From a virus, in the UHGV virus genome UHGV-1366948: a DNA stretch of 38,925 bases; one strand, written 5' to 3'. Of the stretch, positions 1-38,925 are shown one piece after another (within the stretch, counting starts at the first letter, position 1; each line of letters starts with the position of its first letter). Under the pieces are notes generated by a model, which saw nothing but the letters and a program-made list of their open reading frames with translations, was not told the DNA's origin and made no database searches. The position numbers and the translations under genes are program-made.

Positions 1-7
1 AAGGAAA

Positions 8-45
8 TGGCGCCTCCGGCACGAATCGAACGTGCGACCCTCCCC
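8..45 (-). tRNA. Partial tRNA gene (3' portion only: T-arm GCACG-TTCGATT-CGTGC, acceptor 3' strand CGGAGGC, discriminator G, CCA). Likely the duplicated att core at the prophage end distal to int.
   Basis: Reverse complement of 8..45 reads GGGTCGCACGTTCGATTCGTGCCGGAGGCGCCA. No complementary 5' acceptor strand (GCCTCCG) occurs within 100 nt, so this is a fragment and not an intact tRNA. Confidence 0.45.
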
Positions 46-185
46 TTAGGAGTGTACCCAGGACGCCAACAAGGGCTCTACGGCCGCCATTCTACATCGC
101 TGAATCGACACAGAACCCATACCAATGTCACGTTTCTGTTTTGGTATTTCGGCGGGGCCGGCCATTGCGTCCGGCGGGGTTTGCG

Positions 186-210
186 AAAAAAAAGCCCGGC
201 GTAGCCGGGC
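186..210 (-). terminator. Rho-independent terminator ending the leftward early operon
   Basis: Minus strand reads GCCCGGC-TAC-GCCGGGC followed by T8, immediately after the stop of the 237..1256 gene. Confidence 0.7.
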
Positions 211-236
211 GTACTGGAGGGGCAGAGACATCGCGG

Positions 237-1256
237 TCAGTCTTCAGCGGGCCTACCTTTCAGCTCATACCCTCCGCCGAGCAGCACATACATCAGCGCG
301 CTGGCCGGGTTCTGCGCGCTCCGCTCATCCTCTTCGTACCGCTTGGCCAGCCTCCGGTAGACCTCAGAGGCCCCTGCGCTTTCTCGCAGCGGGACGTCGA
401 CCTCGCCCAGGCTCCCGTGGGACATTGCTGGGCCGCAGCGCTCGATGGCCGCCCAGGTTGCGGCGTCGTACCGCTTCGCGGCCAGCAGCTCCTGGATGTG
501 CCGCACATCCGCCCTCGTCAGTAGGTCGGAGGCGCCGAGCGGGTAACGCTGCTCGCTGGCCGCCGCCTTGGCGCCTGCCCGGCGCGACACGCCCTTCTTC
601 GTGCGCGCCTTGGGGGCGGCTGTCGACGACATCGATGTCGTCGACATCACGTTGCTTCTTCGCGCGCGGGCGTCCCCTTCTGGTGCGTCCGCCCGCGCCT
701 TGCGTCCCTTCCTGGCCTTGGCGGCGGGCGGCGTAGCCGCTGGCGTGCCCTCGGGCTCCGCCAGGTGCAGCTCGGCCGTCGCCTGGCCGTTGAAGTCCAG
801 CTCCGGCTCGGGCTGTACCACCAGATGCACGTCCTCATCCATGAACTCGGCCAGCACCGCCACCTCGTCCTTACTGGGGCGGAACGTGGCGGTAAACGAG
901 AGCTGGATCTGGCCGCCGTCGTGGGGCTCGATCCGGAAGCGGCGCAGCTGCACGTCGGTGAACCAGCGCTGCAGCAGCCGCAGCTCGCAGTGCTCGATCA
1001 CGTTGCAGAACCCGATGGGATCCATGGCGCGCGGCCGGGCAATCACGCCGTCTAGGAACAGGAAGCTGCGCAGCAGCGGATCGAAGTAGTCGCACAGGTC
1101 TGCGTGGGCGCGGCCCGAGAAGCGCGCGTCCACTACCAGCACCTTTTCGTCGTCGTTGCCGCGCTTGCGGATGTTCAGGGACTGCAGCTCGGCGTGTCCC
1201 TCGAAGCGGAACGACGGCACGGCCGTCGATTCGGTGAGTTCAGAATGGGATGTCAT
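237..1256 (-). CDS. Hypothetical phage early protein (339 aa): N-terminal globular domain, Lys/Arg/Ala-rich low-complexity linker with SMSSTSMSS repeats, short C-terminal domain
   Basis: Long ORF with high GC3. Its ATG overlaps the last codons of ssb (GATGACATCCCATTCTGA). It is the last gene of the leftward operon before the terminator. Confidence 0.55.
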   Translation of the reverse strand: MTSHSELTESTAVPSFRFEGHAELQSLNIRKRGNDDEKVLVVDARFSGRAHADLCDYFDPLLRSFLFLDGVIARPRAMDPIGFCNVIEHCELRLLQRWFTDVQLRRFRIEPHDGGQIQLSFTATFRPSKDEVAVLAEFMDEDVHLVVQPEPELDFNGQATAELHLAEPEGTPAATPPAAKARKGRKARADAPEGDARARRSNVMSTTSMSSTAAPKARTKKGVSRRAGAKAAASEQRYPLGASDLLTRADVRHIQELLAAKRYDAATWAAIERCGPAMSHGSLGEVDVPLRESAGASEVYRRLAKRYEEDERSAQNPASALMYVLLGGGYELKGRPAED

Positions 1257-1662
1257 CGGTCATGTCATCGAAGTTCGCGGCGGCTCGCTGGCCGGCGGCC
1301 GGCCGAGCGCCCTCGGCATCATGGTTCGCGTGGTCGGCGCGGTCCAGTAGGCGCAACTGGCTGCCCTGGATCTCGGTGCTGTAGCGCTTGATGCCATCGC
1401 GGTCGGTGTAGTCGCGCGTGACCAGGCGGCCGCTCACGTAGAGGCGACTGCCCTTGACCAGGTATTGGGCGGCCACCTCGGCCAGTCGGCCGAAGAAGGT
1501 CACGCGATGCCATTCGGTACGCTCTTGGCGCTGCCCGTTGGCGCGGCTGGTCCAGTGTTCGGTGGTGGCCACCGAGAGGTGACAGATCGGATCGCCGGCA
1601 GCCGTGAAGCGCGTCTCTGGGTCGCGGCCCAAGTGGCCAATGATGTCGACGCGGTTCAGCAT
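1240..1662 (-). CDS. ssb: Single-stranded DNA-binding protein
   Basis: OB-fold SSB N-terminus (MLNRVDIIGHLGRDPE...WHRVTFFGRLAEVAAQYLVKGSRLYVSGRL) and the canonical acidic tail ending DDIPF. AGGAGG sits 6 nt upstream of the ATG at 1662. Confidence 0.9.
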   Translation of the reverse strand: MLNRVDIIGHLGRDPETRFTAAGDPICHLSVATTEHWTSRANGQRQERTEWHRVTFFGRLAEVAAQYLVKGSRLYVSGRLVTRDYTDRDGIKRYSTEIQGSQLRLLDRADHANHDAEGARPAAGQRAAANFDDMTDDIPF

Positions 1663-1922
1663 TCGGCCTCCTGGATAAACGTCTCCAGCTCTTCGGTCGC
1701 AGGGCGCCGCCAGTTCGTGATGACGCCCGTGTCCACATCGATCTTCAGCACCAGGTAGTCGCCTCCGCCTTCCGGGAAGAATGCGGGCACGTATCCCTCG
1801 TATCCGACCAGCTTCTGGCCGTCTTGGGTCAACAGGTCGGCCGCGAACTCGTCGCGCACCTTGATGCACAGGTCCAGCGTCTTTGCCTGCACCTTGATTG
1901 GCTGGTGGATGGTCACTTCCAT
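1656..1922 (-). CDS. Hypothetical small phage protein (88 aa from ATG; ORF track start at 1949 is a TTG)
   Basis: ATG at 1922 is preceded by GGTGAGG. Its stop overlaps the ssb start (ATGCTGA). Confidence 0.5.
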   Translation of the reverse strand: MEVTIHQPIKVQAKTLDLCIKVRDEFAADLLTQDGQKLVGYEGYVPAFFPEGGGDYLVLKIDVDTGVITNWRRPATEELETFIQEAEC

Positions 1923-1929
1923 GGGCGCC

Positions 1930-2724
1930 TCACCGAGCCCGGGCTGCAATGGTGCGCGCAGCGGTGACGACGACGCCCGGGTACAGCGGGCCTGCGCGCT
2001 TGAACGCGCGCGCCTGCGCGCCCAGGAACTTCATGTCGGGCACCACGCACTCGATGGGCGCCTGCCCGGCGGCCACCGCCTGCACCAGCGCCAGCATGTC
2101 CTGCACCTCGGCAGCGTAATTCACCCGGCCGCTGATGCCGGCGGCTCTCGCGGGGGTCTCTACTGCGGCCGGCACCGTCACCACTGCGGCCGTCATGGCT
2201 GCGATCTCGGCCTGCGTGGCCGCTGCCTGCATGTCCTGCATCGCCTGGGTGGCGGCTTGCATGTTGCCGGCCCTGGCGGCAGCCTGAGCCTTTTCCTCGG
2301 CCTGACGGATCGCGGCCCGGGCGGCCGCCTCTTCGCGCGCCAGGCGTTCGCGCTCGGCACGGGCCTGCGCTTCAGCCTGGGCGCGCGCCTCGGCAGCTTG
2401 TCGCTCCTGCTCGTGCAGCCAAGTGGCGATCGAGCGTTTCAGCGAGCGCTCGGCCTTATCCAGGTAGTCGCGCGGGGCGCGAAACAGATCGTTAACGGCT
2501 TTCACGGCCTGGTTGAGCGGTCCGGTGATACGGGTGCGCTGCTCTTCCACATCTTTCTGCAGCGCCTTGATGCGGCGCAGGTCGTCGCTGGCCAGATCGA
2601 ACAGCGCGGGGCTGTCGATTACGAAGTCGGTGGCGCTATCCAGCATCTGCTGGGCACGCCCGGCCAGCTCGATGGCGGGGCTGGCGTCGTAGCTGATGGT
2701 GTCGGTGGTCTGCATGTCAGTCAT
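1930..2724 (-). CDS. Hypothetical phage protein with a central Ala/Gln/Glu/Arg-rich coiled-coil (264 aa)
   Basis: ATG at 2724 overlaps the stop of the upstream nuclease gene. Long heptad-like AEARAQAEAQARAERERLAREEAAARAA segment. Confidence 0.6.
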   Translation of the reverse strand: MTDMQTTDTISYDASPAIELAGRAQQMLDSATDFVIDSPALFDLASDDLRRIKALQKDVEEQRTRITGPLNQAVKAVNDLFRAPRDYLDKAERSLKRSIATWLHEQERQAAEARAQAEAQARAERERLAREEAAARAAIRQAEEKAQAAARAGNMQAATQAMQDMQAAATQAEIAAMTAAVVTVPAAVETPARAAGISGRVNYAAEVQDMLALVQAVAAGQAPIECVVPDMKFLGAQARAFKRAGPLYPGVVVTAARTIAARAR

Positions 2725-3328
2725 CGGTGTGGGTCAGGTTTGGGGTGTTGAGACGGTGGCGCTGGCACCAGCCGCGCACAGTGAGCAGCGAACAGAACAG
2801 CGGCCAGTCGGTGGTATCCATGTATTCCTGCGCGTGATAGGTGCCGTCCTCGCGCAACTGCACCGCCAAGCGGCGCAGCGCCTGAACGTTGTGCGACTGC
2901 AGCGCGTGCTGGTAGGCGGCCAGCTGCGGGCCAACAACCGGGTACAGGCGCGCAGTGGTTTTCAGGTCCACCACGGCGGGAATGCCGTCGACAAGGCCGA
3001 AGCGATCGAGCGTGCCCGCATAGCGCAACACGGTGTGATACAGCGGCTGCTCGATCATTTCCCAGCGCGCGTCATGCTCGCGGCAGAACGCCTGCCAGGC
3101 CGTGAGGTATGGCATCAGCGCCGGATCCAGCGTGTCCGTGTCCAGATCGCCCTGGTCGTGCAACTCGCAGGCCAGATGCACGGCACTTCCGAACTCGGCG
3201 GCGGCCGACAACACATCGGCCGGCACGCTGCCGAAGTCCTGCAGCGGCCGCAGGATGCTGGTCACACTGGGCAAGCGCGCGCCATCCAGGTCGTAGCGGT
3301 GGGAGGCGGCATTGAAGGTCAGAGACAT
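2717..3328 (-). CDS. PD-(D/E)XK (RecB/Cas4-like) family nuclease, probable recombination exonuclease partner
   Basis: Motifs HRYDLDG...PSVTSIL, VHLACE, TLDRFGLVDG...VVDLKTT (D...D/ExK catalytic core). It lies immediately downstream of the annealing protein in the same operon. Confidence 0.55.
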   Translation of the reverse strand: MSLTFNAASHRYDLDGARLPSVTSILRPLQDFGSVPADVLSAAAEFGSAVHLACELHDQGDLDTDTLDPALMPYLTAWQAFCREHDARWEMIEQPLYHTVLRYAGTLDRFGLVDGIPAVVDLKTTARLYPVVGPQLAAYQHALQSHNVQALRRLAVQLREDGTYHAQEYMDTTDWPLFCSLLTVRGWCQRHRLNTPNLTHTDD

Positions 3329-3714
3329 TTGCGGCCCATCATTCGGTTCACATCATTGAGTCCCTTCATGGCCGTGATGACGGCCCGGGCGATGGGCTCA
3401 ACCTGTCGCGTGCGCGCGCACCACAGCGTCCATGCGTGCGGCGTCTTGCGCAGCAGCTCTCTGGCGAGGCTTTCGGCTGTCAGGGTGGCGATGTGATCAC
3501 GCAGGCTGCGCGAGCCGACCGCACCAAACCAGCGCGACCAGGCCGAGCCGTCGCATTCGACGATGATCTGGCCCATGCCGCCGAAGTCGCGCAGCAAGAC
3601 GGTGATGGGCGGAATGGTGGCCCGTCCCAGCAGGCCGTCGGCCTTGGCCTCATAGATACGCAGCGCCTCGATGTTCTCGATGGGCTCGATTTGCATCACC
3701 AGCTCCTCGGTCAT
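3319..3714 (-). CDS. Hypothetical phage protein (131 aa)
   Basis: ATGA start/stop overlap with the upstream RecT-like gene; high GC3. Confidence 0.5.
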   Translation of the reverse strand: MTEELVMQIEPIENIEALRIYEAKADGLLGRATIPPITVLLRDFGGMGQIIVECDGSAWSRWFGAVGSRSLRDHIATLTAESLARELLRKTPHAWTLWCARTRQVEPIARAVITAMKGLNDVNRMMGRKCL

Positions 3715-4631
3715 GACTGCGCCTCCTCGTTCAGTGCGGCGTTGAGCGCCAGGAAGTCAGCTGTGGTGATGCCATCGAGCGTGCCGCCTGCTGCCAGGCC
3801 CGCGCGCTGGCGCGCCTGGGCAATCGTGAGTCCGGCCTGGGCGATGCGTCGGGAGATCAACGCAACCTCACCGGCGGTGGCTGCTGTGGCCTTGCTGGTC
3901 CGTTTTCCGCCACGACGGGCCGGGGATGCCGCCTTGCCGGCTGCTGCAGGTGCTGCGGCAGCATCTGGCGCGGGCCGTGCCGCCACTGCGGTTGCAGCAG
4001 CAGACTTGCGTTGCGGCGGCGTCACCTTCGGCTTTTTGCCGGCAGCCGGCGCGGCTGGTGCCGGCGTGGTCATCGAAAGCCCGTCCAGCTCTTCGGCGGT
4101 GGGCGCGGTGCAGCTCTCAGGAAAACCACGACGCAGCGCCTGGGTCTCGGCGCGCGCTCCCAGCAGTGCGTAGGGGCGACGCGCCCACGCATCGTCCAGC
4201 GAGCCGTCAGCGAGCACGATGCGGTTCTCACGCCAGTATTCGCGCGCCGAGAACTCGGCCACCTCGCCGGTGTCCATGCGTCGCCGCACGGTGACGCGGC
4301 ACCAGGTCGGGAAGGTCACGGTCTGGCCGTTGATGACCTCGGTGGCCTCCGGTCCATACTCCGGCTCATCGATGCCAGCGCAGCCGTGGCGCATCGCCAG
4401 CATCCGATACAGGCCAGCGCGAGGGCGAATGATCCGTCGCGGGTCATCAGGGTCGGCCGGATTCGCTCGAGCCAGGTAGACGGGGTTCTGCAGCGCTGAC
4501 AGGCCCAGCGCGTTGCAGTAGTCGCGCACGGCGCGCACGGTGTCGCGGGACTCGCCCGGATAGATGGAAGTCTGCAGGATGTCGAGCAGAGCCTCGTCGT
4601 CAATATGGTCGGTGATTTCTGGTGTCGTCAT
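3711..4631 (-). CDS. Single-strand annealing protein, RecT/Redbeta-like (306 aa) with Ala/Pro/Lys-rich linker and short C-terminal domain
   Basis: N-terminal region SIYPGESRDTVRAVRDYCNALGLSALQNPVYL and W...AWARRPYALLGARAETQALRRGFPE resemble the RecT/Bet signature (W..HWEAMA.KT.IRRL.K.LP). Genomic context: followed by a nuclease and ssb. Confidence 0.5.
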   Translation of the reverse strand: MTTPEITDHIDDEALLDILQTSIYPGESRDTVRAVRDYCNALGLSALQNPVYLARANPADPDDPRRIIRPRAGLYRMLAMRHGCAGIDEPEYGPEATEVINGQTVTFPTWCRVTVRRRMDTGEVAEFSAREYWRENRIVLADGSLDDAWARRPYALLGARAETQALRRGFPESCTAPTAEELDGLSMTTPAPAAPAAGKKPKVTPPQRKSAAATAVAARPAPDAAAAPAAAGKAASPARRGGKRTSKATAATAGEVALISRRIAQAGLTIAQARQRAGLAAGGTLDGITTADFLALNAALNEEAQS

Positions 4632-4663
4632 GGTGCCGTCATGTTTAGCGTTGTAGACGGCAA

Positions 4664-4692
4664 AATATAGAACGGTAACTTTTTCGTGTAAA
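4664..4692 (-). promoter_or_regulatory. pL-like sigma70 promoter for the leftward early operon: TTTACA-N17-TATATT
   Basis: Seen directly on the minus strand about 35 nt upstream of the RecT-like start. Sits between the cI-operon terminator and the early operon, as in lambda pL. Confidence 0.5.
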
Positions 4693-4740
4693 GGATTAGC
4701 GAAACAGATTTAAGCCATTACTCGCCGCTGGCGTCTGCGC

Positions 4741-4764
4741 AACAAAAAGCCCGCTTTCGCGGGC
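4741..4764 (-). terminator. Rho-independent terminator of the cI (lysogenic) transcript
   Basis: Minus strand GCCCGC-GAAA-GCGGGC followed by TTTTTGTT, about 40 nt after the stop of the 4802..5260 gene. Confidence 0.6.
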
Positions 4765-4801
4765 TGCTGTGCGATATCGAAGGTGCTGGAGATGAACTAC
4801 A

Positions 4802-5260
4802 TCAGCGCCACGAGAAAACGGGGCATGTCGGCGCCGTCACAACGTGTTTGATGCTCCTACGCAACGTCTTTATAATCCCCCCCCCCCCCCCCCCCCCGCT
4901 GCGCGAATGGCTCTTTTCTGCAACGCGCTCGCGCAATACGCGGGCGGTCCTTTCTGCGATCTGCTGGGCCACACTGCGGCGGAGGGATGCCTGGTCGACG
5001 TGCTCGCAACCGACGCGCTCCGCTTCGCTGGTAATACAGGACTGCGCGTCTTCCGCGCGCGCCCAGGCAAGCTTCATGGCGTTGGCGACATCATCCAGCC
5101 TTCGGTAAGCGTCCGGGCCTTCGAGGTAGACCAGCGCCAGCTTCATGACTGAGGCAATTTCCGAGAAGGCCGCTTGCGCCAGGCCGTCCATCGCCTCGAT
5201 GGTGGCATGCAGGGTGGCGCATTCTTGGGGTGTTTCATCGGCTGCCTGTTGGTCGCTCAT
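4802..5260 (-). CDS. Lysogeny-expressed accessory gene downstream of cI (152 aa from ATG 5260; ORF extends to a TTG at 5395). Acidic, helical, C-terminus runs through the poly(G/C) tract (Gly7).
   Basis: Occupies the slot of lambda rexAB (between cI and oL/pL), followed by a terminator. AAGGAA/GAGGT lie upstream of ATG 5260. The tail after the homopolymer uses rare codons (ATA, AGG), suggesting frame-dependent C-terminus. Confidence 0.5.
   Translation of the reverse strand: MSDQQAADETPQECATLHATIEAMDGLAQAAFSEIASVMKLALVYLEGPDAYRRLDDVANAMKLAWARAEDAQSCITSEAERVGCEHVDQASLRRSVAQQIAERTARVLRERVAEKSHSRSGGGGGGGIIKTLRRSIKHVVTAPTCPVFSWR
4848..4875 (+). promoter_or_regulatory. Candidate plus-strand sigma70 promoter TTGATG-N16/17-TATAAT whose start site would fall inside the poly(C) tract
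   Basis: Perfect TATAAT immediately 5' of the C-tract with a TTGATG hexamer at the proper spacing. The transcript would be antisense to the cI-operon distal gene. Confidence 0.35.
4876..4897. repeat. Homopolymeric poly(C) tract of 21-22 nt (poly(G) on the coding minus strand)
   Basis: Directly visible. The printed sequence gives 22 C, the ORF track implies 21 plus one extra G upstream, so coordinates carry +/-1 uncertainty. Confidence 0.9.
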
Positions 5261-5391
5261 GCGCGTGTTTACCTCGGTTCCTTGCGAGTCGTAACGAAAC
5301 ATAACGGCGGAAAACCTGACACCCTGGCAATTGGTAGCACCAGCACGACAAAGACCGACGAACGGTAGATATGCCCGGATGAACGGTCGAT

Positions 5392-6057
5392 TCAAGCGGG
5401 CGGACGGCGGTACCTCCGATGTTCAATCACCGTCCCCAGAACCTCAACCGCTGATGCGTCGCCTTGAACCGTTGGGTAGTCGTCGTTGAGCGGCTTCAGC
5501 TCAATGAATGCTCGCCCGGTGTCATCAACCCCCCTAGGTCGATACTTGCGCAACACGGCCCCCTCCTCCCGACTGAGCGCCAGCACGTAATCGCCTGGCG
5601 CAGGCTCTACAGCTGGGTCAACGATGACCTGGTCCCCGGGTCGCAGCTCTGGCTGCATCGAGTTATCACGAATCTGCAGCGCAAAAGCCCGAGGAGACTG
5701 CGCCCCGGTGCTAAGCAGCCATTCGGGAGCACCTCCTGCGTCATAAGGGTCGCCGCTCCTCAGCCAATCGACGACCCTGGCTCGGTCAATGCACGGGATC
5801 TGGCGAATGTCCTCCATGCCTGGCCCCATGCCCATTTGTTCGCGCACCAGCTTGACCCCTTCGCCGGTCATCAACCAAGCGGCGCGCACGCCGGTAGCCC
5901 CTTCGATTTTGGCGGCGGTTTCGCCGCGCATGTGCTTTGTCCGTCCCGTAATCCAATGCGATATCGATGACGGGGTCACACCTATCTCGGCCGCCAGCTG
6001 CAGGCGGGTCTTGCCCGAGATCCTCAACGCCTCTTCAAGCCGGTCGCTCAAGTCCAT
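5392..6057 (-). CDS. CI-type prophage repressor: XRE-family HTH plus C-terminal S24 (LexA-like) autopeptidase domain
   Basis: HTH LQLAAEIGVTPSSISHWITG. S24 motifs QIRDNSMQPELRPGDQVIVD and AVLRKY (Ser/Lys dyad). GGGGAG sits 8 nt upstream of ATG 6057 (the ORF track start at 6102 is GTG). Confidence 0.85.
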   Translation of the reverse strand: MDLSDRLEEALRISGKTRLQLAAEIGVTPSSISHWITGRTKHMRGETAAKIEGATGVRAAWLMTGEGVKLVREQMGMGPGMEDIRQIPCIDRARVVDWLRSGDPYDAGGAPEWLLSTGAQSPRAFALQIRDNSMQPELRPGDQVIVDPAVEPAPGDYVLALSREEGAVLRKYRPRGVDDTGRAFIELKPLNDDYPTVQGDASAVEVLGTVIEHRRYRRPPA

Positions 6058-6204
6058 GCAGGAACTCCCCTGTTTATCGCGGAATTTTAGCGAACTCAAC
6101 ACAGGGCCGTGTCACAGAAGACACGATGTGTACTACATTGACCTTCACAAATTACTGTCTTATACAATGCTGCGGATTGAGGTAACGAACTATCGAGCAC
6201 TGGC
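6058..6204. promoter_or_regulatory. Divergent immunity-region promoters/operators. Candidate pR TTGACC(6138-6143)-N17-TATACA(6161-6166) or TACAAT. Leftward pRM-like TAAAAT near 6083-6088. ACAC-N-GTGT dyads at 6104-6150.
   Basis: Hexamers seen directly. Dyads ACACAGGGCCGTGT and ACACGATGTGT lie between the divergent cI and cro-like starts. Confidence 0.45.
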
Positions 6205-6543
6205 ATGAAGACAGCAAGAGCCGTGGAATTGGCGGGCGGGCGAGCACAGCTGGCCGGCCTCCTGGGAATTGGGCGAGCTGCCGTCCATCACTGGGGAGAA
6301 GACATCCCCGAAGGGCGCGCCTGGCAACTGCGCGTTCTCCGTCCCGAGTGGTTTCCGCAGGACGCCCCCGGCGGCGGGCAACCCATTGCGTCGGCGCCAG
6401 TCGGTCAGGTCCACCAGCCCCCCGATGCCGATACGCCGGCTGCGGAACTGACGGCCGCAGAACGCAAGGCGCGAGAACAGCAGGAAAAGCTGGCTCGCAT
6501 CATCCAGCTGGCCACAGAGATCGTGCAGGAGGCTGTGCAATGA
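6205..6543 (+). CDS. Cro-like / YdaS-type HTH regulator (112 aa)
   Basis: Divergent from cI. TARAVELAGGRAQLAGLLGIGRAAVHHWGE-IPEGRAWQLRVL resembles Cro/YdaS-family HTH. Confidence 0.55.
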   Translation: MKTARAVELAGGRAQLAGLLGIGRAAVHHWGEDIPEGRAWQLRVLRPEWFPQDAPGGGQPIASAPVGQVHQPPDADTPAAELTAAERKAREQQEKLARIIQLATEIVQEAVQ

Positions 6544-7001
6544 ACGGACGCTCAGTGGCAAACGGGCCGAAACCACTGCATGAACTCGAAACCTACCGGC
6601 CGTCATACATCACGCTGCAGCGCCTGGTCGACGCGGCCCTGCATGGCGAAAGCGTCGACCGACTGCGGGTCATGCTCGATGTGCTGGTGCGCCTCGATGC
6701 CGGCCTGCCGACGGACAGCCTGGAGGCGCCAAGCGCCACCTTCCTGGCGCACCTGATGCACCTGGTCGCTCGTGGCCTCCTGGAGCCGCACGAGTGCGGC
6801 GGCTGGCTGACGATGCGCGACGCGCCGCTGGCCGACGCGGCGGAGGCCCTGCTGCGGGACGAGCGCCTGGATGGCGAGATGCTGCGCGCAGGGCTGCTGC
6901 TGGTCATCGGGCGACCTCTGCCAATGAAGTACCGGAACGCCCTGGATCGGCTGCGCGACCTGGGCTGGCAGCTCACCAAGGATGTGCAATGGCGCTTCTG
7001 A
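6540..7001 (+). CDS. Hypothetical early protein (153 aa)
   Basis: ATGA overlap with the cro-like stop; high GC3. Confidence 0.5.
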   Translation: MNGRSVANGPKPLHELETYRPSYITLQRLVDAALHGESVDRLRVMLDVLVRLDAGLPTDSLEAPSATFLAHLMHLVARGLLEPHECGGWLTMRDAPLADAAEALLRDERLDGEMLRAGLLLVIGRPLPMKYRNALDRLRDLGWQLTKDVQWRF

Positions 7002-7405
7002 TGAAGGTCGAGATGACAGACATGCCTACGGCCGACCCTGACGCGGTGCGCAGGGTGATCGAGCTGGCGGACAGGCAGATGCGCGCTGCGCTCTGGGAGG
7101 CCTCGGTCCAAGCCAGGGTCAACGAACACGAGAGTATTCAGCGCGCGCTGCGCGACCCGAGAACGACACCGGAAGAGCTGCTGGTGCTGCGTACCCTGTT
7201 GGCGATGGAGGCGCTGATGCGCGAAGGCCCGGGCCAGCGAGCCGCCCCGATGTGGATCAGGATCAGGAACGGCCTGGACAGAATGCTGTGCATGGAAGCC
7301 GAGGCAACCGCCACCATCGTGTTGCGCCTGTTCTCGCGTGACTGGCTGCAGCTGGGCGTTTCCCTCGACGGCTGGCTGACCGCGAGCGCGCGGCATGCGT
7401 CATGA
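6989..7405 (+). CDS. Hypothetical early protein (138 aa; alternative TGATG-coupled start at 7001)
   Basis: In-frame ATGs at 6989 and 7001, both overlapping the upstream stop. Confidence 0.45.
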   Translation: MALLMKVEMTDMPTADPDAVRRVIELADRQMRAALWEASVQARVNEHESIQRALRDPRTTPEELLVLRTLLAMEALMREGPGQRAAPMWIRIRNGLDRMLCMEAEATATIVLRLFSRDWLQLGVSLDGWLTASARHAS

Positions 7406-7746
7406 GAGTGTACGCCGTCGACATCAACGCCGCGCAGCGCGAGACGCTGGGCCTGACCGCCACCGAGGAGGGGGTGCTTACGCGCTTGCGGCTCTGGTAC
7501 CTGTGGACCGAGCGACCGCTGCCGGATGATTGGCGCTGGATATACGCCATCGCCGGCGTGGACCAGTCCGCGCCATACGCGGAGCGCCAGGCTGTGGCCA
7601 ATGTCGTGCAGCGTTTCTTCGTCTACGTGAAGCGCGACGGCGGTCACGTATGGGTGCGCCGCGAATATGACGACCTGATTGCAGCCAGCCATGCCGCAGC
7701 AACAGGCCAGCGGACCGGGGGCGCTGATGACGCAAATTCCGCGTGA
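7402..7746 (+). CDS. Hypothetical early protein (114 aa) with a DUF1376-like motif (YLWTERPLPDDWRWIY)
   Basis: ATGA overlap with the upstream gene. Confidence 0.45.
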   Translation: MRVYAVDINAAQRETLGLTATEEGVLTRLRLWYLWTERPLPDDWRWIYAIAGVDQSAPYAERQAVANVVQRFFVYVKRDGGHVWVRREYDDLIAASHAAATGQRTGGADDANSA

Positions 7747-8044
7747 CTGGATCCCTGCGCCGCTTCCAGACCTCTCCAGTCAGGCAGGGGATGTTCACCT
7801 GGCGTTGCTGGATCTGCACTTCATCAACCGTCGTCCATTGCCATTGGACCGGAAGACGCTCCATCGCCTGCTCAACGTCCGAACCTACTACCAGGAGTGG
7901 CAGGTGGAGGCCGTACTGAACACCCATTTCAACAGAACGCCGCAGGGCTGGTTGCCCATGCTCGAACCAAAGCCACTGGATGCCCGGCCATGCACTACTT
8001 CTCCTTCCACATCCGCGACTACCGAAGCAAAACCGGGTACCTGA
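7727..8044 (+). CDS. Possible small ORF (105 aa) overlapping the initiator gene start
   Basis: ATG preceded by a G-rich stretch; overlaps the next gene by 54 nt. Confidence 0.2.
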   Translation: MTQIPRDWIPAPLPDLSSQAGDVHLALLDLHFINRRPLPLDRKTLHRLLNVRTYYQEWQVEAVLNTHFNRTPQGWLPMLEPKPLDARPCTTSPSTSATTEAKPGT

Positions 8045-8988
8045 CGCGCATGCAGAACCTTGCCTATCGGCTGCTGCTGGAAGAGTGCTACATGACCGAG
8101 CGGCCTCTGCCGTCAGATCCTGCTGAGTGCGCCCGCAAGATCGGCATGTCCGATTGCGTAGACGACGTGAGGCTGGTGCTGAATGACTTCTTCGAGCTGG
8201 GCGAGGACGGCTACAGGAATCGTCGCTGCGAGGAGGAGCTGAGCAACTGCATCGAGCGCCAGGAGAAAAAGCGCCGGGCCGGCATGGCGTCGGGCGAGGC
8301 GCGGCGCGCACGCGCCGAGCGCCTCAAGCAAGGCACGCAAAGCGATGTGCGCACCGGCACGGCATCGAGAAATGAACGGATGCTGAACACCCATCCGACA
8401 GATGATGAACAGCCGCTGAACATCTGTTCAACACGTGTTGAACTACCCAACACCCATTACCCATTACCCAAAACCCATCTAACCCCCCCTGTCCCCCCCT
8501 TGGGCGGCCTGGGGTCAGTGACGTCATTCGATGTCGATCCTGTTGCGGGGCCTGAAGGCGCGGTCAGCTCGGGCACAAGCCAGCAAAGCGCGGCGCTGCC
8601 CGATTCGGCCAGGCAGCGCCATGCGCGTGCACGTAGCGGTCCCGAGAGCTGGTCCGGCGTGCATGTCGAGCGACCCGGTGAGGTTTCGGTAGCGCTGTGG
8701 CGCGACTTCTGCGCGCTGCGAAAGGCCAAGCGCGCCCCGATCACCGAGGCTGCACTGGCAGGCATACGGCGCGAGGCCGGCAAGGCCGGGGTAACGCTCT
8801 CGGATGCGCTGGCGTTCATGGCTGAACGAGGGCACCAGGGCTTCATCGTCGATGCGTATCTGCGCCGCGACGGCCCATCGCCGTCCAGGCGAGGCGCGCC
8901 CGCCAGGTTGCAGCACACGCCGCACGGCGGCTTTTCGGAACTCGATTACCGTCAGGAGGTCAACGAGGATGGGACCCTCGCACAGTAG
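7990..8988 (+). CDS. Phage replication initiator / replisome organizer: N-terminal DUF1376 (YdaU-like) domain plus C-terminal helicase-loader-interaction-like domain (332 aa)
   Basis: N-terminus MHYFSFHIRDYRSKTGYLTRMQNLAYRLLLEECYMTERPLPSD matches the DUF1376 signature (MxYxxxHIxDY...Y.RLL..Y....PLP.D). Followed by a DnaC-like loader. Confidence 0.65.
   Translation: MHYFSFHIRDYRSKTGYLTRMQNLAYRLLLEECYMTERPLPSDPAECARKIGMSDCVDDVRLVLNDFFELGEDGYRNRRCEEELSNCIERQEKKRRAGMASGEARRARAERLKQGTQSDVRTGTASRNERMLNTHPTDDEQPLNICSTRVELPNTHYPLPKTHLTPPVPPLGGLGSVTSFDVDPVAGPEGAVSSGTSQQSAALPDSARQRHARARSGPESWSGVHVERPGEVSVALWRDFCALRKAKRAPITEAALAGIRREAGKAGVTLSDALAFMAERGHQGFIVDAYLRRDGPSPSRRGAPARLQHTPHGGFSELDYRQEVNEDGTLAQ
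8370..8510. repeat. Ori-like repeat island inside the initiator gene: TGAACA x3 plus its inverse TGTTCA, a perfect 16-bp palindrome TTCAACACGTGTTGAA, tandem CCCATTA CCCATTA CCC, then C7 and C8 runs
   Basis: All repeats seen directly. Local AT enrichment in an otherwise GC-rich coding sequence. By analogy to lambda, the ori iterons may lie within the O gene. Confidence 0.45.
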
Positions 8989-9796
8989 GCCAGCACCTCG
9001 ACGGCTGGCGCAGATCACAGGCAGAACCGTGTCGCCACTGGGCGCGCGCGACGCTGTCTGCGAGCGACACGGACCGTACCGCAGCGACGGCTGGCTGCTC
9101 TGCGGTGTGCGCGAGTGCTGGCGCCCGTGCCCAGCCTGCAGCCGTGAGGCTGAACAGCGGGAGGAGGCCGAGGCTGCGCGCCAGCGCGTAGAGGCCAGAC
9201 GGCGACGCCTGGAGCGAGCCATTCAGCGCGCAGCCATCCCGCCGCGCTTTACAGACCGGACGTTCGAGGGCTACCGGGTCATGAGCGACGCACAGCGCCG
9301 TGCGCTGCAGGCCGCGCGCGCCTACGCCGCCGATTTTGCCGCTCATCGCAAAGCCGGCAAGGGACTGGTGTTCGTTGGGAGTACGGGCACCGGAAAGAGC
9401 CACCTGGCGTGCGCCATCCTGCGCGCAGTGGTGCTGCAGGGCTTCGCTGGCCTGTACATCACGGCGCTGGAGCTGATCCGCATGGTGCGAAGCACGTGGC
9501 GCCACAGAGGCGACATGACCGAGCAGGATGCGTTCGCCGAGCTGGAGAGCGTCGATCTTCTGGTCATCGACGAAGTGGGCATGCAGTACGGCACCGAGGG
9601 CGAGCAGGTTCTGGTTGGCGAGGTACTGGACCGGCGCTATCGCCTCCTCGCCCCCACTGTTGTGCTGACCAACCAGACCCCGGCGGGACTGGCTGCCTAC
9701 ATCGGTGACAGGCCGTTTGACCGGCTGCGCGAGGACAGCCAGTGGATTGTCTGTGACTGGGAGAGCTACCGCAGAAGACCGGGGGTCGGCAAGTGA
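8969..9796 (+). CDS. DnaC/IstB-like AAA+ helicase loader
   Basis: Walker A GLVFVGSTGTGKSHLACAI and Walker B DLLVIDEVG. AGGAGG lies upstream of ATG 8969. Confidence 0.8.
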   Translation: MGPSHSRPAPRRLAQITGRTVSPLGARDAVCERHGPYRSDGWLLCGVRECWRPCPACSREAEQREEAEAARQRVEARRRRLERAIQRAAIPPRFTDRTFEGYRVMSDAQRRALQAARAYAADFAAHRKAGKGLVFVGSTGTGKSHLACAILRAVVLQGFAGLYITALELIRMVRSTWRHRGDMTEQDAFAELESVDLLVIDEVGMQYGTEGEQVLVGEVLDRRYRLLAPTVVLTNQTPAGLAAYIGDRPFDRLREDSQWIVCDWESYRRRPGVGK

Positions 9797-10119
9797 CATG
9801 CAAAGGATGCGAGCTGGCCGCCGCGACGCGATACGCGGGCCTATATGTGTTGACCTGCCTGGACTGCTGTATCCGGCTGGTGCTCTCGGCGCACCCGAGC
9901 AAGGAGCGCGCCGCCGCCATGTTGGCGGTCATCGAGCACGGCCCTGGTGCGCCGGATCGTGCACAGATTCTGGCGGGCGTGCAGAAGGCGCTGGATGCTC
10001 GTGCTGCCAGCCAGGCGGAGCATTCTGGCGCTGCGTCGCCTGGAGCGCATCCGAGTGGACGCAGGTCGGTGCGCCAACAACCGCCGGGATCCCGGCGCTT
10101 TTCCGGAGGTCGCTCATGA
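9793..10119 (+). CDS. Hypothetical protein with N-terminal Cys4 zinc-ribbon-like motif (CKGCE...CLDCC); GTG start
   Basis: GTG overlapping the dnaC-like stop. Confidence 0.35.
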   Translation: MTCKGCELAAATRYAGLYVLTCLDCCIRLVLSAHPSKERAAAMLAVIEHGPGAPDRAQILAGVQKALDARAASQAEHSGAASPGAHPSGRRSVRQQPPGSRRFSGGRS

Positions 10120-10331
10120 AGCGCCTGATGCAACGATTCAAGATGTGGGGCGTGATCGCCGCGCATCTCGCGTTTCTGGTTTTCCTCATCTGGTGGGTGA
10201 TCCTGCTGTCAGCGCGGCTTGTTGACCTACTGCCCCCCTGGATCTGGCCGGCATCGGATGAGGGGCCGCGCATCGAGGGCGTCATCCTGCCGCCGGCCGA
10301 CGAGAGCGGTGCCAGCGAGGCGCAGCCATGA
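10116..10331 (+). CDS. Small membrane protein (71 aa, one hydrophobic helix VIAAHLAFLVFLIWWVILL)
   Basis: Perfect GGAGGT lies 5 nt upstream of the ATG. Confidence 0.5.
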   Translation: MKRLMQRFKMWGVIAAHLAFLVFLIWWVILLSARLVDLLPPWIWPASDEGPRIEGVILPPADESGASEAQP

Positions 10332-10735
10332 TGCGCCACACCTTCATTCTCGCGCACGCCCAAGCGCGCCAGCGCGCCATCGAGGCGGTACGTGCCGCGC
10401 CCGATGGCTTTGCCGTAACAGTGGGCGAGAACACTCGCACGCTCGATCAGAACGCCGCGCAGTGGCCGATTCTGGAGGCGTTCGCGCAGCAGCTGCAGTG
10501 GCCTGTCAATGGCGCGCTGACGTGGATGAGCGCTGAGGAGTGGAAGGATGTGCTCACGGCCGCGTTCTTCCAGGAATCGGCCCGCCTGGCCATGGGCCTG
10601 AACGGCGGCGTGGTGATGCTGGGTCGACGCACGTCGCAGTTCGGCCGGCAGGAGTTCGGAGCCTGGCTGGAGTTTCTGCACGCAGTGGCCGTCGAGCGCG
10701 GCGTGGCGCTGCCCGAGCCGAGGGCGCTCACATGA
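10328..10735 (+). CDS. ninB: NinB (lambda Orf) family recombination mediator
   Basis: Matches lambda NinB motifs RTLDQNAAQW, EEWKDVLTAAFF, GGVVMLGRRTSQF and EFGAWLEFLHAVAVERGV. Confidence 0.75.
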   Translation: MMRHTFILAHAQARQRAIEAVRAAPDGFAVTVGENTRTLDQNAAQWPILEAFAQQLQWPVNGALTWMSAEEWKDVLTAAFFQESARLAMGLNGGVVMLGRRTSQFGRQEFGAWLEFLHAVAVERGVALPEPRALT

Positions 10736-11037
10736 CGCTGGCCGCGATCCGCAGCGCCTACGGCGTGCCAGCCTGGCCGCTGGCGCGCGTGCTCTACACG
10801 GCAGGCGGCGCGACTCGCAGCGGCGTGATCGTGGGCAGCAGCGGCCCGTACCTGATCGTTCGATTCGATGACAACCGCCGCACCGCCTACCTGCACCCGA
10901 CCTGGGGCGTGGTGTACCTGGATCCTCAGCCACCGCGCCCCAAAAAACCGAAGAAGACGCTCGGCCCACGCCGGGCGCGACGCCCCCCTATCGAGACCCC
11001 GGGCGAGCCCGGAACCACACCCAAGGACGAAGCATGA
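10732..11037 (+). CDS. Hypothetical nin-region protein (101 aa)
   Basis: ATGA overlap with the ninB stop. Confidence 0.45.
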   Translation: MTLAAIRSAYGVPAWPLARVLYTAGGATRSGVIVGSSGPYLIVRFDDNRRTAYLHPTWGVVYLDPQPPRPKKPKKTLGPRRARRPPIETPGEPGTTPKDEA

Positions 11038-11570
11038 AAACGAATCACATCCTGCTGGCCAGTGGCCGCATGGTCAACGGCCGGATGTATGACGACGACG
11101 AAGGCGCTGCGGCAGAGATCCGGCGCGTGCTCAAGGCGCAGCGCGTCATCGAGAGGCATGGCGTCGCGCTGTGCGTCACCGCAGAGGGCGACGGGGGCGG
11201 CGAGGAGAACGAGGCCGCCATTGGCGCCTACCGCACTGAGACCGGAAAGTGGCTGGTGATGCAGATCTGCGAAAAGGGCGAGATCAGCCACACCGCCATC
11301 GAGACCGAAACCGATGAGGATGCGCGCACGCTGCTGGCGCGCATGGCGCAGACTGCCATCAAGAACGCGGCCGAACGCCAGCTCAATGGCCTGTTGCAGC
11401 GCATCCGGATGAGCGAGTCACCCGCGCGGCCGACTGACAGCAGCCAGGCGGGGGCTTGCGCGCAGGATGCGGGCGCGCTGGCTGACGACGCGCATGCTGG
11501 CTGCGACCGGGACAGCGACAGCCAGGACAGCGCCACGGACGCCAGCGACAGCGGCGGGAGCGCCTGCTGA
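11034..11570 (+). CDS. Hypothetical nin-region protein (178 aa) with acidic Asp/Ser-rich C-terminus
   Basis: ATGA overlap with the upstream gene. Confidence 0.45.
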   Translation: MKTNHILLASGRMVNGRMYDDDEGAAAEIRRVLKAQRVIERHGVALCVTAEGDGGGEENEAAIGAYRTETGKWLVMQICEKGEISHTAIETETDEDARTLLARMAQTAIKNAAERQLNGLLQRIRMSESPARPTDSSQAGACAQDAGALADDAHAGCDRDSDSQDSATDASDSGGSAC

Positions 11571-11866
11571 TGCAGAGCCCGAACAAGCGCGCGCCCACGC
11601 AGGCCGAAAAGCGCCACTGCCAGCGCGTGGCGGCCCTGCCCTGTAGCGTCTGCGGCCAGGCCGGTCCGTCGGAGGTGCACGAGATCAAGCAAGGCCAGTG
11701 GTACACATCGGTGGCGTTGTGCGCAGACTGCCACCGAGGCAGCCTGCTGGGGCTGCACGGGCAGCGTCGCGCCTGGATCATCCGCAAGATGGACGAGATC
11801 GATGCGCTGGCCGTGACCGTCGGCCGGTTGATGGCCCAAACGGGCCGCGAGGGAGCGATGCCGTGA
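11570..11866 (+). CDS. Small Cys/His zinc-binding phage protein (YbcO/DUF1364-like putative nuclease, 98 aa)
   Basis: RHCQRVAALPCSVCGQ...HEIKQG...ALCADCHRG metal-ligand pattern. TGATG coupling to the upstream gene. Confidence 0.45.
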   Translation: MQSPNKRAPTQAEKRHCQRVAALPCSVCGQAGPSEVHEIKQGQWYTSVALCADCHRGSLLGLHGQRRAWIIRKMDEIDALAVTVGRLMAQTGREGAMP

Positions 11867-11868
11867 GC

Positions 11869-12189
11869 ATGTCGAACCGACCTGCCTGCCCGAAACTCGA
11901 CGAGCTACTGGCGCAGCGCGCCGCGCGCTACGGGACGTTCGAGGGCACAGCGCACACAGCGCAGGCGCTCAAGCGCCTGATGCACGACGCGCCCGGCTGG
12001 GTGCTGCTGACGGACACGCAGCGTGAGGGCCTGGAGATGATCCAGATGAAGGTGGCGCGGATGCTCAACGGCGATCCGACCTATCTGGACAACATCGTGG
12101 ACATCTGCGGGTACGCTGAGCTTGTGCGCGAAGCCATGACCGAGGCGCGTCGCAGCGCAACCAGCAACACAGACGCAGGCGAGCCATGA
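11869..12189 (+). CDS. Hypothetical phage protein (106 aa)
   Basis: ATG at 11869 just after the upstream stop. Confidence 0.45.
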   Translation: MSNRPACPKLDELLAQRAARYGTFEGTAHTAQALKRLMHDAPGWVLLTDTQREGLEMIQMKVARMLNGDPTYLDNIVDICGYAELVREAMTEARRSATSNTDAGEP

Positions 12190-12476
12190 GGCTGATTGCG
12201 CGTCGCCATCAGTACTACGGCAATGGCGAGCCGTTCGACAGCACCGCCATCGCCCGGCGCGAGGTCCGCAGGCGCGTGCAGCACGTCCTGGACGGCTCCG
12301 AGGAAGTGTCGCGCCACGAGCTGCGCCTGGGCGTCGTGGCGCTGCACCAGACGCTGGACCACGGGTATGCAGTGGAGATCACCGACGCGCATAACGACAC
12401 CGAGGAGATCTGGTTGTCATCTGACTTGCAGGCCGCTATCGGCGTCTACCAGACCTGGGTAAGGGCTCTCTCATGA
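12186..12476 (+). CDS. Hypothetical phage protein (96 aa)
   Basis: ATGA overlaps at both ends. Confidence 0.4.
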   Translation: MRLIARRHQYYGNGEPFDSTAIARREVRRRVQHVLDGSEEVSRHELRLGVVALHQTLDHGYAVEITDAHNDTEEIWLSSDLQAAIGVYQTWVRALS

Positions 12477-12952
12477 CCGATATCAAGACCCAGCCCACAC
12501 GAATGCCGGCTGCCGAGCAGCCAGCGAGATCGGCGCCCACTGGCGACGACCTCGGTGACCTGCCACGCAGCGTCCAGGAAATCGCCCTGGTCATCGGCCG
12601 CGCTGATGCCATGCGGCTCATCGGCCAGCTGCCAACATTCGTGGCCGGCATCGAGGGCAAGCAATCGGCCAGGAAGGCTCTCTACGTGCCCAAGCGCCTG
12701 CCGCCCCGGCATCGCCTGGTGAGGATCCTGGGCGCGGAGAAAGCATTGAAGCTGGTCGAGGCGTTCGGCGGCCGCACGCTGCAGCCAGCCAACTGCCGGC
12801 ACGTCTTCACCCGCTACCGAGACGAAGCGATCCTGCGGATGCTGCGAGAAGGAGCGAGTGTCCCGGTGGTGTTGTCAGTGATGCGCGTCTCGCGCCGCTA
12901 CGTCGATGACCTGAGAGCGAGGGCCAAAAATGACCCGGCCAAGGCCGCCTGA
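12473..12952 (+). CDS. Mor/C-family-like late transcription activator (159 aa)
   Basis: C-terminal half (IALVIGRADAMRLIGQLP...FGGRTLQPANCRHVFTRYRDEAILRMLREGASVPVVLSVMRVSRRYV) resembles Mu Mor (HLGGGQVYIPRG...RNVSELTTRYGVTFNTVYKAI). Positioned directly before the lysis and late genes. Confidence 0.4.
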   Translation: MTDIKTQPTRMPAAEQPARSAPTGDDLGDLPRSVQEIALVIGRADAMRLIGQLPTFVAGIEGKQSARKALYVPKRLPPRHRLVRILGAEKALKLVEAFGGRTLQPANCRHVFTRYRDEAILRMLREGASVPVVLSVMRVSRRYVDDLRARAKNDPAKAA

Positions 12953-12986
12953 GCGCCGCCTGTCGGCTGCGCGCATCGGATGGCGG

Positions 12987-13000
12987 CACCACAAGTGGAG
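12987..13000 (+). promoter_or_regulatory. Late-operon element copy 1: cACCACAAGTGGAg (imperfect dyad CCAC-AA-GTGG), 55 nt upstream of the holin gene
   Basis: Identical 12-mer ACCACAAGTGGA also at 18356..18367 and 24867..24878. Confidence 0.4.
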
Positions 13001-13054
13001 TCGTGGCGTGCGCCCCACGATAGTGGCGCCTCGCTGCGAACCCGGGGGCAAGAG

Positions 13055-13384
13055 ATGAACGAGGGCGACCTACTGACCGAGGTCATGAAGTACGTGGGAG
13101 GCGCTACGGGCGGCGGCGTACTGACCGCGTTCGTTGTGCGGCTGGCGTACAGAAAGCTGATTGAGGAAGGCGCGGCCGCCCAGCGCACGGTCTGGGAGAC
13201 CGAGTTCATCGGCATGCTGCGCGCCGAGGTCGAGCGCCTGGCCGGGGTGAATCGAGATCTGTACGCCCAGGCTGCCGAGATGCATCGACGCATGATTCAA
13301 CTCATCACCGAGAACACCGAGATGCGCGAGAAACTGGCGCGGCCGGGGGCCGCAGGACAACAGCACCAGGAGGGCGAGGCATGA
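13055..13384 (+). CDS. Putative holin (109 aa, single TMD VGGATGGGVLTAFVVRLAY then charged/coiled C-terminus)
   Basis: Immediately precedes, and is translationally coupled to, the endolysin gene. Confidence 0.4.
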   Translation: MNEGDLLTEVMKYVGGATGGGVLTAFVVRLAYRKLIEEGAAAQRTVWETEFIGMLRAEVERLAGVNRDLYAQAAEMHRRMIQLITENTEMREKLARPGAAGQQHQEGEA

Positions 13385-13869
13385 TGGAGCCTGCCTGGAT
13401 CACCGAGGCACGCAAGTACGTGGGCACGCGCGAGATTCGCGGCCCGCGTCACGAGCCCCGGATCCTCGCGTGGTGGCGCTCCGTCTTTCGGGGTGGCATC
13501 CGCGATGATGAGACCCCCTGGTGCTCGGCGTTCGTGGGCGCGATGTTCGAGGCAGTGGGCGTTCGCTCGACGCGCTTCGAGTCGGCCAAGAGCTGGGAGA
13601 CCTGGGGGCAGGCGCTCGCGCGTCCCGTCTTCGGGTGCGTTGTCACGTTCTGGCGTCCTGGCGGGGGCGGCCACGTCGGCTTCCTGCTGGGGCAGGATAT
13701 GCAGGGCAACCTCCTGGTGCTTGGCGGCAACCAAGAAGACGAGGTCAACGTCCGGGCGTTCTCGCCTCGCCGCGTCACGTCCTATCGTTGGCCTGCCGGC
13801 GTGCCCCTCGACGGCACTGAGTCACCGCCGCTGATGGCCGCCGTGCCTGTCTCGACCCGCGAAGCCTGA
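13381..13869 (+). CDS. Endolysin, NlpC/P60-CHAP-like cysteine peptidase type (TIGR02594-like)
   Basis: WCSAFV (Cys nucleophile) and GGGHVGF (His) motifs. Lysis-cassette position between holin and spanins. Confidence 0.5.
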   Translation: MMEPAWITEARKYVGTREIRGPRHEPRILAWWRSVFRGGIRDDETPWCSAFVGAMFEAVGVRSTRFESAKSWETWGQALARPVFGCVVTFWRPGGGGHVGFLLGQDMQGNLLVLGGNQEDEVNVRAFSPRRVTSYRWPAGVPLDGTESPPLMAAVPVSTREA

Positions 13870-13871
13870 CC

Positions 13872-14324
13872 ATGGCCAACATCCAGGCTTTCATCCTGGC
13901 CAGCCGCCAGGGCCCGCTGATCGTCGCCTGCGTCGTGCTGCTCGCTGTGGTCATGGCCGCGTATCTGCGCGGCTACGCGAGCGGCAAGCAAAGCGCCCAG
14001 GCCCATTACAACCAGCTCCTGGCTGAGCGCGACCAGGCTGCGCTCAAGCAGCTGACCGAGGCCGTCATCCGAGAGCGCCAGGCCGCCGAGGCTGCCGCCG
14101 CCATTGAGCGCGAGCACCTGGAAGCGGAGCTGAAGCGCGCCCAACAACAGCAAGTCGTCACCAAGGTGGTAAAGGAGTATGTCCACGCGCGCCCTGATCT
14201 CAATCGCTGCAGTCTCGACGCTGACGGCCTGCGCCTCTGGAATGCTGCCAATGCCGGCAAGCAATCCCGCGCAAGCGCCCAGCGCAAGGCCCATACCCGA
14301 GGCCCTCATGGTTCTGTGCGCTGA
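13872..14324 (+). CDS. i-spanin (Rz-like): N-terminal TMD plus periplasmic coiled coil
   Basis: LIVACVVLLAVVMAAYL TMD, then heptad-rich QLLAERDQAALKQLTEAVIRERQAAEAAAA. Confidence 0.6.
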   Translation: MANIQAFILASRQGPLIVACVVLLAVVMAAYLRGYASGKQSAQAHYNQLLAERDQAALKQLTEAVIRERQAAEAAAAIEREHLEAELKRAQQQQVVTKVVKEYVHARPDLNRCSLDADGLRLWNAANAGKQSRASAQRKAHTRGPHGSVR

Positions 14325-14535
14325 CCTGCCCCATGCCAAAGACGGCAGGCTGTCGTCCTTGATGGAGAACCATGTGGAAACAGTTCAGCTCTACTATGCG
14401 TGCGCGGACCGGCACGAGGCGCTGGTGGCTGCGGTGCGTGCAATGCAGGGTAAGACGCGAATGGGTGAGACCTCGGATACGGTGCGCGGGGACGCCGAGT
14501 TTGTTGGCCCTCAGCGCGCGCAGGCGGGATTCTGA
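14179..14535 (+). CDS. o-spanin (Rz1-like outer-membrane lipoprotein), overlapping the i-spanin gene in another frame
   Basis: Signal peptide with lipobox LTAC. AAAGGAG sits immediately upstream of the ATG. Overlapped Rz/Rz1 architecture. Confidence 0.6.
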   Translation: MSTRALISIAAVSTLTACASGMLPMPASNPAQAPSARPIPEALMVLCADLPHAKDGRLSSLMENHVETVQLYYACADRHEALVAAVRAMQGKTRMGETSDTVRGDAEFVGPQRAQAGF

Positions 14536-14735
14536 GAGGCGCAGTCGTGCACCGAAGCAAAGGAGCGTAAAGATGCGAGAAAGCAGCCAAGGAATGCGGT
14601 GGAGCCCCGGGCGCCGGGGCGGGATGGGCACCCCCGGTAGAAAGGTACTTCCTGCTGGGGGCGCCGGGCGCCAGGCTACGACGGCGCGAGCTTCGCTGAC
14701 TGAGTGCGCTGAAATTTCTGTTTCGCTTCGCTGAC
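14536..14735. other. 200-bp non-coding region between the lysis and packaging genes: candidate cos/terminase-recognition region and late promoter
   Basis: Direct repeat CTTCGCTGAC at 14691..14700 and 14726..14735. GGGCGCCGGG twice. Confidence 0.3.
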
Positions 14736-16001
14736 ATGGATCCACGTTCTGCCCTGGCCATCGAGCAGGTCTCGATAGACGACCTGATTCCCTACGCCCG
14801 CAACAGCCGCACCCATAGCGACGCACAGGTCGCGCAGATCGCGGCCAGCATCCGCGAATTTGGCTTCACGAACCCGGTTCTGATTGACGCGGGCGCCGGC
14901 ATCATCGCCGGGCACGGTCGCGTGCTGGCTGCGCGCAAGCTCGGTCTGCAGCAGGTGCCGGCCATCCGCATCGACTACATGACCGAGGCGCAAAAGCGCG
15001 CCTACGTGATCGCCGACAACAAGCTGGCGCTCAACGCCGGCTGGGACAATGAGCTGCTGGCGCTGGAACTGGGGGAGCTGGGTGACGCCGGTTTCGACCT
15101 TTCGCTGACGGGCTTCGACGACGACGAGCTGGCAGCGCTTCGCATCGGCATCGAGGGCGAAACCGAAGGGCTTACCGACGAGGATGAGGCGCCGGAAACC
15201 GAAGCGCGCACCGTCACCGTGCCCGGCGACGTGTGGGTGATGGGCGAGCACCGGCTGATCTGCGGTGACTCGACCCGGGTCGACGTATTACAAAATGTAA
15301 CAGGGGGGGGTAAAGTGGACCTTTTGCTGACCGACCCTCCGTACAACGTCGCCTATGAGGGCAAGACGCGGGACGCGCTCACGATCCAGAACGACGCGAT
15401 GGGTGACGAGCAGTTCCGTCAGTTCCTGCGCGATGCATTCACGGCCGCCGATACGGTGATGAAGCCGGGGGCCGTCTTCTACATCTGGCACGCGGACAGC
15501 GAGGGCTACAACTTCCGGGGTGCCGCACGCGATACGGGCTGGACGGTGCGCCAGTGCCTGATCTGGCGCAAGCAGTCGATGGTGATGGGGCGCCAGGACT
15601 ATCACTGGCGGCATGAGCCGTGTCTGTATGGCTGGAAGGATGGCGCTGGGCACCTGTGGGCGTCGGATCGCAAGCAGACGACGGTGCTGGAGTTCGATCG
15701 ACCGGCGCGCAATGCCGAGCACCCAACGATGAAACCAGTGGCGCTTTTCGAGTATCAGATGCTCAACAACACGAAAGGCAGCGATGTGGTGCTCGATATC
15801 TTTGGCGGAAGCGGCACAACGCTGATTGCCTGCGAAAAGCACGGCCGGTGCGCGCGCCTGGTAGAGCTGGATCCGAAGTACTGCGACGTGATCGTGCGGC
15901 GCTGGCAGGCGTTTACCGGGCGCGCCGCTGTGCTCGAAGGCAGCGGCCGCACGTTCGATGACATGGCCGCCGAGCACCTGCCTGCGGAGGCGCCTGCATG
16001 A
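14736..16001 (+). CDS. ParB-like nuclease domain fused to DNA N6-adenine/N4-cytosine methyltransferase (421 aa)
   Basis: N-terminus ParB/Srx-like (RNSRTHSDAQVAQIAASIREFGFTNPVLID...GHGRVLAARKLG). C-terminus MTase with DPPY motif (LLLTDPPYNVAY) and SAM-binding FGGSGTT. Confidence 0.85.
   Translation: MDPRSALAIEQVSIDDLIPYARNSRTHSDAQVAQIAASIREFGFTNPVLIDAGAGIIAGHGRVLAARKLGLQQVPAIRIDYMTEAQKRAYVIADNKLALNAGWDNELLALELGELGDAGFDLSLTGFDDDELAALRIGIEGETEGLTDEDEAPETEARTVTVPGDVWVMGEHRLICGDSTRVDVLQNVTGGGKVDLLLTDPPYNVAYEGKTRDALTIQNDAMGDEQFRQFLRDAFTAADTVMKPGAVFYIWHADSEGYNFRGAARDTGWTVRQCLIWRKQSMVMGRQDYHWRHEPCLYGWKDGAGHLWASDRKQTTVLEFDRPARNAEHPTMKPVALFEYQMLNNTKGSDVVLDIFGGSGTTLIACEKHGRCARLVELDPKYCDVIVRRWQAFTGRAAVLEGSGRTFDDMAAEHLPAEAPA
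15303..15310. repeat. G8 homopolymer in the ParB-MTase inter-domain linker, within an unusually AT-rich 30-nt patch (TTACAAAATGTAACAGGGGGGGGTAAAG)
   Basis: Directly visible; encodes TGGGK. Confidence 0.9.
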
Positions 16002-16519
16002 GTCGCGCAGCGGCTGCGCCCACCTACCCGGTGGCAACGATTGCCAAGCTGCTGATGATCTCCGAGCGACGGGTGCAGCAGCTGAGCCAGGAGGGCGTCA
16101 TTCCGAAGGCCGAGCGCGGCCGCTATGAGCTGGCGCCGGCTGTGCAGGGTTACATCCGCTTCCTGCAGGAGAGGAGCTTGCGCAGTGACGCGCAGCCCAT
16201 CGACTACCACGCGGAAAAAGCGCGGCTGACCCGTGCGCAGGCCGATACTGCCGAGATCGAGCTGGCACGCGCTCGCGCGGAGGTGGTCAACGTCGCCCAG
16301 GTCGAGCGCAACCTGGCCAACCTCTTTGCCGAGGTCCGAACGAACCTGCGCAACATCCCTGCGCGCGTGGCCTCGACCGTGACCGGCCAGCCCGACGAAC
16401 GCGCGGTCAAGCGGCTGCTACTGGGTGAGATCGATCTGGCCCTGGATGCGCTGGCCGCGTCCGATGTCGTGGTCGAGCCGTCGGCCGATGATGGCGCAGC
16501 GGCAGATGGGGCGCTTTGA
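15998..16519 (+). CDS. Terminase small subunit (Nu1-like, N-terminal HTH)
   Basis: TIAKLLMISERRVQQLSQEGVIPK HTH and coiled coil. ATGA-coupled. Immediately upstream of gpA-type TerL. Confidence 0.7.
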   Translation: MSRAAAAPTYPVATIAKLLMISERRVQQLSQEGVIPKAERGRYELAPAVQGYIRFLQERSLRSDAQPIDYHAEKARLTRAQADTAEIELARARAEVVNVAQVERNLANLFAEVRTNLRNIPARVASTVTGQPDERAVKRLLLGEIDLALDALAASDVVVEPSADDGAAADGAL

Positions 16520-18458
16520 CAATGACCTGGCGCTGGCGCAAGCATTCCGCTCGGCCAAAGAGCAACTGCGCCCGCCGCCTGAGCTGACACCCTCCGAGTG
16601 GGCCGAGCGCAATGTGCGCATCCCCATCGGCAACGCCGTCCCCGGCCTGATCCGCTTCGAGAACGCGCCGTATCAGCGCGAGCCGCTCGACATGCTGATC
16701 GATCCGGACTGCTACCGGATCACGCTCATGTGGGGCGCGCAGCTGGGGAAAACGCAGCTCGCGCTGTGCGGCCAGGCGTATCACATCGCCATGCGGCCGA
16801 TGTCGCAGATGATGATGCAACCCACCGAGACCGACCTGAAGGTGTGGCTCAACGCCAAGTTTGACCCGATGATCGAAGCAAACCCCGCCATTGCCCGGCT
16901 TCTGCCCAAGGCCCGCGCGCGCGAGGGGGTCAACAACACCACGATGAAGAGCTACCCGGGCGGCTTCATGATGTTCTCGTGGTCAGGATCGCCGCAGACG
17001 ATGCGGGGGCGCTCAGCGCCCATCATCGTCGCCGACGAGCCCGACGGCTACAAGGTGACGCCCGAGGGGCATCCAGTGTCGCTGCTGTGGCAGCGCGCGG
17101 CCACGTTCGGCGACCAGCGCCGGCTGATGGAGATGTGTACGCCCACCACCAAGGGCGCCAGCCACATCGAGGCCGCGTTCGAGGCAGGCGACAGGCGCCG
17201 TTTCCACGTGCCGTGCCCGGACTGCGGCACGCGCCAGGTGCTGCGCTGGGAACAGGTCACCTGGCTGGGGCGAGACGATGAGAAGGGGGAGCAGGAGCCC
17301 GAGACGGCCCGTTACACGTGCATCCACTGCGCGAGCCTATGGGATGACGGCAAGCGCCGTGCAGCGGTGCGTGCCGGGGCGTGGCGTGCAGAGAGGCCCT
17401 TCAAAGGGCACGCCAGCTACCACCTCAACGAGCTTTACTCGACGTTCCGGAGGCTGCGCGACATCGTGCAGGACTTTCTGGATAAGCGCGCGTCAGGCGA
17501 CCTGCAGACGTTCACGAACGTATCGCTTGCCCTGCCCTGGGAGGAAACCGGCGAGCGCGCCAACGCCGATACGCTCATCGGGCGCGCCGAGGCGTTCGCG
17601 GCGCCCGTGCCTGCGGGCGGCCTTGTACTCACCGCAGGCGTGGACATGCAGCAGGACCGCTTGGAAGTCGAGATTGTGGCCTGGGGCCACGGAGAAGAGT
17701 CCTGGTCTGTCGATTATCAGGTGCTCTGGGGTGACCCGCTGCAGGGCGACGTGTGGGAGGAGCTGGAGGCACTCCTGTCGGGTACCTGGCAACACGAGAC
17801 GGGCGCGCATCTGCCGATCACAGCGGCCTGTGTCGACACCGGCGGTACAGGCGGCACTACACAGGCCGCCTACGAGTGGCTGCGCGGGAAAACGGGCCGG
17901 CGCATCTTCGGCACGAAAGGTGTCGGCGGCTGGGGGCGGCCCATCGTTGCCTCGCCCTCGCGCAAGCGAAGCGGCCAGCGTCGCCGGCACGTGGACCTTT
18001 TCCTGGTTGGCGTCGATGAAGCGAAGCTCACCGTCATGCGGCGCCTGGGCGTGGCGGCGCCCGGGCCGGGGTACTGCCATTTCCCCGAGGACCGGGACGA
18101 GGACTGGTACCGGCAGCTAACGGCCGAGACGCTGGTGACCCGCTATGTGAAGGGCTTCCCGGTGCGCGAGTGGCACAAAGTGCGCGATCGTAACGAGGCG
18201 CTGGACTGCCGCGTCTACGCGCTGGCTGCGCTCAAGATCGCCAGCCCGTCGATGAAGCGCGCCGAAGAGCGCCTGATGCGGGACGCCGAAGCTGTCGAGC
18301 AGGCCCGCGAGCAGCGCAGCCGGGCGCAGCCAACTGAGCCCCCGCCTGTGGCGCAACCACAAGTGGAAAAAACCCCTGAAGTTCCCGACACTGCCGCGAA
18401 CAAGCGACCCCGGCGGGCGCGCCCCGTGCGCCCCCGGGGCTGGGTCAACAACTGGTAA
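16488..18458 (+). CDS. Terminase large subunit, lambda gpA family
   Basis: Strong similarity to lambda gpA through conserved segments (CVDTGG..., RNEALDCRVYALAALKIAS). The start overlaps terS (in-frame candidate ATGs at 16488, 16491 and 16506). Confidence 0.9.
   Translation: MMAQRQMGRFDNDLALAQAFRSAKEQLRPPPELTPSEWAERNVRIPIGNAVPGLIRFENAPYQREPLDMLIDPDCYRITLMWGAQLGKTQLALCGQAYHIAMRPMSQMMMQPTETDLKVWLNAKFDPMIEANPAIARLLPKARAREGVNNTTMKSYPGGFMMFSWSGSPQTMRGRSAPIIVADEPDGYKVTPEGHPVSLLWQRAATFGDQRRLMEMCTPTTKGASHIEAAFEAGDRRRFHVPCPDCGTRQVLRWEQVTWLGRDDEKGEQEPETARYTCIHCASLWDDGKRRAAVRAGAWRAERPFKGHASYHLNELYSTFRRLRDIVQDFLDKRASGDLQTFTNVSLALPWEETGERANADTLIGRAEAFAAPVPAGGLVLTAGVDMQQDRLEVEIVAWGHGEESWSVDYQVLWGDPLQGDVWEELEALLSGTWQHETGAHLPITAACVDTGGTGGTTQAAYEWLRGKTGRRIFGTKGVGGWGRPIVASPSRKRSGQRRRHVDLFLVGVDEAKLTVMRRLGVAAPGPGYCHFPEDRDEDWYRQLTAETLVTRYVKGFPVREWHKVRDRNEALDCRVYALAALKIASPSMKRAEERLMRDAEAVEQAREQRSRAQPTEPPPVAQPQVEKTPEVPDTAANKRPRRARPVRPRGWVNNW
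18354..18368 (+). promoter_or_regulatory. Late-operon element copy 2: caACCACAAGTGGAa, inside the 3' end of the TerL coding sequence, 95 nt upstream of the next gene
   Basis: Same 12-mer as copies 1 and 3. Confidence 0.35.
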
Positions 18459-18460
18459 CC

Positions 18461-18994
18461 ATGGCAGACATTTTCCCGAGCAGCATCACGGCAGGGCTTA
18501 CGCTGGATCGCCGCGCGATCGCGGCCGCCTATCCTGCACCCGAGTGGCGGCTGCAGGCCGTGCTGCGCGGCCCGGGGCTCATCGGGACGCTGCAAGCCGA
18601 GCCCGACGGGCATAACCACCGTTTCCGGGTCTCTGCTGCCGAGACGGCCAAATGGGTGCCGGGCGACTACTGGTACAGCGTGCGCGCGCTCCAAGGCGAG
18701 ACCGTGCTGGAGCTGGAAGCGGGCAAGATCTCGGTGCAGATCGATCTCGCCCAGGAGGGCACGGGCTTCAACGGCGCCAGCCACACCGAGCGGGTGCTGG
18801 CCGCCATCGAGGCGGTGCTGGAGCGGCGTGCCACGCTCGATCAAGAGGAGTACCGGATCAACAACCGGGAGCTGAAGCGCACGCCGATCGCTGACCTGCT
18901 GCGGCTGCGCGACCGCTACCGGATGGAGCTGCAGCGCGCGAAAGCGGCGCGCAATGGCACGCTCTTTGGCGTGGCTCGGGTGGCGTTCCGGTGA
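18461..18994 (+). CDS. gpW-like head-tail joining protein with N-terminal extension (177 aa)
   Basis: C-terminal LAAIEAVLERRATLDQEEYRINNRELKRTPIADLLRLRDRYRMELQRAK resembles lambda gpW. Lies between TerL and portal as in lambda. Confidence 0.45.
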   Translation: MADIFPSSITAGLTLDRRAIAAAYPAPEWRLQAVLRGPGLIGTLQAEPDGHNHRFRVSAAETAKWVPGDYWYSVRALQGETVLELEAGKISVQIDLAQEGTGFNGASHTERVLAAIEAVLERRATLDQEEYRINNRELKRTPIADLLRLRDRYRMELQRAKAARNGTLFGVARVAFR

Positions 18995-20628
18995 TGGGAT
19001 TTTTCAGGCGCCAGAAACCGCCCCAGGAGGGCGCGCAGCCGCCCGTGCGCAGCCTGTCGCATGCGGATGCTGTGCAGGGCCAACGCCGCGCGCAGGGCCG
19101 CCCACAGGGCCGGCTGCCGGCCCGTGCGGGTGCGCGGCTCTTTGACGGCTCGCGCATCGACCGACTCACCGCCGACTGGACGGCAACGCCAGCCAAGGCC
19201 GACACGATCATCCGCCAGCACCAGCGCGTGCTGGTGGCCCGCGCACGCGAGCAGGTGCGCAACAACGACTATGCACGGGCCTTCGTGCGCCTGGCCCGCA
19301 CGCACGTGGCCGGTCCTCGCGGGGTGCTCCTGCAGGCGCAGAGCCGCGGCGACGATGGCCGGTTCGATACGCTGGCCAATGCGGCGATTGAGGATGCGTT
19401 CGCGCTCTGGGGGCGGAGGGAGTCGTGCGATGTGGCTGGCCTCAAGTCCTGGCGCGCGTTGCAGGCCACTGCGGTGGCCTCGGCTGTGGTCGATGGCGAG
19501 TTCATGTTCCGCCTGATCTTCGGTGCAGACGCCGGGCCGTTCGGTTTCGCGCTGCAGATGCTCGACCCGCAGCGCTGCAACCCGCAGCACGACGAGGACG
19601 ACCTGCCTGGTGGGCGGTTCATTCGCGCCGGCATCGAGTTCAATCAGTACGGGCGGCCGCTGGCCTTTCACTTTGCCGACGACCAGAGCGAGGACGCCTA
19701 TGGTTACAGCCACAGCCGGCGCGACAGCCTGCGCGTGCCGGCAGCCGAGATCATCCACGGCTTCCTGCCCGAGTTCACGGGGCAGAAACGAGGGCTGCCG
19801 TGGATGGCGACGGGGCTTTTCCGGATGCGCCAGCTCGCGGGCTTCGAGGACGCGGCAGTGGTCAATGCGCGCGTGGGCGCATCCAAGATGGGCGCACTCC
19901 AATGGCGTGATGGCTTCGGTCCTGAGTACGACGAGGACGAGGCGATGCACATGCCGCTGGAGACGCAGCCCGGCGAGTTCATGTTCCTGCCGGCCGGCGC
20001 CGAGCTGCGCGAATGGGCGCCGCAGTTTCCGGCCAACGAGTTTGCCAGCTTCAACAAGGCCATGCTGCGCGGCATCGCGGCCGGGTTCGGTGTGCTCTAC
20101 AACAACCTGGCCAACGATCTGGAGGGGGTGAATTTCTCCAGCATCCGCCAGGGCACGCTCGATGAGCGCGAATGGTGGAAGGAGCTGCAGGAGTGGCTGA
20201 TCGAAAGCCTCGTGCAGCCCGTCTTTGATGCGTGGCTGCCCAGGGCTCTGCTGGGCGGACACATCCGAGTCAAGGGAAAGGCGCTGAAGCCCGAGCGGCT
20301 GGCACGCTATGCACAGGTGGCCTGGCAGCCCCGGCGCTGGGCGTGGATTGATCCACAGTCTGACATCCAGGCAGCCGTCGCGGCCAAGAACCAGCTGCTC
20401 ATGTCCCCAGGGCAGATCATCCGCGAGCAGGGACGCGATCCGTCGGACGTGTGGCGCGAGATCGCCAGCGACATCCAGGAGATGCGCGACGCGGGCATCC
20501 CCGAAGAGTTCATCAAGTCGGCCGTGTTCGACAAGAACCTGCAGGCGGCCGTGATGGCCGAGACGGCCAAGCAATCCCGGCCCCGGGCCGGAAACCAGGA
20601 GGACGCTGCCGATGCCGGCAACGCTTGA
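18994..20628 (+). CDS. Portal protein, lambda gpB family
   Basis: Conserved segment EFASFNKAMLRGIAAGFGVLYNNLANDLEGVNFSSIRQG parallels lambda gpB QSLLRYIAAGLGVSYEQL. TGATG coupling to the gpW-like gene. Confidence 0.85.
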   Translation: MGFFRRQKPPQEGAQPPVRSLSHADAVQGQRRAQGRPQGRLPARAGARLFDGSRIDRLTADWTATPAKADTIIRQHQRVLVARAREQVRNNDYARAFVRLARTHVAGPRGVLLQAQSRGDDGRFDTLANAAIEDAFALWGRRESCDVAGLKSWRALQATAVASAVVDGEFMFRLIFGADAGPFGFALQMLDPQRCNPQHDEDDLPGGRFIRAGIEFNQYGRPLAFHFADDQSEDAYGYSHSRRDSLRVPAAEIIHGFLPEFTGQKRGLPWMATGLFRMRQLAGFEDAAVVNARVGASKMGALQWRDGFGPEYDEDEAMHMPLETQPGEFMFLPAGAELREWAPQFPANEFASFNKAMLRGIAAGFGVLYNNLANDLEGVNFSSIRQGTLDEREWWKELQEWLIESLVQPVFDAWLPRALLGGHIRVKGKALKPERLARYAQVAWQPRRWAWIDPQSDIQAAVAAKNQLLMSPGQIIREQGRDPSDVWREIASDIQEMRDAGIPEEFIKSAVFDKNLQAAVMAETAKQSRPRAGNQEDAADAGNA

Positions 20629-22498
20629 CGATATCCGGGCACGCGACGGCGCGCGTGCGTTTCGCTCGGCCCAGGTGGGCGCAGTCAACCAGGACGCGCG
20701 CACGGTGGAGCTGGCGTTTTCGAGCGAGGCGCCCGTGCAGCGCTGGTATGGCACCGAGATCCTGAGCCACGCGCCAGAAGCGGTGGTGATGACGCGCCTC
20801 AACGACGGCGCAGCCCTTTTGCTCGATCACGACTGGGAAAAACAGATCGGGGTCGTAGAAACCGTTTCCATCGACGCAGACCGCCGGGGGCGGGCTGTCG
20901 TGCGCTTTGGCAAGAGCGCGCGAGCCGAGGAAATCTTCCAGGACATCGCAGACGGCATCCGCCGCCATGTCTCGGTTGGCTATCGCATCATCGACGCGGA
21001 GCGTACCGAGATCAAGGACGGGGAGGATACCTGGACGATCACCCAGTGGGAGCCGTTCGAGATCTCCATCGTCTCCGTGCCTGCCGACACATCTGTCGGC
21101 GTGGGGCGCTCGATGGATATCGATTTACCTGCCGCGCCACGCGCCGCGAGTGCGCCCGAAGCGCAGCAACAACCCAACACCAGGAACACTACTGACATGC
21201 CTGAAGCAGTCACCGGCGGCCAGAAGGTCGCCACCAACACCCCGGCGCCCGAGAAAACGGCGGATCACGCCAGCACGCGCGCAACCGAGGTCGAGCGCCA
21301 GCGCGTGCGCGCCATCATGGACATGGGCGAGCAGTACCACGCGCCTGAGCTTGCCCGTGATGCAGCCCGTGACGGCGTCTCGGTCGCTGATTTTCAGCGT
21401 CAGCTGCTCGACCACATCAACGGCCGCCATCAGGTGCCGCTGTCCGAGCAGATGAAGCACGCCGACATCGGCCTGACCGAGAAGGAGGCGCGCAACTTCA
21501 GCTTTCTGAAGGTCGTGCGCGCGCTGGCCGAGCCCACCAGCCGCCGCGCCCAGGAAGAGGCGGCGTTCGAGTTCGAGGCGTCACGCGCTGCCGCCGAGAA
21601 ACGCGCCCGCGACAGCGAGCGTTTTGCCATCCCGGCGGACGTGCTGACGCGCGCCCTCAACACCGCAAAGACGGGCGCAGCCACTGGTGACACCGGCGGC
21701 TATCTGGTGGCCAACACGCTGCTGGCGTCGTCGTTTATCGACATCCTGCGCAACCGCGCCACCATCATGCAGCTGGGCACGGTCGCCGGCGGCCTGGTGG
21801 GCACGGTGGACATCCCTAGACAGGTGGCAGCAGCCCAGGGCTACTGGGTGGGCGAGGACCAGGACGCCACCGAGCAGGCGCTGCAGCTGGGCCAGGTGAG
21901 CCTGTCGCCCAAGACCGTGGCAGCGTACTCCGAGATCACCCGCAAGCTGATGATGCAGTCGTCCATCGACATCGAGGCGCTGGTGCGTGCGGACCTGGCC
22001 AAGGCGCTGGCGCTGACCATCGACAAGGCGGGCTACTACGGCACTGGCAGTGACCAGCAGCCGCGCGGCATCACGAATCAGACCGGCATCAACGCCGTGC
22101 AGTTCAAGGCCGAGCGCCCGACGTTTGCCGAGCTGGTGGAGATGGAAACCCAGATCGCAGTCGACAACGCCGACGTGAGCGGGATGGCCTACGTCTCAGA
22201 GGCCGGCTTCCGGGGCTACGCAAAGACCGCGCTCAAGCACGAGGGCGTGGCTGGCACGATCTGGGAGTCGGGCAACACCGTCAACGGCTACCGCACCGAG
22301 ATCACCAACCAGGTGAACAAGGGCGATGTGATCATGGGCAACTTCGCCGACCTGCTGGTGGCGATGTGGGGCGGCCTGGATCTGACGGTCGATCCGTACA
22401 GCAACAGCAAGTCGGGCCGGCTGCGCATCGTTGTCTTCCAGGACGTGGACTTTGCGGTGCGCCGCACCGAGTCGTTCTGCCTGGGCCGCAAGAGCTGA
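20612..22498 (+). CDS. Prohead protease (HK97/S78-like) fused to an HK97-fold major capsid protein (628 aa)
   Basis: N-terminal protease motifs (LLLDHDWEKQIGVVE...FEISIVSVPAD), a Pro/Ala/Thr-rich linker, and a C-terminal HK97 MCP-like domain (GGYLVANT...NADVSGMAYVSEAG...GNFADLLVAMWGGLD). Confidence 0.85.
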   Translation: MPATLDDIRARDGARAFRSAQVGAVNQDARTVELAFSSEAPVQRWYGTEILSHAPEAVVMTRLNDGAALLLDHDWEKQIGVVETVSIDADRRGRAVVRFGKSARAEEIFQDIADGIRRHVSVGYRIIDAERTEIKDGEDTWTITQWEPFEISIVSVPADTSVGVGRSMDIDLPAAPRAASAPEAQQQPNTRNTTDMPEAVTGGQKVATNTPAPEKTADHASTRATEVERQRVRAIMDMGEQYHAPELARDAARDGVSVADFQRQLLDHINGRHQVPLSEQMKHADIGLTEKEARNFSFLKVVRALAEPTSRRAQEEAAFEFEASRAAAEKRARDSERFAIPADVLTRALNTAKTGAATGDTGGYLVANTLLASSFIDILRNRATIMQLGTVAGGLVGTVDIPRQVAAAQGYWVGEDQDATEQALQLGQVSLSPKTVAAYSEITRKLMMQSSIDIEALVRADLAKALALTIDKAGYYGTGSDQQPRGITNQTGINAVQFKAERPTFAELVEMETQIAVDNADVSGMAYVSEAGFRGYAKTALKHEGVAGTIWESGNTVNGYRTEITNQVNKGDVIMGNFADLLVAMWGGLDLTVDPYSNSKSGRLRIVVFQDVDFAVRRTESFCLGRKS

Positions 22499-22506
22499 GG
22501 CAAGAC

Positions 22507-22535
22507 GCCGCCCGGCGGCGCGACTGCCGGGCGGC
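22507..22535 (+). terminator. Perfect 10-bp stem-loop (GCCGCCCGGC-N9-GCCGGGCGGC) just after the capsid gene: attenuator or mRNA-stability element without a U-tract
   Basis: Seen directly 9 nt after the capsid stop. Confidence 0.4.
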
Positions 22536-22554
22536 TCTGAACAAGGAGAGTGAC

Positions 22555-22773
22555 ATGGAAGAACAGGTCGTCATCGAAGTGACATCGGCCATCGTGGTTG
22601 AAGGGCTTGTCGTGCTGCCCGGCCAGTCTGTGCGGGTGCTGGCATCAGACGCCCGCGTACTGATTGCCCAAGGCAAAGCTGTGCGCGTAGAGGACGCCGA
22701 GCCCGAAGAGCCCGAGGAAGGCGGCGCCTCGAAGCCCGCAGCGCCCAAGACGCGTGCCGTCAAGGCACGCTGA
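22555..22773 (+). CDS. Small head-associated protein (72 aa), function unknown
   Basis: AAGGAGAG RBS upstream of the ATG. Confidence 0.45.
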   Translation: MEEQVVIEVTSAIVVEGLVVLPGQSVRVLASDARVLIAQGKAVRVEDAEPEEPEEGGASKPAAPKTRAVKAR

Positions 22774-22786
22774 ACAAGGCGAGCAG

Positions 22787-23104
22787 ATGCCGCAGCACGC
22801 CTGGGAAGACCTCGACACTTTCCTGCAGGTGGACGAGTTCGCCACATGGGCCACTGTGCGCCTGCAGGCAGGCGCGGAGCGCCGAATCCGCGGCATCTTC
22901 GACGATCCGTATCTGAACGCCGAACTGGGCGAGTACGAACTCGACAGCACCCGTCCACGCCTGACTTGCCGCTGGGCAGACGTGCGCGACGTGACCCGGG
23001 GCGATGTCGTCGAGATTGAAGGCGTTGCCTACGACGTGGTGACCAACGCCCAGCCCGACGGCACCGGCATGGGGCTGCTCGCACTTGCGGAGCAGCGCGC
23101 ATGA
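22787..23104 (+). CDS. gpFII-like head-tail joining (head completion) protein
   Basis: IRGIFDDPY...RLTCRWADVRDVTRGDVVEIEGVAYDVVTNAQPDGTGMGLL parallels lambda FII IRGVFDDPE...LRRGDTLTIGEENFWVDRVSPDDGGSCHLWL. Confidence 0.6.
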   Translation: MPQHAWEDLDTFLQVDEFATWATVRLQAGAERRIRGIFDDPYLNAELGEYELDSTRPRLTCRWADVRDVTRGDVVEIEGVAYDVVTNAQPDGTGMGLLALAEQRA

Positions 23105-23637
23105 TCGAGCTGACGATCGACACCAAGGGGCTGGAGGGCATCATCGATGAGCTGGGTGCCATGCCACAGCAGGTGCAGGCCGCCATGCGCTCAACGCTCA
23201 CCAAGATGGCCGGCTGGGTGCGCACGCGCTCGACGCGCGGCCTCTCAAAAGAGCTGGCGCTGCAGCAGAAGATCATCCGCCGGCGCCTGAAAGTGGCGCG
23301 CTTGCGGCGAACGCCGCGCGGCGCCGAGGTGCCGATCTGGTACGGCCTCAACCCCGTGGGCCTCATCCGGCTGCAGGCCCGCCAGAACCGTCAGGGCGTG
23401 CGCGCCTACGGCGGCCGCCAGGTGCAATCCGGCTTCATCCGCCGAGGCCGAGGCGGAAAGCTGCACGTCTTCAAGCGTGAGGGCAAAGCGCGGCTGCCCA
23501 TCAAGAGCCAGAAAGTCGAGATCGCCGACCCGGGCAGCGACTATCTGCAGGACGACCTCATCGAGAGCGCCGAGTTCCGCGCGCGCTTTCTGCAGGTCTT
23601 TGAACACGAGCTGACATGGCGAATGCGCAAACAGTGA
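23101..23637 (+). CDS. Virion morphogenesis / tail completion protein (178 aa)
   Basis: Position between head-joining and baseplate genes; ATGA coupling. Confidence 0.45.
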   Translation: MIELTIDTKGLEGIIDELGAMPQQVQAAMRSTLTKMAGWVRTRSTRGLSKELALQQKIIRRRLKVARLRRTPRGAEVPIWYGLNPVGLIRLQARQNRQGVRAYGGRQVQSGFIRRGRGGKLHVFKREGKARLPIKSQKVEIADPGSDYLQDDLIESAEFRARFLQVFEHELTWRMRKQ

Positions 23638-24167
23638 CCACCATTGAGGCCGTCCACGAGGGCATCATCGCAGCCATCCGGCGGCGATTTCCCGAGCTGC
23701 TGACGGTCGAAGCCTACCGGATGGACAGGAAGAACCTGCCCGTGCCCGCGTGCCTGGTGGAGCTGACCGAGATGGAGGCCGCCGACGACCTGGACCCGGG
23801 CACCGGACAGCTGGCCGTCAACGCGCGCTTTGAGGCGCGCTTCGTGCTGGGCTTTCGCCAGGGGAGCCGGAACCCAAAGATGGAAGTGCGGCGCCTGGCT
23901 GCCGAATTCATGGCCTGGGCGCGCCTGCAGCGCTGGGGCTGCCCGGTGGGACCGGCCATGATCATCGGCGCCTGGCCCGACGAGTTCGACCCTGAGCTAG
24001 ATCAGTACGAATGCTGGCGTGCCGAGTGGCAGCAGGTGATCCACCTGGGTGCATCCGACTGGACCGGCGACGGCACCACGCCCACGGATCCGGCCGTGTC
24101 GTTTGCGCCGGAGATCGGCGCCGAGCACGAGGCCGACTACCTGCGCCTCGACCGTGAGGCGCCCTGA
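23616..24167 (+). CDS. Tail completion protein (P2 gpR-like position, 183 aa)
   Basis: Position immediately before gpV; TGATG coupling to gpV. Confidence 0.4.
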   Translation: MANAQTVTTIEAVHEGIIAAIRRRFPELLTVEAYRMDRKNLPVPACLVELTEMEAADDLDPGTGQLAVNARFEARFVLGFRQGSRNPKMEVRRLAAEFMAWARLQRWGCPVGPAMIIGAWPDEFDPELDQYECWRAEWQQVIHLGASDWTGDGTTPTDPAVSFAPEIGAEHEADYLRLDREAP

Positions 24168-24808
24168 TGAACGCCTATGCCCTGGCTGAGATTGAGCGGC
24201 TGCTGGCCAACCTGATCCGAGTCGGCACCGTGGCCGCCCTCGATGCGGCGGCCGCGCGCGTGAGCGTCGATGTCGGGGGCTTGACCACCGACTGGCTGCC
24301 GTGGATTGCCGGGCGCGCGGGCGCCACGCGCACCTGGTCGGCGCCGCGCCCTGGCGAGCAGGTGCTGGTGCTGGCACCCTACGGGGATCTGGCCCAGGCT
24401 GTCGTGCTGCCGGCCCTCTACCAGGACGCGCACCCGGCGCCGGCTGCCAGCCAGGACATCGAGCGCATCACCTGCCCGGATGGCAGCACGGTCGACTACG
24501 ACAGCGCCCAGGGGCAGCTGACCGTCACGGTGGCAGCTGCCGGGCGCGTCATCGTCAACTGCCAGACGGCCACCATCAACGCGGCCGATTCCGTGACGCT
24601 GGCCGCACCGCAGACCACCTGCACAGGCGCCCTGACGGTGCAGGGGCCGCTGACCTGGAAGTCAGGCATGACCGGCACAGGGGGCGCCACGATTGCCGGC
24701 AACGTGGCGGTATCTGGCGGGCTCTCGAACAACGGCACCAACGTAGGCGCTGGCCACCGGCACAGCGGTGTCGAACAGGGCAAGGATACGAGCGGCCCGG
24801 TGCTCTGA
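24167..24808 (+). CDS. gpV: Baseplate spike protein, P2 gpV family
   Basis: N-terminal OB domain (RVGTVAALDAAAARVSVDVGGLTTDWLPW) and Gly-rich C-terminus typical of gpV. Confidence 0.8.
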   Translation: MNAYALAEIERLLANLIRVGTVAALDAAAARVSVDVGGLTTDWLPWIAGRAGATRTWSAPRPGEQVLVLAPYGDLAQAVVLPALYQDAHPAPAASQDIERITCPDGSTVDYDSAQGQLTVTVAAAGRVIVNCQTATINAADSVTLAAPQTTCTGALTVQGPLTWKSGMTGTGGATIAGNVAVSGGLSNNGTNVGAGHRHSGVEQGKDTSGPVL

Positions 24809-24864
24809 GGGCGCGTTGCCGGCGGCCGTCGTGTCTGCGCACAACACCGATAGCACGCTTGGCA

Positions 24865-24880
24865 CAACCACAAGTGGAAG
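24865..24880 (+). promoter_or_regulatory. Late-operon element copy 3: caACCACAAGTGGAag in the gpV-gpW intergenic gap, 32 nt upstream of gpW ATG
   Basis: Same 12-mer as copies 1 and 2. Confidence 0.4.
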
Positions 24881-24911
24881 CGCTGTCGCGCCCCGGCTAT
24901 CGTCCCGCTCC

Positions 24912-25253
24912 ATGAACGGGACCAGCTCCACCACCGGCCGCCGCCTGAGCGGCATCGATCACCTGCGCCAGAGCGTGCGCGACATCCTGGCCACGCCGCT
25001 GGGCAGCCGGGTGATGCGCCGCGACTACGGCAGTCGCCTCTTTGCGCTGATCGACGCGCCGATGAACCGGGGCACGCTGGTGCAGATCTACGCCGCCGCC
25101 ATCGAGGCGCTGCAGCGCTGGGAGAGCCGCATCGCTGTCGAGCGCGTCACGGCCAGCCGTGCCGCTCCGGGTTCCATCACGCTGGACATCCGGGGCACGT
25201 ACCTGCCCGAGGGGCGCCCGATCCTTCTGGACGGTATCGAGGTGCGCCGATGA
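24912..25253 (+). CDS. gpW: Baseplate protein, P2 gpW / T4 gp25 family
   Basis: LRQSVRDILATPLGSRVMRRDYGSRL matches P2 gpW ISQSIGDILRTPVGSRVMRRDYGSLL. Confidence 0.8.
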   Translation: MNGTSSTTGRRLSGIDHLRQSVRDILATPLGSRVMRRDYGSRLFALIDAPMNRGTLVQIYAAAIEALQRWESRIAVERVTASRAAPGSITLDIRGTYLPEGRPILLDGIEVRR

Positions 25254-26158
25254 TCACCAATGCCTTCTCGCAGATCGACCTGTCGCGGCTGGCAGCGCCC
25301 GATGTCGTCGAGGTGCTCGATTACGAGGTCATCCTGGCCGAGATGCTCGCGGACCTGCGGGCACGCGACAGTGCGTTCACCGCGCTCACTGAGGCTGACC
25401 CCGCCTACAAAATCCTGGAGGTCGCGGCGTACCGCGAGCTGCTCATCCGCCAGCGGATCAACGAGGCAGCCAGGAGCGTCATGCTGGCCTATGCCGCTGG
25501 CGCCGATCTGGATCAGATCGCCGCCAATTTCGGCGTGGCGCGCCTGCTGATCCGCCCGGCCGATGACCGAACCATCCCGCCCACACCGGCTGTCTACGAG
25601 ACCGACGAGGAGCTGCGCAACCGCGTGACCCTCTCACTGGAGGGTTACACCGCCGCCGGCAGCCGGGGCAGCTACGTGTATCACGCGCTGTCAGCCAGCG
25701 GTGACGTGAAGGACGTGGCGGTGGACAGCCTCACGCCCGGCACCGTCAATGTGGCCGTGCTCACCCGTACCGGTACGGGCGGCGGAGCCGACAGCGAGCC
25801 CACGCGCCAGACTGTCGTCAATGCGCTCAACGCCGAGGAGGTCCGGCCGCTATGTGACACCGTGGATGTGCGGCTGGCGCAGATCATCGAATACCGCATC
25901 GAGGCCGTGCTGACCGTGTTTGCGGGCGCCGGCCAGGCCGAGGTGCTGGCGGCCGCCCGGGCGGCTGCTGCACGCTACGCTGAGGAGCAGCATCGCCTGG
26001 GGCGCGACATCACGCGCAGCGGCGTCTTTGCCGCGCTGCATCAGCCTGGCGTCCAGAACGTCTCGCTCATTGCGCCCGCTGCCGACCAGGTCGTCGCCTG
26101 GAACCAGGCACCGCACTGCAATGGCATCACCGTGACCATCGGAGGCGTCGGTGACTGA
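25250..26158 (+). CDS. gpJ: Baseplate assembly protein, P2 gpJ family
   Basis: Baseplate_J-like sequence throughout; ATGA coupling. Confidence 0.85.
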   Translation: MITNAFSQIDLSRLAAPDVVEVLDYEVILAEMLADLRARDSAFTALTEADPAYKILEVAAYRELLIRQRINEAARSVMLAYAAGADLDQIAANFGVARLLIRPADDRTIPPTPAVYETDEELRNRVTLSLEGYTAAGSRGSYVYHALSASGDVKDVAVDSLTPGTVNVAVLTRTGTGGGADSEPTRQTVVNALNAEEVRPLCDTVDVRLAQIIEYRIEAVLTVFAGAGQAEVLAAARAAAARYAEEQHRLGRDITRSGVFAALHQPGVQNVSLIAPAADQVVAWNQAPHCNGITVTIGGVGD

Positions 26159-26744
26159 TCCCGCCCGGAATGCGCCAGTGCCACCGCATCGGTCGCTGCT
26201 GCCGCCCAATGCCACGCCCCAGGAGCGCGCCCTGGAAGGCGCCACCGAGCGCGCGGCCAGCGTGCCGGTGCCGCTGCGCGAGACCTGGAACCCTGAGACC
26301 TGCCCGGCCGCGCTGCTGCCGTGGCTCGCCTGGGCCTTCAGCATCGATGAGTGGCGCGAGGATTGGAGCGAGGACGCCAAGCGCGCATCGATCCGTGATG
26401 CCGTGATGATCCACCGTCGCAAGGGCACCGTGTGGGCCATCAAGCGCGTGCTGGCCAACGCAGGCTACGGCGACGCGCGCCTCATCGAGGGCAACAGCGG
26501 TATTCGCTACGACGGGTCGTTCCGCCACGATGGCGTGCACACCTACGGCGACCCGAAAGGCTGGGCGCGGTACGCCTTCAACATGTCACGCCCGATCACG
26601 CGCGCCCAGGGCGAAGCCATCCGCAAGATGCTGCTGGCCACCGCCCCGGCACGCTGCCACCTGCTGGACCTCTATTTCACCGACGCCCGCTTCTACGACG
26701 GGCAGTACCGCTACAACGGCGAGTTCAACCACGGAGCTGCATAA
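26151..26744 (+). CDS. gpI: Tail protein P2 gpI family
   Basis: LLPPNATPQERALE...LLPWLAWAFSIDEW motifs. GTG start with GGAGG 5 nt upstream. Confidence 0.8.
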   Translation: MTDPARNAPVPPHRSLLPPNATPQERALEGATERAASVPVPLRETWNPETCPAALLPWLAWAFSIDEWREDWSEDAKRASIRDAVMIHRRKGTVWAIKRVLANAGYGDARLIEGNSGIRYDGSFRHDGVHTYGDPKGWARYAFNMSRPITRAQGEAIRKMLLATAPARCHLLDLYFTDARFYDGQYRYNGEFNHGAA

Positions 26745-27776
26745 ATGGCCACGCTGCCAGAAGAGTCGAAGTTTGACGAGGGCGTCTACCAGATCGAGCT
26801 GACCGATTCGGTCGTCGGAGGTCCCAACGGGATCTCAAACGCGCCGCTGCGGAGCCTGGCCAACCGCACGCGGTGGCTGAAGGACAAGGTCGCCGAGCTT
26901 GTGTCGTCGCTCGGCGGCAAGGCAGACAAGGTGCATGCCCACACTGTTGCCACGCCGTCCAGTCCTGGCTTTATGAGCGCGGCAGACAAGACAAAGCTCG
27001 ACGGCGTGGCCTCGGGAGCGCAGGCCAATGCCGTGACCTCGGTGGCCGGCAGGTCCGGGGCTGTCGCGCTGACAGTGGGCGATGTCTCCGGTGCTGCACC
27101 GAAGGCCAGCCCTAGGTTTTCGGGCGTCGTCGCTATCGACGCAGGAACCACTGTCGATTTCAACCACGAACAGGGCGCAAAAGTCTATGTCCCCGCGAAA
27201 AAGGCGGGAGACCTGACGGCGCCCGAGGCGGTGTCTAAGTACACGTTGACCGACTATGCTGCTCCCAGACGCTCGCCGGAGTTCACGGAAGGGGCAACAT
27301 TCAGCGGCGAGGTGGTATTCAACGGTAGCGCGCAAATGCGCGCGATTTCACCGGAAACCGATAGGAGTTTCAAGGTTGCCACTACGCTATGGGTTCGCAA
27401 CGCCATGGCGAATATCGCCAGTACAGCGGGATTTCGCTCATCCGGAAGGTTCTGGACAGATCAGAATCAGAACACATCTGGCTGGATCGAACTGCCGTCG
27501 TGGTTGGGCGGGTTTCGAATACAGTGGGTAAGCGCCCGGTATGCCGATAGTTATGCTGATGGCCGCGACTACGGCGTCGCCGTAACGTGGCCCGTGGCAT
27601 TTCGGGAGGGGTATTACTTTTCACTGGTCAGCGGCCATCCTGGGTCTGGAAACATCTTCACGGCCGGCCCTCGTCTCGAAAGCCGGGGGCACAACAACCG
27701 AACACACGTTTACGTCAATATGGGCACCCCGAACGCGAGCGATTCCCGGTTCGTCGTCTTCGGTATTGGAAAATAA
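26745..27776 (+). CDS. Tail fiber protein (P2 gpH-like conserved N-terminus, divergent lower-GC C-terminal receptor-binding region)
   Basis: N-terminal GVYQIELTDSVVGGPNGISNAPLRSLANRTRWLKDKV fiber motif. C-terminal third drops to about 55% GC. Confidence 0.8.
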   Translation: MATLPEESKFDEGVYQIELTDSVVGGPNGISNAPLRSLANRTRWLKDKVAELVSSLGGKADKVHAHTVATPSSPGFMSAADKTKLDGVASGAQANAVTSVAGRSGAVALTVGDVSGAAPKASPRFSGVVAIDAGTTVDFNHEQGAKVYVPAKKAGDLTAPEAVSKYTLTDYAAPRRSPEFTEGATFSGEVVFNGSAQMRAISPETDRSFKVATTLWVRNAMANIASTAGFRSSGRFWTDQNQNTSGWIELPSWLGGFRIQWVSARYADSYADGRDYGVAVTWPVAFREGYYFSLVSGHPGSGNIFTAGPRLESRGHNNRTHVYVNMGTPNASDSRFVVFGIGK

Positions 27777-27797
27777 GTATTCTCACGCGAGGAAATC

Positions 27798-28211
27798 ATG
27801 TATTACTTCTGTGCTGAAACAGGCGGCTTTTACCTGAGCGAAGAAGAGGCGCCATCATCTTGTGTCGAGGTCTCCGATGAGGAGCACGAGCGACTATTTG
27901 ACGAACAAGGGCGGGGCGCAATCATTCAGGCCGATGCGGAAGGTAAGCCGATCGCTGTCATGCCCGAGAAGAGTCCGGACATCCATCGATCCGCGATCGA
28001 TGTCGATACGGCACGCCAGAAGGCCTATGCAACCGAAGCTGACCCCCTGTTTTTCAAGGCCCAGCGCGGCGAGACCAGCATGGAAGAATGGAAGGCCAAG
28101 GTCGAAGAGATCAAGGCCCGCTATCCAGCAGGAGAGCTGTCGCAGGCACAGGACGACCAAGACGGCCTGGCCGACTGGCACGCGAACGAAACCACGACCG
28201 ACACCCCCTGA
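27798..28211 (+). CDS. Tail fiber assembly chaperone (P2 gpG / Tfa family)
   Basis: Starts MYYFCAETGGFYLSEE (Tfa signature M.YYFSA.TNGFY). Lower GC, like the fiber C-terminus. Confidence 0.65.
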   Translation: MYYFCAETGGFYLSEEEAPSSCVEVSDEEHERLFDEQGRGAIIQADAEGKPIAVMPEKSPDIHRSAIDVDTARQKAYATEADPLFFKAQRGETSMEEWKAKVEEIKARYPAGELSQAQDDQDGLADWHANETTTDTP

Positions 28212-28279
28212 TTGCCACATCGGAACCCCTTCGGCGGTCTGCAGCACGCGGACCACCACAACACCACAGAGAACAACAC

Positions 28280-29476
28280 ATGTCTGAAAACTTCCTGCAC
28301 GGCGTCGAAGTGCTCGAGATTGACACCGGCTCGCGCCCGATCTCGACGGTGCGATCGTCCGTGGTCGGTATCGTGGGCACCGCGCCGCTGGCCGATGAAG
28401 AAGCGTTCCCGCTCAACACCCCTGTGCTGATCGCTGGCAGCCTCCGGGAGGCTGCCAAGCTCAAGGCCAGGGAGGACACCGAGAACAAGGGCGAGGGCAC
28501 GCTGCCTGGCGCCCTGGACTCGATCTTTGACCAGGCCGGCGCAGTCGTCGTGGTCATCCGTGTGGCCAAGGGCGACACCGACACCGAAACCACCGCCAAC
28601 GTCATCGGCGGCGTCAATGCCTCCAACGGTAACTACGAGGGCGTGAAAGCCCTGCTGGGCGCGGAATCCAAGCTGGGCGTGGTGCCCCGCATCCTGGTGG
28701 CCCCGGGCTTCACCCACCAGCGCGACAACGCGGCCAATGCCGTCGTGGCCGAGCTGAAGGGCATCGCCCAGCGTCTGCGCGCCGTGGTCATCGCCGACGG
28801 CCCCAACACGACCGACGAGGCCGCCAAGACGTATGCCGGGGACTTCGGCGACGCTCGCATCTACGTGGTCGATCCCTGGGTGATGAAGCTCGACGACAAG
28901 GGCAAGACCGTGGCGGCTCCGGCAAGCCCCTGCGTTGCAGGCCTGCTCGCTCGCATCGACAACGACGAGGGCTTCTGGGTCTCGCCCTCGAATCACGAGA
29001 TCAGCGGCATCGTGGGTACTGCGCGGCCGGTCGATTTCACGCTGGGCGACAGCAACGCGCGCGCCAACCTGCTCAACGAGAAGAAGATCGCCACCATCGT
29101 GCGCCAGGACGGCTACCGGCTCTGGGGCAACCGCACGCTGTCGTCGGACCCGAAATGGGCGTTTCTCTGCGTGCGCCGCACGGCCGACATGATCAACGAG
29201 TCGCTGCTGCGCGCGCACCTCTGGGCCGTGGACAAGGGCATCACCAAGACCTACCTGGAGGACGTGACCGAGGGCGTCAATGCGTATCTGCGCAACCTGA
29301 CGGCCAAGGGCGCCATCATCGGCGGAAGCTGCTGGGCCGACCTGGCGCTGAACACTGCCGACCAGATCGCCCAGGGCAAGGTCTACTTCGACTTTGACTT
29401 CACCCCCGTCTACCCGGCTGAGCACATCACGTTCCGCAGCCACCTCACCAACAAATACCTGACGGAGCTGTTCTGA
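28280..29476 (+). CDS. FI: Contractile tail sheath protein, P2 FI family
   Basis: Matches P2 FI at the N-terminus (MSENFLHGVEVLEIDTGSRPISTV vs MSDYHHGVQVLEINEGTRVISTV) and in PRIL, GNRT, WAVDK and KYL segments. Confidence 0.9.
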   Translation: MSENFLHGVEVLEIDTGSRPISTVRSSVVGIVGTAPLADEEAFPLNTPVLIAGSLREAAKLKAREDTENKGEGTLPGALDSIFDQAGAVVVVIRVAKGDTDTETTANVIGGVNASNGNYEGVKALLGAESKLGVVPRILVAPGFTHQRDNAANAVVAELKGIAQRLRAVVIADGPNTTDEAAKTYAGDFGDARIYVVDPWVMKLDDKGKTVAAPASPCVAGLLARIDNDEGFWVSPSNHEISGIVGTARPVDFTLGDSNARANLLNEKKIATIVRQDGYRLWGNRTLSSDPKWAFLCVRRTADMINESLLRAHLWAVDKGITKTYLEDVTEGVNAYLRNLTAKGAIIGGSCWADLALNTADQIAQGKVYFDFDFTPVYPAEHITFRSHLTNKYLTELF

Positions 29477-29982
29477 TGGCTGCCCGCGATGTACGCAAGA
29501 ACTTTAACCTCTTCGTCGACGGCAAGGGATACGCCGGCCAGGTCGAAGAGTTCACGCCCCCGAAGCTGACGCTGAAAACCGAAGAATTCCGGGGCGGTGG
29601 CATGGATGGCCCCATCGAGATGACGATGGGCCTGGAAAAGCTCGAAGCGAGCTTCTCCCTGATCGCTTACGACCGTGAAGTGCTCAAGCACTTCGATGTC
29701 CGCGAAGGCGCGGTGCTTCCGCTCACGCTGCGTGAGGCGCTGGAATCGTTCGACGGCACCGTCACGCCCGTGGTGCATTCCATGCGCGGCAAGATCCGCG
29801 AGATCGATGCCGGCACGGTCAAGCCCGGCGACAAGGTGGGCCTGAAGATCACCGTGGCGCTGACCTACTACAAGCTTCAGCACGGCAAGGACGTGGTGCA
29901 TGAGATCGACATGGAGAACATGGTGCGTGTCATCAACGGCACGGACTCCATGGCCAGCACCAGGGCTGCGCTCGGGATGTGA
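29476..29982 (+). CDS. FII: Tail tube protein, P2 FII family
   Basis: N-terminus and EIDxxxxVRVINGTD-like C-terminus parallel P2 FII. TGATG coupling to the sheath gene. Confidence 0.85.
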   Translation: MAARDVRKNFNLFVDGKGYAGQVEEFTPPKLTLKTEEFRGGGMDGPIEMTMGLEKLEASFSLIAYDREVLKHFDVREGAVLPLTLREALESFDGTVTPVVHSMRGKIREIDAGTVKPGDKVGLKITVALTYYKLQHGKDVVHEIDMENMVRVINGTDSMASTRAALGM

Positions 29983-30005
29983 CGCTCAGGGCGAATTGAC
30001 GACAT

Positions 30006-30030
30006 GGCCGGCAGCAGCCGGCCTTTTCTT
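30006..30030 (+). terminator. Intrinsic terminator after the tube gene (GGCCGGC-AGCA-GCCGGCC then TTTTCTT)
   Basis: Seen directly 24 nt after the FII stop. Confidence 0.55.
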
Positions 30031-30071
30031 CCTGCCCGTTTCCGGGCGGAGAACACGACCAGGACAACAGC

Positions 30072-30344
30072 ATGGCAAAGAAAGTGGAGCCGGCCGACGC
30101 CGGCTATGTGGATATTGAGCTGTCGCGCCCCATAGAGATCGACGGGGCGCAGGTGACGGCGCTGCAGATGCGGGAGCCTACGGTGGCGGACCAGCTTATC
30201 CTGGAAGACATGAAGGGTAGCGACGCCGCCAAGGAAGTGGCGCTGGTTGCGAACCTGTGCGAAGTGACGCCGGACGACATCAAGCGACTGACGCTGCGCG
30301 ACTATCGCAAGGTGCAGAAGGCCTTTTCGGGTTTTACCGCCTGA
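30072..30344 (+). CDS. gpE: Tail assembly chaperone P2 gpE family
   Basis: Small acidic protein located between the tube and tape-measure genes. Ends just after the slippery heptamer. Confidence 0.7.
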   Translation: MAKKVEPADAGYVDIELSRPIEIDGAQVTALQMREPTVADQLILEDMKGSDAAKEVALVANLCEVTPDDIKRLTLRDYRKVQKAFSGFTA

Positions 30345-30475
30345 CCAGCGATTACGTGCGCGCGGGCGCGCTGGCGCTCGCGTCGCACACGGGCTGGTCG
30401 TGCGCGGAGATTCTGGCCATGCGAACAGAACGTTTCGTGTGGTGGCTGGAAGGACTGCCGCGCGAGAAGGACTGA
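30072..30475 (+). CDS. gpE+E' -1 programmed-frameshift fusion product (frameshift at 30329..30335, continues in the -1 frame to the stop at 30473..30475)
   Basis: Canonical X XXY YYZ heptamer G GGU UUU in the gpE zero frame (codons GGT TTT). The -1 frame stays open for 47 more codons (ORF 30257..30475). Confidence 0.55.
30329..30335 (+). other. -1 ribosomal frameshift slippery site GGGTTTT
   Basis: Seen directly; correct phase relative to the gpE frame. Confidence 0.6.
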
Positions 30476-30522
30476 GCGGGCGTTCCTGCAGCGCACGCTG
30501 ACACGAGACGGAGCGCTACTCG

Positions 30523-32970
30523 ATGATATCCAACAGCTCGGTGACGCTGGTAATCGGCGCCGCCATGTCGGCCACATTCCTGGGAACGACAGGGCGGGCC
30601 AAGTCCCATATCAATCGCCTGGGCGAAGACATTGCGCGCCTGCGACGCGAGCAGCGCGCGCTGACCGGCGGCCGCCTTTCTGGTGGCGGCCGAGGCGCAC
30701 TGGTCACCCAAGAGGTCGGTCAGCTGATGCAAAAGATCGATCAGCTGGAGGTCCGAAAACAGCGCCTGGAAAAGTCCTTCGAGAGGATGTCCAGCGGCAA
30801 GGAGATGATGGGCGGCGCCCTCAAGAGTATCGGTGCGATGTGGGCTGGAAGTCAGCTTTTTCTGAAGCCGATCCAGGCGGCCAGCGCCTTCGAGGACGCC
30901 ATGCTGGGGGTGGCCAAGCAGATGGATGGTGCTCGCGACGCTCAGGGAAATCTCACGCCAGAGTTCTTCCAGATGAGAGATGCCATCCAGGCAATGGGCC
31001 GGGAAATCCCAATGGCCACGAACGAGCTTGCCGAGATGACGGCGGCTGGCCTGCGCATGGGCGTTGCCAAGAACGAGGTGCTGGGCTTTGTCAGGACATC
31101 GGCGATGATGTCCACGGCCTTCGAGATGCCAGCGGGCGAGCTGGCCGAGCAGATGGGCAAGGTGGCAAAGATCTACGGCATCCCGACAGAGCGGATCGGC
31201 GACCTGGCCGATTCCATCAACTACCTCGACGACAACGCGATCTCCAAGGGGGGGGACATCATCAATGTGCTGCAGCGTATTGGCGGCACGGCCTCGATGC
31301 TGGGCATGTCGGCCAAGGATGCGGCGGCACTCGGTTCGACCTTCCTGACGCTGGGCGCTAGCGCCGAGGTGGCGGCCACGGCGTCGAATGCCGTAATGCG
31401 GGAACTATCGACGGCAGCATTACAGGGCGACAAGTTCACGAAGGCGCTCGGGGAGGAAGGGCTGAACCTGGGACTGACGCCCGAGGAACTTCAGAAGGCA
31501 ATGGCCATTGACGCTACCGGCACTATCATGATGGTGCTGCGATCGCTTAGCAACCTGCCCAAAGAAAAGCGCCTGACCATTGCCACACTGATGTTTGGCA
31601 AGGAGTATGGCGACGACGTTGCCAAGCTGGCTGGCGGGTATGATGAATACTATAAACAGTTTCGGCTTGCCAACAGCGCAGAGGCCAAGGGCAGCATGGC
31701 ACGCGAGGCCGCAGCCAGGGACAATACCGCTTCGGCCCAGTGGCAATTGCTGAAGAACCACATGAAGGAGGCGATGGTAACCATCGGCGACCAGCTGATG
31801 CCGGTGGCGCGCGAGTTCATGGGCAGCATGCGCGACGTTCTTGGCGATCTGACGGCATTTGCCAAGAATAACGGCGCGCTGTTGAAAGGCGCCTTCTGGC
31901 TGGCTTCTAGAATCGTGGTCGGTTTTGTGGCCGCGAAGACCGCCATGCTCGGACTGGGGGCAGCCCGCTACGTTATTGGGTCGGTCTCGTCCGGTCTCCT
32001 AATGGCCAAGGATAGTTTCACCCGAGTCACGGACGCATGGAATGCCGCTGACGCGAAAGCCAAGAGGAAAGGCGGCGCACTGATGGCGCTGCTGGCGACT
32101 GGCGCGTACATCGTTTATCGGAACTGGGGCTCGATCCTGCAATTTTTCCAGGAACGGTTCCCTGCGGTAGGACGATGGCTGGGCAAGCTGGGGGAGTGGT
32201 TTTCCGGGGCCGGCGATTCTGCGATGGAGATGGGGGGCACGGTGTTGATGGCCATGCCGCTGCTGTCTGCGCCGGCGAGCAAGCTGGGGGCCGTCGGGAA
32301 GAGCCTGCAAGCACTGGGCGGCAAGTTTGTAGCGCTGGGCAAGCTGGTGGCAGCGCACCCCTTGCTGCTCGCCGTAGGTCTGCTCGCCACGGCTGCGTTC
32401 CTGGTCTACAAGAACTGGGAGCCAATCAAGACATTCTTCGGCGACCTGTGGGACGGCATCAGCCAGAAGATAGGCGACACCATTGATTGGATGAAGGAAA
32501 CCTTCGGGAGGTTCCGCGACTGGATGGCGCCATGGGTGGATGATGCGGTGTCAGTTCTCGGCCTGCTGCGCGACGGCGTAGGCAAGGTCTTTGACTGGAT
32601 CGGCGAGAAGATTGGCAAGATCATGGAAGACATCCAGAAGGCATCGGCCTGGGTTGAAGAAAAGACGGCGCCCGCCAAGGATGCCTACTGGTCTTTGCGA
32701 ACGGGCCTGAGCGATGGCATTGAACGGCTGGCGAATCTGGCGTCCGGCACAGAGCCCGTCCGAGCTGACGCGCCCGTTCTGCCTGCGCGGACGCTGCCAT
32801 CGGTAACGGCGCGCGCGCAGGCCGCCCAGCAGAATACCGTGACGATCAACGTCAACCAGCTGCCGGGAGAGAGCGGAGAGGCTCTCGCCCAGAGGATCGC
32901 GCAGGCCCAGGCGCGCGCGCTCGCTGTACGCAACCGAGGGGGGCTTTATGACCATGCGATCGCTTATTGA
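30523..32970 (+). CDS. gpT: Tail tape measure protein (815 aa)
   Basis: Long alpha-helical protein with hydrophobic central segments, directly after E/E' in the P2-type order. Confidence 0.85.
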   Translation: MISNSSVTLVIGAAMSATFLGTTGRAKSHINRLGEDIARLRREQRALTGGRLSGGGRGALVTQEVGQLMQKIDQLEVRKQRLEKSFERMSSGKEMMGGALKSIGAMWAGSQLFLKPIQAASAFEDAMLGVAKQMDGARDAQGNLTPEFFQMRDAIQAMGREIPMATNELAEMTAAGLRMGVAKNEVLGFVRTSAMMSTAFEMPAGELAEQMGKVAKIYGIPTERIGDLADSINYLDDNAISKGGDIINVLQRIGGTASMLGMSAKDAAALGSTFLTLGASAEVAATASNAVMRELSTAALQGDKFTKALGEEGLNLGLTPEELQKAMAIDATGTIMMVLRSLSNLPKEKRLTIATLMFGKEYGDDVAKLAGGYDEYYKQFRLANSAEAKGSMAREAAARDNTASAQWQLLKNHMKEAMVTIGDQLMPVAREFMGSMRDVLGDLTAFAKNNGALLKGAFWLASRIVVGFVAAKTAMLGLGAARYVIGSVSSGLLMAKDSFTRVTDAWNAADAKAKRKGGALMALLATGAYIVYRNWGSILQFFQERFPAVGRWLGKLGEWFSGAGDSAMEMGGTVLMAMPLLSAPASKLGAVGKSLQALGGKFVALGKLVAAHPLLLAVGLLATAAFLVYKNWEPIKTFFGDLWDGISQKIGDTIDWMKETFGRFRDWMAPWVDDAVSVLGLLRDGVGKVFDWIGEKIGKIMEDIQKASAWVEEKTAPAKDAYWSLRTGLSDGIERLANLASGTEPVRADAPVLPARTLPSVTARAQAAQQNTVTINVNQLPGESGEALAQRIAQAQARALAVRNRGGLYDHAIAY

Positions 32971-33078
32971 GGGGTGGTCGGCCGCCTGTCGGTCGGCGGC
33001 CGAGTGTGTGACGTTGTTCATGCATCGCCCGGCGCTCGGCGAGGGATACTCAATGCACTGGACGCACGGAGCAGGCCC

Positions 33079-33321
33079 ATGGACAACCAGTGCCCCCACG
33101 ACAAGACCTCCGAAGACATCACTCGCTTCGAGCGAGAAGCGCGGCACGAGCGCCGGATGTCTCGTGTCTTCTACGTCATCTCGGCGCTTGCGCTCGCCTG
33201 CTACCTTTGTGCTCTCAAGGCTGATTACGACGAGAGCATGGCCGTCATCGATGCCTGCAAGCACGATACGAGCTGGAAGTGCATGGACAAGGCCCGGGAA
33301 GACTACCGGAGAGGCCGGTAA
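33079..33321 (+). CDS. Small single-pass membrane protein with Cys-rich periplasmic tail (80 aa), inserted between the tape-measure and gpU genes
   Basis: TMD VFYVISALALACYLCAL and C-terminal DACKHDTSWKCMD. GGAG lies upstream of the ATG; coding-type GC3. P2 itself has no gene between T and U. Confidence 0.45.
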   Translation: MDNQCPHDKTSEDITRFEREARHERRMSRVFYVISALALACYLCALKADYDESMAVIDACKHDTSWKCMDKAREDYRRGR

Positions 33322-33354
33322 CAGAGCGGCCGCGAGGGCTGATGGAGGGAGAGC

Positions 33355-34287
33355 ATGAAAGGCCATGCCCTTGCCGCCCCTGTGATGATGCAGCTCGGCG
33401 CCTTCCAGTTCGGCATCAACACCGCCGCCTACCAGGGCCTGTCGCGCTCGGACGAGTGGCGCTGGCCCGGCCAGGAGCGCTTCGGTCAGGCGCCGGCCCT
33501 GCAACACACCGGCCCCGGCGCCACCACCATCACCCTCGACGGCATCCTGTACCCCGAATGGCGCGCCGGCCTGGGCCAGCTCGATGCCATGCGCGCCGAG
33601 GCCGGCAAGGGCAAGCCGCTGGTGCTGGTCGACGGCCGTGGCCAGGCGCTGGGCATGTGGGTCATCGAGCGCGTGGACGAAAGCCAGAGCATCTTCGCAG
33701 CCGGGGGCGTGGCGCGCCGCGTCGAGTTCACTCTGCAGCTGAAACGGTTCTCCGCCCGTGTTACCGGCCCCGTGCCCCGGCTGCCGCCACTGCCCACGCC
33801 TGCCGCCAGCACCTCGGCCGCCGGCGCCGATGCCGTGGCCCAGGTGCGCGCGGCCGCCGCCAACACGGCCACGTCCGCCGGCAGCGTGGCTGGCACCGCC
33901 ACGGGCGCCTGGCAGAGCCTGCAGCGTGCCGTCTCGCCGGCTGCGGCCTGGATCAAGGAGGCTGCCGGCGCAGCCCAGCGCGTGGCCGAGACAGCTGGCC
34001 AGCTGCAGGGCGAAGCCCGGGCCGCCATCGAGGCGCTTCAGGGCGTTCCTGGCACCGGCCGGGCGCTGGACACGGCCCGCCGCCTGGTGGATCGCGCCGG
34101 GCGTTTCCGCGCTCGCGCCAGCAGCGCCTCGGACATCCTGCAGCGCTCCGTGCGCCACCTGGACGACACGCCCACCGAGGCCGCTGCCGCTGTGCTCTCG
34201 GCGCTGGCCAGCAGCAACCGGCTGAGCGCTACCTGCCGGCAGCTCGCGCGCGACGCCGCCCGCATCATCGAGGGCAAGCAGCCATGA
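33355..34287 (+). CDS. gpU: Tail protein P2 gpU family (with Ala-rich C-terminal extension)
   Basis: N-terminus MMQLGAFQFGINTAAYQGLSRSDEWRWP...ITLDGILYPEW...LVLVDGRGQALGMWVIERVDESQSIF parallels P2 gpU. GGAGGGAG RBS. Confidence 0.8.
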   Translation: MKGHALAAPVMMQLGAFQFGINTAAYQGLSRSDEWRWPGQERFGQAPALQHTGPGATTITLDGILYPEWRAGLGQLDAMRAEAGKGKPLVLVDGRGQALGMWVIERVDESQSIFAAGGVARRVEFTLQLKRFSARVTGPVPRLPPLPTPAASTSAAGADAVAQVRAAAANTATSAGSVAGTATGAWQSLQRAVSPAAAWIKEAAGAAQRVAETAGQLQGEARAAIEALQGVPGTGRALDTARRLVDRAGRFRARASSASDILQRSVRHLDDTPTEAAAAVLSALASSNRLSATCRQLARDAARIIEGKQP

Positions 34288-34496
34288 CCGCCACCTACCT
34301 GACTCGCGAGGGTGACACCGTGGACGCGGTGGCCTGGCGCCACTACGGCACCACCGACGGCCGCGTCGTCGAGGCCGTGCTGGCCGAGAACCCGGGGCTG
34401 GCCGCCCTGGGCGCGCTGCTGCCTGCCGGCACCGAAATCCGGATGCCCGACATCGAACCGGCCACCGACGCGCAGGGGCTGCGGCTGTGGGACTGA
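34284..34496 (+). CDS. gpX: Tail protein P2 gpX family (LysM-like)
   Basis: YLTREGDTVDAVAWRHYGTTDGRVVEAVLAENPGLAALGALLPAGTEIRMPD matches P2 gpX. Confidence 0.75.
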   Translation: MTATYLTREGDTVDAVAWRHYGTTDGRVVEAVLAENPGLAALGALLPAGTEIRMPDIEPATDAQGLRLWD

Positions 34497-35605
34497 CGCC
34501 CACCCGCCAGGCGCCCGGCGCCCGTCCTGGTGCGGCCCGGCCCGGCCAGGCCGCCCAGCCTGTGCGCCCCCAGTACCGGCTGCTGGCCAACCGCGCCGAC
34601 ATCACCGCCACCATCGCCGAGCGGCTCATCAGCCTGCGCTACACGGACGAGGCCGGCCTGGACTCCGACATGCTGGAGATCACGCTGGCCGACCATGATC
34701 CGGCGCGCCCCATCCAGCTGCCGCCCACCGGCGCCGAGCTGGAGCTGTCGCTGGGCTATGACGGGCGCCTGCAGCGCGTGGGGCTCTTTGTGGTCGATGA
34801 GCTGGAGCTGTCGGGCTGGCCCGGGCAGATGACGATCCGGGCGCGCGCCACGCCGTTTGAAGGCTCCAAGGGCGGCATGTCCCAGCTGCAGAGCCAGAAG
34901 ACGCGCTCGTGGCCCAAGGACACGCGCCTGGGTGACGTTGTGCGCACAATCGCGGCAGAGCACAAGATGCAGGCCGTCGTGGCGCCTGAGATGGACAGCA
35001 TCGTGCTGCCGCACCAGGACCAGATGGACGAGTCGGATATCAACTTCCTGGTGCGCCTGGCCAAGCGTTACGACGGCGTCATCAAGCCGGCCGCCGGCAA
35101 GCTGGTGCTGGCAAAGCGCGGCCAGGCCAAGACCGCCAGCGGCCAGAGCATCCCGACCGTGCGCCTGGTGCCGGGCGACGTGTCCGACTACCGGGTGTCG
35201 CTCACGAAACGCGACGGCGGTGGCACCGTGGTGGCCTACTGGCACGCCACCAAGCAGGCCAAGCGCGAAGAAGTGAAGGTAGGTCAGGGCGAGCCCGTGC
35301 TGCGCCTGAAGCGCTACTACCAGGCGGCCGGGGTGGCACGTGCAGCGGCGCAGGCCGAGTACGACAGCCGCGTCCGCCGGCAGGCCACGCTGTCGCTGTC
35401 AATGCCTGGTCGTATCGACGTGCTGGCTGAGGGGCGCCTGGAGCTGGCAGGGTTTCGGCCGGGGGTGTCTGGTGCCTGGATCGTCACGCGCGCCGAGCAC
35501 AGCCTGGATGACAGTGGGTACCGCACCGACATCGAGGCCGAGCAGGAGAGGCTCGGAGCGGCGACGCCCGAGGCGCCGGCGTCGCAGTCGGCGGCAGATT
35601 CGTAG
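34487..35605 (+). CDS. gpD: Tail protein P2 gpD family (late control D)
   Basis: gpD-like sequence throughout; GTG start overlapping the gpX stop. Confidence 0.85.
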   Translation: MGLTPTRQAPGARPGAARPGQAAQPVRPQYRLLANRADITATIAERLISLRYTDEAGLDSDMLEITLADHDPARPIQLPPTGAELELSLGYDGRLQRVGLFVVDELELSGWPGQMTIRARATPFEGSKGGMSQLQSQKTRSWPKDTRLGDVVRTIAAEHKMQAVVAPEMDSIVLPHQDQMDESDINFLVRLAKRYDGVIKPAAGKLVLAKRGQAKTASGQSIPTVRLVPGDVSDYRVSLTKRDGGGTVVAYWHATKQAKREEVKVGQGEPVLRLKRYYQAAGVARAAAQAEYDSRVRRQATLSLSMPGRIDVLAEGRLELAGFRPGVSGAWIVTRAEHSLDDSGYRTDIEAEQERLGAATPEAPASQSAADS

Positions 35606-35611
35606 GGCGGG

Positions 35612-36013
35612 TCACTCGGCGTCCTGGGTGGCGCGGGCCAGGCGCAGCGCCTGGCGGATGCCCAGGCTGATATTACCGTCGCCCAGCTGTGCGGCGGTCT
35701 GCAGGCTGTCATCGTCCAGGTAGAGCTGGATGCGGCGCCCGCCCACCGAACGCGGCCGGCCCGCGCCACGCCGGCGCCCGGTTGTCCGCATTGCTTCGGC
35801 GAAGATGTCGCCTGCCTCGCGAGCGATACGGCTGACCTGCGACGCCTGCACTGCGCTGGAGTCTGGTGCGGCGACGCAGCGCCCGTCGGTTGCCGTGGGG
35901 TCATCGTCCGCTGGCGCGAAGGCAAAGACCCAGCCGTCCCGATGGGAGGCCGTGCCGGCCTCCAGATCCACGGTCCAGCGCGAGCGCCAGCCCCGGTTCG
36001 GGTGATTCGTCAT
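35612..36013 (-). CDS. Ribbon-helix-helix domain protein (133 aa from ATG; ORF track start is a GTG at 36028)
   Basis: C-terminal RRIQLYLDDDSLQTAAQLGDGNISLGIRQALRLA fits the RHH beta-alpha-alpha pattern. ATGA coupling to the upstream 126-aa gene. Occupies the position of ogr in P2 (between gpD and int). Confidence 0.5.
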   Translation of the reverse strand: MTNHPNRGWRSRWTVDLEAGTASHRDGWVFAFAPADDDPTATDGRCVAAPDSSAVQASQVSRIAREAGDIFAEAMRTTGRRRGAGRPRSVGGRRIQLYLDDDSLQTAAQLGDGNISLGIRQALRLARATQDAE

Positions 36014-36390
36014 GCGGAGGTCTGCCACATGGCTACCTCGGCGCGGGCCTGGTCGCCGACGTGGTAGCTCTCTGCGGCCTCGATGAAGGCGGCCGCCCCC
36101 TCCGGGGTCATGGGCCAGATCTGGTACAGGCGGCCGTCGCTGGCAAGCTGCTCGATCGACAGATCCAGCGCCTCGGCGTCTGTCAGCTCGCGTGCCGGGC
36201 GTGGGTCACCGTTTTCGTCCTCGACCCATTCCACGCCGGCCAGATCCTCAAGCAGGGTGCCCGATGGTGCCATCTCTTCAGCGGCAGCGATGATGATCCG
36301 GCTCCAGTTCGTCCAGGATGCCCGGGGGCGCAGGCCGCCGGCGTTGCGGGAGGTGTCGCTGTAGAGGACGTAGTAGGCGGTGTTCTTCAT
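36010..36390 (-). CDS. Hypothetical acidic protein (126 aa), first gene of a two-gene unit with the RHH protein
   Basis: AGGAAG sits 7 nt upstream of ATG 36390. Translationally coupled to the downstream RHH gene. Confidence 0.5.
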   Translation of the reverse strand: MKNTAYYVLYSDTSRNAGGLRPRASWTNWSRIIIAAAEEMAPSGTLLEDLAGVEWVEDENGDPRPARELTDAEALDLSIEQLASDGRLYQIWPMTPEGAAAFIEAAESYHVGDQARAEVAMWQTSA

Positions 36391-36558
36391 GGCGTGCTTC
36401 CTGCCCCTGATGCCCCGAGGCGCGGTCGGGCGGCCGGTTGCCGTCCGTGCGGTCAATTATATGCACACAAAATCAACGAGGGAGGAACTGCGTCACGATC
36501 GGGCGACGCGCTGCGGCGCCTGGCGCAGAAGTGTCGCAGCACGAAAGCGCCGAGGTCA

Positions 36559-36840
36559 TTACGCCCGCGCAGCAGCCTGTGCCTCGGCGGCCAGGCGGGC
36601 GTTGCTTTGGGTCATTCTGATGAGGGCCTGATCGAATTCCGGCCGCACGATGAAAAGCTGGCGACCGATCTTTACGACGGCCCCCGCCCTGGTCAGTTCG
36701 TCGTGGTTGCATCGCATGAACCAGCGAAGGGATGCGGTGCTGCAGAAAAAGCGTTTTCCGTCCTCGGAGTTCACAAAATCCTTTGTGCTCTGAAGGTCGC
36801 TGAGTGTTCTGTGGTGGTTGGTTGTTTCTTTGGGCTCCAT
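36559..36840 (-). CDS. AlpA/Xis-like winged-HTH DNA-binding protein (93 aa), candidate excisionase or regulator
   Basis: SLRWFMRCNHDELTRAGAVVKIGRQLFIVRPEFDQAL resembles the excisionase/AlpA HTH family. The larger ORF 36559..37287 has non-coding-like upstream residues. Confidence 0.5.
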   Translation of the reverse strand: MEPKETTNHHRTLSDLQSTKDFVNSEDGKRFFCSTASLRWFMRCNHDELTRAGAVVKIGRQLFIVRPEFDQALIRMTQSNARLAAEAQAAARA

Positions 36841-37033
36841 ATTTGCGTCCTGTGATTCCTTTGTGCGTCCGTGACTAGCGGCGACGCGCAAGTATCTGGC
36901 TGGGGCGCTGGATTTGTCATGGCGAGATATCGCCGGAAAAGCGCGAATTTTAGGAGCCTGAATAAATCGAATGCCGCCCTGCCCTTTTGTTCTCGTGATG
37001 TCGCGCCGACGCGGGAATGAGGGGCCTTCTGGC

Positions 37034-37768
37034 CTATATCTCGCGCGCAGGGCTGCCAATAAATACAACGGCCGCCTCTTCCAATTGGCGCGCATCAGCG
37101 GCCAGGTTTTCCGCGACAACTCCGGCCGAGGCGCCTCCCTTGTTCCCTGGCTCTCGGGTATCCAGCAGGCGCTGCCTGATGAGCTGCAGCTGCTGGTACA
37201 GGTCATCCAGGTAGCGATCTCGGAGGTAGTGCCGCACATCATGGTCCGGCGATTGAGGGATGCCAGCGATCTCAAACACCCCCTCAATCAAGAGGCGGTA
37301 GCGCCCGGCCCCTGATATCGTCGTATGCAGCCCGGTCCGCGCCGCTGCCAGCGTCGTCGAGGAGATGAGCTGGAGCCGCAAGATCCGTTCTTCGCTGATG
37401 GGACGCCCTCGCGTTGGCGCGAGGTTGCGCGCGCTCCGGGATGCTGCATCCACCAGGGCGTGCCCGGGCTCAGACGCCAGATCCTGGAGCGCCCCCAGGG
37501 TGCTTGGCGCAAGCTGATCACTCGCTGCGGACTGGCCCAGGAAGCCAGTCCAGGCCGCCCCGCCCTCCGAGGCGATCCGGACGAGCGTCTGTAGCGCCTG
37601 ATGAAGCGCTTCGGCATCCCTGTTTTTGCCGCCGCGCGCCGGGCTGCGCAGGCGCATGGCGGCCCGCGCCTCCTGGTAGCGCCGCACAGCGGCCTCGATC
37701 TCTTGCATGGCGCGCTGACTGCCTTGCAGCAGGCGCAACAGTGTCGCGCGTTGCGCCTGAGCGGCCAT
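37034..37768 (-). CDS. Hypothetical protein (244 aa) translationally coupled to the integrase (TGATG overlap)
   Basis: ATG at 37768 overlaps the int stop. High GC3. No recognisable motif. Confidence 0.4.
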   Translation of the reverse strand: MAAQAQRATLLRLLQGSQRAMQEIEAAVRRYQEARAAMRLRSPARGGKNRDAEALHQALQTLVRIASEGGAAWTGFLGQSAASDQLAPSTLGALQDLASEPGHALVDAASRSARNLAPTRGRPISEERILRLQLISSTTLAAARTGLHTTISGAGRYRLLIEGVFEIAGIPQSPDHDVRHYLRDRYLDDLYQQLQLIRQRLLDTREPGNKGGASAGVVAENLAADARQLEEAAVVFIGSPAREI

Positions 37769-38724
37769 CACGCCGCCTTGTCGCCAAAGACCTTGGCGAG
37801 CATGGCTTCCCTGGTATCCACGCACAGGTGCGCGTACCTCTGGGTCATGGCCAGGCTCTTGTGGCCCAGGCTATCTGCAATGGCCAAGAGGGGCTGTCCT
37901 TGCCTGGCCAGCCAGCTGGCATGGGTGTGCCGAAGCGTATGGAAGACGGCGCCTTCGATGCCGGCGCGCTCCAGGGCGTTGTAGTACGCCTTCTCGATGT
38001 TCATCGGCTTCCCCGGCGAGCGACCGCAGAACACCAGGTCATCGTCCCTGGCTCCTCGCCGCAGGGACTTCAGCTCATCTGCGACATCCCCTTGCAGGAC
38101 GAGCACGAAGGGCTCGCCGTTTTTCGTGCGCTCGACAAACGCGCGCCGGGCGCCCAGGTCCAGATCCTTCCAGCGCAGCCCCAGTAACGTGCCCTTGCGT
38201 GCGCCGGTGGTCACCGCCAGCTTGATGAGGACATGCAGCTTCTTCCAGTACGAGACCTTGGCCGACGCAAGCAGGCGCTGATACTCATCAGAGGAAAGGA
38301 ACCTGACCCGGCTGTTATCGACCGGGAGCAGCTCGGTTTCGCGCACCGGGTTGAGCCAGCCTTTCGGCATGAGGCGGCGCTTTTGTGCCCACGTCAGCAC
38401 GGCCTGGATGGTCGAGCGGTACCGGTTGATGGTGGCTGGTGCCAACGGGCGCCCGGTGCTGACGATGCTGACGCCTTCGCGGGTGGCGCCTCCTCGGTTC
38501 AGGAGGCAGCCGCGCATCCGGAGGGCTTCCAGGGCGTCCTGGATGTCGTCGCCGTCGATCTCGGCAGCGACCTTGCCTCCCAGCTGCTCGACAAAGAAAG
38601 CGAGGCGCTGACCCTGGCCAACATTGTTCTTTCGGTAGCAGGCCATGTAGACGTCAGCCAGCTCTTTGAGGGTGAAACGTTGCTCCCTAGTCAGGGGGGC
38701 AGAAACAGCGTTTTCGAGTGTCAT
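37768..38724 (-). CDS. int: Tyrosine integrase (phage integrase family)
   Basis: Catalytic motifs R...HTLRHTHAS...LGHKSLAMTQRYAHL (R-H-R-Y). Confidence 0.9.
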   Translation of the reverse strand: MTLENAVSAPLTREQRFTLKELADVYMACYRKNNVGQGQRLAFFVEQLGGKVAAEIDGDDIQDALEALRMRGCLLNRGGATREGVSIVSTGRPLAPATINRYRSTIQAVLTWAQKRRLMPKGWLNPVRETELLPVDNSRVRFLSSDEYQRLLASAKVSYWKKLHVLIKLAVTTGARKGTLLGLRWKDLDLGARRAFVERTKNGEPFVLVLQGDVADELKSLRRGARDDDLVFCGRSPGKPMNIEKAYYNALERAGIEGAVFHTLRHTHASWLARQGQPLLAIADSLGHKSLAMTQRYAHLCVDTREAMLAKVFGDKAA

Positions 38725-38925
38725 TTACGGCTCCGATCAAGGTGAGGGACCAAAACCGTTTCTGGCAGGGCTGGTGCTTGCTAACCGTTTGATTTCTCCG
38801 GGAGTTTCCCCCCAAAACGCTGTTGCGCTCAGGGACCATCCCCCTTCACAGTAACAAGTGTAAAACCGCCCAATTACCAAAAACTTTGGGTATCGCTCCT
38901 GTCGGCGCTAAGTCATTGACACACA

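Follow-up and report, generated by a model that had tools for sequence, protein, structure and literature searches.

Genes and features around the tract

The DNA analysed here is a stretch of 38,925 nt from a viral genome (UHGV-1366948), which we call the window throughout. Between a repressor gene and an early-left operon, it holds a short gene, orf152, near the 3' end of which lies a run of 21 identical bases. The features that define this region, with their positions in the window, are as follows:

3711-4631: single-strand annealing protein gene, following the pL-like promoter
4664-4692, minus strand: pL-like promoter, TTTACA-N17-TATATT, of the early-left (recombination) operon
4740-4765, minus strand: intrinsic-terminator-like hairpin, AGCCCGCGAAAGCGGGCT + TTTTTGTTG (hairpin 4765-4748 plus a T run)
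4802-5260, minus strand: orf152 gene, 152 aa from an ATG with GAGG 11 nt upstream
4877-4897: poly-C tract, C21 on the plus strand and G21 on the gene strand, encoding Gly122-128 (Gly7) of orf152
5392-6102, minus strand: cI-type repressor gene (HTH and peptidase S24), probably starting at ATG 6057 (221 aa)
6205-6543, plus strand: P22-Cro-like regulator gene, divergent from cI
37768-38724: integrase-like ORF

The orf152 gene lies on the same strand as cI, and because the gap of 131 nt between them contains no predicted terminator or promoter, we infer that the two genes are co-transcribed; the terminator-like hairpin downstream would, judging from its sequence, end the cI-orf152 transcript. By position, following the S24/HTH repressor gene at 131 nt on the same strand, the tract-bearing gene is thus the cI-downstream accessory gene that it had been taken for in the original prediction. 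Beyond the hairpin, the pL-like promoter stands back-to-back with a promoter-like site on the plus strand next to the tract, and exonuclease-like genes and SSB lie beyond the single-strand annealing protein gene.

The same prophage was found in a 774-kb scaffold, where a flanking host gene matches metagenome-assembled genomes of Lautropia at 99% and 91% identity. On the strength of this host gene, the element is a prophage of Lautropia, one of the Burkholderiales and an inhabitant of the human mouth. Megablast against GenBank phages left the locus without any match, and the first 25 kb matched only a capsid fragment. One exact match to the flank was found in the JGI metagenome collection, and no relatives of orf152 were confirmed in GTDB representative genomes or IMG/VR.

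The homopolymer and its length in related prophages

The tract of 21 nt compares with a second-longest homopolymer length of only 8 nt in the whole window, as in the G8 runs at 15303-15310 and 31248-31255, and at base frequencies of 0.32 for C and 0.34 for G, about 7e-6 runs of at least 21 G's or C's would be expected per 38.9 kb. The claim that the poly(C) tract is real and far beyond chance is therefore upheld, and of the proposed lengths, C21-22, it is C21 that the window contains, while C22 has to be dropped. No other long homopolymers were seen in about 50 kb of Lautropia host sequence, and a search of IMG/VR for the motif of TATAAT followed by C12 returned a single, unrelated AT-rich contig.

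At 90% identity, orf152 falls into a single cluster of 56 members in an index of 5.8 billion proteins. The DNA of these members, together with loci in other neighbourhoods that were pulled out using the exact cI protein as a handle, gave 27 informative loci, in which the tract measured 11, 12, 13, 14, 15, 16 or 21 nt. The alleles were distributed as follows:

11 nt: L043 (311x coverage)
12 nt: L033, L034, L042, L046
13 nt: L001/L013, L002-L005, L047, L048
14 nt: L010, L011, L044
15 nt: L008, L009, L012
16 nt: L037
21 nt: the window, L045
Compound allele G3-A-G7-ATTA-G12, dubious: L035, L036

Coverage is 311x for the contig with G11 and 32x for a 382-kb contig with G12, and the contigs of L049-L051 stop within the tract after 15 G's. 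L035 was also considered as a locus with a different repressor, which was rejected: it carries the same cI, 97% identical and broken by a scaffold gap.

When ten loci were aligned, the flanks were about 99% identical and the tract was by far the most variable site. Haplotypes identical at every SNP still differed in the tract (21/15/16 in one group and 13/12 in another), the cI protein is identical in L042-L051 despite the differences in tract length, and near-identical prophage copies from different people also differ in length. The loci come from many sample accessions, among them ERR10228882, SRR16100486, SRR17284142, ERR15966895, SRR30750965, ERR8178796, and SRR19961925, and some accessions may be re-assemblies of one read set. 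Illumina or assembly error may account for part of the +/-1 nt differences, above all at low coverage. Among the complete loci, frame 0 was found in about 9-11, frame 1 in 8, and frame 2 in 4, and the C-termini of the listed cluster members accordingly read SRS-Gly(4, 5 or 7)-IIKTLRRSIKHV, Gly(4 or 5)-DYKDVA, or Gly5-L. The comparison of related prophages thus gave what had been anticipated, namely a variable tract, and because the lengths are non-uniform and all three frames are present, the tract is a hypermutable site. The shortest tract among the complete sampled copies is 11 nt, and none of these copies has a tract interrupted by substitutions, except for the one dubious compound allele.

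The exact length of 21 is less certain than the presence of the tract. It occurs in two independent assemblies (the window and L045), and common de Bruijn assemblers such as SPAdes and MEGAHIT use k values from 21 upwards, so that a longer run would collapse to 21 there; in our view, the value may thus be a collapsed lower bound. L045 has G-type errors just after the tract, and the contigs of L003, L012, and L049-L051 end in or beside it. L006/L007 were considered as a tract-less allele and rejected, because a Bacteroidota-type topoisomerase III fragment is joined exactly at the tract boundary, which makes these contigs chimeric. The doubt is limited to the exact length and does not extend to the existence of the tract. 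What the lambda-like prophage contains is a genuine G/C homopolymer of the slipped-strand (contingency) type, and we are highly confident that it is real and naturally polymorphic in the Lautropia element.

The C-terminal tail and the promoter-like site

The tract separates the conserved part of orf152 from a short 3' extension, in which the frame-0 tail on the minus strand and a promoter-like site on the plus strand overlap:

4802-4876, minus strand: frame-0 tail of 24 aa and a stop codon, in use only at tract lengths of 3n
4831-4871, plus strand: imperfect direct repeat, GCGCCGTCACAACGTGTTT / GCTCCTACGCAACGTCTTT, with a period of 22, overlapping the -35 and the spacer
4848-4876, plus strand: sigma-70-like TTGATG-N17-TATAAT, a 10/12 consensus match, antisense to orf152 and cI
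4857-4859, minus strand: alternative stop TAG, used when the tract length is 3n+1
4870-4872, minus strand: alternative stop TAA, used when the tract length is 3n+2
4898-5260, minus strand: orf152 body, residues 1-121, containing the three-helix core conserved in an uncharacterised family of phage-associated proteins
4926-4946, plus strand: weak terminator-like hairpin, about 45-65 nt past the predicted start

When 1.84 billion representatives were searched exhaustively with HMMER, 393 homologues of orf152 were obtained at E <=1e-3, which identifies the minus-strand protein as the real gene, and the plus-strand ORF at 4844-5152 was rejected as a true gene. The homologues are mostly 100-130 aa long, and only residues ~5-105 of orf152 can be aligned with them; the conserved columns of the alignment stop near residue 98, and the tails past that point are variable. 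Among the distant homologues, 149 were retrieved, and in these there was no run of Gly, Pro, Lys, or Phe. AlphaFold, when given the homologue alignment, predicted helices at residues 11-47, 51-82, and 90-119, with a pLDDT above 90 for residues 11-119, and scored residues 121-152 (the Gly run at 122-128 and the tail at 129-152) as disordered, with a pLDDT of 44-61. Because the tract is located after this conserved and confidently folded core, every frame keeps the core whole.

A change of tract length leads to a tail of 24 aa, of 6 aa (DYKDVA), or of 1 aa (a Leu preceded by an additional Gly, encoded by GGA). All three C-termini were seen in natural copies, which confirms that the tract sets the C-terminal frame; the tails had been given as 25, 6, or 1 residues, of which the two shorter ones are right and the longest has 24. 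The idea that the tract is an on/off control of the gene does not survive, since only a disordered appendage beyond the core is altered and the core is intact in all frames. The same is true of the proposed role as a lysogenic conversion or exclusion gene, because no Pfam, PHROG, PADLOC, NCBIfam, PDB profile, or Foldseek-PDB match was found for orf152, and its homologues in other elements adjoin ant/bet or integrase/replication genes and not cI.

The tail differs from the body in composition. The body has a gene-like GC1/2/3 of 0.69/0.48/0.74, whereas the 75-nt tail has 0.36/0.56/0.68 (overall GC 0.53), which is not gene-like, and it uses rare codons. All four SNPs in the tail are non-synonymous in frame 0, and the SNP density of the tail (4/75) matches that of the downstream intergenic DNA (11/170; 6/363 in the body). 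With its non-synonymous SNPs, intergenic-like SNP density, and GC1 of 0.36, the frame-0 tail does not look like coding DNA and appears to show no sign of selection as a peptide.

On the plus strand, the same DNA contains TTGATG at 4848-4853 and a perfect -10 hexamer, TATAAT, at 4871-4876, with the first C of the tract as the next nucleotide; the start predicted from the position of the -10 lies at about 4883, within the tract. A site of the form TTGATG-N16/17-TATAAT had been proposed immediately 5' of the tract, and such a site is indeed present and statistically unusual, with a spacer of 17 and not 16. Only two sites matching at least 10/12 were found on either strand of the whole window, the second being the pL-like promoter, and shuffles gave 0.5. 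When the tail alone was shuffled in a post hoc test (75 nt, local composition kept), such a site appeared anywhere in 0.4% of the trials and abutted the tract with a frequency of 4.5e-5. There are no SNPs in 4848-4876 in any clean relative, compared with 4 in the adjacent 46 nt. This would be weak support at best for the putative promoter. The relatives are all at least 94% identical, so that both the promoter conservation and the persistence of the tract may just reflect recent common ancestry. The plus-strand spacer is fixed at 17 nt, and as the tract follows the -10, its length has no effect on the spacing of the hexamers.

The imperfect direct repeat at 4831-4871 consists of two copies that are 74% identical, and it could be due to chance.

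Neither a significant RNA structure nor a significant terminator nor an Rfam family was found at the locus in support of an antisense RNA. The putative antisense RNA folds no better than shuffled sequences (z-score -1.0), nor does the 3' region of the mRNA, and there was no Rfam family by gathering thresholds or by E-value. The weak hairpin at 4926-4946 could bound a short antisense RNA, but such sites are not enriched over shuffles. The only candidate downstream of the predicted start is an ORF of 81 codons from ATG 4908, in antisense register and inside the 102-aa plus-strand ORF at 4844-5152, which lacks a Shine-Dalgarno sequence; there is thus no plausible downstream sense gene. In a search for shared cI operators, the comparison of oR with the promoter-tract region gave only chance-level matches.

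Possible roles of the tract and comparison with known systems

The explanation that we favour, tentatively and at less than even confidence, is that the locus varies as a contingency tract by strand slippage and that any role for which it is selected concerns the antisense promoter. We place this promoter context before tail isoforms and a neutral hotspot because the juxtaposition of promoter and tract is very unlikely to arise by chance and the tail looks unselected. Changes of tract length move the end of orf152 among the C-termini of 24, 6, or 1 residues, and according to this explanation the protein would be made in all phases, with the tail changes being largely a by-product, since the tract lies after the core, is absent from the homologues, and is followed by a tail that does not look selected. 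The tract would at the same time serve as discriminator and supply about the first 15 nt of the transcript of a near-consensus antisense promoter, which would fire into the 3' end of the cI-orf152 operon, through orf152 and cI. The G:C block right after the -10 should hinder promoter melting and escape, initiation would be forced to use CTP, and RNA slippage with reiterative synthesis would be possible. These expectations of difficult opening and escape and of reiterative synthesis follow from what is established about promoter melting, start-nucleotide preference, and RNA slippage. The length of the tract may in this way tune the antisense or convergent transcription that reaches the immunity operon, stochastically between cells. 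What speaks against the promoter context is that the putative plus-strand promoter is a consensus match alone, and we know of no established mechanism that ties a length of 11 versus 21 to promoter output.

The leading alternative, possible but rather unlikely in our judgement, is a neutral mutational hotspot, in which a recent homopolymer drifts in a dispensable 3' extension and the promoter match is a coincidence of the AT-rich gene end. It would agree with the restriction of the tract to one recent lineage (one 90% cluster of 56 members, and no run in the homologues), with the fact that no frame is excluded, and with the low local GC of 0.45-0.53, which raises the number of promoter-like matches. 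Even at this local composition, however, a match of at least 10/12 anywhere in the tail, let alone abutting the tract, is as rare as the tail-only shuffles above indicate. The dynamics of simple sequence repeats also lead one to expect that unselected long G/C runs contract or decay, whereas no complete sampled copy is shorter than 11 nt, and none bar the dubious compound allele is interrupted by substitutions.

We regard it as unlikely that the selected function is a switching between C-terminal isoforms, in which a long basic/hydrophobic tail, IIKTLRRSIKHVVTAPTCPVFSWR, alternates with two short tails and so alters localisation, stability, or partner binding. The presence of all three frames in natural copies and the frame-0 ORF staying open for 24 codons are in keeping with such a function, and frame mixtures among isolates are typical of phase-variable genes. 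Nevertheless, the tail is outside the conserved folded core, its SNPs and its GC1 and codon usage are those described above for DNA that does not look coding, and a near-consensus promoter occupies its sequence on the other strand. In addition, slippage of RNA polymerase or the ribosome on G21 would probably blur the frames, judging from what is established about transcriptional slippage.

Returning to the antisense promoter, we consider a stronger version of its role quite doubtful: a dual-use stochastic switch, in which tract length would set the escape of the backward-facing promoter, so that lysogens inherit different levels of antisense or convergent transcription against the repressor operon, and with them different rates of spontaneous induction or different immunity strength, as bet-hedging for the lysis-lysogeny decision.

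A spacer switch on the sense strand, of the type known from Bordetella fim and Neisseria porA, is very unlikely. Here, minus-strand TTCGCG-(6+n)-TATAAA would become a promoter at n = 10-12 and would give an RNA that either stops after about 115 nt, at the 4748-4765 terminator, or continues into the early-left operon. The commonest lengths of 11-13 would indeed correspond to spacers of 17-19 nt, a terminator lies about 100 nt downstream, and Bordetella fim promoters work in this way with C13-C22 tracts (PMC1891110). By contrast, the hexamers are poor (8/12 in total, with 3/6 for TTCGCG and a TATAAA without the conserved final T), the site was not reported by the promoter scan, the putative RNA has no Rfam match or significant fold, and the frequent lengths of 14-21 would abolish the promoter. 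Finally, it is extremely unlikely that the tract is a sequencing or assembly artefact (poly-G of two-colour chemistry or de Bruijn collapse), for although the contig breaks in or beside it, the contig pair chimeric exactly at it, the G-type errors in L045, and the length equal to a common smallest k would all suit this explanation, more than 20 assemblies, made by different projects with different assemblers and including contigs at 311x and 32x, place the tract inside the contig between identical unique flanking sequences, and spurious poly-G falls at the ends of reads or contigs rather than repeatedly at a single interior position.

Hypermutable repeats are a classic route of diversification in mucosal bacteria, and their use by phages is only just being described (2025 T2/T4 preprint). 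The present locus is a natural, population-level case in a temperate phage of a common oral commensal, with a tract that is unusually long and polymorphic between people. If the antisense promoter were active and its output depended on tract length, prophage immunity or induction would be tuned by a simple repeat. This would be new, and only under these conditions would the fusion to the -10 be a new variant. Otherwise, the tract would still be useful as a marker of microevolution within the prophage lineage and as a caution for assemblers, given the broken, collapsed, and chimeric contigs that occur at it, and the locus would draw attention to some 390 small phage proteins that form an uncharacterised family.

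Among known systems, the closest in sequence type are the homopolymeric tracts of Bordetella, which underlie phase variation of the fim2, fim3, and fimX promoters and of bvgS, tcfA, and bapC; these C/G tracts measure 13-22 nt in promoters and up to 17 in coding regions, and prophage tracts were left out of that study (Gogol et al. 2007, PMC1891110). The Lautropia tract resembles them in being a C/G tract of similar length, polymorphic among near-identical genomes and subject to slipped-strand mispairing, and its host belongs to the same order, the Burkholderiales. It differs in that the fim tracts lie between the activator or -35 site and the -10 and set the spacing, whereas the Lautropia tract lies past the -10 of the only good promoter; and unlike in bvgS and tcfA, where the frameshift truncates the protein, only a disordered tail beyond the core is affected here. 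In phages, A-runs of T2 and T4 have been presented as contingency loci (Gomez, Barrick and Waters 2025, bioRxiv 10.1101/2025.10.21.683753), and polyG tracts were noted or shown in Fletchervirus receptor-binding proteins, in the BPP-1 methylase, and in PB1-like phages (bioRxiv 10.1101/2025.10.21.683753). As in those cases, a hypermutable homopolymer in a phage genome leads to heterogeneous progeny or lysogens. Those runs, however, are 6-11 nt long, lie within essential coding parts, cause loss or gain of function, and come mostly from lytic phages, whereas the Lautropia tract ranges from 11 to at least 21 nt, and lies in a temperate immunity region, where it occupies the very 3' end of an accessory gene, directly against a promoter-like site.

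The position of the tract next to the -10 also recalls promoters with reiterative transcription, such as pyrBI, codBA, and upp of E. coli and pyrG of B. subtilis, in which runs of 3-8 nt control a downstream sense gene in a manner linked to nucleotide pools. The likeness is that the homopolymer would lie at or just before the predicted start, directly after the -10; the differences are that the run is 11-21 nt long here and that the putative transcript is antisense. Antisense and convergent promoters are well known from phage immunity, for example lambda OOP against cII, P22 sar, and the face-to-face pR and pL of coliphage 186, and the predicted promoter likewise faces a temperate regulatory operon, where antisense pairing or interference would be possible. 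To our knowledge, none of these carries a hypermutable tract, and we know of no described counterpart of an antisense promoter at the 3' end of a cI operon. In its position just downstream of cI on the same strand, followed by a terminator-like hairpin and a pL-like promoter, orf152 occupies the slot of lambda rexAB and P22 sieB, but neither sequence nor profile nor fold comparisons relate it to Rex, SieB, or any PADLOC defence protein. The locus thus joins the known homopolymeric contingency loci of phages and bacteria, among which it is unusual because its tract is long, lies in the immunity region of a temperate phage and beyond the part that encodes the protein core, and is fused to a -10 hexamer.

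Assembly behaviour at the C21 tract

In the short metagenomic contigs L006 (2173-2316) and L007, a Lautropia phage gene is fused to a fragment of a Bacteroidota-type DNA topoisomerase III, and the junction is identical in both, coinciding precisely with the base where the tract begins. This join was rejected as genuine sequence, and given its Bacteroidota-type fragment it is almost certainly a chimeric assembly. The contigs L003, L012 and L049-L051 terminate at or in the tract; taken together with the chimeric join, this means that the tract breaks or misjoins assemblies.

The related loci L035 (1905-1932) and L036 (600-627) carry a compound tract allele, GGGAGGGGGGGATTAGGGGGGGGGGGG followed by ATTATAAAG, in which the tract appears to have been duplicated along with its ATTA boundary. 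The allele could be an artefact of assembly or a tandem duplication that really exists, and L035 also has an N gap within cI.

Promoter pair and candidate regulatory sites

Two near-consensus sigma-70-like promoters, the only ones in the prophage, stand back-to-back about 155 nt apart (4664-4876) and flank the immunity-operon terminator. The following repeats were found in and around the immunity region:

4635-4661, perfect inverted repeat GCCGTC-N15-GACGGC, after the -10 of the pL-like promoter and before the annealing-protein gene starts
4670-4677, 5360-5367 and 5381-5388, all minus strand, exact octamer TACCGTTC, and GACCGTTC
6108-6125, perfect 18-bp palindrome CGTGTCACAGAAGACACG, cI-cro intergenic region

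The inverted repeat could serve as an operator or form a 5'-UTR hairpin. Exact copies of TACCGTTC number only two in the window, one within the pL-like promoter's spacer and one in the cI-orf152 gap, and GACCGTTC is located 21 nt away from the latter; these sites could be half-sites for a regulator. The palindrome is a candidate operator, and a search near pL and the tract gave no convincing second copy.

The orf152 protein family

The product of orf152 (4802-5260, minus strand) is one of about 390 small proteins, most of them 100-130 aa long, that make up an unannotated family; the family had no match in Pfam, PHROGs, PADLOC, NCBIfam or PDB. In the alignment of homologues (A1), the family shares the conserved motif ...GFSEIAAIAkLAL..LEtPeGy... 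and a near-invariant Cys, and its core is confidently predicted to consist of three helices. Both viral-contig homologues with readable neighbours (n = 2) are adjoined by phage or integrative-element genes, namely ant/bet and integrase/replication.

Possible replication origin and attachment site

A DUF1376 replication-type gene (7897-8988) contains an array and runs (8444-8499) as follows:

8444-8478, heptamer array, TACCCAT x5
8483-8489 and 8493-8499, two C7 runs after the array

The array region may represent origin iterons. By eye, the left end (1-60) reads as the reverse complement of the 3' part of a tRNA (T-arm, acceptor and CCA); ARAGORN and Rfam made no tRNA call at 1-60. Such a tRNA-like end would be in keeping with an attachment site at the end opposite the integrase (37768-38724).
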